A DNA stretch of 64,000 nt from Candidatus Bilamarchaeaceae archaeon (GTDB lineage Archaea > Micrarchaeota > Micrarchaeia > Anstonellales > Bilamarchaeaceae): positions 1-64,000 of the forward strand of contig JAVZJR010000004.1 of NCBI GenBank assembly GCA_038870635.1, read 5' to 3'. Under the pieces are notes generated by a model that saw nothing but the letters and a program-made list of their open reading frames with translations, was not told the origin of the DNA and ran no database searches. Numbering within the stretch: the first letter of the stretch is position 1; each line of letters opens with the position of its first letter. Position numbers and translations under genes: made by a program. Shown piece by piece: positions 1 through 64,000 of this stretch.

Positions 1-260
1 AGCCTTTGCCCTTGTAACACAGAAGTCAAAGGCTTCGTAAAAAAATAAAAATAACCGGTAGAATACCTCAGGGTTTGGGTGAGCGTAAGCCTTTGCCCTT
101 GTAACACAGAAGTCAAAGGCTTCGTAAGAAGCCAAGAAAATAGGAGAAAACATAAAAACCCCTGCCGGCACCGATGAATACTGGAGTAACGGCACATAGA
201 AAACATTAGAAATACAGAGAAAACAGTAAGAAGCCAAGAATACAGTAAGAATACCTAAAA
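1..260 (-). repeat. tRNA-linked structured repeat element, copy A (truncated by window start): ~135-bp leader plus 87-bp tandem units
   Basis: The reverse complement of 260..16 matches 11051..11295 with about 6 mismatches. AGCCTTTGCCCTTGTAACACAGAAGTCAAAGGCTT occurs at 1 and at 88 (period 87). Begins right after the 3' end of tRNA-Thr. Confidence 0.95.
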
Positions 261-345
261 AGCCCCCGGCGGGAATTGAACCCGCGGCCTCGTGCTTTTT
301 GTTTTTTGATACCAAGCACGCGCTCTACCACTGAGCCACAGGGGC
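261..345 (-). tRNA. tRNA-Thr(GGT) with 13-nt intron at 37/38 (intron 297-309)
   Basis: GCCCCTG/CGGGGGC acceptor stem, GCTC/GAGC D-stem, CGTGC-TTGGTA[intron]A-GCACG anticodon arm, GCGGG-TTCAATT-CCCGC T-arm; relaxed BHB; CCA not encoded. Confidence 0.95.
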
Positions 346-414
346 GTTGTAGGAATTTAAATTAAGAGAAATAATTAAAAACAGTGGCTTATTATTTTCA
401 TAAAAGGTGGACTA

Positions 415-1176
415 ATGTTAGGTGATGAGGAACTTATTTTTAGTGGTACGTATAAGGATTTTAGTCTCGGGGTAAGATTTGATCTTTCAAATGCAAAGCC
501 CCAAGATGTTGCCTCTGCTCTTATCTACATTAGTGAGAAGATAGAAGGGGCGGGATATAAATTTTGTGGTATAAACTACAATTCAATAGAAAATGTAGTA
601 GAAAAATTTAATAGTGTGGAGCAACTCTGTGATTATCTCAAAAAGGGTGATTTTAAGAAAGCCCTTGATGCCGCTGTAGAAGATAAAAAACTAATTCCTG
701 CAGCAGAAAGTTATTTTTTTAATCTTCTATTAAGAAGAAATAATATTCCTATAAAACCAAGTTTTCAGCTTACACTAAAACCATACAGTTATAATGAACA
801 GGGTCGTATTGTTTTTGTTGGTAAATATGGGGATTGGGTTGCAATAAAGAAGCTTTCGCTTTCTGATGTAGAGTTTGATTGGGAAGTAGCTGGTTTAATC
901 GCAAGTGTCAATATGACTGCGGTTAAAAAAGCATTTCAATTTGGTACTAAAAATTATATACAAATAGAAGAAGAAGCTAAAAAACTTGTTCAAAAAAAGA
1001 GAAAATCGTTTGCTGCAGCTGCTGAAATAATTCATACTACTATTGATAATCCGGTACTTTTAACTTTGGCCTTAGAGGAACTTGGTTATTATACTTATCT
1101 CTCATTATTTGCTTTAATGGAAGCTTATCCTGATCTTAAACCAAAAAAACCAAAGGGAAGAATGCCTTCTAAGTAA
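415..1176 (+). CDS. DUF2666-like archaeal protein, apparently two tandem copies of the domain
   Basis: 'RIVFVGKYGDWVAIKKL...VAGLIASVN' and C-terminal 'AYPDLKPKKPKGR' resemble DUF2666 as recalled; the N-terminal half is a similar module. Confidence 0.6.
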   Translation: MLGDEELIFSGTYKDFSLGVRFDLSNAKPQDVASALIYISEKIEGAGYKFCGINYNSIENVVEKFNSVEQLCDYLKKGDFKKALDAAVEDKKLIPAAESYFFNLLLRRNNIPIKPSFQLTLKPYSYNEQGRIVFVGKYGDWVAIKKLSLSDVEFDWEVAGLIASVNMTAVKKAFQFGTKNYIQIEEEAKKLVQKKRKSFAAAAEIIHTTIDNPVLLTLALEELGYYTYLSLFALMEAYPDLKPKKPKGRMPSK

Positions 1177-1188
1177 TGAGGTGGATAA

Positions 1189-2091
1189 ATGAAAAAAATA
1201 AAAGGGGAAGCAACAGGCAAGGTTATACTTTTTGGTGAGCATTTTGTTGTGTATGGCGCGCCGGCTATAGCCGCGGCAATAAATAATAAAGCGATAGTTG
1301 AAATTGAAGAATCAGAAGAAAACGATATAATAACTAATCTAGAGGTCATCCCTGAAATGAGTAAAGGCGCAATTGCCGCGATTGAGCGAGCAATGGGCAT
1401 AGATAAAAAATTCAAGGTTTATCTAACAGGCAATCTTCCTACTTATGGCGGTTTGGGTTCATCTGCTGCTTTTTGTGTTGCTTTAGTAAAGGCATTTGCC
1501 GCTTACAAAAATCTTCATCTAAATAAAAAACAGATAAATGATTTTGCCTACGAAGGTGAAAAAGTTTTTCATGGTTCTCCTTCTGGTATTGATAATTATA
1601 TGGCGACTTACGGTGGTTTTCTTCTTTTCAAGAAAGGAGAAAATGGTTTACAAAAACAACTAGAAATTAAAAATTCTTTTAATGTTGTAGTTGGTTTTAC
1701 TGGCAAATTGAGTCCTACTGCTAAAATGGTAGCAGAAGTTAGAAAATTAAAAGAAGATGATCCTGAGAAATTTACAGAATTATTAGAAGAAGCAACAGAA
1801 TTAGTCTATAAAGCTGCTGCGGCTATTGAAAAAGGAAAACTAGAAGAGATTGGAGTATTTATGAATCAAAATCAAAAATTACTCGATGCTATAGGTGTTT
1901 CTGATGAAAAAAACGAAGACATGATTAAACTTATGCTTGAGGCCGGTGCGTTAGGTGCTAAAATTACAGGCGGTGGTGGCGGCGGTTGCTGTATTGCATT
2001 AGCTCGTGATAAGATCGCTGCAATGGAAATAGAACGAACACTAAAAAAGAAAGGTTATCCGTCTTTTACTACTCTTATTCCGAATAAGTAA
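1189..2091 (+). CDS. mvk: mevalonate kinase
   Basis: GHMP motifs GKVILFGEHFVVYG, LPTYGGLGSSAA, HGSPSGID, KITGGGGGGC. Confidence 0.92.
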   Translation: MKKIKGEATGKVILFGEHFVVYGAPAIAAAINNKAIVEIEESEENDIITNLEVIPEMSKGAIAAIERAMGIDKKFKVYLTGNLPTYGGLGSSAAFCVALVKAFAAYKNLHLNKKQINDFAYEGEKVFHGSPSGIDNYMATYGGFLLFKKGENGLQKQLEIKNSFNVVVGFTGKLSPTAKMVAEVRKLKEDDPEKFTELLEEATELVYKAAAAIEKGKLEEIGVFMNQNQKLLDAIGVSDEKNEDMIKLMLEAGALGAKITGGGGGGCCIALARDKIAAMEIERTLKKKGYPSFTTLIPNK

Positions 2092-2122
2092 TTAATTAAA
2101 ATATTTTCTGTAAATATCTTAC

Positions 2123-3010
2123 ATGCGTCTCATGCACCGAGGTTTGGAAATTGGTCTTGATAGTAAAGCTGATGACATCTCTTTTTTATCTCATGCCCAC
2201 TCTGACCATCTTTTTAATGCTAATTCTTGTCCAGTGTTAACAAGTCATGAAACGAGAGCATTGGCGAATATTAAAGGCGAGAATGTAAATGTTAGCGGTG
2301 TCAGATTAATTGAGGCGGGCCATATTCTTGGTGCACGTCAATTAGTTTTAGAGGGAGATAAAAAGATAGTTTATACTGGTGATATTTCGCTTAAAAATAA
2401 CATCTTTGATTTTAAGGCAAAAATCGAAGAATGTGATTACTTAATAATAGAATCGACATATGCTTCGCCAGAGTACAAATTTCCAGATCCTTTTGAAATT
2501 TATGATGAGATATCTAAGTGGGTAAAGATGAACGAGAATAAAATTGTTCTAATAGGTGCATACGAGCTTGGGAAGGCCCAAGAGTTAATTCGTGTACTGA
2601 ATGAATATAATCACATCGTGCCCCTCGTTACTCAGAAAACAGATTTTTTTTGCTCGGTGTATGAATCATTTGGTTTTAAGCTTGATAGAATAGCTATAGG
2701 AAGCGAAGAAGCAGAAGAAGCACTTAATCATCCTTTTGTAGCCGTAATTCCTATGCGTTTGGCAAAGAAAAATTTTGCGATGAGATTAAAAGAAGCTTTT
2801 GGAAAAGAGACACTCGTTTCTGTTGCCAGCGGGTGGGCACTTAGATTTAAGTACAATGTTGACCGCTCATTTCCTTTAAGCGATCATGCTGATTTTGATG
2901 ATTTACTTTTTTACATAGAACAAAGCAATCCAAAAAATGTTGAGTTTTTTGATGGAGGCGGGGAGCATCTTCTTAAAAAGATAAAGAATAAAGAGATGAT
3001 AAGTTGTTAG
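2123..3010 (+). CDS. metallo-beta-lactamase/beta-CASP family nuclease
   Basis: SHAHSDH, AGHILG, YTGD, ESTY, LSDHADF motifs. Confidence 0.88.
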   Translation: MRLMHRGLEIGLDSKADDISFLSHAHSDHLFNANSCPVLTSHETRALANIKGENVNVSGVRLIEAGHILGARQLVLEGDKKIVYTGDISLKNNIFDFKAKIEECDYLIIESTYASPEYKFPDPFEIYDEISKWVKMNENKIVLIGAYELGKAQELIRVLNEYNHIVPLVTQKTDFFCSVYESFGFKLDRIAIGSEEAEEALNHPFVAVIPMRLAKKNFAMRLKEAFGKETLVSVASGWALRFKYNVDRSFPLSDHADFDDLLFYIEQSNPKNVEFFDGGGEHLLKKIKNKEMISC

Positions 3011-3056
3011 TCTATTGAAGAAAAAAGTTTAATAAAATAAATTGAGGTAATATAGC

Positions 3057-3353
3057 ATGTACATGAAAATACATGAGGTGAATAATGGTCGAGTGGTAGC
3101 AGCTTGCGATAAAGAGTTAATCGGTAAAGTTTTTGAAAAAAATGGTATTTGTATTGATTTAGACACCTATAAGAATTTTTATATGGGCGATGTTGTTTCT
3201 GAGGATAGGTTGCTTAAAGAATTGAGTGATTTTTCTTCTGCTAATTTAGTTGGAAAGAAAGTTGTGTCAGTTGCTCTTAAAGCAGGGTTAGTATTAGAAA
3301 AAGAAGTAAGGTATATAAATAGTATACCTTATATTCAGATTTACAAGATTTGA
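3057..3353 (+). CDS. DUF424 family protein
   Basis: 'VVAACDKELIGK...FY.G...ANLVG..VV..A' archaeal pattern. Confidence 0.8.
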   Translation: MYMKIHEVNNGRVVAACDKELIGKVFEKNGICIDLDTYKNFYMGDVVSEDRLLKELSDFSSANLVGKKVVSVALKAGLVLEKEVRYINSIPYIQIYKI

Positions 3354-3364
3354 GAGTGAGGGAT

Positions 3365-3772
3365 ATGAAACCTATAACTATAGTTGCAGATGATAAGGTA
3401 GGTCTTTTAGCAGACATTTCATATATACTGGGAAAGGCAAAGATAAATATTGAGTCTATAAACGTTGAGGTTGTTGGCGGCAAGGCAGTTATTAGCTTAA
3501 CTTTGTCTGATCGCGAGCGTGGTAAAAGTGTTTTAGAAGCAGCTAATTATAAGGTTAATGAATTAGATAGTATTATCCTTAAGTTAGCCGACAGACCAGG
3601 CGAATTAAGCAAGGTTACTAATCTACTTGCAAAAGAAGGTGTAAATATAACGAATGTTCATATGATAACAAAAGATGGTAAAAATACATTGATCGCACTT
3701 ATGGTTGACAAGCCACGAAAAGCAGAGACCCTTCTCAAAGAATATGTTGTTTCTAGTGAAGAAACTTATTAG
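3365..3772 (+). CDS. tandem ACT domain protein
   Basis: Two ACT motifs, DDKVGLLADIS..L...INI and DRPGELSKVT.LL...VNI; ATG at 3365 preferred to the TTG at 3350. Confidence 0.88.
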   Translation: MKPITIVADDKVGLLADISYILGKAKINIESINVEVVGGKAVISLTLSDRERGKSVLEAANYKVNELDSIILKLADRPGELSKVTNLLAKEGVNITNVHMITKDGKNTLIALMVDKPRKAETLLKEYVVSSEETY

Positions 3773-3777
3773 CTTAT

Positions 3778-4812
3778 TTATAACTCTATTTCTATCATAT
3801 TTTTTTCTTTATTTATGCTTTTTATATTCGTATGTTTTTCTATTAATTTATCTATATTGTTAATACCAATTTCTTTAGCCTCTTTAATAATTTTTTCTGC
3901 ATATTCGTAATTCGTATAAAACCAATCTCCCATCTCTTTATATTTTTTTTCTTCTTCTTTGAGTTGTTGAAGATATTCTTTTTGCTTCTCTAAACGCTTT
4001 TTTAGCTTTATTAGTTCCTCCTTTTCTTCTACTACTTTATTTTCCCAATAAAATCTATCTGCAGCTTCACTCAGAGTTTGTGTGTACTCCTTTATCGCAT
4101 CATTATAAATAGACATATCGGTTAGGGCGTAATCAATGCTTTTGCCATTTTTTAAAAAAACAACTGGTTTTGGAGCGAATTCCATCTCTCTTTTTATTTT
4201 TTCTAACTGTTCTTTTTTTATATTATTACCGCTTTCTTTTTCATCTATTCCGCATCTTTTGAGAATTTCTGTGGCATAATTCTTACCTAATGATATTTTT
4301 ATCAATGAGGTTATAATTGGTTTGTCGTTTATTGCTTCTTCTATTTTTTGTGGAATAGGCGGAGGTGTTTTATAATTTTTTCCAATTTTTATCTCTCTTG
4401 TTGCCCATTTATTTTCACTCAATGCAGCGATTATTTTTCCATTTTCTGTAAGAATTACATTTCCATTTCTAAACATCTCGAAAATAAGCTCTTTATCACC
4501 AAAATTAAAAAGAAGGATTCTATCATTGTTTAGTTGTTTTACGTTTTTTAATATTTTACCAATTAATTCCTTCTTGATTTTTTTTGTGAAATTGTCTGGT
4601 TCTTCTGTTTCTTCAAGATATTTTGTTATATGAATTCTTATTCCCACCTCGCATATGATATCGTATTTTTCAAATCGCATTCTATATTTTTTTTGCCCTA
4701 TTTTTTGGAATTTTTGGAGACGTTTTCCACTAATAAGATTGTTCAACTCATCAACCATGTAGGAATATTCTATACCCGTCATCTCGCGTTTTTTTTCTTC
4801 CACCATTTTCAT
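3778..4812 (-). CDS. NFACT/Rqc2 (RqcH)-like protein, N-terminal half only
   Basis: 'Q..NDRILLF...LIFEMF.NGNVIL', 'REIKIGKNYKTPP', HhH region, 'TLSEAADRFY' and a coiled coil; ends before the NFACT-R region. Confidence 0.85.
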   Translation of the reverse strand: MKMVEEKKREMTGIEYSYMVDELNNLISGKRLQKFQKIGQKKYRMRFEKYDIICEVGIRIHITKYLEETEEPDNFTKKIKKELIGKILKNVKQLNNDRILLFNFGDKELIFEMFRNGNVILTENGKIIAALSENKWATREIKIGKNYKTPPPIPQKIEEAINDKPIITSLIKISLGKNYATEILKRCGIDEKESGNNIKKEQLEKIKREMEFAPKPVVFLKNGKSIDYALTDMSIYNDAIKEYTQTLSEAADRFYWENKVVEEKEELIKLKKRLEKQKEYLQQLKEEEKKYKEMGDWFYTNYEYAEKIIKEAKEIGINNIDKLIEKHTNIKSINKEKNMIEIEL

Positions 4813-4908
4813 TCTCCATTATTCTCTTAACCCATTCTCTTAACTAAAACTTTGTAATATTTTTTATACAGTAATATATTTATTAATTTATTAAGAGAGA
4901 GTACTTAT

Positions 4909-5817
4909 ATGGGATTAGAAGAAGAGTTACTAAAAATAATGACTAAAGAAGAATTGCAAAAAGAAGTAGCGAGGACTATTGGTGATTTTCATGGTTTTCT
5001 TACGAAACAAGCTGCTCTCAAAGTAATCGCTGCTGAGAAAGGTTTGATAAAAAAAGAAATAAAATCCATTAACTCCATAGCACCAAATTCGAAGAATATA
5101 AATCTTTCTTGTATCGTCGTATCTGTTGGCCAACTTAAAAAATACCCAAGTGGTACTTCCTCTCGCATAGTAAGTATAAAAGATGAAAGCGGTTCATCCC
5201 AACTTTTGTTATGGAATGATGACGCAGAAGAAGCCGCTGGCTTAAAAGCAGGCGATCGTATAGAAATAGTAAATGCCTATGAAAAAGATGGGAAAATTAA
5301 TCTTGGTTATGCGGGCTACTATAAAATAGTGGAAAAGGCATCTTTTAGTCCTCTCGCCGATGTATTTTCGCATGACGGAGAACGGCTCCATTTTCGTAAT
5401 TTTATATCTGATGTTAAAAAAGAAAGCACTCCTAAGTATTTTACTATTTCTGATGGTGTGGAAAATATAATTTGTATATTGGAGAGCTTTCCGGAGCGTA
5501 TAGAGAAACTTGTAAGTGGTAAAGAAGTTGTTATAGAAAATGGCCTTATAAAAGATGGCAAGATTATCATTGATTCTCAAAGCCGCCTTTTAGTTAAAAA
5601 AGAAAATGTTGTAGCGGGTGTTTTAGATAATATGGAGCCGTACGATAATGGAATTGCCCTTACAATAAGTGGAAAAAGAATTGTCTTGCAGAGAAGTCGC
5701 GCTTTTGAATTCTTAGGTGTGAAAGAAGTGCCTGGCTTATCTTTGTCAACAATTATAAATCTTAAAAAGAATATGTTTATAGGGCGAAATGTAGTAGTAG
5801 AAACTAATGGTGGTTAA
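4909..5817 (+). CDS. replication protein A-like OB-fold ssDNA-binding protein
   Basis: N-terminal 'GFLTKQAALKVIAAEKG' and OB motif 'IKDESGSSQLLLWND'. Confidence 0.75.
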   Translation: MGLEEELLKIMTKEELQKEVARTIGDFHGFLTKQAALKVIAAEKGLIKKEIKSINSIAPNSKNINLSCIVVSVGQLKKYPSGTSSRIVSIKDESGSSQLLLWNDDAEEAAGLKAGDRIEIVNAYEKDGKINLGYAGYYKIVEKASFSPLADVFSHDGERLHFRNFISDVKKESTPKYFTISDGVENIICILESFPERIEKLVSGKEVVIENGLIKDGKIIIDSQSRLLVKKENVVAGVLDNMEPYDNGIALTISGKRIVLQRSRAFEFLGVKEVPGLSLSTIINLKKNMFIGRNVVVETNGG

Positions 5818-7965
5818 ATGCAGATAATGCTAAAAGTTGCAGAAGCATTTCAGAATGATATAGGGAGAGGGATAGCAAGAATAGATTCCAAGGCTAAGAG
5901 CAAGCTTGGAGTTTCAACAGGAGATATAATAAAACTTACCGGAAGAAAAACTGCGCTAGCCATAGTTTGGCAGGCCCATCCTGATGATGAGGGTCTTGAT
6001 ATGATTAGGATTGACGGTATCCTAAGACAGAATGTTGGTATTGGTCTTGGCGAGATGGTGAAAGTTGAGAAGGTTGAGGTGAAAGAAGCAAAAAAAATTG
6101 TTCTTGCTCCAAAAGAGTCAATAAGATACGGTGGCGGTTTTGAGCAATATGTTAAGAAGCGCTTGGTAGGAAAGGCAGTTATAAAAGGTAATGTTATCCC
6201 AATAGGTATTTTTGGAGCTTCCATTCCGCTTGTAGTGGCACAAACGGTGCCTCAGGGACCATTAATAATAAATGAGAAAACTTCTATAATAATAAAACAA
6301 GAACCTGTTAAGGATATAGGAGCTATACCTTCAGTTACTTATGATGATGTTGGTGGTTTGAAAGACGCAATACTAAAAGTACGTGAAATGGTTGAGCTAC
6401 CTTTGAGGCATCCTGAGATATTCGAGCGTCTTGGTATTGATCCACCAAAAGGTGTTCTTCTTTATGGCCCGCCCGGAACAGGAAAAACTCTTCTTGCAAA
6501 AGCAGTGGCAAACGAATCTGATGCAAATTTCTATTATATTGGCGGCCCAGAAATAATAAGTAAATATGTCGGAGAGAGCGAGGAAAAATTAAGAAAACTC
6601 TTTAAGGAGGCTGAGGAAAATTCACCTAGCATAATATTTATAGATGAAATAGATGCAATCGCACCAAAGCGCGAAGAAGTTGTTGGTGAAGTAGAGAAAC
6701 GTCTTGTTTCTCAGTTATTGACATTGATGGATGGTTTAAAAGCAAGAGGAGAAATTATTGTTATAGGTGCCACTAATCGTCCTGATTCTTTAGACCCTGC
6801 TCTTAGAAGACCCGGAAGGTTTGATAGAGAAATAGAGATAGGTGTACCATCTAAAGAAGATAGAAAGGAAATATTGACAATTCATACAAGAAATATGCCG
6901 CTAGATGAAGATGTTGTAATAAAGGAAATCGCAGATATGACTCATGGCTACACTGGTGCGGATTTGTCTTTCTTAACAAAAGAGGCTGCGCTCAAGGCAT
7001 TAAGAAGGATGCTTCCAGTGATGAATATTGAAGAAGAGACCATACCTCAAGAAATTTTAGAGAAATTAAAAGTTAACAAAAAAGATTTTTTAGATGCGAT
7101 GAAAGAGATTCAGCCTTCTGCTTTGCGAGAAGTTTATATAGAGCGGCCTAATGTTAAATGGTCTGATATTGGTGGATTAGAAGATGTAAAGAGAACGGTT
7201 AAGGAGGCAGTAGAACTACCACTTAAAAATCCAAAAATATTTGAAAAGATGGGTATACGCCCCATAAAAGGTTTACTTCTTTATGGACCTCCAGGAACAG
7301 GAAAAACATTAATAGCCAAAGCGGTAGCGAATGAATCAGAAGCTAATTTTATAGCCATAAATGGAGCTCAGATATTGAGTAAATATGTTGGTGAATCCGA
7401 GAGAACTCTACGAGAAATATTCAAAAAAGCCAGAATATCCTCACCTTGTATCTTGTTTATTGATGAAATAGATGCAATAGCTCCTAGAAGAAGTGCATCA
7501 GGTGAAGGAGGAACTTTTGTTACAGAGAGGATTGTAGATACTTTACTTACAGAGATGGATGGATTAAGAGAAATGAAAGAAATCGTAGTTATTGGAGCTA
7601 CTAATAGGCCGGATATGTTAGATCCTGCGTTGCTTAGAGCAGGGCGTTTTGATCGTATTATCGAAATACCCCCACCAGATGAAAAGGGTCGTATGGAAAT
7701 ATTTAAGATACACACTAAGATGATGCCACTTGCAAAAGAAGTTGATCTAAAAGAATTAGCTAAGTTAACAGAAGGTTATACTGGTGCTGATATAGAGAAC
7801 TTAGTGAGAGAGGCCGGCATGGCGGCCATACGTGAAAATGCCAAAAATGTTTCTATGAGACATTTCGAGCAGTCATTTAAAGCTATTTTCCCAAGCATAA
7901 AGAAAGATGATGTCGAAAGTGTAAAGAAGTTTAAAAATTCCCCCGTAGGAGCAATGTATAGGTAA
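5818..7965 (+). CDS. cdc48: CDC48/VCP AAA+ ATPase
   Basis: N-domain '[10 protein letters not shown]' and two AAA modules ([29 protein letters not shown]); C-terminal MYR. Confidence 0.97.
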
Positions 7966-7969
7966 TCAT

Positions 7970-8359
7970 ATGAAAGCGATTCTTTTCTTTAAATCTTTTT
8001 TACTTCTGCTCGTAATAGCTTTAGTTATCTTTGTGGCTACCCCCATGGACTTGCTTACATTCGCAAAGGTTGTAGCAGCCTCTTTTCTTTTATCTATTCT
8101 TTTTGCATTGTTATATCCTGAAATTCGTGGAGTAAGAAATGGAGATATAGTGCTCGTTTTAAGTTCGGATTCAACAAACTCTATTACTGCTCGTTTAGGA
8201 AAGGCGCTTAATAATGCCAAAAAGAATTCTGAATTAAAAATAAGACTTTCTGATGGCACAGAAGTTATTGGAGTATTGCAAAGCTACGAAGGTTTTCTCA
8301 CACCTCCAACAGCTAAATTATTATACGAAGAACAATTGGTGGAAAAATGGAGATACTGA
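7970..8359 (+). CDS. hypothetical membrane protein (2 TM + small beta domain)
   Basis: Two N-terminal hydrophobic helices; tightly coupled between cdc48 and the S2P gene. Confidence 0.7.
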   Translation: MKAILFFKSFLLLLVIALVIFVATPMDLLTFAKVVAASFLLSILFALLYPEIRGVRNGDIVLVLSSDSTNSITARLGKALNNAKKNSELKIRLSDGTEVIGVLQSYEGFLTPPTAKLLYEEQLVEKWRY

Positions 8360-9042
8360 TAGAGCCAGATGAGGCAAAGGAAATTCTTATCAGTGTAACT
8401 GCTATTTCGTTAGCCTTCGCCCTTGTGTTTGCAGGGTTGGATGGTGCAGTTCGTTATCCTACTTCCTTTCTTTTCTTTGTTTTTATCTCTATGCTTACAG
8501 TAGGGAGCGGTTTTGTTTTGCACGAAATGGGGCATAAGCTCACTGCGATATATTATGGCGGTATTTCAAAGTTTAAGATGTGGTCTAATGGCCTTATCTT
8601 TATGCTTATTGTATCTCTGTTTGGCGTTTTGTTTGCAGCACCTGGCGCAGTTTATATCTACTTAAACAAAATAACAAAGAAGCAAAATGCACTAATTTCG
8701 CTTGCAGGTCCATTTGTTAATGTTGCTTTGGTTTTTTTCTTTCTATTATTATCAATTTTTAATCCCATAAGAGTTTATTTTCCTTTTATAGAAGGCGGCG
8801 GAGTTAATGTTTGGTATTTTGGTGCTCAGATAAATCTCTTACTCGCTCTCTTCAATATGATTCCAGCTTTTCCTCTTGATGGGAGTAAGGTATTTGCTTG
8901 GAGTAAGATTGGATGGGCAGCAGTGGTTGGTGGCATGCTATTCATACAAGCATTTGTTTTTTCACCTGTGTTGGTAATCTCTTGGCTTATACTTTTTGCT
9001 TTGTTTTTCATTCTATCTCGTTTTTTATTCGGGCGTATGTAA
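8347..9042 (+). CDS. site-2 protease (peptidase M50)
   Basis: HEMGH, AGP, NMIPAFPLDG motifs; multi-TM. Confidence 0.93.
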   Translation: MEILIEPDEAKEILISVTAISLAFALVFAGLDGAVRYPTSFLFFVFISMLTVGSGFVLHEMGHKLTAIYYGGISKFKMWSNGLIFMLIVSLFGVLFAAPGAVYIYLNKITKKQNALISLAGPFVNVALVFFFLLLSIFNPIRVYFPFIEGGGVNVWYFGAQINLLLALFNMIPAFPLDGSKVFAWSKIGWAAVVGGMLFIQAFVFSPVLVISWLILFALFFILSRFLFGRM

Positions 9043-9054
9043 GTGGAGGGTTAT

Positions 9055-9627
9055 ATGAAAAAACAAAAATTATTTGAAAGAGGCGCTGAGGCGGTTGTTA
9101 CTAATAGTAAATTTATCCATCGCGATGTGGTGATTAAAGAAAGGATTGAAAAGAGATATAGAAACAAGAACATAGATTCAATGCTTAGAAAAAGCAGGAC
9201 AAAAGCAGAGGTGCGTCTTCTTCATCGTGCGAAGTGTGCTGGTGTTCCTTGCCCAACCGTTCTTTGTGTTGAGGATTTTTCTCTAATCATGACACGTATA
9301 AATGGTAGTCGTCCGAGAATGACTGAGGCACAGGCCAAGATGGCCGGAAAATATCTCGCTTTGCTTCATAATAATGGCGTCATACACGGTGATTACACAC
9401 CCGCAAATCTTCTCGCAAGTGGAAAAAGTCTTTATGTTATTGATTTTGGTCTTGGTTTTTTCTCGCGCGATGTAGAAGATATGGCCGTAGACGTTTTTAC
9501 AATGCTTAAATCACTCAAAGTTAAAAGAAGAAAATCATTTCTTGTTGGTTATCGCGCGTGCAAGCAATACAATGCAGTCATCAAACGTTTAGATGACATA
9601 TCTAAAAGAATGCGCTACGCCAGTTAA
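9055..9627 (+). CDS. bud32: KEOPS complex kinase Bud32
   Basis: RGAEA, K.RI.K.YR, RTKAE, HGDYTPAN, IDFGLG, EDMAVD, C-terminal R.RY. Confidence 0.92.
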   Translation: MKKQKLFERGAEAVVTNSKFIHRDVVIKERIEKRYRNKNIDSMLRKSRTKAEVRLLHRAKCAGVPCPTVLCVEDFSLIMTRINGSRPRMTEAQAKMAGKYLALLHNNGVIHGDYTPANLLASGKSLYVIDFGLGFFSRDVEDMAVDVFTMLKSLKVKRRKSFLVGYRACKQYNAVIKRLDDISKRMRYAS

Positions 9628-9962
9628 GTGTTGTTTAGTATTTCATTTAATGGAATGCATTCGCTATAACCAGTCCCGCATTCATTGCAAACTTTATATG
9701 CTCTTACACAATTGTTTAATACACAATTGCTTATGCTTCCAGGTACGCATAGGAAAGTAATAGTGCAATCGCTCCATCTTCCATTATTACAGATCTTTTG
9801 CCCTTCGCATTTACCTATATAACAAATTTTTGTAGAGTTGTTAACGCAGGTGGACTGATTTTCTTCTTTTAAAATTTCTTTTTGACTATTAGTAAAAAAA
9901 GCAAGCAAGACAATTACAACAAGAATTGATATAAAAAAAAGAATGCTTTCTAATTTTCGCAT
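9624..9962 (-). CDS. small membrane-anchored Cys-rich protein
   Basis: N-terminal TM followed by two similar Cys modules (C..G.C.G.K.C..G.WS.C / C....C....K.C..CG.GYS.C). Confidence 0.7.
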   Translation of the reverse strand: MRKLESILFFISILVVIVLLAFFTNSQKEILKEENQSTCVNNSTKICYIGKCEGQKICNNGRWSDCTITFLCVPGSISNCVLNNCVRAYKVCNECGTGYSECIPLNEILNNT

Positions 9963-9966
9963 TCTA

Positions 9967-10890
9967 TCACTTAAAATATATCCCTGTTGATGGTAACTTT
10001 TCGCTTAAGCCATGGATAAAAGATGTTGCTCCAAACAATGGATTACTTTCTGTCCTTGCCTCTATCTTACATATTCTTATGTCTTCTGGTTTTTTATTTT
10101 TTATTCCGCCGAGCTCTGCAGCCTTGATTATTGCATCTCTTTTTCCTCCTATGGCGTCAACTAAACCCAATTCCTTTGCTTGTTTTCCTGTAACTATCCT
10201 GCCATCAAATATTTCATCTGCTCGCGCCATATTTATTTTACCTTTTCTGTTTTCAATTACAACTTTTTTGAAATCTTGGAAAACTTCATCTACAATTGCT
10301 TTCATTATACTTTGCTCTTCTTCACTCATCTCTCTAAAAGGAGAACCAATATCTTTGTGTTTTCCTGAAGTAACAGAGGTAGCATTTATTCCAATTTTTT
10401 CAAAAAGACCACTCATGCTTACTACAGTTGCAATAACACCAATGCTTCCAGTTAATGCGTAAGGTTCTGCCACTATATAATCCGCCGAAGTTGCTGCATA
10501 ATAAGCGCCAGAAGCTGCGACTTCTCTAAAGTAAGCTACTTTTGGTTTTTTTAAATCTTTCATTGAGTCATATACTTCCTTTGTTGCTACAGTGGAACCT
10601 CCCTCTGAATTAAAAACAAAAAGCACTGCTGCTACATCGTCTCTGGTGTTAAGTTCTCTTATTTTTGTTGCTATTTCCTCTGAGCTTGGATAGCCCTCAC
10701 TCATGAGAGTAGCCGGCATTCCATCCACTGTGAGGGGATACTCGATGTCAACTTCTGCCACACATTTCTCTTGAAAAAGAGAAGAGAAAGAATTTATTAT
10801 TATAAAACCTATTATTAAAAAAATAAAAATTAACGCTACTATTCCAAATGTTCCCAATATAAACTTTTGTTTATTTGAAACGCCGCTCAT
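9967..10890 (-). CDS. sppA: signal peptide peptidase SppA (S49)
   Basis: NSEGGS, AASGAYY, TGSIGV, GKHKDIG, DGRIVTGKQAKELGLVD; start trimmed to MSGVSN. Confidence 0.93.
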   Translation of the reverse strand: MSGVSNKQKFILGTFGIVALIFIFLIIGFIIINSFSSLFQEKCVAEVDIEYPLTVDGMPATLMSEGYPSSEEIATKIRELNTRDDVAAVLFVFNSEGGSTVATKEVYDSMKDLKKPKVAYFREVAASGAYYAATSADYIVAEPYALTGSIGVIATVVSMSGLFEKIGINATSVTSGKHKDIGSPFREMSEEEQSIMKAIVDEVFQDFKKVVIENRKGKINMARADEIFDGRIVTGKQAKELGLVDAIGGKRDAIIKAAELGGIKNKKPEDIRICKIEARTESNPLFGATSFIHGLSEKLPSTGIYFK

Positions 10891-10959
10891 GGCAAAGAAA
10901 TATAGGAATAGAAATATAAATATAACCATTAAGAAATATAGATACTTTTTAGATTTTAT

Positions 10960-11048
10960 GGGCCTGTAGCTCAGCTTGGTAGAGCGTCGGACTTTTATGT
11001 TCCTTCGAGGACATCCGCAGGCCAGGGGTTCAAATCCCCTCAGGCCCG
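10960..11048 (+). tRNA. tRNA-Lys(TTT) with 15-nt intron at 37/38 (intron 10998-11012)
   Basis: GGGCCTG/CAGGCCC acceptor stem, GCTC/GAGC D-stem, TCGGA-CTTTTA[intron]A-TCCGC, AGGGG-TTCAAAT-CCCCT; CTTT/GAGG central helix. Confidence 0.95.
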
Positions 11049-11420
11049 TTTTTAGTTATTCTTACTGTTTTCTTGGCTTCTTACTGTTTTCTCTGTATTT
11101 CTAATGTTTTCTATGTGCCGTTACTTCGGTTTTCATCGGTGCCGGCAGGGGTTTTTATGTTTTCTCCTATTTTCTTGGCTTCTTACGAAGCCTTTGACTT
11201 CTGTGTTACAAGGGCAAAGGCTTACGCTCACCCAAACCCTGAGTTATTCTACCGGTTATTTTTATTTTTTTACGAAGCCTTTGACTTCTGTGTTATAATT
11301 GTGTAAACGTCTATACGTTTACAGCTCGATAGCATAGCATAGCTATCGATGGCAAAGGCTTACGCTCACCCAAACCCTGAGGTATTCTACCGGTTATTTT
11401 TTACGAATCTTTGCCTCTAT
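11049..11420 (+). repeat. tRNA-linked structured repeat element, copy B: leader + unit 1 (11183-11269, 87 bp) + unit 2 (11270-11400, with insert) + degenerate unit start at 11401
   Basis: Inverted near-identical copy of 1-260; each unit has AAGCCTTTG...CAAAGGCTT arms, CTCA-CCCAAACCC-TGAG, ACCGGT and a T-tract. Confidence 0.95.
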
Positions 11421-11425
11421 TTTTT

Positions 11426-11962
11426 TTAAATAAGTTCAAACTCAGCGAGTTTTGTGTAGATTGGACCATTTGGAGTAAGTTTACTTTCGAAAAGAACAAA
11501 TTTATCCACTTCAAAAGATCCAAAATTAATGTTTTTGTTTTCTTCTAAAAATTTTTTTAAATCGGTTTTTTTATTTACTCTTCCTATTGTTAAATGTGCG
11601 GAGAACTCGCGATCTTCTTTTTTCCCAATACCTGCTAAAACTTCATCTATTTTTTTTGCTACTTTTTTTAGTCCATCGCTTATAATCCCAACCCAAATAA
11701 CACGTATATAGTTTTCAGTTGGAAAAACTCCTACGCCTTCGATTTTACACTCAAATTTATTTTCCTTTATTTTATTTAATTTTTCTTTTATCTCCTCAAC
11801 ATTTTGTTCTGGTACTTCTCCGATAAATCTCAAAGTTATATGTAAATTTTTTTCATCAACTAATCTAATATCTTTATCTTTTAGTTGAGAAGAAAATTGA
11901 GAGATTTTTTTTCTTGTTAGTTGAGGAATTTCTACTGCTACAAATAATCTTTTCATTTCCAT
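11426..11962 (-). CDS. thpR: RNA 2',3'-cyclic phosphodiesterase (2H phosphoesterase, LigT/ThpR)
   Basis: RLFVAV, HITLRFIG, HLTIGR, FESKLTPNGPIY; start trimmed. Confidence 0.93.
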   Translation of the reverse strand: MEMKRLFVAVEIPQLTRKKISQFSSQLKDKDIRLVDEKNLHITLRFIGEVPEQNVEEIKEKLNKIKENKFECKIEGVGVFPTENYIRVIWVGIISDGLKKVAKKIDEVLAGIGKKEDREFSAHLTIGRVNKKTDLKKFLEENKNINFGSFEVDKFVLFESKLTPNGPIYTKLAEFELI

Positions 11963-11995
11963 AAATTTAAAAAGTTGCGATAGTAATTTAAACGT

Positions 11996-13249
11996 ATGAG
12001 CAAGTCTGCCGCACATTTAGAAAAAGAAATCTTCTTTATGCAAGAAGAGTCTATTTCACTTTTGTACTCTGCAAAATCATTGAAAGTAAGAGAGCAAAGC
12101 GAGCAAGTAGGATATGGTGTGCGTGTTTATGCAGGGAGCGGTCTTGGTTTTTCTTTTACAAATGAAGAAAAAAATTTGAAGAAAGCAATTGAAACAGCGG
12201 TAAGAACTTCCAAATACTCAAAAAGAGAAAATTTTTACTTTCCGCAGAAATCCAATTTTAAAAAAATAGAACTTTCTGATAAAAAAATAAAAGAAATCGA
12301 CGCCATCGAACTAAAAGATATTCTACAACAAATAAAAGAAGGAGCAGAAAAATATGGGGGCAATGCTCAGATTTTTTTAGATAAAACTATTTCTTTTGAG
12401 CGATTAGAGAACGATAATGGTTTTTTTGGTGAATATGAATCTACTGCGCTAAGTGTGAATATCGAAGTTATGGATGAGGACGGTTATGGTTTTTTCAGCA
12501 ATTCTTTTGGAAAATTAAATGATGTTAGGGATTTTTTTGAATTGGGGGGCGAAGCTGCAGAAATGGCAAGAAAAATGAAACACCCTAAAAAGCCAGAAAG
12601 TGGTTTGCATTTAGTTGTTTTTGAACCTGAAGCAGTCGCTTCTCTTATCGATATTTTGCTTCCATCATTTAATGGGGACCTTAAAAGGAGAAAGATAAGT
12701 TTTTTGCACGATAAAGAGAAAAAAAAGATATTCAGCGAAAAGTTATCGTTCTACAACGACCCTCTTATCCCTTACTCTCCTCTTTCTTCACCTTTTGATG
12801 GTGAAGGGGTAATTTCTCAAAAATCTGCCCTCATAAAAGAAGGCGTAGTTGAAAACTTTGCATACAATATTGAGACAGCATCGCTAGAAGGAATAAATAA
12901 GTGTGGTTTTGCGGTTCGTTCTTCTTATTCTGCACCACCTAATATTGGATTCTCAAACTTAGTAATTGAAAAAGGCGATTTAGAAGAATATATTCATCCT
13001 TCAATATCTGTTTTTTCTTTTCATGGCACACACACTGCAAATACTACCACTGGCGATTTTGGTTTGGAGGTTAATGTAGCCTTTGAAAATATCAACGGAG
13101 AGCAGCAGCCATTACGAGGTTTTATGATTACAGGAAACATATTTAATCTTTTTAGAGATATATATGGAATTGGAACTATTGTAAAAAATATCGGAGGGGT
13201 ATTCACACCGAGAATCGCCTTCGCTGATGTACAAATAGTCAGTTCTTAA
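11996..13249 (+). CDS. TldD/PmbA family protein (PmbA-like)
   Basis: GVRVY...LGFSFT, FDGEG, TGDFGL, ITGNIF motifs. Confidence 0.88.
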
Positions 13250-13251
13250 AG

Positions 13252-15249
13252 ATGGTGAATAAAATGAGAATGCTTGATAAGATAAAAACAACTGCTGATG
13301 TTACGGTACCAGAAAAATTAATTGATCAAATTATAGGTCAAGACAAGGCAGTGGATATAGTAAAAAAAGCAGCAAAGCAAAAGAGAAATGTTCTTCTTAT
13401 TGGGCCCCCGGGTACTGGGAAGAGTATGCTTGCACAGGCCATGGCAGAGCTGTTGCCGGCAGAGGAATTGGAAGATATCCTCGTTTATCCGAATTTAAAC
13501 GATGAAAACCAACCGCTGATTAGAGTTGTTCCTACTTACCCATCATACGATTTTTTAAAAAAGAGAAAGGAGTTGCAGAAGTATTATTCGCCGGACGAAG
13601 TAAATAAAATGAAAAATTCACCTGATGGTAGATTAAAATTTGGTCCGGGCCTTGGAAGAAGAATTGTTTCTTATAAAGAGGAAAAAGAGGTTATATCAAA
13701 AGGCATCAACCCGATTTTCATAGTTCTTTTTTTGGCTGTTCTTTTTTATTTAGTTATCTTTGTTTTGAATATCCCAGAAAATGCAAAATGGTTTATAATA
13801 GCCGCAGTTCTTGGCCTTGGTTTCCTTTATGTAATATCTAATGCAGCCTCTGGTCTTGGAAAAAGATTAGGTCCTATAGAATCAAAGGAGCCCAAACTTA
13901 TAGTTGACAATACAGGAAGATATACTGCTCCTTTTGTGGATGCAACTGGTACCCGCGCCGGGGCTTTGTTAGGTGATGTTAAGCATGATCCGCTGCAATC
14001 AGGTGGTTTGGGTACACCTGCTCATCTAAGAGTAGAGGCAGGTGCAATTCATCGAGCTAATAAAGGTGTTCTTTTCATTGATGAGATTGCTTCGCTGAAA
14101 CTTAATTGGCAACAGGAGTTGCTCACTGCAATGCAGGAAAAGAAATATCCAATAACTGGTCAAAGCGAGTTAAGTTCTGGTGCATTAGTAAAAACTCAAC
14201 CAGTGCCATGCGATTTTGTTTTAGTTGCTGCCGGTAATCTTCCAGATATCCAAAGAATACACCCTGCACTTCGTTCGCGTATTAGAGGAGGAGGTTATGA
14301 GGTTTATGTAGAGGATAGTATGGCAGACACGCCAGAAAACGAAGATAAACTTGTCCAATTTGTTGCACAAGAAATAAAAAAAGACGGAAAGATTCCTCAT
14401 TTTGATCGCGAAGCAGTTAAAGAGATAATAGAAGAAGCAAGGAGAATGTCTGGTCGAAGGAAGAGATTCACTCTTAATCTTCGTGAGTTAGGTGGGTTAG
14501 TACGTGCAGCAGGCGATGTTGCAAAGGCAAAGGGTTTGTCTGTTGTGAGTAAAAAAGAAGTCATCGAAGCACGCGAAATCTTTCGCTCAGTTGAAAGCCA
14601 ACTTGCTTCAAAGATAATAGAAAGAAGAAAAGAGTACCAAATAGTAATGACTGAAGGGGCAGAAACAGGGCGAGTGAATGGTCTTGCCGTTCTTGGCGAT
14701 AGTCGAGCCGGTCTTCTTTTGCCAATGGTTGCCGAAGTTACTCCGCCAGCATCAAAAAGTGAGGGTAGGATAATAGCAACAGGTAAACTTGGTACAATCG
14801 CTAAAGAAGCTGTGGAAAATGTTTCTGCAATAATAAAAAAATATGTTGGCGCAGATATTTCAAAAAGAGATATACACATTCAATTTTTGCAAACGTATGA
14901 AGGAGTGGAAGGTGATAGTGCTTCTATTGCGACGGCAGTCGCAGTTGTTTCTGCTCTTACTGATATCCCAATTAGACAGGATTGTGCTATGACTGGTTCT
15001 TTGGATATCAGAGGGAATGTTCTTCCCGTAGGTGGCGTTACAGCAAAAGTAGAAGCTGCAATTGATAATGGAATAAAATGTGTTATTGTTCCACAATCAA
15101 ACGTGAATGATATATACCTCCCACAAGAAAAAGAAGGAAAAGTAAAAATAATACCAGTAAAGGATATCGTAGAAGTTTTAAAAGTTGTTCTAAAAGATTG
15201 TTCAGAGAAGAAAAAACTAATTGCAAAAATGAATGCTATGAAAAGATAA
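13252..15249 (+). CDS. lonB: archaeal ATP-dependent protease LonB
   Basis: [10 protein letters not shown] hairpin insert, [14 protein letters not shown] catalytic Ser, VGGVTAK catalytic Lys; no intein. Confidence 0.96.
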
Positions 15250-15332
15250 TTTAGTTAATTTTTTTTATTTTTTTTGTTTTTAATTTATTTCATGAAAATA
15301 AATAAAATAAAACGACAATTGGAAAAAATGAA

Positions 15333-16244
15333 TTGATTGAAAAAAAAGCTACCAAATTTAAGAAATTCAAAAAAGTTTCAGAAAAAATAAGAGATAACAT
15401 TAAGAAAAAATTCTTGACTGGCACTCTTTATGTTTTAATATCTACTTCTGTATTTTTTTCTTTGCCGTCGTGTGGTGGAGAACCCGCGCCACAGCAAACA
15501 GTAAGTGATGTTGCCCACGATATTTCTTCTTTTAGGGACGGCGGTTATGTTGATGCTAATCCATCCGATACTGGTTCGCAATCCGTATGCAAAAACGAAG
15601 ATCTAAGCAAATATGTTGTGGAACCTTACAAGAAAGATTTCAAATTGGTGTGTGACAGTTGTAAATATGATTTTGGTCTTCTAGAGGATAGTGAGGGTAA
15701 TTTTGTAGAAGAAGAACTTCAGAGAAAAGGTACAGAATTTATTCGTTATGTCTGTTTGTTTGAATCACAAATCAGGATGGAGGAATTGTGTGCTGATGAA
15801 CGGCGTCCTCTTACGTATGTTATAGCTACAAACAAAATGCCAGAAAAAGAAAATGCAGTTAAACCACCAGAGGGCGTAAATAAAACCAATTCTATTGCAC
15901 ATTGGGAATTACCTATAGATGGAGACACTTTAGAGCCCACTCCTAATGGTTGTAGGTATTATTTTTGGGTAAGGTCTGGTACAGTTGATAATTATGTTCC
16001 ATCTTATTACACTTATAAAGATTTTTTCTGGGTAGCATGCCAAGCAGGCGCGATAGGTAAACTCGCACCTGATGCCTCTCCAAAAATTTATAGGTGTAGT
16101 CCGCCTTGTACAATAGTTATGAATGGGGTATATGGTGGCATGAGCTGTGCTGAGAAAATGTGTTGTGACTATTTTAAAAACGAGCAAAGGGTAAACGAAA
16201 TTTGTGAAGCCGTTCTTAGTGTAAAAGTAAACTGTGCGAAGTAA
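15333..16244 (+). CDS. hypothetical Cys-rich lipoprotein-like protein
   Basis: Basic N-terminal leader, hydrophobic stretch, LPSCGG lipobox-like Cys; many Cys. Confidence 0.7.
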   Translation: MIEKKATKFKKFKKVSEKIRDNIKKKFLTGTLYVLISTSVFFSLPSCGGEPAPQQTVSDVAHDISSFRDGGYVDANPSDTGSQSVCKNEDLSKYVVEPYKKDFKLVCDSCKYDFGLLEDSEGNFVEEELQRKGTEFIRYVCLFESQIRMEELCADERRPLTYVIATNKMPEKENAVKPPEGVNKTNSIAHWELPIDGDTLEPTPNGCRYYFWVRSGTVDNYVPSYYTYKDFFWVACQAGAIGKLAPDASPKIYRCSPPCTIVMNGVYGGMSCAEKMCCDYFKNEQRVNEICEAVLSVKVNCAK

Positions 16245-16320
16245 GTTTAGGCTTACTTTTTGCAGTTATGAAAGTACTGCCGAGCTATTCAAAACACCTA
16301 TTTATAAAAGAGTAAATTTG

Positions 16321-17334
16321 TTACCTTTCCATAATAAAGGCACGGTATAAAGGCGCAAAGAGTCTATACGTTCCTCTTTTTACTTTTATGACGTCCCCTC
16401 TTTCAACTAATCTCATGAGTATAGTTGCTGTTGGTCCTTCTTTCCAACCTAAAATTTTTGCCAATTCTGTAACGTTTATTTCTTCATAACGTGCTAGTTC
16501 TCTAAGTACTTTTTTTTCTGCCTCCGATGCGCTATAATATGTACTGCTAAACCACTCTTTGGCAAGAAGAGAGATAATGGCTAAGCGAGAAGAAATATAA
16601 TGCGCTTGTGTTATTATCTTATCTGTTTCTCGTGCGTTGTCATAAAGATACCATGTTATGAACTGAAGAAGTTTTGGGCAGCCGCCACTTTCTTTATAGA
16701 CTATTTTTATGCATTCTTCACCCATTTTTATTGTTGTTTTTGTCATTTTTTCTATATACTCTCTGTAATCATCTTCGCTAACTGGTTTTAATTCAATCAT
16801 GACGCTGCCGATAGGTGGTGAAATTCTTTTTAACGATGACATTACTACTCCGCACCCAGACACTGTGGCTATTGTTTCTTCTATATCTCTTAGCAACTCT
16901 TTGTAGTTTGTTATTTTATCAAAGTCTTTTATTATAATTAATAATGGTTTTTTTTCTATTTTTTCTTTTATATTTTTTATTATATTTTTTATATTTTCTT
17001 CCTCATCTGTTAGGATATTTTTTGTTATTCTTTTTTCAATTCCGTGTAGTCTTATAATTCCATCTATTTCTATTTTTATCTCTCTAATTAAATTTTTCTT
17101 ATTTTGAATTTTATCACCATTTATAAAACAGGTTAAAAATCCTTTTTTATTTGCGCTTTTTTGAATTAAATTTAATAATAGGCCCTTTCCCATGCCTCGT
17201 GGGCCATGTAACCATAAAGCCCAGCTTTGTTCTTTTTCTATTTGCTGTAAGAAGCTTTCAATTAGCTTTTGCTCTTCTTTTCTATTGATTATTGTTTCAG
17301 GGACTCCCCATGGTACGAAAGGGTTATTTTTCAT
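16321..17334 (-). CDS. archaeal AAA/STAND-like ATPase with C-terminal winged helix
   Basis: NPF..G....INR..E, GPRGMGKG Walker A, IIIKDFD Walker B variant, SGGCP, C-terminal HTH. Confidence 0.85.
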   Translation of the reverse strand: MKNNPFVPWGVPETIINRKEEQKLIESFLQQIEKEQSWALWLHGPRGMGKGLLLNLIQKSANKKGFLTCFINGDKIQNKKNLIREIKIEIDGIIRLHGIEKRITKNILTDEEENIKNIIKNIKEKIEKKPLLIIIKDFDKITNYKELLRDIEETIATVSGCGVVMSSLKRISPPIGSVMIELKPVSEDDYREYIEKMTKTTIKMGEECIKIVYKESGGCPKLLQFITWYLYDNARETDKIITQAHYISSRLAIISLLAKEWFSSTYYSASEAEKKVLRELARYEEINVTELAKILGWKEGPTATILMRLVERGDVIKVKRGTYRLFAPLYRAFIMER

Positions 17335-17439
17335 ATTATCACTACAAATATTGTAGTATTTGTAGTTTTAAATCTATCGAAAAACGTAATATTTATAAAT
17401 GGATAAAAATTCAATTTTATCAATACTTTGGGTGTTGAT

Positions 17440-20400
17440 ATGAAAAAGTTTTTTTATGTGCTGGGTTTGGTCGTTATTCTTCTTTTCACTATGACCACTT
17501 TATGTGTAGCTCAAACAACAGGCAATCAACCGACTGAAATAAGAACTGCTACTGGTTCTTTTTGGGTATCGCAAAGCGGAGAAAAAGGCAATAATATTAC
17601 CGTGGCAGTGATAGTGCCATTAGCTGATGTAGTTTCTGCTGAGCAGCAGAAAGAAGCAGACGAAATTCTTAAACAAGTTAGAGAGTATTGCGATAAACTT
17701 TCTTACCCATCAACATTTTACAACAATAAAGATGAATGTTTTGTTTTACAAGCACAGCAACAGTTAAGGTCTGCATCTATAAAATACACCTCAATTAAGA
17801 ATGCAAAAATAGGTTTTGCATATTATAATCCTGTTACTTCTTCATATCAACCGTTGGACACCTGCGGCGGAGCTTTAGGGATGCAAGCCAACACTGAAGT
17901 ATATGATTCTCAATATGACACAATATTATATCAGACTAGTTGTGTCGTTCCGGCAGAGGTATACCGTGGTATCAAAACCACAATACTTATATCATATTTA
18001 CAAAACGGCGAAGTAGTTGAATTGGTTTTGAACAATCAACCTCAAAAATATGCCGTCTATGTAGAACCAAGACAAGTTACCATATCTGATGTAAAAGTCA
18101 GTACTATAGACGCCATATATAATGCTATCACCCAAGGGATAAGTGGTGCAACACAACAGAATCCTGTTGCTTGTTTAGGTTTATTTTTAGTCTTAGGTTT
18201 GTTCCTTGCTTCTATGTATTTCTCTGGTAGATCACCAATGTCCCTTCTTGACATAACTACTCCTCGTATGCCTTCTCCACCTGGGTTGGAAGCAGGTGGG
18301 CAAGTGGTTTTGCCATATGGTTATCAAGAACTTAAAAAAACCGCTATGCAAAAGTTAGGAGCAGGTGCAACTGCTTTAAGCGCGTCCATTTCTAGATTAG
18401 TTTCAACTGATAATAAAGTTGCTACAGAATGGAACAGGGTAAGAACAACGATAGATAAACTTAATCCTGACCCACAACAACGAGCTGTTATGGAAGCCTT
18501 GGCGGCGTCTGCGCTTGCAAATGGAAAAAAATATTCAGACATAAAACACCTTCTGAGTAAACTTCCAAAGAAATACGGTATGGATGAACACAAGACTGTG
18601 GCTCAAATTCTTGGTACGATGATACAACAAGGTGGCTCGCAAGCAGTCATGGCACAAACAATAAAAGATATGCTTCTTACTTTTAGAATGCTCGAAGGTA
18701 TGGGTCCACTTAGTGGTACTCCAAAAAGTAAAGTCGGCCAAAAAATAGTAACTGGATTAACAAATGTTGTAGGGCCGAATCGCTATAATATGGCGAGTAC
18801 AATGATTGTAGGTAGTATCGGGTCAATAGTGAGAACAGGCAGAACTGTTAGAAGCGTATCAAAAGAGATGGTAAAAACTGCACCAGAACTAGCAAGAGGG
18901 GTGGCAAGAAGCTTTATTGCATTATCACCAACAGGTATGGAGAGGTTGCGCAAAACTGCCGGAGAAGAAGGAATAAGTGGTGCAATAGCAAGACAAATAC
19001 TAAAAGAACCATCAAAAGGAATGGAAGTTGGAAAAAAGGTCGCGATAGACGAAAAAATGGAGAGGTACTACGAAAAGTTGCTTGAAGAATCAAAAATGAA
19101 CGTGCTTACCTATATACTTAAACAAGGTTATAAGGCCCTCGGGGTTAATTTTGCTTTAAGCGAGAAAGATATTCTTGAATTTGCATTAAAGGATATAGAT
19201 ATACTCGAAAAATGTGGTTACGCAAAAAATGCTGCAAAAATACAAATGATGGAAAAAGAGTTATTAGCGGCGCTTGCAGCAGCTAAAACAACTGACGAAA
19301 AAATAAATGCTGCGTTAAGTGTGGTGCAAAAATACGGTGCTGTAATAGACCAAGGAATGTTTAGATTTTTAGACAGACTTAATGCAATCGATAAAAGCAA
19401 AGAGGAAGGTTTTCTTAAATTTATAGCATTGCAGGAGTTTCTCCTTTATCATGAAAAGAGCATGAAAGCTTGTGGTGTTAATCAAACCAACAATGGGGAT
19501 AAGTTCTATGTCGTAGTTGGTCGTTCTTCGATAAATGGCAGCGATATTTGGGAAATCGCAGTATTAAGAACGATGCTATGGGACCACGCCAATGGTTATC
19601 TTAAAGGTGGTTTAAAAGAAGGTCTACAGCGTGCATGGCTTGACAGTGTTAATAGAATTATAGGTCTTAACCCAACTAGTAATTTGAACGAGCTCCCAGA
19701 GTTTATGAGAAATAAAGCAGAACTTGAAAAAATAGAGAGAAGGATTAGATCAACAATAGTTGACCTTATGACAGCAGAGGGAAGAGGAGCATTTATGAAG
19801 CAATACGGTAAACCTCCAGAACAAGCGTCTATAAAAGAGCTTTTAGGTATGTTATTCGGTAAGGGAAGATTGCCACCTGAAATGCAAAGACTTAAAGAAG
19901 ATCGTTTTGGAAGAAAGGTTTATTTTGGAGGCGATGAGATAGCTTTGGGTCCTGCCGCAGAATGGTTTAAAGTGGATATGAAAAGACACTGGGTTGGTCC
20001 ACTTGATCCAAGAGAGAACTTTGCGCTTGCTCAATGGGTCGAATCTTACTTTAGTAGAACATCTGAAGCTGCTTATAAAAGTTCTATAGAAGCTGAAATA
20101 GACAAGATGCCTGGTTCGAAAAATTGGAGCGTAACAGAAAGGCAAGCTGTAGCAAAAAAACTATGGGTAGTGGATCAAATAAAAATGGACTTTGAAAATA
20201 AATTCAATTCTCAGTTCTGCGTTGGTTATGATGCATATGGCAAGCTTTCAGAAAAGGCTGCATTCTATAATAATATTCTTTTGGGTTTCTATGAAAAAGC
20301 AATGAAAGATAGTGGGTTAGTAGAAAATCATCCTCACTTATTATTTCTAAAGAATATAGATATTTCTAACAGCGTTCATTTACATAAGTTTAGAACAGAA

Positions 20401-22257
20401 ATCGCACAAAAATACAAAGAAGCTTTCAAGGCAGAGCTAAGAGCACCGATTTCATTCAATGATATAATCAATTCTCCACGACCTATAGTTCAGCTTTGTG
20501 AAGGTGACTATGCTTATTACAGAAAAGGAATGCCTCTTAGTATCGGAGATAAAGTTTATGGCGAAGTAGCTATAAGAGATAATAATAGGAAATGGCGTAA
20601 GTTTGTTGCAGAAGATGTCGTCATTGATTTTGCTAAATATGGGAGAAATGATTTGCAATTGGAATATCGTAAATTAACAGAAGGGAAAGCACAGCCTGGC
20701 CCAGATTGGGATGTATTTATGGAGAATGTAAAGAAATGGGCGAGAAGTGGTGGTTACAGTTACGAAAAAGAGCAGATATTCGCTGCGCTTGTATACAATT
20801 ATGGAAGAAACACAAGAGATTATATGAAATACTGGAAGGATACTGCTATTGAAGTAAAGCCTATGAAAGAAGTTATGGATATTGCACCACACGCTTTAAG
20901 AATGTTCGGTGTTGATAACGAAAAGGCAAGAATAGCAAATACCTTGCTTAAAAACTTAAAAAGCGAATTTGGTTCTTATTTCGTTAAGACAACCCTTGCT
21001 GGTTCACAGCCAATCGTTAATGCATTATATGATAGTGTTGCAATGTCAGAATACGTACAACAACATTCTTGGCGCTTGGCAGCTCAGATATTTACCATGA
21101 GGACAGAAGAAATAAGAGATATGAATGCCGCAGAAAGAGCAGCGTATCGTGATGTAGCTGCGGCGCAAGGTCCTTTTATGCAAGCGAAGGACTGGGCAAT
21201 AGACAGAGCACCTAGACTTACTCCGTTACAAGGCTGCCCCCAAATAACAGAACATTCATTCCATCATGGGCCCGGCCATTTGCTTGGAACTGTGAAAAAT
21301 TATTTAGGAGCTACTATGACTCATTGGGAGTGGACAGCGTTTTATGCTTTGTATGGTTGGCCAATAGATATTGCTGGTAAAATCCACAAACCTTTTGCAG
21401 GAATATTTAGGAATATACAAGTTGCTATGCAAGGGTATCCATCAAGGTGGAACCAACATGTAGATGATGCTTTGAATACATTTGAGTATACGAAACCCCG
21501 ACTACTCGAAGCAACCAGAAGTTTAGGAACTGTTTTTAGTAGCAGTAAACTTTCTAAATTGAAACTATGGCAAGAGGCTGCAGAGTGGCGGCAGACTGCA
21601 GGAGAAGATCTATTAGCCGGTCTTAAACAATCACCTTCAGATATTTTCATAAGAAGAAGCGGTATTTTTGCTAATGCGAGAACAGGTATGGCCAATCCGG
21701 GTACCACTTACTATGACTACCGTTATGAGTTGAAAGTAGATGAAGTTATAGCATCATATTTCTGGAGAAACAGAGATGCATTATATATGTTTGATAAAGA
21801 AATGAGCGACTCTGCTTTTCGTTCTACTCTAAGAAGAACCGTTTCCGCTGAAGCGTTATCACTTAAATATGATCATGAAATACGTGGCGTTGCTATCGAC
21901 CAGCACCCTCTAGCTGGTTTACTTATTCCAATTTTATTTCCTTACCACGTCCCCATACCATTTTATCCATCTCAGTTTACACCAAGAGAATGGTTGAGCC
22001 GCGTTGCACAGAAAAGAAGATTTGAAGGCGAAGGGCCATCATTTGCTGAAAACATAGTAGAGTTGTCAGAAAACCTTGCCAGAGGTGCCTATCATGCGAT
22101 GACTCCATGGAAAGGATCCTCAATAGTTTATTGTCCGAAGTGTGGTAAATCGAATTATGTAGGCACGGTTTGCAGATGCGGTACAGTAATATATGGTGTA
22201 AAGAAAAAAGAACCACGCGAAGACTACGAAGAGCATTATTTTAGAAAAGCTGCATAA
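17440..22257 (+). CDS. very large hypothetical membrane protein (signal peptide, external domain, TM, ~1300-aa internal region, C-terminal Zn ribbon)
   Basis: Uninterrupted 1609-codon ORF; hydrophobic N-terminus; TM near aa 248-266; CPKCG...CRCG near the C-terminus. Confidence 0.85.
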   Translation: MKKFFYVLGLVVILLFTMTTLCVAQTTGNQPTEIRTATGSFWVSQSGEKGNNITVAVIVPLADVVSAEQQKEADEILKQVREYCDKLSYPSTFYNNKDECFVLQAQQQLRSASIKYTSIKNAKIGFAYYNPVTSSYQPLDTCGGALGMQANTEVYDSQYDTILYQTSCVVPAEVYRGIKTTILISYLQNGEVVELVLNNQPQKYAVYVEPRQVTISDVKVSTIDAIYNAITQGISGATQQNPVACLGLFLVLGLFLASMYFSGRSPMSLLDITTPRMPSPPGLEAGGQVVLPYGYQELKKTAMQKLGAGATALSASISRLVSTDNKVATEWNRVRTTIDKLNPDPQQRAVMEALAASALANGKKYSDIKHLLSKLPKKYGMDEHKTVAQILGTMIQQGGSQAVMAQTIKDMLLTFRMLEGMGPLSGTPKSKVGQKIVTGLTNVVGPNRYNMASTMIVGSIGSIVRTGRTVRSVSKEMVKTAPELARGVARSFIALSPTGMERLRKTAGEEGISGAIARQILKEPSKGMEVGKKVAIDEKMERYYEKLLEESKMNVLTYILKQGYKALGVNFALSEKDILEFALKDIDILEKCGYAKNAAKIQMMEKELLAALAAAKTTDEKINAALSVVQKYGAVIDQGMFRFLDRLNAIDKSKEEGFLKFIALQEFLLYHEKSMKACGVNQTNNGDKFYVVVGRSSINGSDIWEIAVLRTMLWDHANGYLKGGLKEGLQRAWLDSVNRIIGLNPTSNLNELPEFMRNKAELEKIERRIRSTIVDLMTAEGRGAFMKQYGKPPEQASIKELLGMLFGKGRLPPEMQRLKEDRFGRKVYFGGDEIALGPAAEWFKVDMKRHWVGPLDPRENFALAQWVESYFSRTSEAAYKSSIEAEIDKMPGSKNWSVTERQAVAKKLWVVDQIKMDFENKFNSQFCVGYDAYGKLSEKAAFYNNILLGFYEKAMKDSGLVENHPHLLFLKNIDISNSVHLHKFRTEIAQKYKEAFKAELRAPISFNDIINSPRPIVQLCEGDYAYYRKGMPLSIGDKVYGEVAIRDNNRKWRKFVAEDVVIDFAKYGRNDLQLEYRKLTEGKAQPGPDWDVFMENVKKWARSGGYSYEKEQIFAALVYNYGRNTRDYMKYWKDTAIEVKPMKEVMDIAPHALRMFGVDNEKARIANTLLKNLKSEFGSYFVKTTLAGSQPIVNALYDSVAMSEYVQQHSWRLAAQIFTMRTEEIRDMNAAERAAYRDVAAAQGPFMQAKDWAIDRAPRLTPLQGCPQITEHSFHHGPGHLLGTVKNYLGATMTHWEWTAFYALYGWPIDIAGKIHKPFAGIFRNIQVAMQGYPSRWNQHVDDALNTFEYTKPRLLEATRSLGTVFSSSKLSKLKLWQEAAEWRQTAGEDLLAGLKQSPSDIFIRRSGIFANARTGMANPGTTYYDYRYELKVDEVIASYFWRNRDALYMFDKEMSDSAFRSTLRRTVSAEALSLKYDHEIRGVAIDQHPLAGLLIPILFPYHVPIPFYPSQFTPREWLSRVAQKRRFEGEGPSFAENIVELSENLARGAYHAMTPWKGSSIVYCPKCGKSNYVGTVCRCGTVIYGVKKKEPREDYEEHYFRKAA

Positions 22258-22328
22258 TTTTTTATTTCTTTAATTTTTTTGCACTTCATAAAATAGATTT
22301 TTAATTACTTCCTCGTTTATTATCGTGT

Positions 22329-24923
22329 ATGCGTTTACGTTTTTTTTATTTTTTGTTTGTATTAATAACCAGCAGTTTTTTTGTTAGTGGTTGTATCCAG
22401 CAAATTGGGGCTTTTGATTCATTTTCACGTGAATACGCTGCCGGTTTAAATTGGCAGGAAATGGCATCGCCTGAAAAAGAATGTCAATTAGGAAATTGTA
22501 GTTGTATGGTTTGTAAAAACGGTCCTTCGATATGGCCGATGCTGAGCTCGCTAGCGGGTGGTTATTGCAAAATAGATAATGAATGTACAACAGATAAATT
22601 TAATTCTTATAATAATGGTAGTACGTCTCTTGGAAAAAATTTTTCTGTTCGTCAATTTATGATAGGGCAGGGACCCTCAATTTACGCTGCCGGGGCAGCT
22701 AATACCCTTTGTAATGGGAAACTTTCTATGGCCGTTCATTGGCTTATAGGTTCAAAAAATAAAACATATGATGGCGTAGATGTTGATCGCGCAGTTTGCC
22801 TTCTTGACAAAGGTGTACTTCCTGTTTTTGTGCTTTATAGTAAAGGAGAAAACATAAATGCTACAAGAGCAAGAGAAATCGCTGCAATTTTAGGCCACGA
22901 TGCAAAATTAATAAGAAAGGGTGGTGCTGCCGGTCCTGCCGGACCAGTTATAATAGTGAGTGAACTTGAGTTTAATTCTAGCAATAATGATCAAGTTAAC
23001 GCTGTTGCAGAGCAAATAGATGCTATAAACAAAGCGTGCAACGATTGGTCTAACACAAACGCGCCATTAGTTTATTGCTTTGCGGGCGTTGCGCCTAAAA
23101 TAGGAGATAAAGACGGTTTAGACAAGGTTATGGCTATTTTGACTTCGTGGTATGGTTATAAAGAGGAAGACTTGAAGAAGTTTGTTATTTTGGCATATGG
23201 TCTTAACTCTCATTATGTGAATGGCACATGTAGTGGGGACAGAATGATACTTGACGCTGTTGCTTTTTCTCGCTATGCGCGTAATAAATATGGAATAGTT
23301 TCAGTAATTCCTTATGTGCTTGTAGATGTTAACCAACCAGATGTTAGCGGTAGATGCATTTGGCGTGAGGGGGATGCAATAAATGCTTATAATTCAATAT
23401 TTTTTAATGGAATACCGACTTTGATAAAATATGGGGTTATTGGTATTTCGCTGTATTCTCCTGACGCAAGTACTTTTTCTAATCCTTTAGGTTGTGTTGA
23501 TTGCGGCGTTGTTCAATATGAAATGAGAAAAAGAGCATGGTTTGGTAATTGCCAAAAATACACGACAACAGTATACTCACCATCTTCAACTCAGAGTGAA
23601 ATAGTAGCTATACCATCGAATCTTATAAGATTTCCTAATAATGATGCCGCTAATTGCGGAACAACTTTAGAAGAGGTTTCTGCGAGTATATTTAATGTTC
23701 CATCCCAAAAAAAGTCAGGTGAGTTGTTAGATATTTTTAATCCGCCAGTTCCTGAGATGGGTAAAGAAGTTACCAAATATTGGTCTTGCGATAGTTGTAT
23801 TTCAGAAAAGAAAAATATTACAGAAATTTTCAAGAAGACGGGTGGCGGAAATGTTATACTTCGATATAAAAAACAACCTACTGTTGTGGCCGGTTTAGAT
23901 GTTTGTAAAAATTATACAGAATTAGATTTCTATGCCTCACGTTTTAACGTTGACCCGATGCTTGTAAGAGCAACTGCAGCCGCTGAGAGCGGTTTTGATA
24001 AATGTGCAGTTGCAAGAGTTTGTAAAGGTGGTGTCAGCTACCAAAAATGCGTTCCTGGTAATTATAATATTGGTTATGACTTTATGAATGACCCATCAGG
24101 GGATTGCAAATTTGAAGATATACCAACTGATAGTAAAGGTGATCTAAAATACACTTTTGTTGGCCTTGGCTTAATGCAAGTGCTCGAGAGTCCATATACT
24201 TTTTGGCCACCTGATGGCCCTTATAAAGAGCATTTTTTAGAAGCTTATAAATACGGCCGAAGAGAAGAAATAAATTTAGTGAGTTCGGTATGTGGCAATA
24301 AGTTTAATCCATTTAATGCTACTGACGCTGCCTGTTGGGGTACATGGAAGCTTTCAAAAATGCTGTCTGATAGTTATAAAGACGCGGTCCAATTGGCAGT
24401 TAATGAGTCTAACACAGATGAAATAAAATCGCTTAGCGCATTAGTGGCGGTATATAAATACACTGGTTGGTGGGGCGCTAATGCTGGCGTCTATGGTCTT
24501 ACTGTTTGCTACTCTCCATCATCAAAAACAGTTGGTACCTGCCTTATAGAAGCTTATAAGGGTAGTGAGGTTTCTAATTGTGCGCTTGGTGCTAACGGCG
24601 AATGTGTTGGTGGCGAAGGTTGCGTTTTAAGTGCGACTGGTACTTGTATTGTAGATGAAACGAATTGCTATTATTCAAAAGATAACCCCAAGGACTTCAT
24701 TTGGTTTGTTGATTGTGTTATCAAAAATAAAAATCTTATGAGCGGGGACACTACCTATGCTAAAACTGGTCTGCAAAGATTAGGTTATTATGAGTGGCTT
24801 AATGAAAATTGTGCGCAAGCAGGTTGTCCCTCTTGGAAAGCGTTAAATGATGTTGTGGCTGAATACGGTGCGGGTAAAAAATCAGAAACTCCTTATCAAC
24901 TTTATGAAGATTTTTATAAATGA
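22329..24923 (+). CDS. secreted/lipoprotein Cys-rich protein with lytic transglycosylase (SLT)-like domain
   Basis: VSGC lipobox-like signal; 'YASRFNVDPMLVRATAAAESGFD', 'GLGLMQV', 'PFNATDAACWGTWKL' match SLT motifs. Confidence 0.75.
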   Translation: MRLRFFYFLFVLITSSFFVSGCIQQIGAFDSFSREYAAGLNWQEMASPEKECQLGNCSCMVCKNGPSIWPMLSSLAGGYCKIDNECTTDKFNSYNNGSTSLGKNFSVRQFMIGQGPSIYAAGAANTLCNGKLSMAVHWLIGSKNKTYDGVDVDRAVCLLDKGVLPVFVLYSKGENINATRAREIAAILGHDAKLIRKGGAAGPAGPVIIVSELEFNSSNNDQVNAVAEQIDAINKACNDWSNTNAPLVYCFAGVAPKIGDKDGLDKVMAILTSWYGYKEEDLKKFVILAYGLNSHYVNGTCSGDRMILDAVAFSRYARNKYGIVSVIPYVLVDVNQPDVSGRCIWREGDAINAYNSIFFNGIPTLIKYGVIGISLYSPDASTFSNPLGCVDCGVVQYEMRKRAWFGNCQKYTTTVYSPSSTQSEIVAIPSNLIRFPNNDAANCGTTLEEVSASIFNVPSQKKSGELLDIFNPPVPEMGKEVTKYWSCDSCISEKKNITEIFKKTGGGNVILRYKKQPTVVAGLDVCKNYTELDFYASRFNVDPMLVRATAAAESGFDKCAVARVCKGGVSYQKCVPGNYNIGYDFMNDPSGDCKFEDIPTDSKGDLKYTFVGLGLMQVLESPYTFWPPDGPYKEHFLEAYKYGRREEINLVSSVCGNKFNPFNATDAACWGTWKLSKMLSDSYKDAVQLAVNESNTDEIKSLSALVAVYKYTGWWGANAGVYGLTVCYSPSSKTVGTCLIEAYKGSEVSNCALGANGECVGGEGCVLSATGTCIVDETNCYYSKDNPKDFIWFVDCVIKNKNLMSGDTTYAKTGLQRLGYYEWLNENCAQAGCPSWKALNDVVAEYGAGKKSETPYQLYEDFYK

Positions 24924-24928
24924 AATTT

Positions 24929-26173
24929 CTATCCTTCACTTTTTACTGTAACCTTTTCATCTATTGATATTATAGAGGAAAGTGGCAGTTTAAACTTTTT
25001 CTCAAAGATAGTTTGTAAGATTAATTTTTCTTCTTTCACATCTACGCCAACTATTTTTCCAATGAGGCTTCCATCCCTTCCGACTACTTCCTTCCCCTCC
25101 ATTTTCATTCTACTTATTATATCTGTTCTAATCCAAGAAAGCGCGATAGTACTTATATAACCTAGAACTAGCGTGATTATTATTGTCAGGAGAAAGTCAC
25201 TAAAAGCGATGTATGGTGGATAAAGATTTAGCACCCATTTCGAGCCGACATCTACTACCATCGCAAAAAGAAGCGCCATCAGTGAATATAGCGCGTATCT
25301 TGTTATGTTGTACACCTTTCGCTCAGCCTTGGAATCCATTACTTTTCCTATAATTATGAGAAAGAATGCTATGAGAGTGGGCCATAGAGTGCCTTGCACT
25401 ACATATGCTATTGTTTTTTCGCTCGTGAGAGCCCTTATATTGGCGTTATTATAATTTTGGTAAGCAGAGGTGATTGCAATGGCGAATAATATGATGCTTC
25501 CTAAATAACCTATCCAACTTGTTTTTTCAATTGAAAACCTAAAATCTTTAACGAAACTTATGATTGCTTCGTCTATATTTAACATTCTAACGATTAGATA
25601 TGCACCAACTACTATACCTACTACTTCCCAACCTAATCCAAGGTAGGATGCTGTTGAAAGCATTAGAATCAATAAGGCGGGTATACCTATTATTATTCTT
25701 GAATAGTATGGGTCTTTTATTTTCTCTAAAAGTATGAAGTAAGTCTTTTCAAGTTCTTTCGCTTGTTTTACAATAACAATCTTCGTAGAATCTATTTTTA
25801 TGCGAGATTTTACTATTGGAAGCACTTCCTCATCAGAAGCTCCATCTGAAACTAATATGGCAGAAATTGGTTTTAACTCTTCTATTATTCTATCTAGTTG
25901 TTCACTTATTTTTTTATCTGCGTCATAGCCTAGTTTTTTATCACCAGTGAGGGTTACTATCTCTACTGTTTTTCCTTCATTTTTCATTTTATCATAGAGC
26001 TGGATTGCTGAAAATATTGCGTTGACATCGCTATCTTCTGGGTCAGCAAGACCAAGTTTTGTAGCTGCAAGAAGGTTCTTTTCTCTACCTACAATTGGCC
26101 CACTAACTTTCCCCTTTTCGTATAGGTCATTATCTCTATCAATACATAATATCAGTATAGGTCTTTCCATCAA
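24929..26173 (-). CDS. DUF373 family membrane protein
   Basis: LCIDRDNDL, DPEDSDVN, VSDGASDE, VKQAKELE followed by multiple TMs. Confidence 0.9.
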   Translation of the reverse strand: MMERPILILCIDRDNDLYEKGKVSGPIVGREKNLLAATKLGLADPEDSDVNAIFSAIQLYDKMKNEGKTVEIVTLTGDKKLGYDADKKISEQLDRIIEELKPISAILVSDGASDEEVLPIVKSRIKIDSTKIVIVKQAKELEKTYFILLEKIKDPYYSRIIIGIPALLILMLSTASYLGLGWEVVGIVVGAYLIVRMLNIDEAIISFVKDFRFSIEKTSWIGYLGSIILFAIAITSAYQNYNNANIRALTSEKTIAYVVQGTLWPTLIAFFLIIIGKVMDSKAERKVYNITRYALYSLMALLFAMVVDVGSKWVLNLYPPYIAFSDFLLTIIITLVLGYISTIALSWIRTDIISRMKMEGKEVVGRDGSLIGKIVGVDVKEEKLILQTIFEKKFKLPLSSIISIDEKVTVKSEG

Positions 26174-26274
26174 ATGAGTTAAAGTGAGAATTATTTATAA
26201 AGATAAACCATCTTGAACATACTTTTCATTATGTGTTAGTAAATATTTATAAATGTTTAATGAGAAAGAAATAT

Positions 26275-27231
26275 ATGGCCTTTAAACAAAAAACCGATCA
26301 GGCAGATAATAATAAGAAAAATCTTAATATGCTTAATAACGTTCCGAATAAAGAGAGCATCAATGCTTCACGGGTAGAGGCCGAAGAAATATTGAAGAAT
26401 GAATTTGCGACTACTGCCCTAAAAAAACATGCTTTGAGCATTCTAAGGCAAAACCATATAACAGAAAGCGCACCTCATGTTGTTAAAATTGTGTTTGCTT
26501 CTGTTATACAAGAAGATTTATATCGAAGTGCTTTCAAATTGCTTGCCGAATGGTTGCAGGAAGGGGAGGGCAGCGTAGCTGATGCTATAATAAATGAACT
26601 TCGTGTTAACAATAGTTCAAGTTCAATAGAAATTTTTTTTGATCTTGTTGACTACGCTCCTAAGCTATTTGCCCAAGAAATGCTGAATAATATTTCAGAT
26701 ACAAGATTGTCTTATTTTTTAAGGACACTTTTTATAGATTATATTGTAACAACACAAAATGAGATGTTTATGTATTCTTTCAGACAAAAAGCTAACACTC
26801 ATGTCTTGAAAATAATAGAAGACTCTGAAAGTGTTATAAATGGTTTTCTAATTTTTAGCAATAAGATTAACCAAACAAAAAACACACGAGATTTTATGTC
26901 AATGGAAGATGAAATAAGCGGCGTCGTTTCACTTTTGGTTCGCATTTCTAGTGCAGTTGAATTAAACAAAGAAACGCAAGAAAGAATTAGTCAATTTGCA
27001 ATCGACTTGTGTAGTAAAGGATATGATCTTTTTGCATTACAACTTATTGAAAAAATTAATATACCCTCATCATTGATGGTTTTGGATATGGTAAAACAAA
27101 ATTTAAATGACAAATTGCAAAAACGTTCTTATTCCTCTCTAAAACAAAAGAAGGAGTGGGAAGAAATTTTAAATAAAGTTGAGGCCGAAATAAAGAAAAG
27201 AGGGGTAGTCTGCGATTTTTTCAATTGTTAA
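26275..27231 (+). CDS. hypothetical alpha-helical protein
   Basis: Long ORF filling the gap; start trimmed to MAFKQK; no recognisable motif. Confidence 0.65.
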   Translation: MAFKQKTDQADNNKKNLNMLNNVPNKESINASRVEAEEILKNEFATTALKKHALSILRQNHITESAPHVVKIVFASVIQEDLYRSAFKLLAEWLQEGEGSVADAIINELRVNNSSSSIEIFFDLVDYAPKLFAQEMLNNISDTRLSYFLRTLFIDYIVTTQNEMFMYSFRQKANTHVLKIIEDSESVINGFLIFSNKINQTKNTRDFMSMEDEISGVVSLLVRISSAVELNKETQERISQFAIDLCSKGYDLFALQLIEKINIPSSLMVLDMVKQNLNDKLQKRSYSSLKQKKEWEEILNKVEAEIKKRGVVCDFFNC

Positions 27232-29585
27232 TCATGTAAACTAAAATCTGTTTTATCATCTTCAATACTCTTCTCAGTTAATCTTGCCAATCTTCGTAAA
27301 ATAACCTTCTGCTCAGCGCTTGCGACTATTCTTCTCGTACGTTCTATTGCATCAGGATTTACACTAATTGAAGTTATTCCAAATTCTACTAATTTTTCTG
27401 CGAAGTCTGGATAAACTGATGGCGCTTGACCGCAAAGCGAACACGTAACTTTGTATTTGTTACATGTTTCTACGACGTGCTTTATTGATCGCAATACTGC
27501 TTCATTTCTTTCATCAAATCCCTTTGCAAGTGTTGCGTTATCACGATCAATCCCCAAAGTTAGTTGGGTAAGGTCATTACTACCTATTGAAACACCATCT
27601 ATTCCCTCTTGGCAGAATTGGTCTATGAGAATAACTGTGCTCGGCACCTCAACCATTATCCATAGTTTAAAATCACGAGTGCGATATATACCAACTCTGT
27701 GAAGTTGCTCTTTTATAGCTCTCAATTCACCTATCCTTCGAACAAAAGGTATCATTAACCACAAGTTTTTGAGATGGTACTCGTCCCGTACTTTCTTTAT
27801 TGCGCGCAATTCCAGTTCAAAAACCTCTGGTTCTTGGATGTATCTTGCAGCGCCGCGATACCCCATCATTGGATTCTCTTCTTTTGGTTCGTATTGTTCG
27901 CCACCCTCCAAGCTTCTGTATTCATTTGTTTTAAAATCCGTTGCACGGTAAACAACCGGCCTTGGATAAAATGCCGCTGCAAATCTTCGCATTCCTTCTG
28001 CAAGTTTATTTATATACTCTTCTGCTTTTCCTTCAGCAATCATTTTCTTTGGGTGCACCCCAATATTCGCTATCATAAACTCTGCGCGGAGAAGGCCCAC
28101 TCCATCTACCGGAAGTTTTGCAACTCTTTCTGCTTGATCAACATCCGCAAGGTTCACATATATCTTAGTTCCGGTTACTGGTGCAGTTTCACTTAATGTT
28201 ACCGCACCAATTTCTTTTTCTTCTTTCTTAGCTTCTAAAACACCAGAATAAACAATCCCGCTGTTACCATCTACACTTACTATCTGCCCTTCTTTTAGTA
28301 TAGTTGTCGCACCACTCGCACCTACTACACACGGCACACCTAACTCTCTGCTAACTATTGCTGCGTGACTCGTCATACCACCCGTGTCTGTTACTATTGC
28401 TGCAGCTCTTTTCATACCCGGAACATAATCTGGCGTTGTCATTTCTGTTACTAGTATATCTCCTCTTTCTACTCTTTTTATTTCTGCTGGACTTTTTATT
28501 ATTTTTACTGGACCAACTCCAATTCCAGGTGAAGCGCCAAGACCGCTGACTAATATCTTAACCTCCTCTTTTTTAGTTGTAGCTTGCTCTTGCTCAAGTT
28601 GGGATGTGGCTACTGGTTCGATTTTTTTCTTTAAGGTGGTTATCGGTCTTGCTTGTACAATGTAGAGATTTCCTCTCTCAAAAGCATACTCTATATCTTG
28701 TGGACTACCATAGTGTTCTTCTATTTTTACGCACATCTTTGCAAGGTCTTTTATCTCAAGATCACTTAGTTTTTGTAGTTGTTGTGCTTCTTCTTTTATA
28801 CTAACTTTTTTATTTTCTCCATCTATCTTAGCTATCATCCATGTTTGTTTCGCTATTTTTTTATCTATTATCTTAAAGTCTCTTTTGTCGACAATATAGG
28901 TATCAGGAGTTACAAGCCCGCTCACGACAACTTCACCAAGTCCATAGGCAGCTTCTATTGACATCTTATTCCTATCTTGTGTTATTGGGTCTACTGTGAA
29001 TACTACACCTGCCTTTTCACTTTGCACCATCATCTGCACAACCGCTGCTAATCCAACCTTCATATGGTCGAATTTATTTTGTACACGATAAAATATTGCG
29101 CGGGGCTCAAAAAGTGAAGCCCAACATTTTCTTACCGCATCGATTGTTCCTTCTGGTCCCCGTATGTTAAGAAATGTTGCCTGTTGGCCTGCAAAAGATG
29201 CAGTTGGAAGGTCCTCTGCTGTTGCCGAACTTCTAACCGCTACAAAAACTTCTCTGCCGCTCATGTCGCATAGTTCTTTGTAAGAGCGCGCGATGTCGTT
29301 TTTTATGTCTTCTGGTATTTTTCCGTTAATAATCATTTTTTTTATTTCCTCTGCTGTTTTTTGCAACTTTTCAGTATCATTAACATCCAACTTATCGAGC
29401 ATATCTTTTATTCTTTCTCTAAGGTTGTTCGCATCTATGAACTTAAAATAAGCACCGCTGGTTACTACGAAGCCATTTGGTATGGGAAAGCCATTATAAT
29501 ACATTTCACCAAGATTTGCTCCTTTTCCACCTGCTTCTGCCAAGTTTGATTTATTAAGCTCCTTAAACCACATGACATTTTTCAT
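27228..29585 (-). CDS. ppsA: phosphoenolpyruvate synthase
   Basis: GGKGANLGE, VRSSATAED, GGMTSHAAIVSRELG (phospho-His), GSNDLTQ. Confidence 0.97.
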   Translation of the reverse strand: MKNVMWFKELNKSNLAEAGGKGANLGEMYYNGFPIPNGFVVTSGAYFKFIDANNLRERIKDMLDKLDVNDTEKLQKTAEEIKKMIINGKIPEDIKNDIARSYKELCDMSGREVFVAVRSSATAEDLPTASFAGQQATFLNIRGPEGTIDAVRKCWASLFEPRAIFYRVQNKFDHMKVGLAAVVQMMVQSEKAGVVFTVDPITQDRNKMSIEAAYGLGEVVVSGLVTPDTYIVDKRDFKIIDKKIAKQTWMIAKIDGENKKVSIKEEAQQLQKLSDLEIKDLAKMCVKIEEHYGSPQDIEYAFERGNLYIVQARPITTLKKKIEPVATSQLEQEQATTKKEEVKILVSGLGASPGIGVGPVKIIKSPAEIKRVERGDILVTEMTTPDYVPGMKRAAAIVTDTGGMTSHAAIVSRELGVPCVVGASGATTILKEGQIVSVDGNSGIVYSGVLEAKKEEKEIGAVTLSETAPVTGTKIYVNLADVDQAERVAKLPVDGVGLLRAEFMIANIGVHPKKMIAEGKAEEYINKLAEGMRRFAAAFYPRPVVYRATDFKTNEYRSLEGGEQYEPKEENPMMGYRGAARYIQEPEVFELELRAIKKVRDEYHLKNLWLMIPFVRRIGELRAIKEQLHRVGIYRTRDFKLWIMVEVPSTVILIDQFCQEGIDGVSIGSNDLTQLTLGIDRDNATLAKGFDERNEAVLRSIKHVVETCNKYKVTCSLCGQAPSVYPDFAEKLVEFGITSISVNPDAIERTRRIVASAEQKVILRRLARLTEKSIEDDKTDFSLHD

Positions 29586-29657
29586 ATACCCACCCACATC
29601 TTAGATACCCCTTCTCCTGCAAGAGGTTGTGGATAGATATCTCGAATAAGTTTATAA

Positions 29658-30290
29658 TTATTTTTGTGTGCTTTTTTCAAACCAGTTTGTTATGTTTTTT
29701 CTAATTAGTTCATAGGTATCGTTATACATTTTATATATTGGATTCTTCTCATTGTCATTCATAAATTCCACAACTCGCATTAAGGTTACCAACGTAAAAG
29801 AAATTAAAACTGAAGTTGTAAATGCAATCGGTGATAAATATTCGCGTGGTATCGTTATAAGCCCACCCATAAAAAGACCAAGAAAACAAACTAAGTCACT
29901 AGGAAAATTTTTCTTTACAAATTCTAATAATATATTTTTCTTAAAAGAAAAATCTACTTTATCTAATACTCTTGTAACTTTTTCGAGTGTCGTTGTATTT
30001 TTTATTTCTTTTTTTATTAATTTTTCCTGTATTTCTAATTTTTTCTCTTTTTTCCTATACTCATTTTCTATTAAGAGCATTGTAGCACGCAGGATTTTTG
30101 CATCTAGTTTTTTATCTTCATAATCTAGACTATACATCTCATTTTTTACATTTTCCCATGCCAATTCTATTTTCTTTTTTTCATTTAATAGTGAGTAATA
30201 TCTTCTGAGTAGTTGTTTTAGATTTTTTTCTCTTTCTCTTTCTATTTTTTTGAATTTTTCTATTTTTAGTCTCGATAAAGAACTATCCAT
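29658..30290 (-). CDS. hypothetical coiled-coil protein with 2 C-terminal TMs
   Basis: ORF with K/E-rich heptads and hydrophobic segments near aa 132-175. Confidence 0.6.
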   Translation of the reverse strand: MDSSLSRLKIEKFKKIEREREKNLKQLLRRYYSLLNEKKKIELAWENVKNEMYSLDYEDKKLDAKILRATMLLIENEYRKKEKKLEIQEKLIKKEIKNTTTLEKVTRVLDKVDFSFKKNILLEFVKKNFPSDLVCFLGLFMGGLITIPREYLSPIAFTTSVLISFTLVTLMRVVEFMNDNEKNPIYKMYNDTYELIRKNITNWFEKSTQK

Positions 30291-31108
30291 GCGTAACCAC
30301 CGTTATAACTTATTTTAACTGCTGTTTTTTCATCACATTCCATAAAGAGACTGCTTTTTTTATCTATTGCTTCTAAAGGAACGTTTTCAATAAGTAAGAA
30401 ATTCAATTTTTTCCCATCTTTTTCTGAGTTTATTATATTTATTACACCGTATGATTCATTTTCAACAACCCTTACGCTTTTTATAATGCTTAAAAATTTT
30501 TCTAATGAGAAATTGGCCATATTTTCTCGTTTTTCTAATATTTTAGAATTAGATAGTTTTTCCAGTATGTTTTTTGTTATATCTTTTTCAAGTGGTAGCA
30601 CCATATCACTCGAAAGAACTTCTATTAGTTTTTTTACTTTTTGTTTTTCATCTTCATTAAGTAACATATATGGTTGGGCCTTTTCATAAAATATAGAGTA
30701 ATTTCTTTCATTTTTTATGCTACACGTATTGTCCATTTTTTGTATTTTTTTCTCAACCATCATAACTGCCGTTAATTTTAGTTTTAGAACATCGCTTATC
30801 TCTTTTTGGTTTCCTTGGGCGTATGGTATCAAATCGATTCCATAATTATTTTTCGTTTCAACTATTTTTTTGTACGTTTCTTCATCTACGATTACAGATT
30901 TTTTTGCGTATTGAATTTTTATACTCCCATAAGGGCTGTTGCATCTTACAACATCTATGATGCCATCATTTTTTTGGCATAGTAAATTTATTTTTTTTTC
31001 TTTAGCTGTTTCTTTCTCTTTAAACATCGCCAGTTCATCTTTTTTATTTTGCTGGTTTGGCTCTTTTATGTTGTTCTTTTTGCTAAAAAACCGCTTGAAT
31101 ATGCACAT
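30266..31108 (-). CDS. hypothetical protein
   Basis: 280-aa ORF co-oriented with its neighbours; no motif recognised. Confidence 0.6.
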   Translation of the reverse strand: MCIFKRFFSKKNNIKEPNQQNKKDELAMFKEKETAKEKKINLLCQKNDGIIDVVRCNSPYGSIKIQYAKKSVIVDEETYKKIVETKNNYGIDLIPYAQGNQKEISDVLKLKLTAVMMVEKKIQKMDNTCSIKNERNYSIFYEKAQPYMLLNEDEKQKVKKLIEVLSSDMVLPLEKDITKNILEKLSNSKILEKRENMANFSLEKFLSIIKSVRVVENESYGVINIINSEKDGKKLNFLLIENVPLEAIDKKSSLFMECDEKTAVKISYNGGYAWIVLYRD

Positions 31109-31140
31109 GTTGTATTATATGTATAAATAAGATTATAAAT

Positions 31141-32352
31141 TTACCTATTTTTATACCTTAAAAATGCTCCTATGCCTAAAAATCCGTGAAGAAACTGTGC
31201 CCCTTCTGCAGTATTTGTTGATATTATCTCAACTGGTATTTGTTGTTCTCGTGCAAGAGCCTCCAAATCATCAATAAGATCCTTAACATCAACTAATTTT
31301 CCTTCTCCTCCGCACGAGCATTTTGTGTTTTCAGCTGGTTTATCTCTTGTGATTACTCTGATTTCTTGATTACAAGAGCTGCATTTATAGTTAGCTATTT
31401 TATAATCCAATCCTTCTGAAAGCAAAACTCTTTCTGCTTGTTTCGTTATTATTGCTTCTCGTACTTCTTTTTCACCATAAGTTGCAAGCCCATCACTTAC
31501 GACTTCTTTTATGAATTGTGTCACAATGTTTTTTTCTCTTACTGTTTCTTGTTGAGCAAGTAACTGCTCGCTTTTTGCTATGACTTCTTGTACGCCATAT
31601 TCGTCCGTATATCCAGTATCTACAACTCCTATTATTTTTATTTGATAATTAAACGGCTTCTCACGTAAAAAATTTTCTTTTACCGGACCCGGACCGCCTA
31701 CAATAACACCTTTTACTTTATCTAAGAAGTGCGTATCCATTTTTTCTCCAACATGTTTATAATAATACTCTATACTCTCTTCGCGCAATCGTTCAAACCT
31801 TCTGGCACTCTGCCCTCCTTTTCTTACTTTTGCGTGCGCCATGGACGTAACGCGATCAACTATTTTCACTTCTGTTCCTTTCATAATCGCGAGTGTGGCC
31901 TCTCTTCCATCCATAACCACAATGCCATAAGAATCCTTTGAACCAAGCATTCTTTGAAGTGGTTCTAAGAAAAACCGACTATCGCATCTATATATGCCTA
32001 CTTTTAGTGGTTCTGGTGGCTCTAACGAAAAAAGTTGAATGTCAACTTTAGCAGGATTATCGGAAACATTCCCTGCAAATACTGCAAGACCATTTTGCGG
32101 TGTTTGTTTAAATATTTTTAAATGGCCGATTATTCTTTCAAGCGCACCTATTACATTTGTTCTCGTAGTTTTTGACTTAATATTACTAGCTTGACTCATT
32201 TCTTGTCTCAGTTTATTTCCCATATCATGTATTGGCGAACCTGCCGGAATATATACTGATATAAGTTCAGTGCCGTTTCCTGAGTATGAAGAAAGTTGCT
32301 TTATCCATTTTTTCAACTGATAAGTTTTTTCGCTTTCTGTTTCTTCGCCCAT
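31141..32352 (-). CDS. prf1: peptide chain release factor aRF1
   Basis: GTELIS, NIKS, YRCD, GGQS motifs; CxxC..CxC in the C-domain. Confidence 0.97.
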   Translation of the reverse strand: MGEETESEKTYQLKKWIKQLSSYSGNGTELISVYIPAGSPIHDMGNKLRQEMSQASNIKSKTTRTNVIGALERIIGHLKIFKQTPQNGLAVFAGNVSDNPAKVDIQLFSLEPPEPLKVGIYRCDSRFFLEPLQRMLGSKDSYGIVVMDGREATLAIMKGTEVKIVDRVTSMAHAKVRKGGQSARRFERLREESIEYYYKHVGEKMDTHFLDKVKGVIVGGPGPVKENFLREKPFNYQIKIIGVVDTGYTDEYGVQEVIAKSEQLLAQQETVREKNIVTQFIKEVVSDGLATYGEKEVREAIITKQAERVLLSEGLDYKIANYKCSSCNQEIRVITRDKPAENTKCSCGGEGKLVDVKDLIDDLEALAREQQIPVEIISTNTAEGAQFLHGFLGIGAFLRYKNR

Positions 32353-32370
32353 GTTTTAAAACCTCAGCAT

Positions 32371-32922
32371 TTAAGAAAGTATTTCTACTCTTCCGTCTTC
32401 AAAGTAATATTTCATAACAACTATTTTTAGCTTTCCTTCATCAACTAATTTTTTTACAATTTTGCTTTTTTTCATTATACAGTTTACTACTCCTTTTGCA
32501 TTTTCAACAGAAGCGTTTTCTACCTCATTTTGATTAGTATGCTTTTTTATTTCATCTACGATGTCTTTTATATGTCCTTCACAATGTCCACCGCCGCATG
32601 CCGCAGTAACCGCACCGCATTTTTCATGCGCTAAGATAATAAGTAGGGGGGTGTGGAGGTGCTCTACACCGTATTCTATAGTACCAAGACATACATTATC
32701 CACTACATTACCTGCTGTTCTTATTACAAATATTTCACCTAAGTTTCTGTTAAATATAAATTCTGGGACTACCCTAGAATCACTGCAGGAAACTATTGTC
32801 GCAAATGGCTTTTGGCCTTGCTTAGATGCTTCGCGTGCAGCCCCAACATCAAAACAGACTTTTCCATTCCTATAAACTTTGTTTCCTTCTAAAAGCTTGT
32901 TTAGAGCTTCGTCAGCGTTCAT
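32371..32922 (-). CDS. beta-class carbonic anhydrase
   Basis: CSDSRV, RTAGN, HEKCGAV Zn ligands. Confidence 0.93.
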   Translation of the reverse strand: MNADEALNKLLEGNKVYRNGKVCFDVGAAREASKQGQKPFATIVSCSDSRVVPEFIFNRNLGEIFVIRTAGNVVDNVCLGTIEYGVEHLHTPLLIILAHEKCGAVTAACGGGHCEGHIKDIVDEIKKHTNQNEVENASVENAKGVVNCIMKKSKIVKKLVDEGKLKIVVMKYYFEDGRVEILS

Positions 32923-32995
32923 ACACTCTCCTCTTTTTTGCTTTTGTTAGTTTAATTATAGAGAAGTTTTAAATTTATAACTATGAAAGAAATCT

Positions 32996-33895
32996 ATGAC
33001 AAACTTTCAGAGCAGTGTAAATAAATCTGAACTAATGGCATCTTATTCAAAACATCCTCCGTACAATTTTAGTTCTTTAGAAAATGAAGTGGAGCGGTCT
33101 TTTGAAAAATTATTAACTTATATAAAAAATAAGAAAATAATAACTAGTTCGTTATCAACTTTTATAAATAAAGCATTGGTTTTCTCAATAATAACAAATG
33201 AAATAAGCAGAGAGAAAAAAAAGGGTGATACTCCACAAAGCGCTGCAATGAGGTCAATAAAGTCTTTCAAGAAATTTTTGGCAACTAATGGAAACATAAT
33301 GCCAATAGGTTCAAGAGATCAATACCTAAGCATCGGTCCCTTTCAATTTAAAAAGGAGATATATGAAAAAATAGCTGCTAAATATGGAGGTGTGATAGAA
33401 CCAAAGTTTGAAAATGCAAAGTTAAGCGACCACATAATTGCTTTCTATCTTCTTGCATCTGATAATCTGAAAATTTTTGAGAGATTATTTTTATCAAAAA
33501 GTAAGAAACTCACCAAAATGCTTGAGAAAGCAGATCAAAAGTCTAAACAAAGATTTATAGTTGTTTTAATTTCTTCCATGCATAACGCAGGATATGATAA
33601 TATCTTGAAAGTTTTAGGAGAGGGTTTAGGGGACGTGCAAAAATATAAAGTGAGTACCTATCCTGACAGAAAACCACATCCGAATGGATATTGGGATATA
33701 GACATTAAAAGTATAAATGATAAGACGCTTGATCTAGTAGTGAGCAAAATGATACATCATTCACGATTACAAAAAGCAGGTAGTATCACCGCCCCTTATA
33801 TGGAGATGCTAGATGCTCTCTACGAGAAGTATACAGAGATATTTAAAGGTCGAAATACTTTTGTAGGTGCATTATTAATTAAAAGAAATAAGTAG
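32996..33895 (+). CDS. hypothetical protein, possible lysozyme-like (transglycosylase) fold
   Basis: helix-E 'IITNEIS', 'SIGPFQF' and 'SMHNAG' occur in the order expected for SLT/lysozyme motifs. Confidence 0.5.
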   Translation: MTNFQSSVNKSELMASYSKHPPYNFSSLENEVERSFEKLLTYIKNKKIITSSLSTFINKALVFSIITNEISREKKKGDTPQSAAMRSIKSFKKFLATNGNIMPIGSRDQYLSIGPFQFKKEIYEKIAAKYGGVIEPKFENAKLSDHIIAFYLLASDNLKIFERLFLSKSKKLTKMLEKADQKSKQRFIVVLISSMHNAGYDNILKVLGEGLGDVQKYKVSTYPDRKPHPNGYWDIDIKSINDKTLDLVVSKMIHHSRLQKAGSITAPYMEMLDALYEKYTEIFKGRNTFVGALLIKRNK

Positions 33896-33907
33896 TGTGT
33901 GGTTTTT

Positions 33908-34288
33908 ATGAAAACTTATGCAAAGGGTAGTCGCGCAGAAAGGGAACTCATAATTTTTTTTTCATCTAATGGTTTCTCAGTAATCCGCGCTGCCGGTAGT
34001 GGTGTTTCTTCCCTTTGCCCAGACCTTCTTGCTTTTCGAAGGGGAATTCATTATGCTTTTGAATCAAAAGCAGTTGAAAGTGACTACCTTAGTATAGATA
34101 AAGAGCAGTTTCTCAATCATAAAAAGTGGGAGGATAATACGGGCATAACAACTTATATCGCTTGGAGAAGAAATCGCGAGGATTGGATTTTTCTTCCACT
34201 TTGTATTTTTGATGAAAATGAAAAATCATTCTCAATATCTTGGGAAAAAGCGAAGATGATTGGTAAGAAAAAAGAAGAATTGGTTTAG
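33908..34288 (+). CDS. hjc: Holliday junction resolvase Hjc
   Basis: KGSRAERELI, GFSVIRAAGSG, PDLLA, FESK. Confidence 0.93.
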   Translation: MKTYAKGSRAERELIIFFSSNGFSVIRAAGSGVSSLCPDLLAFRRGIHYAFESKAVESDYLSIDKEQFLNHKKWEDNTGITTYIAWRRNREDWIFLPLCIFDENEKSFSISWEKAKMIGKKKEELV

Positions 34289-35566
34289 GTGATTTTCTTG
34301 ACAGAATTAAAAAGAGCACTTGGTCTTTTAGAAGTGACGCTTGCAGGGGTGGGCATAATTTTAGGTGCTGGGATATATGCTCTTATAGGAAAGGCAGCCG
34401 GCTTGGCAGGAAATGGCATTTGGATGTCCTTTTTAATAGGTGCTATAGTTGCCGCTCTTTCTGGTTTAACATATGCTGAACTTTCTTCGATTTTTCCAAA
34501 GGCAGGAGCAGAATACGAGTATACAAGAAACGCTTTTGGAAAAAGGCTTGCTTTTATAGTTGGATGGTTAATAACTTTTAGTGGTATTGTTTCTGCCACC
34601 ACCGTGGCACTTGGTTTTGCTGGTTATTTCAGTGCAATGTTTGGCACGCCTATTCTTTTAGCAGGCATAGTATTGATTTTATTGCTTGGCGCGGTTATGT
34701 TATATGGTGTAAAAGAATCTGCATGGCTTGCTAACATAGGTACCTTAGTTGAAGCAAGCGGTTTACTCCTAATAATAATTTTTGCCATTCCTTTTTTTGG
34801 AAAAGTGGATTATTTTTCTATTCCATCTCCAGAGGGTGTTTTTTCGGCTGCAGCCTTAATATTTTTTGCTTATATCGGTTTTGGGGAAATAACCAGAATG
34901 GCAGAAGAAACAAAAAATCCAACTAAAGATATCCCTATCGGTCTTTTATTAGCTATAGCAATAACTACAGTGTTGTATATTTTAGTTGGTCTTGCCTCTA
35001 TAAGCGTTGTGCCTGCTGAAAAACTTGCAGTATCGCATTCTCCTCTTGCAGATGTTATTTCAGTGACAATAGGAAAGGAGGCATTTTTTTGGTTTAGTAT
35101 AATCGCACTTTTTGCTACAGGTAATACTGTTCTTCTCGTTATGATGGCAACTTCTCGTTTGATTTATGGTATGGCTTCGACAGGTGCATTCCCAAAATTT
35201 TTAGCAGTAGTTCATTCTACACGCCAAACCCCATGGATGGCGATTATATTTAGTGTTATGTTATCAATTTTGTTCTTCTTTGTTGGTGGAATAGAAAAAG
35301 TGGCTGCTATTTCTAATTTAACCGTCTATATAACTTTTATAGCGATAAATCTCGCCCTTATCAAACTAAGATACAGTGCACCTGATCTTCCACGACCTTT
35401 TAAAGTTCCCTTTAGTATTGGCAAGATGCCTGTTTTGCCTCTTCTCTCTATTGGTTCTTGCTTGTTTATGATTGCTAATGTTGAGGTAGATGCATTGATT
35501 TACGGTTTAGGGCTGACAGTGTTGGGAATTGTTGTTTTGTTACTATTAAAAATAGATGAAAAATAA
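34289..35566 (+). CDS. APC family amino acid permease
   Basis: GIILGAGIY, YAELSS.FP.AG.EY, FAYIGF, EE.KNP, RPFKVP; about 12 TM. Confidence 0.93.
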   Translation: MIFLTELKRALGLLEVTLAGVGIILGAGIYALIGKAAGLAGNGIWMSFLIGAIVAALSGLTYAELSSIFPKAGAEYEYTRNAFGKRLAFIVGWLITFSGIVSATTVALGFAGYFSAMFGTPILLAGIVLILLLGAVMLYGVKESAWLANIGTLVEASGLLLIIIFAIPFFGKVDYFSIPSPEGVFSAAALIFFAYIGFGEITRMAEETKNPTKDIPIGLLLAIAITTVLYILVGLASISVVPAEKLAVSHSPLADVISVTIGKEAFFWFSIIALFATGNTVLLVMMATSRLIYGMASTGAFPKFLAVVHSTRQTPWMAIIFSVMLSILFFFVGGIEKVAAISNLTVYITFIAINLALIKLRYSAPDLPRPFKVPFSIGKMPVLPLLSIGSCLFMIANVEVDALIYGLGLTVLGIVVLLLLKIDEK

Positions 35567-35570
35567 AAAA

Positions 35571-36167
35571 TTAGTAAGTTTCGCACTTTATCATATAATA
35601 ACTTCTATCGTGGTCGCACGATGGACATTTTTCTGGCGGTGTTGGCCCTTCATGTACATACCCACACTTCATGCAGACCCATTGTACTTTTTCTGATTTT
35701 TTAAAGACAGTTCCGTTTTTCACTTGCTCTATAAGTTTGAGATATCTTTCTTCATGATGTCCCTCTGCTATCGCTATTGCTCTTAATCTTTTTGCAACAT
35801 CTGGAAAACCTTCTTTTTGTGCAATATCTGCAAATTGAGGATACATTTTTGTGCGCTCATAATTTTCACCTGCAATTGCTGCAGCGAGATTCTCTACTGT
35901 TTTTCCTATAACGTGAGGTACTGGTGCATTGGTTACTAAAATATCTTTTTCCATTTTTACTCCTGCTTTTTCTGCCACCATATTAAGCATTTTCATATTC
36001 CACTCTGCATGTTCTAATTCGTTTTCTGCTGTTAAAAGGAATAGTTCGCTTATTTGCTGGTACCCTTCTTTACGGGCAATGCTTGCATACATAGTGTATC
36101 TATTTCTGGCCATGCTTTCTCCTATGAAAGCTGCCGCCAAATTCTCTAATGTTTTATAATCTGACAT
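35571..36167 (-). CDS. rbr: rubrerythrin
   Basis: GESMARNRY, ExxH pairs, C-terminal CMKCG...CPSC rubredoxin domain. Confidence 0.95.
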   Translation of the reverse strand: MSDYKTLENLAAAFIGESMARNRYTMYASIARKEGYQQISELFLLTAENELEHAEWNMKMLNMVAEKAGVKMEKDILVTNAPVPHVIGKTVENLAAAIAGENYERTKMYPQFADIAQKEGFPDVAKRLRAIAIAEGHHEERYLKLIEQVKNGTVFKKSEKVQWVCMKCGYVHEGPTPPEKCPSCDHDRSYYMIKCETY

Positions 36168-36350
36168 AAAACCACCTCTATAATATTTACTGTTTCTTTT
36201 TAAAATATTTGTATGTTTAGAAGTGATTTAAAGAGTTAAAATACGAATATTTAAAAAAACGATGTTCAATTATATTATGGTTCAGAAAATTGAATACAGC
36301 AGAATTAAAAACAAAAATCCTCTAAATAAATCTTTAAAAAATAATTTTCA

Positions 36351-38009
36351 CTAACCTATTGTTCTAACTAGTTCCGTCTCTTTTTCGCTAAGTTCAATAA
36401 AATACTCATCCCTCAATATAATTAATGCGTTTATTATATCCCGTGTACAATTTGGTCCTTTTTTACCTAACCAACCAATTAAATTTTGTTTTATCTCTTC
36501 TGCTTCTTTTTTTTCTAATCTAACACGGCAGAATATAAGACCACATGCACATCTAGCATAATATTTATCATTTTTATTTATTTTTTCCATTACTTTTTTG
36601 AATATCTTTATCGCTTCTTCTTTATTACCTGAGTCTTTTAGTGCGTATCCTTTTATTAGCAGTGTTTTAATATACGTGTCGTCCCATTCTTTTTTGCTCT
36701 CTCTTTTTCTTTTTATTATCATATCGCTTATATCAATAACAGTTTGGTAATCTTTTTTCTTTCTTAGGGCTTCAAGGAGGCGAGCGACTACTTCATCATT
36801 GCATTTTATATTGTCGTCTTGTGCATCTAAAATGAAATTTATCACTTTATCGTACTCTTTATTATTATAATAAATATTTGTCATTGCAATATAAATATGA
36901 GGATTGTTAAATTCTTTTTTAGCATCTTCAAAAACTTTTTCTGCTTGGTTAATTTCTTTTATTTTACCATAAAAATTTATTAGCGTGATGTACGCTTTTT
37001 CATCTTTTTTTTGCATTGCTAGAATTTCTTCAGCTATTTTCTTTGCTTCTTCTATTTTGTCATTTTTTTCGTAAAGCATAACCATCAATGTGTGGTCAAC
37101 TATGTCAGCTTTGCCATTTTCTTTCATTTCTTTGAATATTTCTTCAGCTTTCTTTATGTTTTTTTGATTATACGCTAATTTTAATAGCCCTTTATGAGTA
37201 CATTCCCCTATACCACTTTTTTTTAATCTTTCAAGAATTTCGATAGCTTCCTCGCACATATTATTTTTTATGTACGCTTCGGCCATTGTTGTGTATATTT
37301 TTTCATCGCCTTTATATGCTGCACCAGCGAAAAAAACTCTTGTTGCGTCCACTATTCGTCCCTCTTTTCCATAAAGTTCTATCAATTTTGTATCTATATT
37401 TTTGTCATTTTTTTTATCCTCTACTGCCATTTCTAGTATTGAAATGGCCTTCTCTCTTCTCCCATTTTTTTCTTCATATTGTGAGAGAATAGTGTATATT
37501 TTTGGGCTAATCAAATTTTTCTTTCGTGCTTCAGAGAATATTTCATAAGCTTTTTCTATTTCGTCATTCTTTATGTATGCTATAATCAGTGTACTATAAA
37601 CAATAGAAATCTCTTTTATTGTGGTAGCGTAATCGAATATTACTCTTGCTGCCGCTGTTTTTCCTCTCATTCCATATATTTTTATAAGATTTACAAGTAA
37701 ATGGATGTTGAGGGGATTTTCTTCTATGCCTTCCCATAATAATTTTTCAGCATCTTCATAGCAATTTTGTTTAATGAGTTCCGTGACGTTTTTTACAATA
37801 CTCTTTGTTTTTTCTTTTTTTTCTATTATTTCATTTTCGCTTTTTATTACTTCCTCTCTTATTTTTTGCGGCAGCGCGTCCTTGTTTGTGTAAATTTTTT
37901 CGATTAGTTCATTTCTTCTTTTAATTACCATTACTCGCGAACTATCGTTAGACAAATTCATTTTTTTAGAATCAGAATTATTCTCACGTAGAATACTATC
38001 GCACCCCAT
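36351..38009 (-). CDS. PPR-like/TPR helical repeat protein
   Basis: At least 8 tandem 33-34 aa repeats such as IVYSTLIIAYIKNDEIEKAYEIFSEARKKN and KAYITLINFYGKIKEINQAEKVFEDAKK. Confidence 0.8.
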   Translation of the reverse strand: MGCDSILRENNSDSKKMNLSNDSSRVMVIKRRNELIEKIYTNKDALPQKIREEVIKSENEIIEKKEKTKSIVKNVTELIKQNCYEDAEKLLWEGIEENPLNIHLLVNLIKIYGMRGKTAAARVIFDYATTIKEISIVYSTLIIAYIKNDEIEKAYEIFSEARKKNLISPKIYTILSQYEEKNGRREKAISILEMAVEDKKNDKNIDTKLIELYGKEGRIVDATRVFFAGAAYKGDEKIYTTMAEAYIKNNMCEEAIEILERLKKSGIGECTHKGLLKLAYNQKNIKKAEEIFKEMKENGKADIVDHTLMVMLYEKNDKIEEAKKIAEEILAMQKKDEKAYITLINFYGKIKEINQAEKVFEDAKKEFNNPHIYIAMTNIYYNNKEYDKVINFILDAQDDNIKCNDEVVARLLEALRKKKDYQTVIDISDMIIKRKRESKKEWDDTYIKTLLIKGYALKDSGNKEEAIKIFKKVMEKINKNDKYYARCACGLIFCRVRLEKKEAEEIKQNLIGWLGKKGPNCTRDIINALIILRDEYFIELSEKETELVRTIG

Positions 38010-38067
38010 ATAATTTTACTTATTACAACTAAAAATGTTTTTAAATGTTTATTTTATATATTCACTC

Positions 38068-38313
38068 ATGAAATTGTACTCTGTTTTATTTTTGGTTTTA
38101 GGTTTGCTTGTTTCTGTAGTAGTGGCGGAAAGTTGCGTTTCGAGTAGTGATTGCCCTGATGGTTCATACTGCTCCTATGGATACTGTGTTCCTTACTCGA
38201 GTAGCGGTTATGGGGATTATTACGACAGCAGTTCAAACACCACTTGCTGCTGTGGTGCTGCTTTAATATTACTTGGCCTCGTTGGAGCAATTTTTTATAA
38301 CGCAAAAAGATAA
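38068..38313 (+). CDS. small secreted Cys-rich protein with C-terminal anchor
   Basis: Signal peptide, C-x4-DC-x4-YC-x4-C module, S/Y linker, CCCG + TM + basic tail. Confidence 0.7.
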   Translation: MKLYSVLFLVLGLLVSVVVAESCVSSSDCPDGSYCSYGYCVPYSSSGYGDYYDSSSNTTCCCGAALILLGLVGAIFYNAKR

Positions 38314-38942
38314 TGATGCAGCTCAAAAAAATTCTTCAAAAACTTAAACGGTCAGCGGTAGCTAAAATTGTAAAGCGGCGCATCCGCTCTTTTAAAAATT
38401 TTAGAAAAAAAAGCGAGAAAGAAATTTTCAAGGAATTGTGCTTCTGCATTCTCACGGCTAATTACAATGCTAAAGGAGCAATCAGAATACAGAAAAAAAT
38501 TGATGATGGTTTTATACTTCTAACACAAAAAAAACTTGCAAGTGCTTTGAGAAAGTTGGGCCATCGTTTTCCAAATACCCGCGCTGCTTATATTTGTGAG
38601 AATAGAAAATATCTCTCTTGTTTGAAATCTATATTTAATTTTAATGATGGTAAAAGCGCACGCGAGTGGCTTGTTAAAAACATTAAGGGGCTGGGTTATA
38701 AAGAAGCAAGTCATTTCTTACGAAACATAGGTTTTGATGATGTTGCCATAATTGATTTTCATATAATTGATGTACTCTCGCGTTATAAAATGATAAAAAA
38801 ACCTACATCTAAATCACTCTCAAAAAAAACCTATTACGACATAGAAAAAAAAGTAGAAGAGCTGGCCAAAGAAACTAATGTTCCTCTTTCTGAGCTTGAC
38901 TTGTACCTGTGGTATTTGGAAACTGATAAAATTTTTAAATAA
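38313..38942 (+). CDS. ogg: 8-oxoguanine DNA glycosylase/AP lyase (Ogg2 type)
   Basis: ELCFCILTAN, HRFPNTRA, HhH IKGLGYKEASHFLRN, AIIDFH, C-terminal Lys. Confidence 0.93.
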   Translation: MMQLKKILQKLKRSAVAKIVKRRIRSFKNFRKKSEKEIFKELCFCILTANYNAKGAIRIQKKIDDGFILLTQKKLASALRKLGHRFPNTRAAYICENRKYLSCLKSIFNFNDGKSAREWLVKNIKGLGYKEASHFLRNIGFDDVAIIDFHIIDVLSRYKMIKKPTSKSLSKKTYYDIEKKVEELAKETNVPLSELDLYLWYLETDKIFK

Positions 38943-38944
38943 AA

Positions 38945-39054
38945 AGCTGGGTAAGGGAATCGAACCCCTCTCTACCGCTCTCAGCAAATCATTGGCTTTT
39001 AGCCTCAGAAGAGCGATACTGCAGGCGGCCGCATAACCGATCTGCCAACCCAGC
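38945..39054 (-). tRNA. tRNA-Cys(GCA) with 39-nt intron at 37/38 (intron 38980-39018)
   Basis: GCTGGGT/ACCCAGC acceptor stem, U73, GCCGC-CTGCAG[intron]A-GCGGT, AGGGG-TTCGATT-CCCTT; BHB central helix CTGC/GCTG (3 of 4 pairs). Confidence 0.95.
38980..39018 (-). ncRNA. putative intron-encoded minimal box C'/D' (K-turn) 2'-O-methylation guide
   Basis: UAUCGCUCUU-CUGA-GGCU-AAA-AGCC-AAU-GAU; the guide is complementary to tRNA-Cys nt 36-44 and its +5 position is G39. Confidence 0.6.
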
Positions 39055-39112
39055 AAAAAGTATATCTAATAATATATTTACAATTAAAAATATTGCTGTT
39101 GCTTTTATTTTT

Positions 39113-40210
39113 ATGGTTAAAACCGGGAGCATCGATCTTCCTCTTCACTTCTGTAAATGCCCCAGATGGCTTTTCAAAAGAATGAAAGAACTTAGCGGGG
39201 AGATAATTTTTGCTATAATTGATGAGTATGGAACAAAAGAACTATTGTTTCGCCTTTCCAATCCATTATTTTTTCAGGCTCTTGGTTGTGTTTTGGGTTT
39301 TGATTGGCACTCGAGTGGTTTAACAACTACTGTAAGCGCTGCACTAAAAGAAGGCAGTGGTAATGAAAGTGGGATTGCTTTTTGTGGTGGAAAAGGAAAA
39401 ACATCTCGCAAAACGCCCGAAGAGATAGAATTTAAGGCAAATGAGTTTGGTTTTTCTGATAAAAAAATTGAAACTCTGATTAAGGCTACACGATTGAGCG
39501 CAAAAGTAGATAATTCGTGCATCCAAGATGGTTACCAACTTTACCATCATCTATTTGTTTTTGATGAAGATGGCAATTGGGCTGTTATTCAACAAGGACT
39601 TAATGAAGATAGTGGGTATGCCAGGAGATATCATTGGTTTAACTCAGATTCTTTTGTTGATTCTCCTAAAGAGAGCATCATCGGAATAAAAAAACATAAT
39701 GTCCTCAATTTAGTTAGTGGCAAATCTAGAGAGGTAAGAAAGACAAGTGTTGACATCGTGAAAGATAATCCAGTCCATTTAAAGAACGAATTAAATTCTC
39801 AACAAACTCTTTTTGGGCATTTTGTTATGCCACAAAGACATGAAATACTTTCTCTTGATATCAATGAGCGCGATTGGAAAATACTCCATGAGATTTATGA
39901 ACTGCAACCAAAAGATTACGAAGAATTGGTTTCTTTGAAAGGAGTTGGGGGCAAGACACTTCGTTCTTTAGCGCTTCTTTCAAAGATAATTTATGGGTGC
40001 GAGGCAGATTGGGAAGACCCTATTAAATATTCTTTTGCGCATGGTGGTAAAGATGGTATTCCTTATCCAGTGGATAAAAAAAATTATGATAGTTCGATAG
40101 AGTTTCTAAGAAATTTAATAGAAGAAAGAAAAATAGGCGGAGAGAGGTATAAAGAAACATTGCGCCGTTTAGCAACTTTTTTTGATTTTTCTTATTTTAT
40201 TATCTTGTGA
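39113..40210 (+). CDS. DUF763 family protein
   Basis: DLPLH, FQALGCVLGFDWHSSGLTT, GGKG, QDGYQLYHH, FAHGGKDG.PYPV. Confidence 0.9.
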   Translation: MVKTGSIDLPLHFCKCPRWLFKRMKELSGEIIFAIIDEYGTKELLFRLSNPLFFQALGCVLGFDWHSSGLTTTVSAALKEGSGNESGIAFCGGKGKTSRKTPEEIEFKANEFGFSDKKIETLIKATRLSAKVDNSCIQDGYQLYHHLFVFDEDGNWAVIQQGLNEDSGYARRYHWFNSDSFVDSPKESIIGIKKHNVLNLVSGKSREVRKTSVDIVKDNPVHLKNELNSQQTLFGHFVMPQRHEILSLDINERDWKILHEIYELQPKDYEELVSLKGVGGKTLRSLALLSKIIYGCEADWEDPIKYSFAHGGKDGIPYPVDKKNYDSSIEFLRNLIEERKIGGERYKETLRRLATFFDFSYFIIL

Positions 40211-41267
40211 TTTCTACTTCTTTATAAACTTCCAATAGCTCTTTTTTGTTTTCAAAGTGTTTTCTGACAGGTTCTATTATTTTATCTATGTGTTCAGCAA
40301 TGCAATTTTTCAGGTCCATAGGATGAATTTTTTTGTTTATATATGCTTCTTCAAGCTCCGCATAAGAATTAAATGTTACATCGCCGCCGAATTTTGATTC
40401 TCGATAAACCGTTACACTTTCAAACTCATGGAAAACAACATATTTGGCCAGTTCAAGAACAGGATTGTCTTCTACTTGAGGGGGGCAGTATGCTTTTTTC
40501 ATTTTCTCTTTTATTTCTTCTTTCGTGTCATGCACAAATATCGCTGTCCATGGTTTGCTTTTACTCATTTTAGCTGCAAGGGTTCTTTCTTCTTTATTTG
40601 TAGGATTGCTTATCTTGGGTGGTTCAGCAAGGCCCGGCAGCAAATGATGATGGATTGCAATTGGTTTCTTCCATCCTAGATGAGGGTATACTTCTCTAGC
40701 TAAAACATGGATTTTTCTTTGGTCCATCCCCCCATGCGCAAGATGCGCTCCTATTGCCACGATGTCTACTGCTTGCATTGGTGGATAAAAATACTGCGCC
40801 AGGTCAAGTTTTTCATTTTCGCTTCTTCCCATTATTGTTAAGCATCGCGAGCAACGCGCAAGCGAAATTTGAAGAGAAAAACGCATAACATTCTTCCAGT
40901 AATCATCATTGTTGTGGTAGAGTTCACTTCCTAAAACTATCTCTGTTTTTGGACAAAAAAATTTGAATGCTTCTTTGTAATATTTAGCCGCTTTTAGTAT
41001 TTTATCCCAATCGCCGCCGAGTTTCTTATTTAGTATGCTGTGCCAGTCAGCAAGAAGAACCTTAGTTTTGAATCCTGCTTCCGAAAGGTCGTTTATTTTG
41101 AATCCACTTAATATAAGAGTGCCGAGATGTAAATGGCCTGAGATTTCAAAACCTTGGTAGTGTACTGGTCTTTCTTCTCTTTGTAGAAGTTCTCTTAAAT
41201 CAGCTATCGTCAATGTTTCTTCTATAGGCGCTCGCGTAACTAATTCTATTCTTTTTTCTATATCCAT
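40200..41267 (-). CDS. tyrS: tyrosine--tRNA ligase
   Basis: YQGFEISGHLHLG, LADWHS, YPPMQAVD, GGMDQRK, KMSKS, HPMDLK; start trimmed to MDIEKR. Confidence 0.95.
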   Translation of the reverse strand: MDIEKRIELVTRAPIEETLTIADLRELLQREERPVHYQGFEISGHLHLGTLILSGFKINDLSEAGFKTKVLLADWHSILNKKLGGDWDKILKAAKYYKEAFKFFCPKTEIVLGSELYHNNDDYWKNVMRFSLQISLARCSRCLTIMGRSENEKLDLAQYFYPPMQAVDIVAIGAHLAHGGMDQRKIHVLAREVYPHLGWKKPIAIHHHLLPGLAEPPKISNPTNKEERTLAAKMSKSKPWTAIFVHDTKEEIKEKMKKAYCPPQVEDNPVLELAKYVVFHEFESVTVYRESKFGGDVTFNSYAELEEAYINKKIHPMDLKNCIAEHIDKIIEPVRKHFENKKELLEVYKEVEITR

Positions 41268-41334
41268 GTAATGAGAATTAAAAGAATTGTTTATAAAATG
41301 TTTCATAAAAAAGTTAGAATGTTAAATAAGGTGT

Positions 41335-42078
41335 GTGGATATGGCTACCATGGCTTTTTCAAATAATGTTAGAAAAGAGGGAGAAAAACAGTTGAGTTTA
41401 TCAAATAAGCTAAAACCACAGTTAAAAAGATTAAAGGAGAAAATAGAGGAAATACCTTCTCGTTTGTCAAATAATTTCAAAAAAGTATTATTCTTTACTT
41501 TTGCGTCAGCTGTCCTTACCTTTTCTTGTGGTAAAGAAGAAAAAAATAAAGGTTGGCCACCAAGCGGATATGCTGATCTTTGCGTACCGCCTTCTGGAGA
41601 AATCCAAAAAATATGCGATGATGAAAATATAAAAACAGTGTATCTCGCCAATGTCCCAGAAGTTTTTGGTAATGATATGAGTGCTAAAAATTGTGAGGAA
41701 GTAGTTTTTAAGGGGAATATAAATGATTCTCCATATGAAGAATCTTCTAGATTTTGCGCTTGTAGAAATTGGTTGGAGAGAATGAATGGCGACCCAACAA
41801 ATTGTGTTTATAGTTTAGATAAAACGTGTGATAAAAACTTCGGCGCAAGTGTAGCTGTTGGTGTGCCTGGAAGCACGACAATAAAAGTTCGAGACAACCA
41901 GGATATATTTTTATATCACGACGCGTACACTGTTGTTGTTTGTAGGGCCGCAGGCTCTAAGTGCGAGGACGAAAGCGTTTCACCTAATATCCCCCCTTTG
42001 AATACTTTTTGCGAGAATATTCTGCTAGAAGTTAAGTTTGTTCCTGCAGAAGGGTTCAAAGAGACTTCAAAAAAATAA
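41335..42078 (+). CDS. hypothetical Cys-rich lipoprotein-like protein
   Basis: Long basic leader, hydrophobic stretch, TFSCG Cys; multiple Cys. Confidence 0.7.
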   Translation: MDMATMAFSNNVRKEGEKQLSLSNKLKPQLKRLKEKIEEIPSRLSNNFKKVLFFTFASAVLTFSCGKEEKNKGWPPSGYADLCVPPSGEIQKICDDENIKTVYLANVPEVFGNDMSAKNCEEVVFKGNINDSPYEESSRFCACRNWLERMNGDPTNCVYSLDKTCDKNFGASVAVGVPGSTTIKVRDNQDIFLYHDAYTVVVCRAAGSKCEDESVSPNIPPLNTFCENILLEVKFVPAEGFKETSKK

Positions 42079-42211
42079 GTTTGTTTTGTTTGCTTTTCTA
42101 TGGGGGAAGTTGCTACCTCTTTTAAAATCTTTTGTTTTATTTTAGGTATGGAGAGAGATGAGAAAAGGGATTTTGTTTCTCATTCTGAATTTTTAATTTA
42201 GAGGTGTAAAA

Positions 42212-42841
42212 ATGGATAGAAGAATTGTTTTGCCAGGTGAAAAGATAGCCGAAGGCAAGTTTAGGATTCCTAATACCTATGTAGAAGGAGAAAATATCTA
42301 TGCTACGCTCGTTGGTTTTATTGATGAAAACAATCGATATGTACCAATAGAAAAAAGGTACAAACCAGAACCAGGCGAGCTTGTTGTGGGTGTTGTTACA
42401 GATGCTAGACATGCTGGTTATAGCGTAGATTTAAACTTACCTACAGAAGGTTTTATATCTACAAAATTTATGCACGCGACTCTTATGCTTGGTGATATGG
42501 TAATTGCTAGAATTCGTTCTATAGAGAGAAATGGTGTTATTGAATTGACTGATATTAAGAGACTGCCAAAAGGGAAAATAGTAACTTTTCCATCAGCTAA
42601 AGTGCCACGTTTAGTGGGAAAGCAAAATAGCATGCTTGATATAATAAAAAAATACGGTGGCGGGGATGTTGTTGTAGGTACTAATGGATATGTATGGATA
42701 AGTGAAAAGGCGAATATCCCCTTAATACTTAAGGTAATGGAACTTATAGAAGAGAAAGCGCATAAGCGCGGCTTAACAGATAGAGTTGTAGACTTCTTTG
42801 AGAAAGAGAAGGCTGCGAGAGCGCAAGGTAAGGTGGTATAA
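42212..42841 (+). CDS. rrp4: exosome RNA-binding subunit Rrp4
   Basis: IVLPGE, Y.P..G..VVG S1 domain, KH motif KVPRLVGK..SM, GTNGYVWI, AHKRGLTD. Confidence 0.92.
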   Translation: MDRRIVLPGEKIAEGKFRIPNTYVEGENIYATLVGFIDENNRYVPIEKRYKPEPGELVVGVVTDARHAGYSVDLNLPTEGFISTKFMHATLMLGDMVIARIRSIERNGVIELTDIKRLPKGKIVTFPSAKVPRLVGKQNSMLDIIKKYGGGDVVVGTNGYVWISEKANIPLILKVMELIEEKAHKRGLTDRVVDFFEKEKAARAQGKVV

Positions 42842-43581
42842 TGGGCGCAAAATCTGACGTGAAGCTTATTGTTAATGGAAAGAGAATAGATGGAAGAAGT
42901 TCTGTTGATTTAAGAAAAATAAGAATAGAAGTTGGTGTTATACCTGAGGCTGATGGCTCAGCTTATATAGAGTGGGGCGGAAATAAAATACTATGCGGTG
43001 TGCATGGACCACGTGAATGTATTCCACATCATGAGGCAAATCCATTTAGAGCAATAATAAAATGTAGGTATATGATGTCACCTTTTGCTTCTTTAGAAGA
43101 ACATGGAAAAAGCGGGCCCAGTCGTAGAAGTGTAGAACTCTCAAAAGTTATACGTGAAGTTTTTGAGAATCTTATAATAGCAGAAGAATTTCCAAATACA
43201 GAAATAAACATATACATAGATGTTTTGCAAGCGGAAGGCGGTACCAGGACTGCCTCAATAACAGCAGCGGCAGTGGCTCTTGCCAATGCGGGTATACCAC
43301 TGCGTGATCTTGTTTCAGCAGTATCTGTTGGTAAGGCTGATGGCGAGCTTATTGTAGACCTTGGAAAGTTAGAAGACAATTTCGGCCAATCCGATATGCC
43401 GCTTGCCTTTTCTGCACGAGACAAAAAGATCTTGCTTTTGCAAATGGACGGTCTCTTAACAAAAGAAGAGATAAAAAGAATAATTGAATTGGCAGAAGAA
43501 GCATCTTCTAAAATTAATAAAATTCAAAAAGATGCACTTCAAAGGTACTATTATGAAGAAGAAAGAGATTTTGTTCTATGA
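42841..43581 (+). CDS. rrp41: exosome exonuclease Rrp41
   Basis: RIDGR, ADGSAY, GPRE, RRSVE, QAEGGTR, EDNFGQSDMP. Confidence 0.96.
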   Translation: MGAKSDVKLIVNGKRIDGRSSVDLRKIRIEVGVIPEADGSAYIEWGGNKILCGVHGPRECIPHHEANPFRAIIKCRYMMSPFASLEEHGKSGPSRRSVELSKVIREVFENLIIAEEFPNTEINIYIDVLQAEGGTRTASITAAAVALANAGIPLRDLVSAVSVGKADGELIVDLGKLEDNFGQSDMPLAFSARDKKILLLQMDGLLTKEEIKRIIELAEEASSKINKIQKDALQRYYYEEERDFVL

Positions 43582-43590
43582 GGTGTTTAT

Positions 43591-44382
43591 ATGGGTACTG
43601 AAATAAAAGAAATGGTTATGCAAAAAATGCGCGCCGAAGTAATGACTGATCTTTTAGATAGAGGAGAAAGGCTTGATGGTAGGGAATTTGATGAGTATAG
43701 GCCAATAAAAATACAAAAAAATCCCATAACAACAGCAGATGGGTCTGCATATGTGCGTATTGGTAATACTCAAGTTTTAGCTGCTGTTAAATTCGAAGTG
43801 GTTGCTCCTTTTCCTGATCGCCCAAAGGAGGGTGCTTTGATTATGAACGCAGAACACTTGCCAGTTGCCAATCCTTCATTTGAAGCAGGGCCGCCAGATG
43901 AAAAATCCATCGAGATGGCAAGAACTGTTGATCGCGCTATAAGAAGTTCGGAAGCAATAGATTTAAATGAACTTTTCATAGAAGATGGAAAAGTTCTCGG
44001 TATCTTTGTAGATCTTTATGTTCTTGACCACGCAGGAAATTATACAGATGCAGCAACATTAGCCGCAACTGCTGCCTTGTTAAATACAAAAATGCCAAAA
44101 ATTGAGGGCGGAGTTATAATAAGGGGGGAATACAAAGACTATTTGAAGCTAAGGGCATTGCCACTATCGACTACTTTCATAAGGGTAGGGAGACATTGGC
44201 TTGTTGATCCAACTGAATACGAGGAGAAAGTGCTTAATACTCGTCTTACAATTGCGACAACAGAAGAGCACGTTTGCGCTATGCAAAAAGCAGAAGGATG
44301 GGTTACGAAAGATGAGCTTCTTGAAAGAATAGATGTAGCATTTAAAAAAGGTTCTGAACTAAGAAAATTACTTACTATATAG
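43591..44382 (+). CDS. rrp42: exosome subunit Rrp42
   Basis: RLDGREFDEYR, PFPDRPKEG, FEAGPPDE, VDRAIR, LDHAGN. Confidence 0.95.
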   Translation: MGTEIKEMVMQKMRAEVMTDLLDRGERLDGREFDEYRPIKIQKNPITTADGSAYVRIGNTQVLAAVKFEVVAPFPDRPKEGALIMNAEHLPVANPSFEAGPPDEKSIEMARTVDRAIRSSEAIDLNELFIEDGKVLGIFVDLYVLDHAGNYTDAATLAATAALLNTKMPKIEGGVIIRGEYKDYLKLRALPLSTTFIRVGRHWLVDPTEYEEKVLNTRLTIATTEEHVCAMQKAEGWVTKDELLERIDVAFKKGSELRKLLTI

Positions 44383-44392
44383 GTGCTTACTT

Positions 44393-44632
44393 ATGAGAAG
44401 CGAGAAGTATGGAGCAAGGATTAGAAAATTATATGATGCTGCCATAAAGGCAAAAAACACACGCTATGAATGCCCAAAATGCCACAAGAAGAATCTTAGA
44501 AGGAAAGGAACTGCCTTGTGGGAATGTAAATCTTGCGAAGCGAGATTTGCCGGCGGCGCATATTCTTTTAGGACAGAAGTTGGTGAAATAGCATGCAGAT
44601 TGATTAGTGAGTATTCAAATATAAAACAATAG
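44393..44632 (+). CDS. rpl37ae: 50S ribosomal protein eL43 (L37Ae)
   Basis: YGARIRK, CPKC...W.CKSC...AGGAY; expected position after rrp42. Confidence 0.93.
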   Translation: MRSEKYGARIRKLYDAAIKAKNTRYECPKCHKKNLRRKGTALWECKSCEARFAGGAYSFRTEVGEIACRLISEYSNIKQ

Positions 44633-44640
44633 GTGTTTTT

Positions 44641-44778
44641 ATGCCCGAATACAAGGACCAAAAAACTGGAGAAGTTGTAAAAATATCAATCGAAAAGGGT
44701 TTCAAGTTTCCAGCAACCGGTGCGAAGGTACTCTTAAAATCAAGACCACCAGTAGCAAAGGAGGTTAGTACTGATTGA
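44641..44778 (+). CDS. rpoP: DNA-directed RNA polymerase subunit Rpo12 (RpoP), Cys-free variant (not in ORF track)
   Basis: 45 aa MPEYKDQKTGEVVKISIEKGFKFPATGAKVLLKSRPPVAKEVSTD; 'KVLLKSRPPV.K.V' tail; syntenic position after L37Ae; AGGTG upstream. Confidence 0.8.
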   Translation: MPEYKDQKTGEVVKISIEKGFKFPATGAKVLLKSRPPVAKEVSTD

Positions 44779-45014
44779 TAGTTACAACATCAAGGTACGC
44801 GTCGTCCCGAGTTCGAAAAGAAGCGATTGAATTCGCTAATAATAAAAAAGCACTCTATATTGCGAGAGGAAAGAGAACGATAAATTCTATTGTTGATTTA
44901 GCTTGGAGAAAAGGGCATCATTTAATAATCATTTTTAGGGAGAAAAATGGAAAAGTAGCAGGATTTGATGAGATTGAGATAGATCAATGGGGTGACTGGA
45001 AGTGGAAAAAATGA
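44775..45014 (+). CDS. minimal Brix/Imp4-like protein
   Basis: MIVTTSR, 'YIARGKRTINSIV'; syntenic position after rpoP. Confidence 0.7.
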   Translation: MIVTTSRYASSRVRKEAIEFANNKKALYIARGKRTINSIVDLAWRKGHHLIIIFREKNGKVAGFDEIEIDQWGDWKWKK

Positions 45015-45274
45015 AGTACTCGTCCGAGATTAAAGTGCTTTGCAGCGATGAAGAAGAAGCGAATAATATTATGGCAAGTATTTCTCATGAAGGTAAAGGA
45101 AGTGATAGAGCAACTGCAAGAGTGAGCAGAAAAGGAAAAGAAATATCAATTAATATTGTTTCTGCAGACGCTACCGCTCTACGCGCTTTTATCAACAGCT
45201 TCTTAAGAGACCTTCAAGCTATTGAAGGAGTGGAGGCAACCGCTTCTACTTGCTCTAACAAAGATGTTTTATAA
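45011..45274 (+). CDS. pcc1: KEOPS complex subunit Pcc1
   Basis: 'I.INI.SADATALRAFINSFLR'; syntenic position. Confidence 0.88.
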   Translation: MKYSSEIKVLCSDEEEANNIMASISHEGKGSDRATARVSRKGKEISINIVSADATALRAFINSFLRDLQAIEGVEATASTCSNKDVL

Positions 45275-45313
45275 TATATTCTTTTGATTATTATGATTGT
45301 TTGAGGTGTTTAA

Positions 45314-45667
45314 ATGGCAGATAAAGAAGATGCAGAGTTTGGTAAATCACTTGCAGAATATGAAAATCTTGAAAAGCAACTGGAAGTTGTTTTAATACAG
45401 AAAAACCAACTTTCCTTGCAGATAGCCGAGGCTAAGAATGCGCTTGAGGAATTAAAAGATGCGAAAGGAGAGGTTTATCGTTCTGTTGGTTCTTTGATAC
45501 TGAAGACAACAAAAGAAGAAGCAGAGAAAAAACTAAAAGAAAGATTAGAGCTTATGGAAGTGAAGCATAAGGCAATATCAAAAGAGGAAGAAAGACTAAA
45601 AGAAGCAGTCCTTAAACTTCAACAAACGCTAAAAGAAAAGATGGAGAAGTATGAGAAAAAATCTTAA
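45314..45667 (+). CDS. pfdB: prefoldin subunit beta
   Basis: Coiled coils flanking 'ALEEL...VYRSVGSLIL'. Confidence 0.92.
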   Translation: MADKEDAEFGKSLAEYENLEKQLEVVLIQKNQLSLQIAEAKNALEELKDAKGEVYRSVGSLILKTTKEEAEKKLKERLELMEVKHKAISKEEERLKEAVLKLQQTLKEKMEKYEKKS

Positions 45668-46607
45668 TGAGATTATCGCATATCTCAGAGATAAGAAAAT
45701 TTTGCTTACTTCTCATCGGAAGCCAGATATAGATTCAGTTGTTTCTCTTTTTGTGTTAAAAGAACTTTTACCTAATGCGGTTATTGCCTTGACAAGCGAG
45801 AAAGACGAGAGCGCAAAAAATTTAATTGACTATCTTGGTTTAGAATTTGAGGATTTAAATAAAATAAATCTTAGCGACTTTGATGGCTTAGTTGTTGCAG
45901 ATACATCATCCACTACCCTTGTGCCTATTGCAAAAGAAGCAAAAATTTTTCTTCTAATAGACCACCACCAAGCAGAGGGCAGAGACATAAAAGCAGATTT
46001 TGAAATAATAGATTCTCAAGCCACAGCTACTTCTGAAATAATCGCCATTCTTCTCGAAGATGCTGGAATGCTTGATAAGATTTCAAAAAAAGCAATCTTT
46101 GCGCTTTGTTGCGGGATTGTTTTTGATAGTGCTCGTTTTAAATCTGCGAGAGCACAGACTTTCAAGATACTATCTAAACTAATGGAATTAGCTGAAGAAA
46201 GTTATGAAAAGATAAGGGAATACGCAGAACCACCACGGAGAAGAGATGAACAACTTGCGATATTGCGTGGTTTTCAAAGATTAGAAATATACGAAATAAA
46301 TGGGTATGTAATAGCCACAAGCAATGTTGGAAGCAACGCAAGCGACACTGCATCCTTTTTAGCAGAGGTAGCTCATGTTTCTTTTGTTGCTGAATTTAAA
46401 GAGAAGGAGAACGAAACTCGTCTTTCTGCTCGTGCGGCCCATACTTTTCCCCTGCCTCTAAACGAGATTGCTGCACGCGCTGCTGATAAAATCGGGGGAA
46501 AAGGAGGGGGGCATAAAAAAGCAGCAGGCCTCTCAGTTAAAAATAAAAAACCATCAGAAGTTTTAAAGGCGTGTTTAGATGTTTTAAAAGAAGTATTTTC
46601 TAATTAA
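45651..46607 (+). CDS. DHH/DHHA1 family phosphoesterase
   Basis: H..PDIDS, VADTS, IDHH, GIVFDS, GGGHKKAAG. Confidence 0.92.
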   Translation: MRKNLNEIIAYLRDKKILLTSHRKPDIDSVVSLFVLKELLPNAVIALTSEKDESAKNLIDYLGLEFEDLNKINLSDFDGLVVADTSSTTLVPIAKEAKIFLLIDHHQAEGRDIKADFEIIDSQATATSEIIAILLEDAGMLDKISKKAIFALCCGIVFDSARFKSARAQTFKILSKLMELAEESYEKIREYAEPPRRRDEQLAILRGFQRLEIYEINGYVIATSNVGSNASDTASFLAEVAHVSFVAEFKEKENETRLSARAAHTFPLPLNEIAARAADKIGGKGGGHKKAAGLSVKNKKPSEVLKACLDVLKEVFSN

Positions 46608-47333
46608 TTACTTTTTATCTTCATCTTTTTGTTTGTTTCTTTTTTCTTTCTCTTCCTGATATTTCAGTTCATCCTCAAACATTTTTCTTATAAATTCATC
46701 TCGATTATTTTTATTTACATTTTTTCCATACAAATTTTTGATTTCTTTATTAAGGTCTTCTTTATTCTTTTCAGGTGAATGAATTATAACAAAATGACTA
46801 TTCCACAACATTAAGATATACACCGTATATTTTTTTCCGTTTATTCCTTTTCCTTCTATATACAATTGGCTACTTTTTTCCTCATCTGCTTGTAAGTTAA
46901 ACTTCCCGTTTTTAAGTATTACTGGTGAGCTACATACAATTTCGTTGCTGCCATCTATTCCATCATACAAAATTTTACCATTTTTTGTGAGCAAAAAAAT
47001 TCCTTTTTTGTAAGCTAATGCGCTTATGATTTTTTCTTTTACATTTTTGTCTTTTAATGAAGCGTACTCTTCCTTACCATTATTGTTTATTACAATTCCG
47101 TAACTTATTTTATGGGGAGTTATCGTTATCCTAAATTTAAGCCCGTTTTTTTCTATTTGCGTAGTGTGATTATTTTTTACTATAACAGAGAAAATACCCT
47201 CCTGGATATTATCTTCTTTAAGCACTTCTTTTCGTTGGAACGTAATTTCGTTTTTATTAAGCTGTGAGAGTGCTTGCTGTTGATTGATGAAAAGAAGAGT
47301 CGCGATTGTAGCTGCAAAAAGTTTTGTTCGCAT
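46608..47333 (-). CDS. hypothetical exported protein
   Basis: Real start probably MRTKLFAATIATLLF (signal-like); the upstream part of the track ORF is antisense to gdhA. Confidence 0.6.
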   Translation of the reverse strand: MRTKLFAATIATLLFINQQQALSQLNKNEITFQRKEVLKEDNIQEGIFSVIVKNNHTTQIEKNGLKFRITITPHKISYGIVINNNGKEEYASLKDKNVKEKIISALAYKKGIFLLTKNGKILYDGIDGSNEIVCSSPVILKNGKFNLQADEEKSSQLYIEGKGINGKKYTVYILMLWNSHFVIIHSPEKNKEDLNKEIKNLYGKNVNKNNRDEFIRKMFEDELKYQEEKEKRNKQKDEDKK

Positions 47334-47444
47334 TTTCTTACCATTTTTATTTATTGTTATAAAGTATTTAAAAACCTGTTTGCTTTTAACATAAGTTTTT
47401 AAGGCTTGGTTATAAAAATATTTCAACAAATTTTTTACTAGGAG

Positions 47445-48560
47445 ATGACTACTATGAGAAAGGAAGATGTCTTTGGGTTTGAGAAGGTAGTAGAAGTTTA
47501 CGACCAGAAAACTGGTATGGAAGGTGTTTGTGTTATTCACAACACTGCGCGCGGGCCTGGAAAAGGCGGCATACGGATGGTGCCAGACGTTACAGTAGAG
47601 GAAGTAATGGGTCTTGCGCGAGCAATGACTTGGAAAAATGCTATGGCCGACCTTCCTTTTGGTGGTGCGAAAAGTGGAATAAAAGCAGACCCAACGAAAC
47701 TCACTCCTGCTCAAAAAGAGACTATTGTTCGAGCTTTCGCCAGAAAAATATCCGAATTGATGCCTGAGCAATATATAGCAGGGCCAGATATGAATATGAC
47801 AGAAAAAGAGATGGCGTATATCGCAGACGAGTGCAAAGATAACCGCGTCGTTACTGGAAAGCCCTCTGAGCTGGGCGGTCTTCCTCACGAATTAGGAAGC
47901 ACTGGTTATGGTGTTGCCCTTGCAACTAAGGTTGCTGTCGAGCACGATGGCAAAAATCTTAGTGGTATGAAAGTTGCAATAGAGGGGTTTGGTAATGTTG
48001 GTACCTTTACAATGAAATTTTTAACAGAATGGGGGGCTACGGTGGTGGCAGTTTCAGATTCTAAAGGAACTATCTATAATGAAAAAGGTTTAGATTATCA
48101 TAAACTGATGGAAACCAAAGCAACAAAAAAGACTGTAACTGCTTATTCTGATGGAAAAGTTCTTGATGCGAAAGCACTTTTCGAATTAGATTGTGACATT
48201 CTTATACCTGGAGCTCGTCCTAATGTTATAACAATGAGCAACTATGAAAAAGTTAAAGCAAAATACATCTCAGAAGCAGCTAATCTGCCGATACCACACG
48301 ATGTAGAATTGCTTTTAGCAAAAAAAGGAAAAGTTGTTCTGCCTGATTTTGTTGCTAATGCTGGCGGTGTTATAAGCAGTTGGTGCGAAACAGAAGGAAT
48401 GAGCCCAACTGAGATGTTCTCTGTTGTGAAGGATAAAATAGAGAAAAACACAAAAATAATGTTAGAACGTGCAAAGAACCTTGAAACAAGAAAAGCTGCA
48501 ATGGAAATAGCAAAAGAGAGAGTGGAAAGTGCGATGAGGTATAGGGGCTGGATAGCGTGA
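47445..48560 (+). CDS. gdhA: Glu/Leu/Phe/Val dehydrogenase (glutamate dehydrogenase)
   Basis: GPGKGGIR, MTWKNA, GGAKSGI, GPDMN, GFGNVG, PDFVANAGGV. Confidence 0.93.
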   Translation: MTTMRKEDVFGFEKVVEVYDQKTGMEGVCVIHNTARGPGKGGIRMVPDVTVEEVMGLARAMTWKNAMADLPFGGAKSGIKADPTKLTPAQKETIVRAFARKISELMPEQYIAGPDMNMTEKEMAYIADECKDNRVVTGKPSELGGLPHELGSTGYGVALATKVAVEHDGKNLSGMKVAIEGFGNVGTFTMKFLTEWGATVVAVSDSKGTIYNEKGLDYHKLMETKATKKTVTAYSDGKVLDAKALFELDCDILIPGARPNVITMSNYEKVKAKYISEAANLPIPHDVELLLAKKGKVVLPDFVANAGGVISSWCETEGMSPTEMFSVVKDKIEKNTKIMLERAKNLETRKAAMEIAKERVESAMRYRGWIA

Positions 48561-49144
48561 AGATTGTTATCATTGACAATGGCTCGCAATACACTCATTT
48601 GATAAAGAGAGGTTATCGCGATCTTGGTCATGCACCAGAAATAATAAACACAAAAATTCGCTATTCCGAAGTAGAGGAGGTTGTACGGAGTGCGGATGCT
48701 GTTATCCTTTCAGGAGGCCCGAACTCCGTATACTTAGAGAAAGAAGAAACACTTTCGCGTACAATTGTAAGTAAAATAAGAGATGGCGAACTTAAAAAAC
48801 CGTTATTGGGTATATGTTACGGCCATCAAATGATAGGATATGTATGGGGCGCACCAGTGGCAAAAGGGCAAAGTGCAGAATATGGTGTTTGCGAGATTTT
48901 TGTCGACGAAGAGAATACTCTTTTCAGTGGTTTGCCAAAAAAGTTTAAGGCTTGGGTTTCTCACTACGATGAGGTTAAGGAAATTCCAAAAGGATTTCGT
49001 GTTCTTGCCCATTCTTCTAATTGTAAAATAGAAGCTATGGCAAACGAGGAGAAAAAAGTCTACGGAGTTCAGTTTCATCCAGAGGTTTGGCATACCGAAA
49101 ACGGGGAAAAAATTCTTCAAAACTTTTTGAAAATTATAGATTGA
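48557..49144 (+). CDS. guaAA: GMP synthase glutamine amidotransferase subunit A
   Basis: IDNGSQY, LSGGP, GICYGHQ, SHYD, QFHPEV. Confidence 0.92.
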   Translation: MKIVIIDNGSQYTHLIKRGYRDLGHAPEIINTKIRYSEVEEVVRSADAVILSGGPNSVYLEKEETLSRTIVSKIRDGELKKPLLGICYGHQMIGYVWGAPVAKGQSAEYGVCEIFVDEENTLFSGLPKKFKAWVSHYDEVKEIPKGFRVLAHSSNCKIEAMANEEKKVYGVQFHPEVWHTENGEKILQNFLKIID

Positions 49145-49148
49145 TTTT

Positions 49149-49697
49149 ATGTGGAAAGAGTTTAAAAAACAAAAATTAGCTGCTCTAAAAAAAGCAATTC
49201 ACTTAGGGAAGGTAGATGAAGGGATAATCCCATTGCTCAATGAGATTAACAAGTATGAAAACTTAGTAACGACTTCTTCATGCTTTGGGCGAATAGTACT
49301 TTTAGAATTCGATCTTAAAGAAAGAAAAGCTACTGCTGAATTTTATAGAAAATGGCACAGGGAAGTAAGCGTAGAAGAAGTAGAGGCTGCTGTTTCTGAA
49401 TATAATAAAAAATTACCATTATGGTTTAAGGTTGAGCCGTTTATTCTTCATGTTTCTGCTGCAGACTACAAATCTGCGGAATGGTTTCTAAAAGTCGCAA
49501 GAGCCGCTGGTGTGAAGCGTGGTGGTATACAAGGCACTAATAAGGGAAAAGTAGCAATAGAAATCCAAGGAACAGTATGGATGTCCTTTCCAATTGATTG
49601 CGTCACGGCCAAATGGAAAGAAGTTGTGAACGTTGCTAATAAAATGGTGCAAATAAATTTTTTACAATTAAAAAAATTAGAAAAGCTTTTAAAATAA
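49149..49697 (+). CDS. taw3: tRNA wyosine-derivative methyltransferase Taw3/TYW3
   Basis: VDEGI..LL..IN, TTSSCFGRI, KWH, PFILHV. Confidence 0.88.
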   Translation: MWKEFKKQKLAALKKAIHLGKVDEGIIPLLNEINKYENLVTTSSCFGRIVLLEFDLKERKATAEFYRKWHREVSVEEVEAAVSEYNKKLPLWFKVEPFILHVSAADYKSAEWFLKVARAAGVKRGGIQGTNKGKVAIEIQGTVWMSFPIDCVTAKWKEVVNVANKMVQINFLQLKKLEKLLK

Positions 49698-49729
49698 ACT
49701 AAACAAAAAGTTATTAATGGGGTTTTTGT

Positions 49730-50548
49730 ATGTTTAAGCAAAAAATAAAAAAAGAGCCACAACAACGTAGGGATATTGTTTTTAAAAAATTTGAGCCATT
49801 AATAGAATATAAATTAACAAAATTAGAACAAAGAATAGTTAAGATATTGCTTACTGCTGATGAACATCGCTGCCTAGACTTTTTGGAGGAAGTAATGAAA
49901 AAGGGCAAGGAAGAAGGCGCCCAGCTTGCCCTCAGTCTTGGCGATGGAGAGGTGACCTCAGCTAAATATGTAGAATTAGCAAAAAAGTTTGGTTTAGATG
50001 GTATAACTTTAGAGATGCTTTTTAAAAGATGTGTGGATGCTGATAATACAATAGATATAAAGAAGTTAGTTATGTATGGGGGCCTTTTACCTTTTCACTA
50101 CTTTAGTGACAGTATTATATCTGCTGGTTGGTGGGGCGTGCAGGATTCGCAAGATTCGGTAGAAATTAAATTACCATACCGGCATTTGGATTATTTGTCA
50201 ACTATACCGACATTGCTTCTTTTAAAAGGACATGATCATGCGGCATATGTGGGAAAATTGAAAGCAAAGACAACAAGAGAAGTTTTTAGGGGAAATGTAA
50301 TTCCTCCTAAATTTTTGCTTGATAGAATTGGACCACTCGAGGATAAGAATAATAATATTGACTTTTTGTTTTATGTGTATGAATTTACCGAAATGCCTCC
50401 TCGTAGTTCATACCAAATCAATATTAAAAAAAGCAAAGGCGGTATTTATGTAATTAATCCTGGTCCTCTTCTTTCTGACAAGCGATATGGTTTGTTGACT
50501 CTTGATGAATCTCAATACATAATACAACTAAAATTTCTTCCCTCCTAA
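49730..50548 (+). CDS. divergent calcineurin-like metallophosphoesterase
   Basis: ADEH, LGD, GHDH and INPG motifs present; GNH(D/E) motif not evident. Confidence 0.65.
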   Translation: MFKQKIKKEPQQRRDIVFKKFEPLIEYKLTKLEQRIVKILLTADEHRCLDFLEEVMKKGKEEGAQLALSLGDGEVTSAKYVELAKKFGLDGITLEMLFKRCVDADNTIDIKKLVMYGGLLPFHYFSDSIISAGWWGVQDSQDSVEIKLPYRHLDYLSTIPTLLLLKGHDHAAYVGKLKAKTTREVFRGNVIPPKFLLDRIGPLEDKNNNIDFLFYVYEFTEMPPRSSYQINIKKSKGGIYVINPGPLLSDKRYGLLTLDESQYIIQLKFLPS

Positions 50549-50667
50549 GCCCAAGAAGTATGTTTAAAACACCGATATATTTATATGTTTTACAGCTTAA
50601 TATATAACGAGTAAAATAACTAAAATCTTAAATCAAAATACTCAAAAAATATACCGAGGTGAAACAT

Positions 50668-50976
50668 ATGACAGAAGCAAATGAACAAAAAACCACAGCA
50701 CCACAAAAAACAGACAATGTAATTTTTGTGGGCAAAAAGGGCGCGATGGGTTATGTACTCGCTGTTGTTACTCAGTTCAACAACGGCGCTAAGGAAGTGA
50801 CAATAAAGGCAAGAGGAAAACTTATCTCAAGAGCCGTTGATGTGGCAGAGATTGTAAGGCACAGATTTGTACCTGACTCGAAGATTGATAGAATAAACAT
50901 CTCCACAGAGGAGCTTACATCAGAAGATGGGTCAAAGAGTAAAGTATCTGCTATAGAAATTGTATTGAAAAAATAA
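50668..50976 (+). CDS. albA: DNA/RNA-binding protein Alba
   Basis: [33 protein letters not shown]. Confidence 0.96.
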
Positions 50977-51014
50977 ATTTTTTTTCTTTTTCTTATTTTT
51001 TTTAAGTTGATTAA

Positions 51015-51629
51015 ATGAAAATATTAGATCGTGATGGAATAATATCTGCTGCGATCTTGGGATTTTTGATAACTTATTTCGGAGGCTTTGATTATCTATT
51101 TTTTATGTTTCTTTTTCTTTTTTTAGGAGTTATTGTGACAAGATATGAGCAACAGGTAAAGAAAGATATGGGCCTTTACGAGCATGAGAGAGGGGTAGAA
51201 AATGTTCTATCGAATGGTTTAGGCCCAACTCTATTCGCTATTTTTTCACCGCAATTTGGTCCTATCCCTTTTTTGGCTTCTGTTGCAGCAGTTACTTCAG
51301 ACACTTTCGCTTCAGAGATAGGCGTGCTTGGTAAGTCCGACCCGATATTCCTCGGAAATCTTAAAAAAGCAAAACCAGGCACAAATGGTGCTGTCAGTAG
51401 TCTGGGGACAGTTGCTTCTGCAGTTGGCGCAATGTTGATTGGTGCTTTTGGAATGTTTGTTTTTAACCTAAACGCTAAGCAAGCATTTTTTATTGGGTTG
51501 GCCGGTTTTATTGGTTCTCTTGTTGATACACTAGTCGGGATACTTGAGGAGCGCGGCATTGGAACAAAGGGTACTACGAATTTTATTTGCTCTATTACAG
51601 GTGGTTTTTTAGGTTTATTAATAAGATAA
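51015..51629 (+). CDS. DUF92/TMEM19 family membrane protein
   Basis: R...NVLSNG, SDTFASEIG, PGTNGAVS..GT, GSLVDT. Confidence 0.88.
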   Translation: MKILDRDGIISAAILGFLITYFGGFDYLFFMFLFLFLGVIVTRYEQQVKKDMGLYEHERGVENVLSNGLGPTLFAIFSPQFGPIPFLASVAAVTSDTFASEIGVLGKSDPIFLGNLKKAKPGTNGAVSSLGTVASAVGAMLIGAFGMFVFNLNAKQAFFIGLAGFIGSLVDTLVGILEERGIGTKGTTNFICSITGGFLGLLIR

Positions 51630-51649
51630 TTCTCTTTTGGTGATTTTAT

Positions 51650-52351
51650 ATGAAGGCTATAGTTTTAGCTGGTGGCGAGGGAACTAGGCTAAGGCCTTAT
51701 ACTTATGAAACACCAAAACCAATGTTACCGATAGGGGAAGAAAAAAAACCTATTCTTTATTATGTTTTGTTAAACTTAAAGCGCGCAGGAATAAAGGATA
51801 TAATAATAACGGTGGGTTATAAACATGAAAAAATTATAAAATATTTTGGTGATGGAAGTAAATTTGGTTTAAATATTTCTTACTCTATTGAGAAGGAGAA
51901 ATTAAATACTGCTGGTTCTATTTTACCTCTTAAAGATAAACTAAAAGAATCCTTTGTGGTGGTGATGGGCGACCACATAACAAACATAAACATTAAAGAA
52001 CTGGTTGATAGCCACAAGAAAAGCAAGTGTATCTCTACTATTGCTTTGCTAAAGGGAAAGATACCTATAGAATATGGCGTGGCGGAAGTAAAAGATGGAA
52101 GGGTAGTTAAGTTTGAAGAAAAACCAGCCATAGAAAAGCTTTATAACACCGCGATATATGTTTTTGAGCCCGAGATTTTCGATTATATTAAAGAAAAAGA
52201 AGATTTCGCTAAAAATGTTTTTCCGCGATTGCTTGAGAAAAAAATACCGATAAATGCATACATATTTGAAGGTCTTTGGTATGATATTGGCAGAGTGGTT
52301 GATTACGAGAAACTTAAAAAAGAATTGAAGATGTCTGAGATTTTTAAATAA
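51650..52351 (+). CDS. NDP-sugar pyrophosphorylase family nucleotidyltransferase
   Basis: LAGGEGTRLRP.T...PKPMLP, MGD, FEEKP, WYDIG. Confidence 0.92.
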   Translation: MKAIVLAGGEGTRLRPYTYETPKPMLPIGEEKKPILYYVLLNLKRAGIKDIIITVGYKHEKIIKYFGDGSKFGLNISYSIEKEKLNTAGSILPLKDKLKESFVVVMGDHITNINIKELVDSHKKSKCISTIALLKGKIPIEYGVAEVKDGRVVKFEEKPAIEKLYNTAIYVFEPEIFDYIKEKEDFAKNVFPRLLEKKIPINAYIFEGLWYDIGRVVDYEKLKKELKMSEIFK

Positions 52352-53336
52352 TATTTCCAAAAACGCCGGCGTACACCAAAACGACAATTGCTATTAGGAT
52401 TTCAAACGTAACTAAAACTCTAACTAAATTTTGTTCGCTTATTCCGTTAAAAACTTTCATAATTAACTGGCAAAGGCCCCGTACTTTTCCTCCTACTGGG
52501 TAAAGTTTTCCATTTCTATATTCGCCCCACCATTCTTTGCTTGGGAACTTGTTTGCTAATTTTATAAAAAAATCAATTACATATGGAATAAGTAAAAGCG
52601 CGCCTATACTTTCCATATTTCCTATTATTACACCCGCGGCAAGAGTTGCACCTATTGACAGATTCCCAACATCACCAGGAAATGCTTTGGATGGGTAACG
52701 GTTGAAGATGTAGAAAGCAAAAAGAGCACCCAAAAAGGATATAAACATAAAGAGAGAAACTGTTTTACCAGAAAATGCTGCGATTATAGAAGCCGTGGTA
52801 AAGATTACAATGCCCAAACTGCTTTCCAATCCATTAAAACCTCCGAGCATATTTGTAAGATTGGATGCAACTGCTATCCCTATAGGCACTAAAACTAAAA
52901 GATAGAAAATACCAAAATCAACACTTCCAATGAGAGGGAGGGTTATCTCTGTGCTGCCTGCTGCTCTTAATGCTATTAGAGGAATTGCGGCGAACAAAGG
53001 AAGAAATGCTTTAACATATTGTGGTATATCAACTAAATCGTCTACTATCCCTATGAATGCTACTGAATGAACAACTATTAAACCAGCCAATAAATAAATG
53101 AGGTTTAATTCAAAATCAAAAAAAGTGTTGAGAATTATAGTGAGTAAAATCCCGGCCGTAAATCCAGCTATCATTGTTATACCGCCCATTTCTGCAACTT
53201 CTGGTTTAGCAGGTTTGTTTACGTCTTTTCCTACGATGCCGAATCTTTTAAGCCTCGGAATTAAAATACTCCCAAATCCAAATGTAGTAGCAAATGAAAT
53301 TAATAAAACAAGTAGATATGCTATTAAACCATCCAT
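52344..53336 (-). CDS. UDP-GlcNAc:dolichol-phosphate GlcNAc-1-P transferase (AglH/GPT, MraY-like GT4)
   Basis: GKDVNK, EMGG, GIVDD, NMLGGFNGLE, FPGDVG. Confidence 0.88.
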   Translation of the reverse strand: MDGLIAYLLVLLISFATTFGFGSILIPRLKRFGIVGKDVNKPAKPEVAEMGGITMIAGFTAGILLTIILNTFFDFELNLIYLLAGLIVVHSVAFIGIVDDLVDIPQYVKAFLPLFAAIPLIALRAAGSTEITLPLIGSVDFGIFYLLVLVPIGIAVASNLTNMLGGFNGLESSLGIVIFTTASIIAAFSGKTVSLFMFISFLGALFAFYIFNRYPSKAFPGDVGNLSIGATLAAGVIIGNMESIGALLLIPYVIDFFIKLANKFPSKEWWGEYRNGKLYPVGGKVRGLCQLIMKVFNGISEQNLVRVLVTFEILIAIVVLVYAGVFGNII

Positions 53337-53337
53337 T

Positions 53338-54588
53338 TTATCTACCTCTTATTTTGTTTAAAATTTCCTTTGCAAAGTCCACGGAGAAATTTTTTTCTTC
53401 AGCCAATCTTTGCGCAACAGCGTCTATTTCTTCTGTTGTGTTGGCGCCTGCTAATACAGCAATATTTCTCGCATGGAGCTTCATGTGGCCTGCTTGTATC
53501 CCTACTGTTGAAAGGGCGTATAGGGCTGCAAAATTGTTTGCCAAACCAACACAAGCCATTGTCATTGCTAGTTCTCTTGCACTTTTTATTCCTAAAATTT
53601 TCAAAGCGATACGCGCTGTTGGATTGGTATTTATTGCACCACCAAAAATACCAACCGCTAAAGGTAGCTCTATTGTGCCTTTTAGGTGGCCCTCTGGCGT
53701 TTTTTCAAATTTAGTTAATGGATGGTATCCTCCGATAGATGCAAACGCATGCGCGCCTGCTTCTATCGCTCTCCAATCTTGCCCACAAGCAAGCGCTACT
53801 GCATCTATTCCATTCATTATTCCTTTATTGTGCGTTGCGCACCTGTAAATGTCCACTACTGCTAATTCATAACCATCTAATATAGCTTCTATCGCTTCTT
53901 CGCCGATGACTTCTTTTTTCCAAATTGCACTTGCTCTAACCTTTCGCTTTACCGCAAGATTACTCAATATTCTAAGTCTTGCTTTTCCTTTACTGTAGTT
54001 TTCTAGCGTTGGCGCTATTCCTTCTAATATTGTGTTAATTGTGTTAGCACCCATAACATCTTTTACATCAATGTAAAAATAACAAACAAGCATTTCTCCC
54101 CGGCTAGTCCTTATTTTTTTTACTTCAAAATCTTTTATACCGCCCCAATAAGCAGGATTACCTTTGTAGAGTGCTGTTGCAATTTTTATTATTTCATCTT
54201 TTTTATTTTCAAGTTCTTTTTTTGCCTTTGTCGCATTTTTAAGCTGTACTAATTGCACTTCACCTATCATGATAGACTCGTCTGCATCTGCGCTAAATCC
54301 TTCAGGTAATGCTAGTTTGGCGGCTTTGCATGCTCCAGCTACCACGGATGGTTCTTCTAATGCCATAGGTATTAAAACTTCCTTACCGTTTATCTTAAAA
54401 TTTGTAGCGACTCCAAAAGGCAGATGCATTACTCCAATCACATTTTCTATCATTCTGTCAGCTATTTCGATTTCTAAGGCACCTGTTTTTTGTAATAATT
54501 CTATTTCATTTTCACTTAACTGTGTTTTTTCTTTTATTATTTTCACTCTTTCTTTTACTGTTAGCTTGTAAAAACCAGATAACTCCAT
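53338..54588 (-). CDS. HMG-CoA reductase, class II
   Basis: ENVIG, EEPSVVA, DVMGAN, ATHNKGIMNG, GIQAGHMKLH; start trimmed to MELSGFYK. Confidence 0.94.
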   Translation of the reverse strand: MELSGFYKLTVKERVKIIKEKTQLSENEIELLQKTGALEIEIADRMIENVIGVMHLPFGVATNFKINGKEVLIPMALEEPSVVAGACKAAKLALPEGFSADADESIMIGEVQLVQLKNATKAKKELENKKDEIIKIATALYKGNPAYWGGIKDFEVKKIRTSRGEMLVCYFYIDVKDVMGANTINTILEGIAPTLENYSKGKARLRILSNLAVKRKVRASAIWKKEVIGEEAIEAILDGYELAVVDIYRCATHNKGIMNGIDAVALACGQDWRAIEAGAHAFASIGGYHPLTKFEKTPEGHLKGTIELPLAVGIFGGAINTNPTARIALKILGIKSARELAMTMACVGLANNFAALYALSTVGIQAGHMKLHARNIAVLAGANTTEEIDAVAQRLAEEKNFSVDFAKEILNKIRGR

Positions 54589-54592
54589 CCTA

Positions 54593-55039
54593 TCACTCTC
54601 TCGCAAGCCGCGCGCATACGCGTTCAATATTTTTAAAGATTTCACTACTTCTTTTTTCATATATTTTTTTGAATATTTCTGCTAAATTTTGAGTACTTTC
54701 ATCCCCAAAAAAATATTCTCCTTTTTTACGATTTATTATACCATTTTCTTTTAATCTTTCAAGATGATAATAAATTGCTTTAATGTTCTTTTCTGTGGCA
54801 CCACTCTTCATCATTTTGTCTATTATATCTTTTGTTGTTGGTTTTTTGCCAGCAAAATGAAAATAAAGCAAAGTGTCAAGTAAATCTATGATGATTGTTC
54901 TACTCTCATTTGGGTTTATTAAACCTAAAGAAAGTGCGAGCCATCTTACTATTGATTTTCTTGCTAGTAGAACTTCCTCGGGAAGAGCCAACTCCCTCAA
55001 AAGTATTTCTGACTTTATCAGTTTTGATTCTGGTATCAT
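54593..55039 (-). CDS. winged-helix (ArsR-like) putative DNA-binding protein
   Basis: 'WLALSLGLI...ESR' and 'AIYYHLERLKENGII.R..GEY'. Confidence 0.7.
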   Translation of the reverse strand: MIPESKLIKSEILLRELALPEEVLLARKSIVRWLALSLGLINPNESRTIIIDLLDTLLYFHFAGKKPTTKDIIDKMMKSGATEKNIKAIYYHLERLKENGIINRKKGEYFFGDESTQNLAEIFKKIYEKRSSEIFKNIERVCARLARE

Positions 55040-55104
55040 GGGTATTTTTCGATGTAATGGCTTAAAAATGTAGTGCAATATGTGTTTAACCAAAAGGTGG
55101 TTTA

Positions 55105-55476
55105 ATGGTTGAACTTTCTGCGCGTGTGCACCCTGATGTGCTTTTTGCTTATTCGCAAAACTTTGTTAATTTAATAATACGTGTAGAGAATCATGACCCT
55201 TCTCTATTTTGGTGCGAAATAGATATTAAGGTTCCTGAAAGCCTTTCGCTAAGTCCAACAAGCGACTTACAAAAAGGAAGAGTAAGGGTTGGTATACTCA
55301 CAAAAAAAGAATTTATAGAGAAATTAGTTAAGATATTCGCTAATCAATATACTCCCCCACAAATCTACCCAATAATTATTACTCTTTATCTTTTTAATAA
55401 AGACGGAGTAATCGAAAGTAGGCTGGAAAAAAAAATAGAGATTAGATGTGAAGTAAAAAAAGAAGAAACACTATAG
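55105..55476 (+). CDS. hypothetical beta-sandwich protein
   Basis: ORF with AGGTGG SD-like site; no motif recognised. Confidence 0.65.
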   Translation: MVELSARVHPDVLFAYSQNFVNLIIRVENHDPSLFWCEIDIKVPESLSLSPTSDLQKGRVRVGILTKKEFIEKLVKIFANQYTPPQIYPIIITLYLFNKDGVIESRLEKKIEIRCEVKKEETL

Positions 55477-55478
55477 TT

Positions 55479-56270
55479 CTAATTCTTTTTAGGCTTTCTT
55501 ACCTTTTTTTTTATTTTTTTCTCAACGGCTGTTTTTTCCTCTTTTGCAGCACTTTCTTTTTTTGTTTCTTCAGGTTTTTGTTCAGGTTTTTGCTCTTCTT
55601 CTTTTTGAGTTATCTCCTCTTCTTTTATCGTTTGTTCTTTTTCTTTTTTCTCAATCTTGGTGTCATATTCTTCAAGTTTTTCAAAGAAGTTTATATCGTA
55701 CTTAAATTCATTATATGATTTTATTTTTCCTTGAGAAAGCATAACCTCTCGTGCTAGTATGTAAAATAACAATGCAAGCGACCTTCTTCCCTTATTGTTT
55801 ATCGGTATAATTAAGTCTACAAATTTTGTTTCGTTATCAGTGTCGCATAGTGCAATTATAGGAACACCATTTTTTGCAGATTCCATAATCGCTTCTCGTT
55901 CTCCTTTTGGGTCGCATACAAGTATTAACTTTGGTTCTTGAAATTGCTTTGAGGAAAGGTTCGTGGTTGTGCCAGGAACAAATCGTCCTTGCAGTACGGG
56001 TATGCCTGTGAGTTTTGAGAATTTGCTTGCTGCATTACTTGAATAAACACGTGAAGCTACAATGAGTATGTCCGAAGGGGAGTATTTTGTTAGCAATTTC
56101 GCAGCAGCCATTATTCTCTCTGCAGTTTTTGTTAAATCTAATATATAGAGTCCATCATCTCTTTTCTTGAATATAAATTTCTTCATATCGTTTGTTTTTA
56201 TCCTCGTTCCTATATGTACCCCTGCTTCCAAGAACATATCTTGGCTTACAGGCAAACCTGTTTTTTCCAT
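55479..56270 (-). CDS. rps2: 30S ribosomal protein uS2
   Basis: AGVHIGT, GRFVPGT.TN, DP..E..A..E, CDTDN, NNKGRRSL; start at 56270 after a GGTGA SD. Confidence 0.96.
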   Translation of the reverse strand: MEKTGLPVSQDMFLEAGVHIGTRIKTNDMKKFIFKKRDDGLYILDLTKTAERIMAAAKLLTKYSPSDILIVASRVYSSNAASKFSKLTGIPVLQGRFVPGTTTNLSSKQFQEPKLILVCDPKGEREAIMESAKNGVPIIALCDTDNETKFVDLIIPINNKGRRSLALLFYILAREVMLSQGKIKSYNEFKYDINFFEKLEEYDTKIEKKEKEQTIKEEEITQKEEEQKPEQKPEETKKESAAKEEKTAVEKKIKKKVRKPKKN

Positions 56271-56307
56271 ATCCTTATCACCCTCAATGTTCCTTACATC
56301 AAAACAA

Positions 56308-56426
56308 TGGGGCCGCTGAGATTTATTCCACCTCTTTATTGAGGCACCAAGCACCAAAAAAGAGGCGCTTGAACTCAGATAACAAGCACCCCAAGCTTGC
56401 AGGATACCAGGTTACCTCACGGCCCC
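56308..56426 (-). tRNA. tRNA-Pro(GGG) with 46-nt non-canonical intron at 58/59 (intron 56323-56368)
   Basis: GGGGCCG/CGGCCCC acceptor stem, CAAGC-TTGGGGT-GCTTG anticodon arm, CTGAG-TTCAA[intron]AT-CTCAG T-arm; BHB geometry; located after rpoN as in other archaea. Confidence 0.93.
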
Positions 56427-56433
56427 TTAAACA

Positions 56434-56628
56434 TTACACCCGTGGATATTTTATTATTGTATCCACCACATCTACGTGAGTTAAGAACATTCTTCTGCAA
56501 CAGTATCTGTTTATTCCTAATTCGTCCATTGCTATCTCTGGACCTTTTTCAGCAGCCAATTTTTTGTAGTCTGAATATAAATGACCAATTACACTTCCAC
56601 AGGTAAAACATCTAACAGGAAATTCCAT
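56434..56628 (-). CDS. rpoN: DNA-directed RNA polymerase subunit Rpo10 (RpoN)
   Basis: PVRCFTCG, LGINRYCCRRM; start trimmed. Confidence 0.96.
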   Translation of the reverse strand: MEFPVRCFTCGSVIGHLYSDYKKLAAEKGPEIAMDELGINRYCCRRMFLTHVDVVDTIIKYPRV

Positions 56629-56638
56629 TTTATCACCA

Positions 56639-57082
56639 TTATCTGTAGGATTTTTGGTATCTTGCTCTCGCTTTTGGTCCTTTGAATTTCTTTGGTTCCA
56701 CTCTTCTTGAATCTTCAACTATCAAAGAGCGGTCGATTTCTTCGAATTTCTTTTTAAGTTCATTGCTGTTAAAATAGCCAACAAGTGCTTTTGCTATTGC
56801 TGTTCTTGCTGCTTGAGCTTGTCCCATCACTCCGCCGCCATAAACATTAACTGCTATGTCTATTGAATTTGCTTCTGGACCTAAATATTTCAAAGGTTCT
56901 GCTATAATTTCTTTTATATATTTATTATTGAATGATTCCAGTAAGATATTATTCATTCTTATTTTACCACTCCCTGGTGTTACAACTGCGCGTGCAACAC
57001 TTGTTTTTCTTTTTCCACGCGCTAAAAACGCTTTTTCTTTTTCTCTTTTTTTACTTTTCTTTTTAGTTTTTTTCTCAGTCAT
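56639..57082 (-). CDS. rps9: 30S ribosomal protein uS9
   Basis: GKRKTSVARA, GGGVMGQA, EPKKF.GPKARARYQKSYR. Confidence 0.97.
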   Translation of the reverse strand: MTEKKTKKKSKKREKEKAFLARGKRKTSVARAVVTPGSGKIRMNNILLESFNNKYIKEIIAEPLKYLGPEANSIDIAVNVYGGGVMGQAQAARTAIAKALVGYFNSNELKKKFEEIDRSLIVEDSRRVEPKKFKGPKARARYQKSYR

Positions 57083-57087
57083 TATTA

Positions 57088-57504
57088 TCACCCTTTATAT
57101 CCTAATGATTTGCATAACTCCTCTATTGTGATGTGTTTTGCGATTCCATCATACTTTTCAGATTCTATTTGATTAGTGGCTGTAAGATTTTTAGGATTAC
57201 CGCTATAAAATATTATTCTTTTATACGCTTCTTTTCCTCTTTTTGTTTTCCAAGGTAGCATTCCTCTTATCATTCTTTTAACAAGGAGATGTGGTACTCT
57301 TGGCCATTTTGCTGCGTGTTCAGGGTTAGCTTTATTTACTTGTCGTCTTCTTTTGAGGAATTTTTCAACTATTGATTTCTGATTTCCTATTATAACAAAC
57401 TTTTCTGCGTTTATTACATGAATTTCTTCGCCAGAAAGTGCTTTTTTTGCTATTTTTGTCGCTATTCTTCCGAAAATATAATCTGTCGCGTCTATGACAA
57501 TCAT
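57088..57504 (-). CDS. rpl13: 50S ribosomal protein uL13
   Basis: IDA....GRIA, NAEK, P....KRMIRGMLP...RG. Confidence 0.95.
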   Translation of the reverse strand: MIVIDATDYIFGRIATKIAKKALSGEEIHVINAEKFVIIGNQKSIVEKFLKRRRQVNKANPEHAAKWPRVPHLLVKRMIRGMLPWKTKRGKEAYKRIIFYSGNPKNLTATNQIESEKYDGIAKHITIEELCKSLGYKG

Positions 57505-57512
57505 ACAACCAC

Positions 57513-57884
57513 CTAAACTATTAATAAAATATCTTTTCCAGCAGGATTGATTTTGTATAATGACTCTATTGACATCGTTTTTCCACCTGCCGCTTCTATG
57601 GCTTTTTTTGCGCTTTCGCTGAATGCAAATGCGGCCACAGTTAATTCTCTGGTTATCCTGCCGGCCCCAAGAACTTTTCCAGGCACTATGACGTTTTTAC
57701 CTGATTCGCAATATTTTTCTAGTTTACTTATATTTACTTCTACTCTTTTTCTTCTTGGCTTTGATAGCTCATATGCTACCTTTTGCCATATTGGTTTTTT
57801 TTCTTTCCTTAAATTTTCAATCAAAGAAATCAAGAATGGATTTTCCTTTCTTGACTTAACCTTTTCTATGTCTGCTTTTTTCAT
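57513..57884 (-). CDS. rpl18e: 50S ribosomal protein eL18
   Basis: [33 protein letters not shown]. Confidence 0.95.
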
Positions 57885-57989
57885 AAAATCACCGGCTCGC
57901 GCGGATTTTTTAATCCGACTAAAACGCCGTTAGTAGAATTTATCTTAGAAAGTTTTTTAAATGTGCCCACAGGCTATTATTTGGTATTT

Positions 57990-60557
57990 ATGGAGAATCC
58001 AAAAGGTTTATCTAGTGCGGAAGCAAAGAGATTGCTTGAAAAGTTTGGGCCTAATTCTTTACCTGAGAAAAAAAGAAGACCGTTGTGGAAATTGTTTCTT
58101 GATCAATTTCAAGATACAATGATCATTGTTCTTATTATTGCTGCTATCATTTCTTATCTTCTGGGCGAAGCAACAGATGCATTTCTTATCATTTTTATAG
58201 TTTTATTAAACGGTGTATTAGGCTTTGTGCAAGAGTATAAAGCGGAGCAAGCATTCAAAGCTTTAAAAGCAATGCTCACGCAAAATGCTCGGGTATGGCG
58301 TGATGGTAAGCTAAAGTCTATTGATGTTAAAGAAATAGTCCCCGGTGATTTGGTACTTTTAGAAGCAGGCGACCGTGTTCCAGCCGATGGGGTTTTTGTT
58401 GAAGGTTTTTCTTTTGCATGTGATGAAGCAATGCTCACTGGTGAATCCGTGCCTGTACATAAAAAGAAAGATGACCGCGTTTTTATGGGAACGACTTGTT
58501 TATCTGGAAAAGGGCATATTTTGGTTGATAAGACAGGTGCTGCTACTGATGTGGGAAGGGTGGCGGAGTTAGTGCAGGAAGTCGAAGAGGAAAGAACCCC
58601 ATTAGAAGTTGATTTTGAAAAACTCGGAAAATCTATTGCAATAGGCGTATTGGTCCTTTGTTTTTTTATTTTTGTTGCGGGGGTTCTACATGGTTTTGAA
58701 ATATTTGAAATGTTTATAACCTCTATTAGTTTAGCCGTTGCGGCTATTCCTGAAGGCTTACCTGCTGTGTTAACCATAATCTTAGCCGTTGGAGTACAAA
58801 GAATGGCAAAAAGAAAGGCTTTGATAAGAAAATTAAAAGCAGTTGAGACTCTTGGTTGTACTACAGTTATCGCAACAGATAAGACTGGTACACTTACACG
58901 AAATGAAATGGTCGTTAAAAAAATTTATGTGAACAATCGCCTTATTGATGTTGACGGGATTGGTTATACACCAAAAGGCAACTTTTACGAGAAAGGAAAA
59001 AAAATAACTATCGGTAAAGATGAAGAATTACTTTTAAGGATAGGGCTTCTTTGTAATTCATCATACTTGCGAGATGATGAAAAAAAAGGATGGCATATTA
59101 TAGGAGATTCAACAGAAGGGGCTCTTGTAGTGCTTGCAGCAAAGGCAGATATGTGGAAAGACGATGCCTCTAAAAATTTTCCAGAAGTGGCAGTTTTCCC
59201 ATTTGATTCTGAAAGAAAAAGAATGACAACAATACATAAAATTGAGAAAGGACGGGTAGCATATTCAAAAGGTGCGCCCGAATCTATCATATCTGTTTCA
59301 TCTTTTATATTAAAAAATAGCAAAAAAGTAAAACTAACACAAAAAGACAAAGAAGAAGTGCTAAACCTTGCAAATTCATTTGCTTCAGACGGTTATCGTG
59401 TACTTGCGTTTGCTTATCGTGAAATTGACCATATCGAACTTTCTGCAGATAAAGTTGAAAAGGATCTTGTATTTATCGGCCTGGCCGCAATGATAGACGC
59501 TCCCAGGCAAGAAGTAAAGGACGCCGTAGCTATGTGTAAATCTGCGGGTATAAAAGTAATCATGATAACTGGCGACCATCCATTAACTGCTAAGAATATA
59601 GCTGCTTATCTTGGCTTTTTTAATGGTAAGATGATGACGGGGGAGCAACTTGATAAAATAGGTGAAGATGAACTTCTTTCCATTGTTGATGAAGTTTCAG
59701 TGTATGCAAGAGTAAATCCTACTCATAAGTTGCGTATAGTTGAAGCATTGAAAAGAAAAGGACATGTTGTTGCGGTTACTGGTGATGGAGTTAACGATGC
59801 ACCAGCACTTAAAAAAGCAGATATAGGAATAGCGATGGGCATTACAGGCACTGATGTTTCAAAAGAAAGTGCAGATATGGTCCTTAACGATGATAATTTC
59901 TCTACTATTGTTGCTGCTGTTGAAGAAGGTCGTGGCGTTTACGATAACATCAAAAAAACCATCACTTACCTGTTTTCTGGGAATATAGCGGAAGTAGCAA
60001 TAATATTTTTTGCTATAATGCTAGGTTTTCCGCTTCCACTTCTTGCCTTCCAAATACTATGGATAAACTTAATAACTGATGGTCTTCCTGCTCTTGCTTT
60101 GGCAGTGGAACCTATTGAGAAAGATGTGATGAAAAGAAAGCCGAGAAGTAGAAACGAATCAGTATGGAAGGATACCTATTTGTTTATCGTTGAAGCTCCA
60201 CTTTTGCTTACAGCTATGTGTCTAGGCATATTCTTTTTTGAGCTTACATACGTAAATGATTTAGTAAGGGCTCAAACAATGGTTTTCACCATGCTTATTA
60301 TGGGCGAAAAATTGCTTGCTTTTAGTGTGCGTCATTTAAATAAAACAGTAATTAATGATCTATTCTCAAATAAATGGTTAGTTCTTTTAGTAATCGTAAC
60401 TACATTAATTCATTTTGCTATATTGTACGTTGAAGATTTATCTCATATATTTAAAGTGGTGCCTCTCACTCTGTTTGATTGGGGGCTTATTTTTGTTTTT
60501 TCCTTTATCTTATTTTCTTACATAGAGCTTAGAAAATGGTTGTCTTATAAAAAATAA
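57990..60557 (+). CDS. P2A-type (Ca2+-transporting) P-type ATPase
   Basis: LTGES, IPEGLP, DKTGTLT, KGAPE, MITGD, TGDGVND, LWINLITDG. Confidence 0.95.
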   Translation: MENPKGLSSAEAKRLLEKFGPNSLPEKKRRPLWKLFLDQFQDTMIIVLIIAAIISYLLGEATDAFLIIFIVLLNGVLGFVQEYKAEQAFKALKAMLTQNARVWRDGKLKSIDVKEIVPGDLVLLEAGDRVPADGVFVEGFSFACDEAMLTGESVPVHKKKDDRVFMGTTCLSGKGHILVDKTGAATDVGRVAELVQEVEEERTPLEVDFEKLGKSIAIGVLVLCFFIFVAGVLHGFEIFEMFITSISLAVAAIPEGLPAVLTIILAVGVQRMAKRKALIRKLKAVETLGCTTVIATDKTGTLTRNEMVVKKIYVNNRLIDVDGIGYTPKGNFYEKGKKITIGKDEELLLRIGLLCNSSYLRDDEKKGWHIIGDSTEGALVVLAAKADMWKDDASKNFPEVAVFPFDSERKRMTTIHKIEKGRVAYSKGAPESIISVSSFILKNSKKVKLTQKDKEEVLNLANSFASDGYRVLAFAYREIDHIELSADKVEKDLVFIGLAAMIDAPRQEVKDAVAMCKSAGIKVIMITGDHPLTAKNIAAYLGFFNGKMMTGEQLDKIGEDELLSIVDEVSVYARVNPTHKLRIVEALKRKGHVVAVTGDGVNDAPALKKADIGIAMGITGTDVSKESADMVLNDDNFSTIVAAVEEGRGVYDNIKKTITYLFSGNIAEVAIIFFAIMLGFPLPLLAFQILWINLITDGLPALALAVEPIEKDVMKRKPRSRNESVWKDTYLFIVEAPLLLTAMCLGIFFFELTYVNDLVRAQTMVFTMLIMGEKLLAFSVRHLNKTVINDLFSNKWLVLLVIVTTLIHFAILYVEDLSHIFKVVPLTLFDWGLIFVFSFILFSYIELRKWLSYKK

Positions 60558-60575
60558 TGAGTATGGATGGTATAT

Positions 60576-60725
60576 ATGGAAATCGCAGGGCTATGTGGAA
60601 TATGCAAAAAACCCGCAAGGGCTTTGATTTCGTGTATGCTATGTGGCAAGTTAGTTTGCGCGCTATGCCATTTCCAAGGTGTGTGTAAGGATTGTAGCAA
60701 AGGTCGCCATCTGAATCAGAGGTAG
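60576..60725 (+). CDS. small 8-Cys zinc-finger protein (not in ORF track)
   Basis: 49 aa MEIAGLCGICKKPARALISCMLCGKLVCALCHFQGVCKDCSKGRHLNQR with four CxxC; fills the gap between co-oriented genes. Confidence 0.8.
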   Translation: MEIAGLCGICKKPARALISCMLCGKLVCALCHFQGVCKDCSKGRHLNQR

Positions 60726-60728
60726 AAT

Positions 60729-61679
60729 ATGTTTTTTTTAGATCTTGCGCTTTTGTTGTTTTTTATTTTCGTTCTATCCAAAACGGCAGACTTCGCAGTT
60801 GAAAACGCCGTAAAGATTTCTAGCTTTATTGGTTTGTCTAAACTTGCAGTTGGTTTGTTTTTAGTTTCAGTTCTTACCACTTTGCCAGAATTCACTGTAT
60901 CTGTTTTATCTTCTTTGGCCGGTGCTGGAGAGATCGCAGCCGGTAATGTTTTCGGTTCTGTGGTGACTAATCTTATTCTTGTCTTAGGCTTTAGCGGTTT
61001 CCTGCACGGTGTAAAATTTAGTAAAAACGAAATAAAAGAAATTTTTATTGCAATATTGCTGATTTTTGCGATTTCAGTTTATGTCTTATTTGGAATTTTT
61101 TTGAAAGATATAACACTAGATTGGATAGAAGGAGTAGGGTTTCTTTTAGTTTTCATTTTTTATTTCACTCATTTTATCAAGAAAAAAAGTAGTGAAAACG
61201 ATTTGCACGTTGCAAAAAAAGAAGTTGCATTTTCTTTCATTATTTTTGTTTTTTCTATAATAGGTGTTATTTTGAGTTCAAATCTTTGTGTGGGATATGC
61301 ATTGAAGATTGTTGAAGAAAGCAACTTATCCTCTGCTTTTATAGGTCTTACAATAATCTCGATTGGTACATCATTGCCAGAACTTTCGGTGATATTGCAA
61401 GCAGCGAAAAGAAAAGAATATGGTGTTGCTGTTGGGAATAGTATTGGGAGTAGTATCATAAACATAACATTTATACTGGGTGCTTCTTCACTAATCCGAC
61501 CATTGGCTCTGCATTCAGTAACTTTGATCATCGGTGTTATATTTTCTATTATCGCTGCAGTTTTTTTGCTTTATTTTGGTGCGCACCGCCAAAATATAAG
61601 CAGAGGAAGTGGTCTAATTTTTCTCCTTTGTTACTTATTTTTCTTAGTTCTTCTTTTTTACTCAAATAACTATCTATGA
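60729..61679 (+). CDS. sodium:calcium antiporter (CaCA, YrbG-like)
   Basis: Two alpha repeats, TTLPE..GNVFGS..TN and GTSLPE..GNSIGS..IN. Confidence 0.93.
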   Translation: MFFLDLALLLFFIFVLSKTADFAVENAVKISSFIGLSKLAVGLFLVSVLTTLPEFTVSVLSSLAGAGEIAAGNVFGSVVTNLILVLGFSGFLHGVKFSKNEIKEIFIAILLIFAISVYVLFGIFLKDITLDWIEGVGFLLVFIFYFTHFIKKKSSENDLHVAKKEVAFSFIIFVFSIIGVILSSNLCVGYALKIVEESNLSSAFIGLTIISIGTSLPELSVILQAAKRKEYGVAVGNSIGSSIINITFILGASSLIRPLALHSVTLIIGVIFSIIAAVFLLYFGAHRQNISRGSGLIFLLCYLFFLVLLFYSNNYL

Positions 61680-61731
61680 CAAAAACATAGCATAGTTATA
61701 TAAATAGATTACATAAAACTAATATGCAGTT

Positions 61732-63483
61732 ATGGGTGGGAAAATGAAAAAGCTTATTTTATTTGCTTTCATAGTAGGTATCGCTTTTTTAGTGCTTGGT
61801 TGCTTGCAACAAGACGGTGAAAAGCAAACACAAAATCAAAATAGTGTTCAAGCACCAAAAGTTGTTGTGTTCTATGACCCTGCTAATGATGGGTTGGAGA
61901 AATTAATAATGGAGAAAACAAAAAATCATTTGCCATCAGTTGCTTTTGATTTTAAGTGCGTTGATTTTACAAAGATTATGTACGGCCAAGCAAGCCAATC
62001 AGAGCAAAAATGTCTTATGGAAGATCAATCCTATCAACAGAATATGGATCTTTTTAACAACCTTCTCCAAAAAAACATGACTGCTGTTATTTATGTAAAT
62101 AAAGACGGAAATTATCTTCCAGTTCAAGTAGCAATCCATCCCCTAACTCTCGCAAAGAATATCTGTTCTTCTTATAACTATACTGAGTGTATCTATTTAC
62201 CTCAAAATAAGCAATTAAAAGTTAAGGTTTATGCAAAAAATGCGAACGACATCCAATTTTATTCTCAATTGTTCTCAGTTCTTTCAAATTCTGGTCTTAA
62301 TCTAGACCAAGAGCTCAAAATAGCTGATGAAGATGGCGTGCAATCATTGAAAAAGTCTACTAATGCAAAATTCCTTCCAATAATGTTAATCGAAAATGGA
62401 GCAGAAGACGATAATTTTGTGTTGGATATGTACACTGATTATATAATGCAAAGTTCGTCACTTTTTGAAGCCAAAAAAATAGATGATGGCTATGTTTTCT
62501 ATCCCAGGGGAGGCACGGCAGAGTACTATATCGGGGATGAACCTCTTATTGGAGCAAGTGCTTATGTTCCACAAGGAGAAACAAGTACGTATATAGGTAT
62601 TTTCGATGGTTTAAGTTTTGTAGGTGTTTACTTGAATACAACTTACAAAGAGCTCAACAAAAGTGCAGCAAATGATTTAGGTAAAAAAACAAATATTTCT
62701 TATTTACCAATCTTAGTAATAGAATCCGATAACTTAACTGATAACCAGAAAAAAGTACTTGAGAGTCTTATAGCACAGCCATTACAGATACAAAGTGGTT
62801 TGGTTCTGTATGTTAAGCAAATTGATGGTGTTTATTATGCATATACTTCTCTTTCCTCGCCAGAGCTCTACATAGGAAAGAAGTTAGAGAAAGTTACACT
62901 TGATCTTTATGTCATGTCGCACTGTCCTTTTGGCATACAAATGCAAAAAGCTTTTGTACCGGTAGTTGAGGCTTTTAAGGACAGCGGTCGTTTACAAGTT
63001 AATAATAAGTTTGTTTATTACACCATGCACGGTGATGAGGAAACAAATGACAATTTATATGAATATTGTGTAGGCGCAAAGGTGCCTGCAAAAGAATGGG
63101 ATTTCATAAAATGTTTTATAGAGAATAATGGCGACGAAAACAAATGTATGCAGAATCTTGGTATAGATAAAAACTTAATAGATCAGTGCGTTAGCGAATC
63201 AAAAGCAAAGTATAAAATAAGCGGTACTTCGTTCCCCATTTATGCAGAAGAAAACCAAAAGTACGGAGTGCAAGGTTCACCTACAGTTGTTTTTATGGGA
63301 AAGCAAGTGCAGTTGAATAGAAGTCCAGAGGCTATAAAAGAGTTTGTTTGCAGTATGCTTGAGGAACCATTGCCAGCAGCATGCAGCGCAAATTTAAGTA
63401 ATAATATTGTAGCTTATGGTTTTGGTCCTATAGATAGTACTTCCTCGCCCTCTTCTGCTGGATCGGTAGGAAGTTGTGGTTAA
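61732..63483 (+). CDS. lipoprotein with multiple thioredoxin-like domains, C-terminal DsbA/GILT-like domain
   Basis: LGC lipobox-like signal; YVMSHCPFG, MHGDEE, YGVQGSPT cis-Pro; two internal repeats ending LPI.LIE. Confidence 0.75.
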   Translation: MGGKMKKLILFAFIVGIAFLVLGCLQQDGEKQTQNQNSVQAPKVVVFYDPANDGLEKLIMEKTKNHLPSVAFDFKCVDFTKIMYGQASQSEQKCLMEDQSYQQNMDLFNNLLQKNMTAVIYVNKDGNYLPVQVAIHPLTLAKNICSSYNYTECIYLPQNKQLKVKVYAKNANDIQFYSQLFSVLSNSGLNLDQELKIADEDGVQSLKKSTNAKFLPIMLIENGAEDDNFVLDMYTDYIMQSSSLFEAKKIDDGYVFYPRGGTAEYYIGDEPLIGASAYVPQGETSTYIGIFDGLSFVGVYLNTTYKELNKSAANDLGKKTNISYLPILVIESDNLTDNQKKVLESLIAQPLQIQSGLVLYVKQIDGVYYAYTSLSSPELYIGKKLEKVTLDLYVMSHCPFGIQMQKAFVPVVEAFKDSGRLQVNNKFVYYTMHGDEETNDNLYEYCVGAKVPAKEWDFIKCFIENNGDENKCMQNLGIDKNLIDQCVSESKAKYKISGTSFPIYAEENQKYGVQGSPTVVFMGKQVQLNRSPEAIKEFVCSMLEEPLPAACSANLSNNIVAYGFGPIDSTSSPSSAGSVGSCG

Positions 63484-63492
63484 TCTATATTT

Positions 63493-63822
63493 TTATCTTT
63501 CTTTTTGGATTTTTGTAATACGTATCCATTCATTGATTAATTCGTTCGCATTTCCTATCGAAATAACCATCAATTCTTCGCTTTCTAAACCTTTGTTTAA
63601 TATTTCAGCAATTGTTGTTCCCAGCGCTGCATTATTTTCCTCTTTGCATCTATCCAAAAAGTAATCGAAGGCCGGTGCATATTTGTTGAATCTTTTTTTA
63701 CTCTTGTCAATAACTTCAACTAATTTTTTTTCATATTTTCCTTGAAGTTTATGGTCACACGTTTTGAATATTGCAACCCATGTTTGTATTGTTTCATATG
63801 GTATTTTTCCTTTTGCCATCAT
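63493..63822 (-). CDS. hypothetical protein
   Basis: 109-aa ORF with a GAGG SD-like site upstream. Confidence 0.55.
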   Translation of the reverse strand: MMAKGKIPYETIQTWVAIFKTCDHKLQGKYEKKLVEVIDKSKKRFNKYAPAFDYFLDRCKEENNAALGTTIAEILNKGLESEELMVISIGNANELINEWIRITKIQKER

Positions 63823-63848
63823 ATTAATTTACCTCTTATCTTATTTAA

Positions 63849-64000
63849 TTATAAGCTAATATAATTATAAATAAACGCAATGGCGTTGCGTACCCATGGT
63901 GGTAAATCTTCTTTTTGGAGATGCCATTTGGCCAAAGTTTTATTAATATCTTCGATTAGTGAAACAACCATCTTCGCGGTTTTGTTATCTAGGCCCATTT
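63849..64000 (-). CDS. probable C-terminal fragment of a gene running off the window end
   Basis: Open frame ...MGLDNKTAKMVVSLIEDINKTLAKWHLQKEDLPPWVRNAIAFIYNYISL-stop. Confidence 0.45.
   Translation of the reverse strand, partial: MGLDNKTAKMVVSLIEDINKTLAKWHLQKEDLPPWVRNAIAFIYNYISL

What the first reader, a model, noticed from the sequence alone, without database searches (positions are those of the whole stretch)
38974..39022. tRNA-Cys intron appears to be a 39-nt minimal box C'/D' guide aimed at G39 of its own tRNA
Seen in sequence: the intron (minus strand, 39018->38980) reads UAUCGCUCUU-CUGA-GGCU-AAA-AGCC-AAU-GAU-UUGCUGAG. CUGA, the GGCU/AGCC stem, a 3-nt AAU bulge and GAU give kink-turn geometry (G.A, A.G, U.U). 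This is a D' box plus a C'-like box (AUGAUUU, 5/7 to RUGAUGA). The nine bases UAUCGCUCU upstream of CUGA pair with tRNA-Cys A36-A44 (AGAGCGGUA, one G-U), and the fifth base upstream of CUGA faces G39 (38978). Established knowledge: euryarchaeal pre-tRNA-Trp introns (e.g. Haloferax) encode a C/D guide that methylates positions 34 and 39 by the +5 rule. Inference: an analogous but much smaller, single-guide cassette in tRNA-Cys producing Gm39. I do not recall this being described for tRNA-Cys, but cannot check the literature.
Basis: partly seen in the sequence, partly recalled or inferred. Interest (0 to 1): 0.85.

Follow-up and report, generated by a model that had tools for sequence, protein, structure and literature searches.

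The report
Half-size methylation guide in tRNA-Cys intron
The 39-base intron of this tiny archaeon's cysteine tRNA gene carries one protein-binding kink beside a short stretch that pairs across the intron's own exit junction, a conserved half-size version of a known RNA guide that most likely directs sugar methylation of tRNA base 39 before the intron is cut out.

Summary
Confirmed and conserved. The 37/38 intron of tRNA-Cys(GCA) (39018-38980, minus strand) holds a guide, a D'-box CUGA, a stem-loop and a C'-like box; 0 of 100,000 shuffles match it. Among 62 distinct Cys introns picked by the kink motif alone, the fifth base before the box pairs Watson-Crick with base 39 in 61, changing C:G39 to G:C39 in other lineages. 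One correction: the guide covaries with the LAST INTRON base (all four pair types; 61 of 62 paired, against 9 of 62 with mature base 37), so the target is the unspliced precursor, not mature A36-A44. Fibrillarin, Nop5 and L7Ae are in the genome. The cassette is in 38 of 81 family Cys genes, two genomes of another family and 3 of 401 genomes of another phylum; tRNA-Met introns carry the same layout aimed at C34. No terminal C/D box or second guide, so it is a natural half-guide, a new variant of the tRNA-Trp intron guide; methylation itself is inferred (about 0.75), not shown. Not found in print for tRNA-Cys in my searches; this scan noted the same design earlier on other genomes.

The parts
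39019..39054 (-). tRNA-Cys(GCA) 5' exon, G1-G37 (anticodon 39022-39020)
38980..39018 (-). 39-nt intron at position 37/38
   Evidence: boundaries fixed by anticodon stem and splice-site helix
39010..39018 (-). Guide (positions -10 to -2 from the D' box); C39013 is the -5 base facing G39; its 5' part doubles as the inner splice-motif helix
39005..39008 (-). D'-type box CUGA
   Evidence: NUGA in 59 of 62 motif-picked introns, CCGA/ACGA in 3
38994..39004 (-). Canonical stem-loop of the kink-turn (GGCU-AAA-AGCC); variable in length and sequence, compensatory in relatives, reduced to a K-loop in the other phylum
   Evidence: 100% of cells paired; changes on both sides at 2 of 3 pairs
38986..38993 (-). 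3-nt bulge AAU plus C'-like box AUGAUUU (RUGA core kept, last three bases variable)
38982..38985 (-). Intron strand of the central helix of the bulge-helix-bulge splice motif (3 of 4 pairs with 32-35); the CUGA read here is not a box
38973..38981 (-). Target: last two intron bases plus exon 38-44 of the unspliced precursor
38978..38978 (-). G39, predicted 2'-O-methylation site (inferred by the +5 rule)
   Evidence: rule from PMC7994747 passage
38945..38979 (-). tRNA-Cys 3' exon, A38-U73, followed by a T run

Best explanation
The intron is a natural half-size (single C'/D' motif, single guide) box C/D RNA. Shown: layout, conservation, register and covariation. Inferred steps: (1) L7Ae binds the kink-turn in the unspliced pre-tRNA-Cys; (2) Nop5-fibrillarin load; (3) the guide pairs over 7-9 bases with the last two intron bases and exon 38-43/44, which opens the anticodon stem and the splice motif; (4) fibrillarin 2'-O-methylates base 39 (G39 here, C39 in other lineages); (5) the precursor refolds into the bulge-helix-bulge form and is spliced, leaving Nm39 in the anticodon stem. 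Action within the same molecule is my preferred reading (about 55-60%; short A-U-rich guide, fixed spacing to the splice site); action on a second precursor, by a precursor or the excised intron, is the alternative.
For: Guide-blind test: 60 Cys introns picked only by the kink motif; best register among all precursor positions was 39 in 56. With two more added, 62 introns: Watson-Crick pairs at -2 61/62, -3 61/62, -4 60/62, -5 61/62, -6 61/62; -1 only 1/62, as usual for such guides (recalled); slid registers 15-40% against 85%. Pair -5/39 is C:G in 55 and G:C in 6; pair -3/last intron base is U:A 51, C:G 5, A:U 3, G:C 2. On a 35-sequence subset, 35 cells with change on both sides against 6.6 in shuffles, 0 of 500 as high; RNAalifold finds the same helix unaided. 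The GA of the C' box ends 9-10 nt before the splice site in 57 of 62. Machinery present: fibrillarin, Nop5, L7Ae, splicing endonuclease, three canonical two-guide sRNAs; fibrillarin in 93 of 99 family genomes and 4 of 4 distant carriers. Internal parallel: Met introns with the same motif have their best register at C34 in 28 of 30. Literature: 39 is a known intron-guided site and guides pair with intron sequence before splicing (PMC2584109 passage); half-guides with only C'/D' methylate site-specifically in vitro with archaeal proteins (PMC7229835 section 16).
Against: No RNA, binding or modification data. The duplex is short: -9 pairs in only 23 of 56 and -8 is mostly G-U, whereas archaeal guides are 10-12 nt (PMC7994747) and 9-10 bp worked best in vitro. 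The 9-base match occurs at 47 places in this genome, so it is not specific without proximity. C' box positions 5-7 are not conserved, while this genome's ordinary sRNAs have full boxes. An earlier in vitro half-complex methylated without site specificity (PMC1635284 section 14), and PMC7229835 doubts that C'/D'-only RNAs assemble in cells. One distant member (L333) points at C38, not 39. One carrier (G015, 91% complete) had no fibrillarin match. 43 of 81 family Cys genes lack the cassette and some copies are decayed (L005, L226), so it is dispensable. Kin are not independent, so the counts overstate the number of events. The guide-paired form is less stable than the splice form by a median 4.2 kcal/mol without protein (61 introns).
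Confidence: 0.75

Rival explanations
1. L7Ae-dependent folding switch or splicing timer without methylation: the kink-turn and antisense hold the precursor in a splice-incompetent hairpin, tying tRNA-Cys maturation to L7Ae or aiding folding.
For: The two folds exclude each other and lie within a few kcal/mol; the central splice helix is imperfect in 60 of 65 cassette introns against 46 of 99 other Cys introns (kin not independent); C' positions 5-7 are free; L333 keeps the pairing but shifts the register.
Against: A switch does not need the +5 register, an unpaired -1 base and a known methylation site; the same motif in Met introns points at C34, another known site.
Confidence: 0.14
2. The excised (circular) intron guides methylation of the mature, spliced tRNA-Cys in trans via A36-A44.
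For: In this genome the mature junction pairs equally well (score 8.5 for both); circular Trp introns are common (PMC12558985 passages); the N. equitans Met intron is stable and abundant.
Against: Across 62 introns -3 pairs Watson-Crick with mature base 37 in only 9 (48 G-U, 5 mismatches) but with the last intron base in 61.
Confidence: 0.05
3. Relic or by-product: a duplicated piece of the anticodon stem or a decaying guide that no longer works in this genome.
For: The guide core resembles exon 29-31 by necessity; patchy presence and decayed copies in kin, one in the same genus (L005).
Against: A copy of exon 29-33 would not track the last intron bases; this genome's copy has the full 9 pairs, a CUGA box and a 4-pair stem, and shares a compensatory C:G change with its closest kin.
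Confidence: 0.06

Closest known systems
Box C/D guide in the intron of euryarchaeal pre-tRNA-Trp (Haloferax volcanii, Pyrococcus sR50)
   Same: Guide encoded in a 37/38 intron of its own target tRNA; position 39 is one of the two targets; guide pairs with intron sequence so methylation precedes splicing (passages of PMC7994747, PMC4090602, PMC2584109, PMC6313347).
   Different: Trp intron is 65-103 nt with C/D and C'/D' motifs and two guides (34 and 39); here 31-50 nt in most, one motif, one 7-9 base guide, tRNA-Cys, G39 or C39, DPANN archaea. The 22 Trp introns I could parse from this order (of 30 loci) showed no such guide.
Stable C/D-like RNA from the 66-nt intron of Nanoarchaeum equitans elongator tRNA-Met (PMC3491384)
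   Same: By my reading of supplementary file 2 it has one CUGA, a 3-pair stem with GAAA loop, a 3-nt bulge and GA, i.e. the same one-kink layout; it is abundant in RNA-seq.
   Different: Different tRNA; by my reading aimed at C34 in the 5' exon; the paper calls it a potential C/D sRNA and lists no target prediction; not tested for methylation there.
Engineered halfmer C/D RNAs and human C/D-like halfmer snoRNAs (PMC7229835; PMC1635284)
   Same: One box pair and one guide.
   Different: Those are deletion constructs or weakly conserved human RNAs; this is a conserved natural C'/D'-type halfmer built into its own substrate.

Membership tests
Archaeal box C/D sRNA (bipartite) | D or D' box CUGA | tested here: met
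   CUGA 39008-39005; NUGA in 59 of 62
Archaeal box C/D sRNA (bipartite) | C or C' box RUGAUGA forming tandem G-A pairs with a 3-nt bulge (K-turn/K-loop) | tested here: met
   RUGA core and geometry kept; 5 of 7 here; positions 5-7 variable. RUGA was part of the selection rule.
Archaeal box C/D sRNA (bipartite) | Second, terminal C/D motif and second guide | tested here: not met
   Guide begins at intron base 1-4 in most members (8-13 nt precede the D' box in 50 of 62); the 3' CUGA is not conserved
Archaeal box C/D sRNA (bipartite) | Guide of 10-12 nt complementary to target | tested here: inconclusive
   9 pairs here, 7-8 in most relatives
Archaeal box C/D sRNA (bipartite) | Watson-Crick pair at +5 opposite the target base | tested here: met
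   61 of 62, with C:G39 to G:C39 change; L333 reads better one base off
Archaeal box C/D sRNA (bipartite) | L7Ae, Nop5 and fibrillarin encoded | tested here: met
Archaeal box C/D sRNA (bipartite) | RNP assembly and site-specific 2'-O-methylation | not testable with these tools
   needs in vitro or RiboMeth-seq data
Pre-tRNA-Trp intron guide | Host is tRNA-Trp; dual guide for 34 and 39 | tested here: not met
   Host is tRNA-Cys, single guide
Pre-tRNA-Trp intron guide | Guide pairs across an exon-intron junction of the precursor | tested here: met
   Covariation with the last intron base
Archaeal BHB tRNA intron at 37/38 | Bulge-helix-bulge at the junctions and endonuclease in the genome | tested here: met
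   Relaxed motif, 3 of 4 central pairs; endonuclease family match
Any Rfam family | Match to a curated model other than tRNA | tested here: not met
   Window at gathering score and 10 relative loci at E up to 5: only tRNA and weak chance hits

The most novel reading that the evidence does not exclude
DPANN tRNA introns carry modular, self-targeting half-guides that act in cis: the precursor toggles between a methylation fold and a splicing fold, with a deliberately weakened splice helix, so that methylation of base 39 gates splicing. It would be the first natural, conserved C'/D'-only guide acting on its own molecule, and the two jobs of the Trp intron (34 and 39) would be split between Met and Cys introns.
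Probability: 0.35. Interest if true: 0.8.

Novelty: new variant of a known kind. Interest (0 to 1): 0.62.

Why it matters
Reviews name the tRNA-Trp intron as the unique case of an intron that guides modification of its own tRNA (PMC4090602 passage) and say a real role for tRNA introns is otherwise unclear (PMC3488258 passage). A conserved guide in tRNA-Cys introns gives another intron class a job. It also supplies a natural 35-40 nt substrate for two standing disputes: whether a single box motif can direct site-specific methylation (PMC1635284 against PMC7229835) and whether intron guides act in cis or in trans (PMC2584109). Both can be tested with one short transcript and three recombinant proteins.

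Tried and rejected
Second CUGA at the intron end as a D box: rejected, it is the splice helix strand and varies. Mature A36-A44 as target: disfavoured. Rfam: no family. Sigma-70 promoter/terminator scan: nothing, and not suited to archaea. RNA evidence: no RNA holder listed; the one run offered laid nothing; no evidence either way. Generic pattern for a 39-type cassette in other tRNAs over 176 genomes of the order: by eye only Cys hits, one Met-like hit and chance matches; it misses introns with a second T-loop intron. Trp pattern search failed (3 of 99) and was replaced by a DNA search. Phyla centred on records titled Aenigmatarchaeota and Iainarchaeum: 13 of 91 pattern hits each, none with the cassette by eye (partly 91); not found in those searched. 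First half-guide scan of the own genome had a faulty pattern (0 hits); the corrected one gave 7 hits, of which Cys and Met introns are the convincing ones. rRNA motif look-ups found nothing, so trans targets in rRNA were not properly excluded. Rows dropped: 17 pattern hits could not be parsed (mostly intronless genes or false hits, one family locus L326); L285 is a chance motif kept in the 62 but left out of energy and member counts; L323 was added by eye. Papers: PMC275556 not held; supplements of PMC2584109 unreadable, and they hold the Trp guide alignments, so which Trp box targets 39 was not checked; PMC3239211 was seen only as a search listing; the Asgard intron preprint 10.64898/2026.10.13.758758 has no occurrence of guide, box C, K-turn, kink, methylation or Cys.

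Full report
Observation. The window is C4:1-64000 of an 859-kb archaeal genome; named records that carry the same cassette are titled Candidatus Micrarchaeota and Ca. Bilamarchaeum. On the minus strand lies tRNA-Cys(GCA), 39054-38945, between two protein genes, missed by default tRNA searches and found with intron search. C39013, five bases before CUGA, faces G39 (38978). In 100,000 dinucleotide shuffles of the intron, 671 had a kink motif, 18 also a weak match in this register and none one as good.

Relatives. I collected tRNA-Cys genes with patterns that do not touch the guide (on the 5' exon; on the 5' exon plus the two box cores) and fetched them: 308 parsed, 252 distinct, 17 unparsed. Introns were then picked by the kink motif alone. 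In 56 of 60 the best pairing register of the bases before the box, over all precursor positions, put -5 on base 39 (one miss is a chance motif, L285, the others ties or near ties). With two more genes (62), Watson-Crick pairing was 61, 61, 60, 61, 61 of 62 at -2 to -6, 51 plus 9 G-U at -7, 14 plus 45 G-U at -8, 23 of 56 at -9, and 1 of 62 at -1; sliding the register by 1-3 bases gave 15-40% against 85%. The pair at the target is C:G39 in 55 and G:C39 in 6. On an alignment of 35 of the shorter members, the named structure had 94% of cells paired and 35 cells changed on both sides against 6.6 in shuffles (0 of 500; the count of pairs with such change, 5 against 3.5, was not significant, 67 of 500); RNAalifold found the guide helix unaided. 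Kin inflate these counts; by genus label the C:G pair at -3 occurs in two genera whose other members have U:A, and A:U and G:C occur in further lineages.

The target is the precursor. Guide base -3 follows the last intron base through all four pair types (U:A 51, C:G 5, A:U 3, G:C 2; 61 of 62), but pairs Watson-Crick with mature base 37 in only 9 of 62. This matches the Haloferax rule that guides for 34 and 39 pair with intron sequence so that methylation precedes splicing (PMC2584109, passage).

Distribution. Of 82 family loci, 81 parsed: 37 with the cassette by script (38 with L323 added by eye), 34 (33) with another intron, 10 without intron; 12 of 21 genera have it. Decayed copies exist (L005, L226). 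Outside the family: two genomes of another family of the class (L257, L455), three of 401 genomes in the phylum centred on a record titled Woesearchaeota, there as K-loops without a stem, and unplaced metagenome contigs (L268, L301, L309). Not found in 91 and 91 genomes of two further phyla. One member (L333) has C38 and reads one base off, pointing at 38.

Machinery and parallels. Fibrillarin, Nop5 and L7Ae are intact-looking in the genome, with a splicing endonuclease and three canonical two-guide sRNAs, some of whose guides match a G+C-rich stretch of C7 that is probably rRNA, and a tRNA-Leu. Fibrillarin was found in 93 of 99 family genomes, carriers or not (one carrier, G015, had no match), and in 4 of 4 distant carriers. 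The elongator tRNA-Met intron has the same one-kink layout aimed at C34: pattern in 46 of 99 genomes; of 31 parsed, 30 had the motif and 28 their best register at C34. The 22 Trp introns parsed from 30 loci, the genome's own included, showed no guide; 2 matched a loose box pattern only.

Mechanism. The guide-paired fold and the splice fold exclude each other. The free precursor's lowest-energy fold is the guide hairpin; in a local comparison it lies 3.2 kcal/mol above the anticodon-stem fold here and a median 4.2 above in 61 introns, kink-turn and protein energy not counted. The C' GA ends 9-10 nt before the splice site in 57 of 62, and the central splice helix is imperfect in 60 of 65 cassette introns against 46 of 99 others (20 of 34 within the family, not independent). 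I infer: L7Ae binds the kink, Nop5-fibrillarin load, the guide captures the 3' junction, base 39 is 2'-O-methylated, the RNA refolds and is spliced (0.75). Cis action is my preference (about 55-60%) because a 7-9 base, A-U-rich match is unspecific on its own (47 sites in the genome); for Trp, in vitro work favoured trans. Against: short duplex, loose C' box end, conflicting in vitro results on half-guides (PMC1635284 abstract and section 14: active but unspecific; PMC7229835 passages and section 16: specific, though the authors doubt C'/D'-only RNAs in cells), dispensability, and no RNA data.

Comparison with what is known. It works like the position-39 half of the pre-tRNA-Trp intron guide but fails membership of the bipartite family (no terminal C/D motif, no second guide). 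The N. equitans Met intron RNA (PMC3491384 passages and supplement 2) has, by my reading, the same layout, so the one-kink architecture has been in print as a sequence, without a target prediction. Nine library searches and passages of PMC7994747, PMC4090602, PMC6313347, PMC3488258, PMC7668247, PMC6009581 (also section 15) and PMC12558985 showed no guide in a tRNA-Cys intron; the library lacks most subscription papers, the primary Trp papers among them. This scan's own notes report the same design on other genomes, including a 31-nt Cys intron aimed at C39; these are unchecked and are not counted as support.

Verdict. Real, conserved and covarying; a new variant of a known kind; methylation inferred. 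Interest 0.62.

Noticed in passing
G000:C1:157310-157482 (minus), outside the window: Elongator tRNA-Met has a 51-nt intron with the same one-kink guide aimed at C34, followed by a second insertion that repeats exon bases 38-47.
   Followed up: partly
L023, L026, L039, L040, L214-L218, L220, L231, L327: Cys introns without the cassette share a GCTCCAG-like motif resembling the tRNA-Trp anticodon loop; an earlier scan note proposes docking of a shared guide, which I did not test.
   Followed up: no
G008:C1, G194:C21, G082:C12, G299:C14, G338:C51, G425:C136, G363:C7, G022:C7: In several family genomes lacking the cassette the fibrillarin gene lies within about 0.1-0.7 kb of the tRNA-Cys gene (positions).
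   Followed up: no
G000:C1:385378 (+), C2:77525 (+), C2:115756 (-): Three canonical two-guide box C/D sRNAs; guides match a probable rRNA stretch on C7 and a tRNA-Leu anticodon region.
   Followed up: partly
L022, L030, L046, L049, L056, L060, L152, L221 and others: Many Micrarchaeota Cys introns hold recurrent palindromic T-rich/A-rich hairpin inserts, sometimes stacked 5' of an intact cassette.
   Followed up: no
L333 (G803:C1:1120-1166, minus): tRNA-Cys with C38; its guide pairs over 9-10 bases but the +5 base faces 38, a possible retargeted guide.
   Followed up: partly
L034:1447-1827 (minus): The L7Ae loop that, from memory, reads L/I-E-V in archaeal K-loop binders reads I-G-V here, while this family's cassettes have a full stem rather than a K-loop; recalled lead only.
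   Followed up: no
window 261-345 (minus) and 10960-11048 (plus): Two more intron-containing tRNAs that ARAGORN mislabels (Asp, Stop); by eye Thr(GGU) and Lys(UUU) with short 37/38 introns without a kink motif.
   Followed up: partly
G000:C1:181082-182054: The Nop5 gene lies directly beside an intron-containing tRNA gene on the other strand.
   Followed up: no
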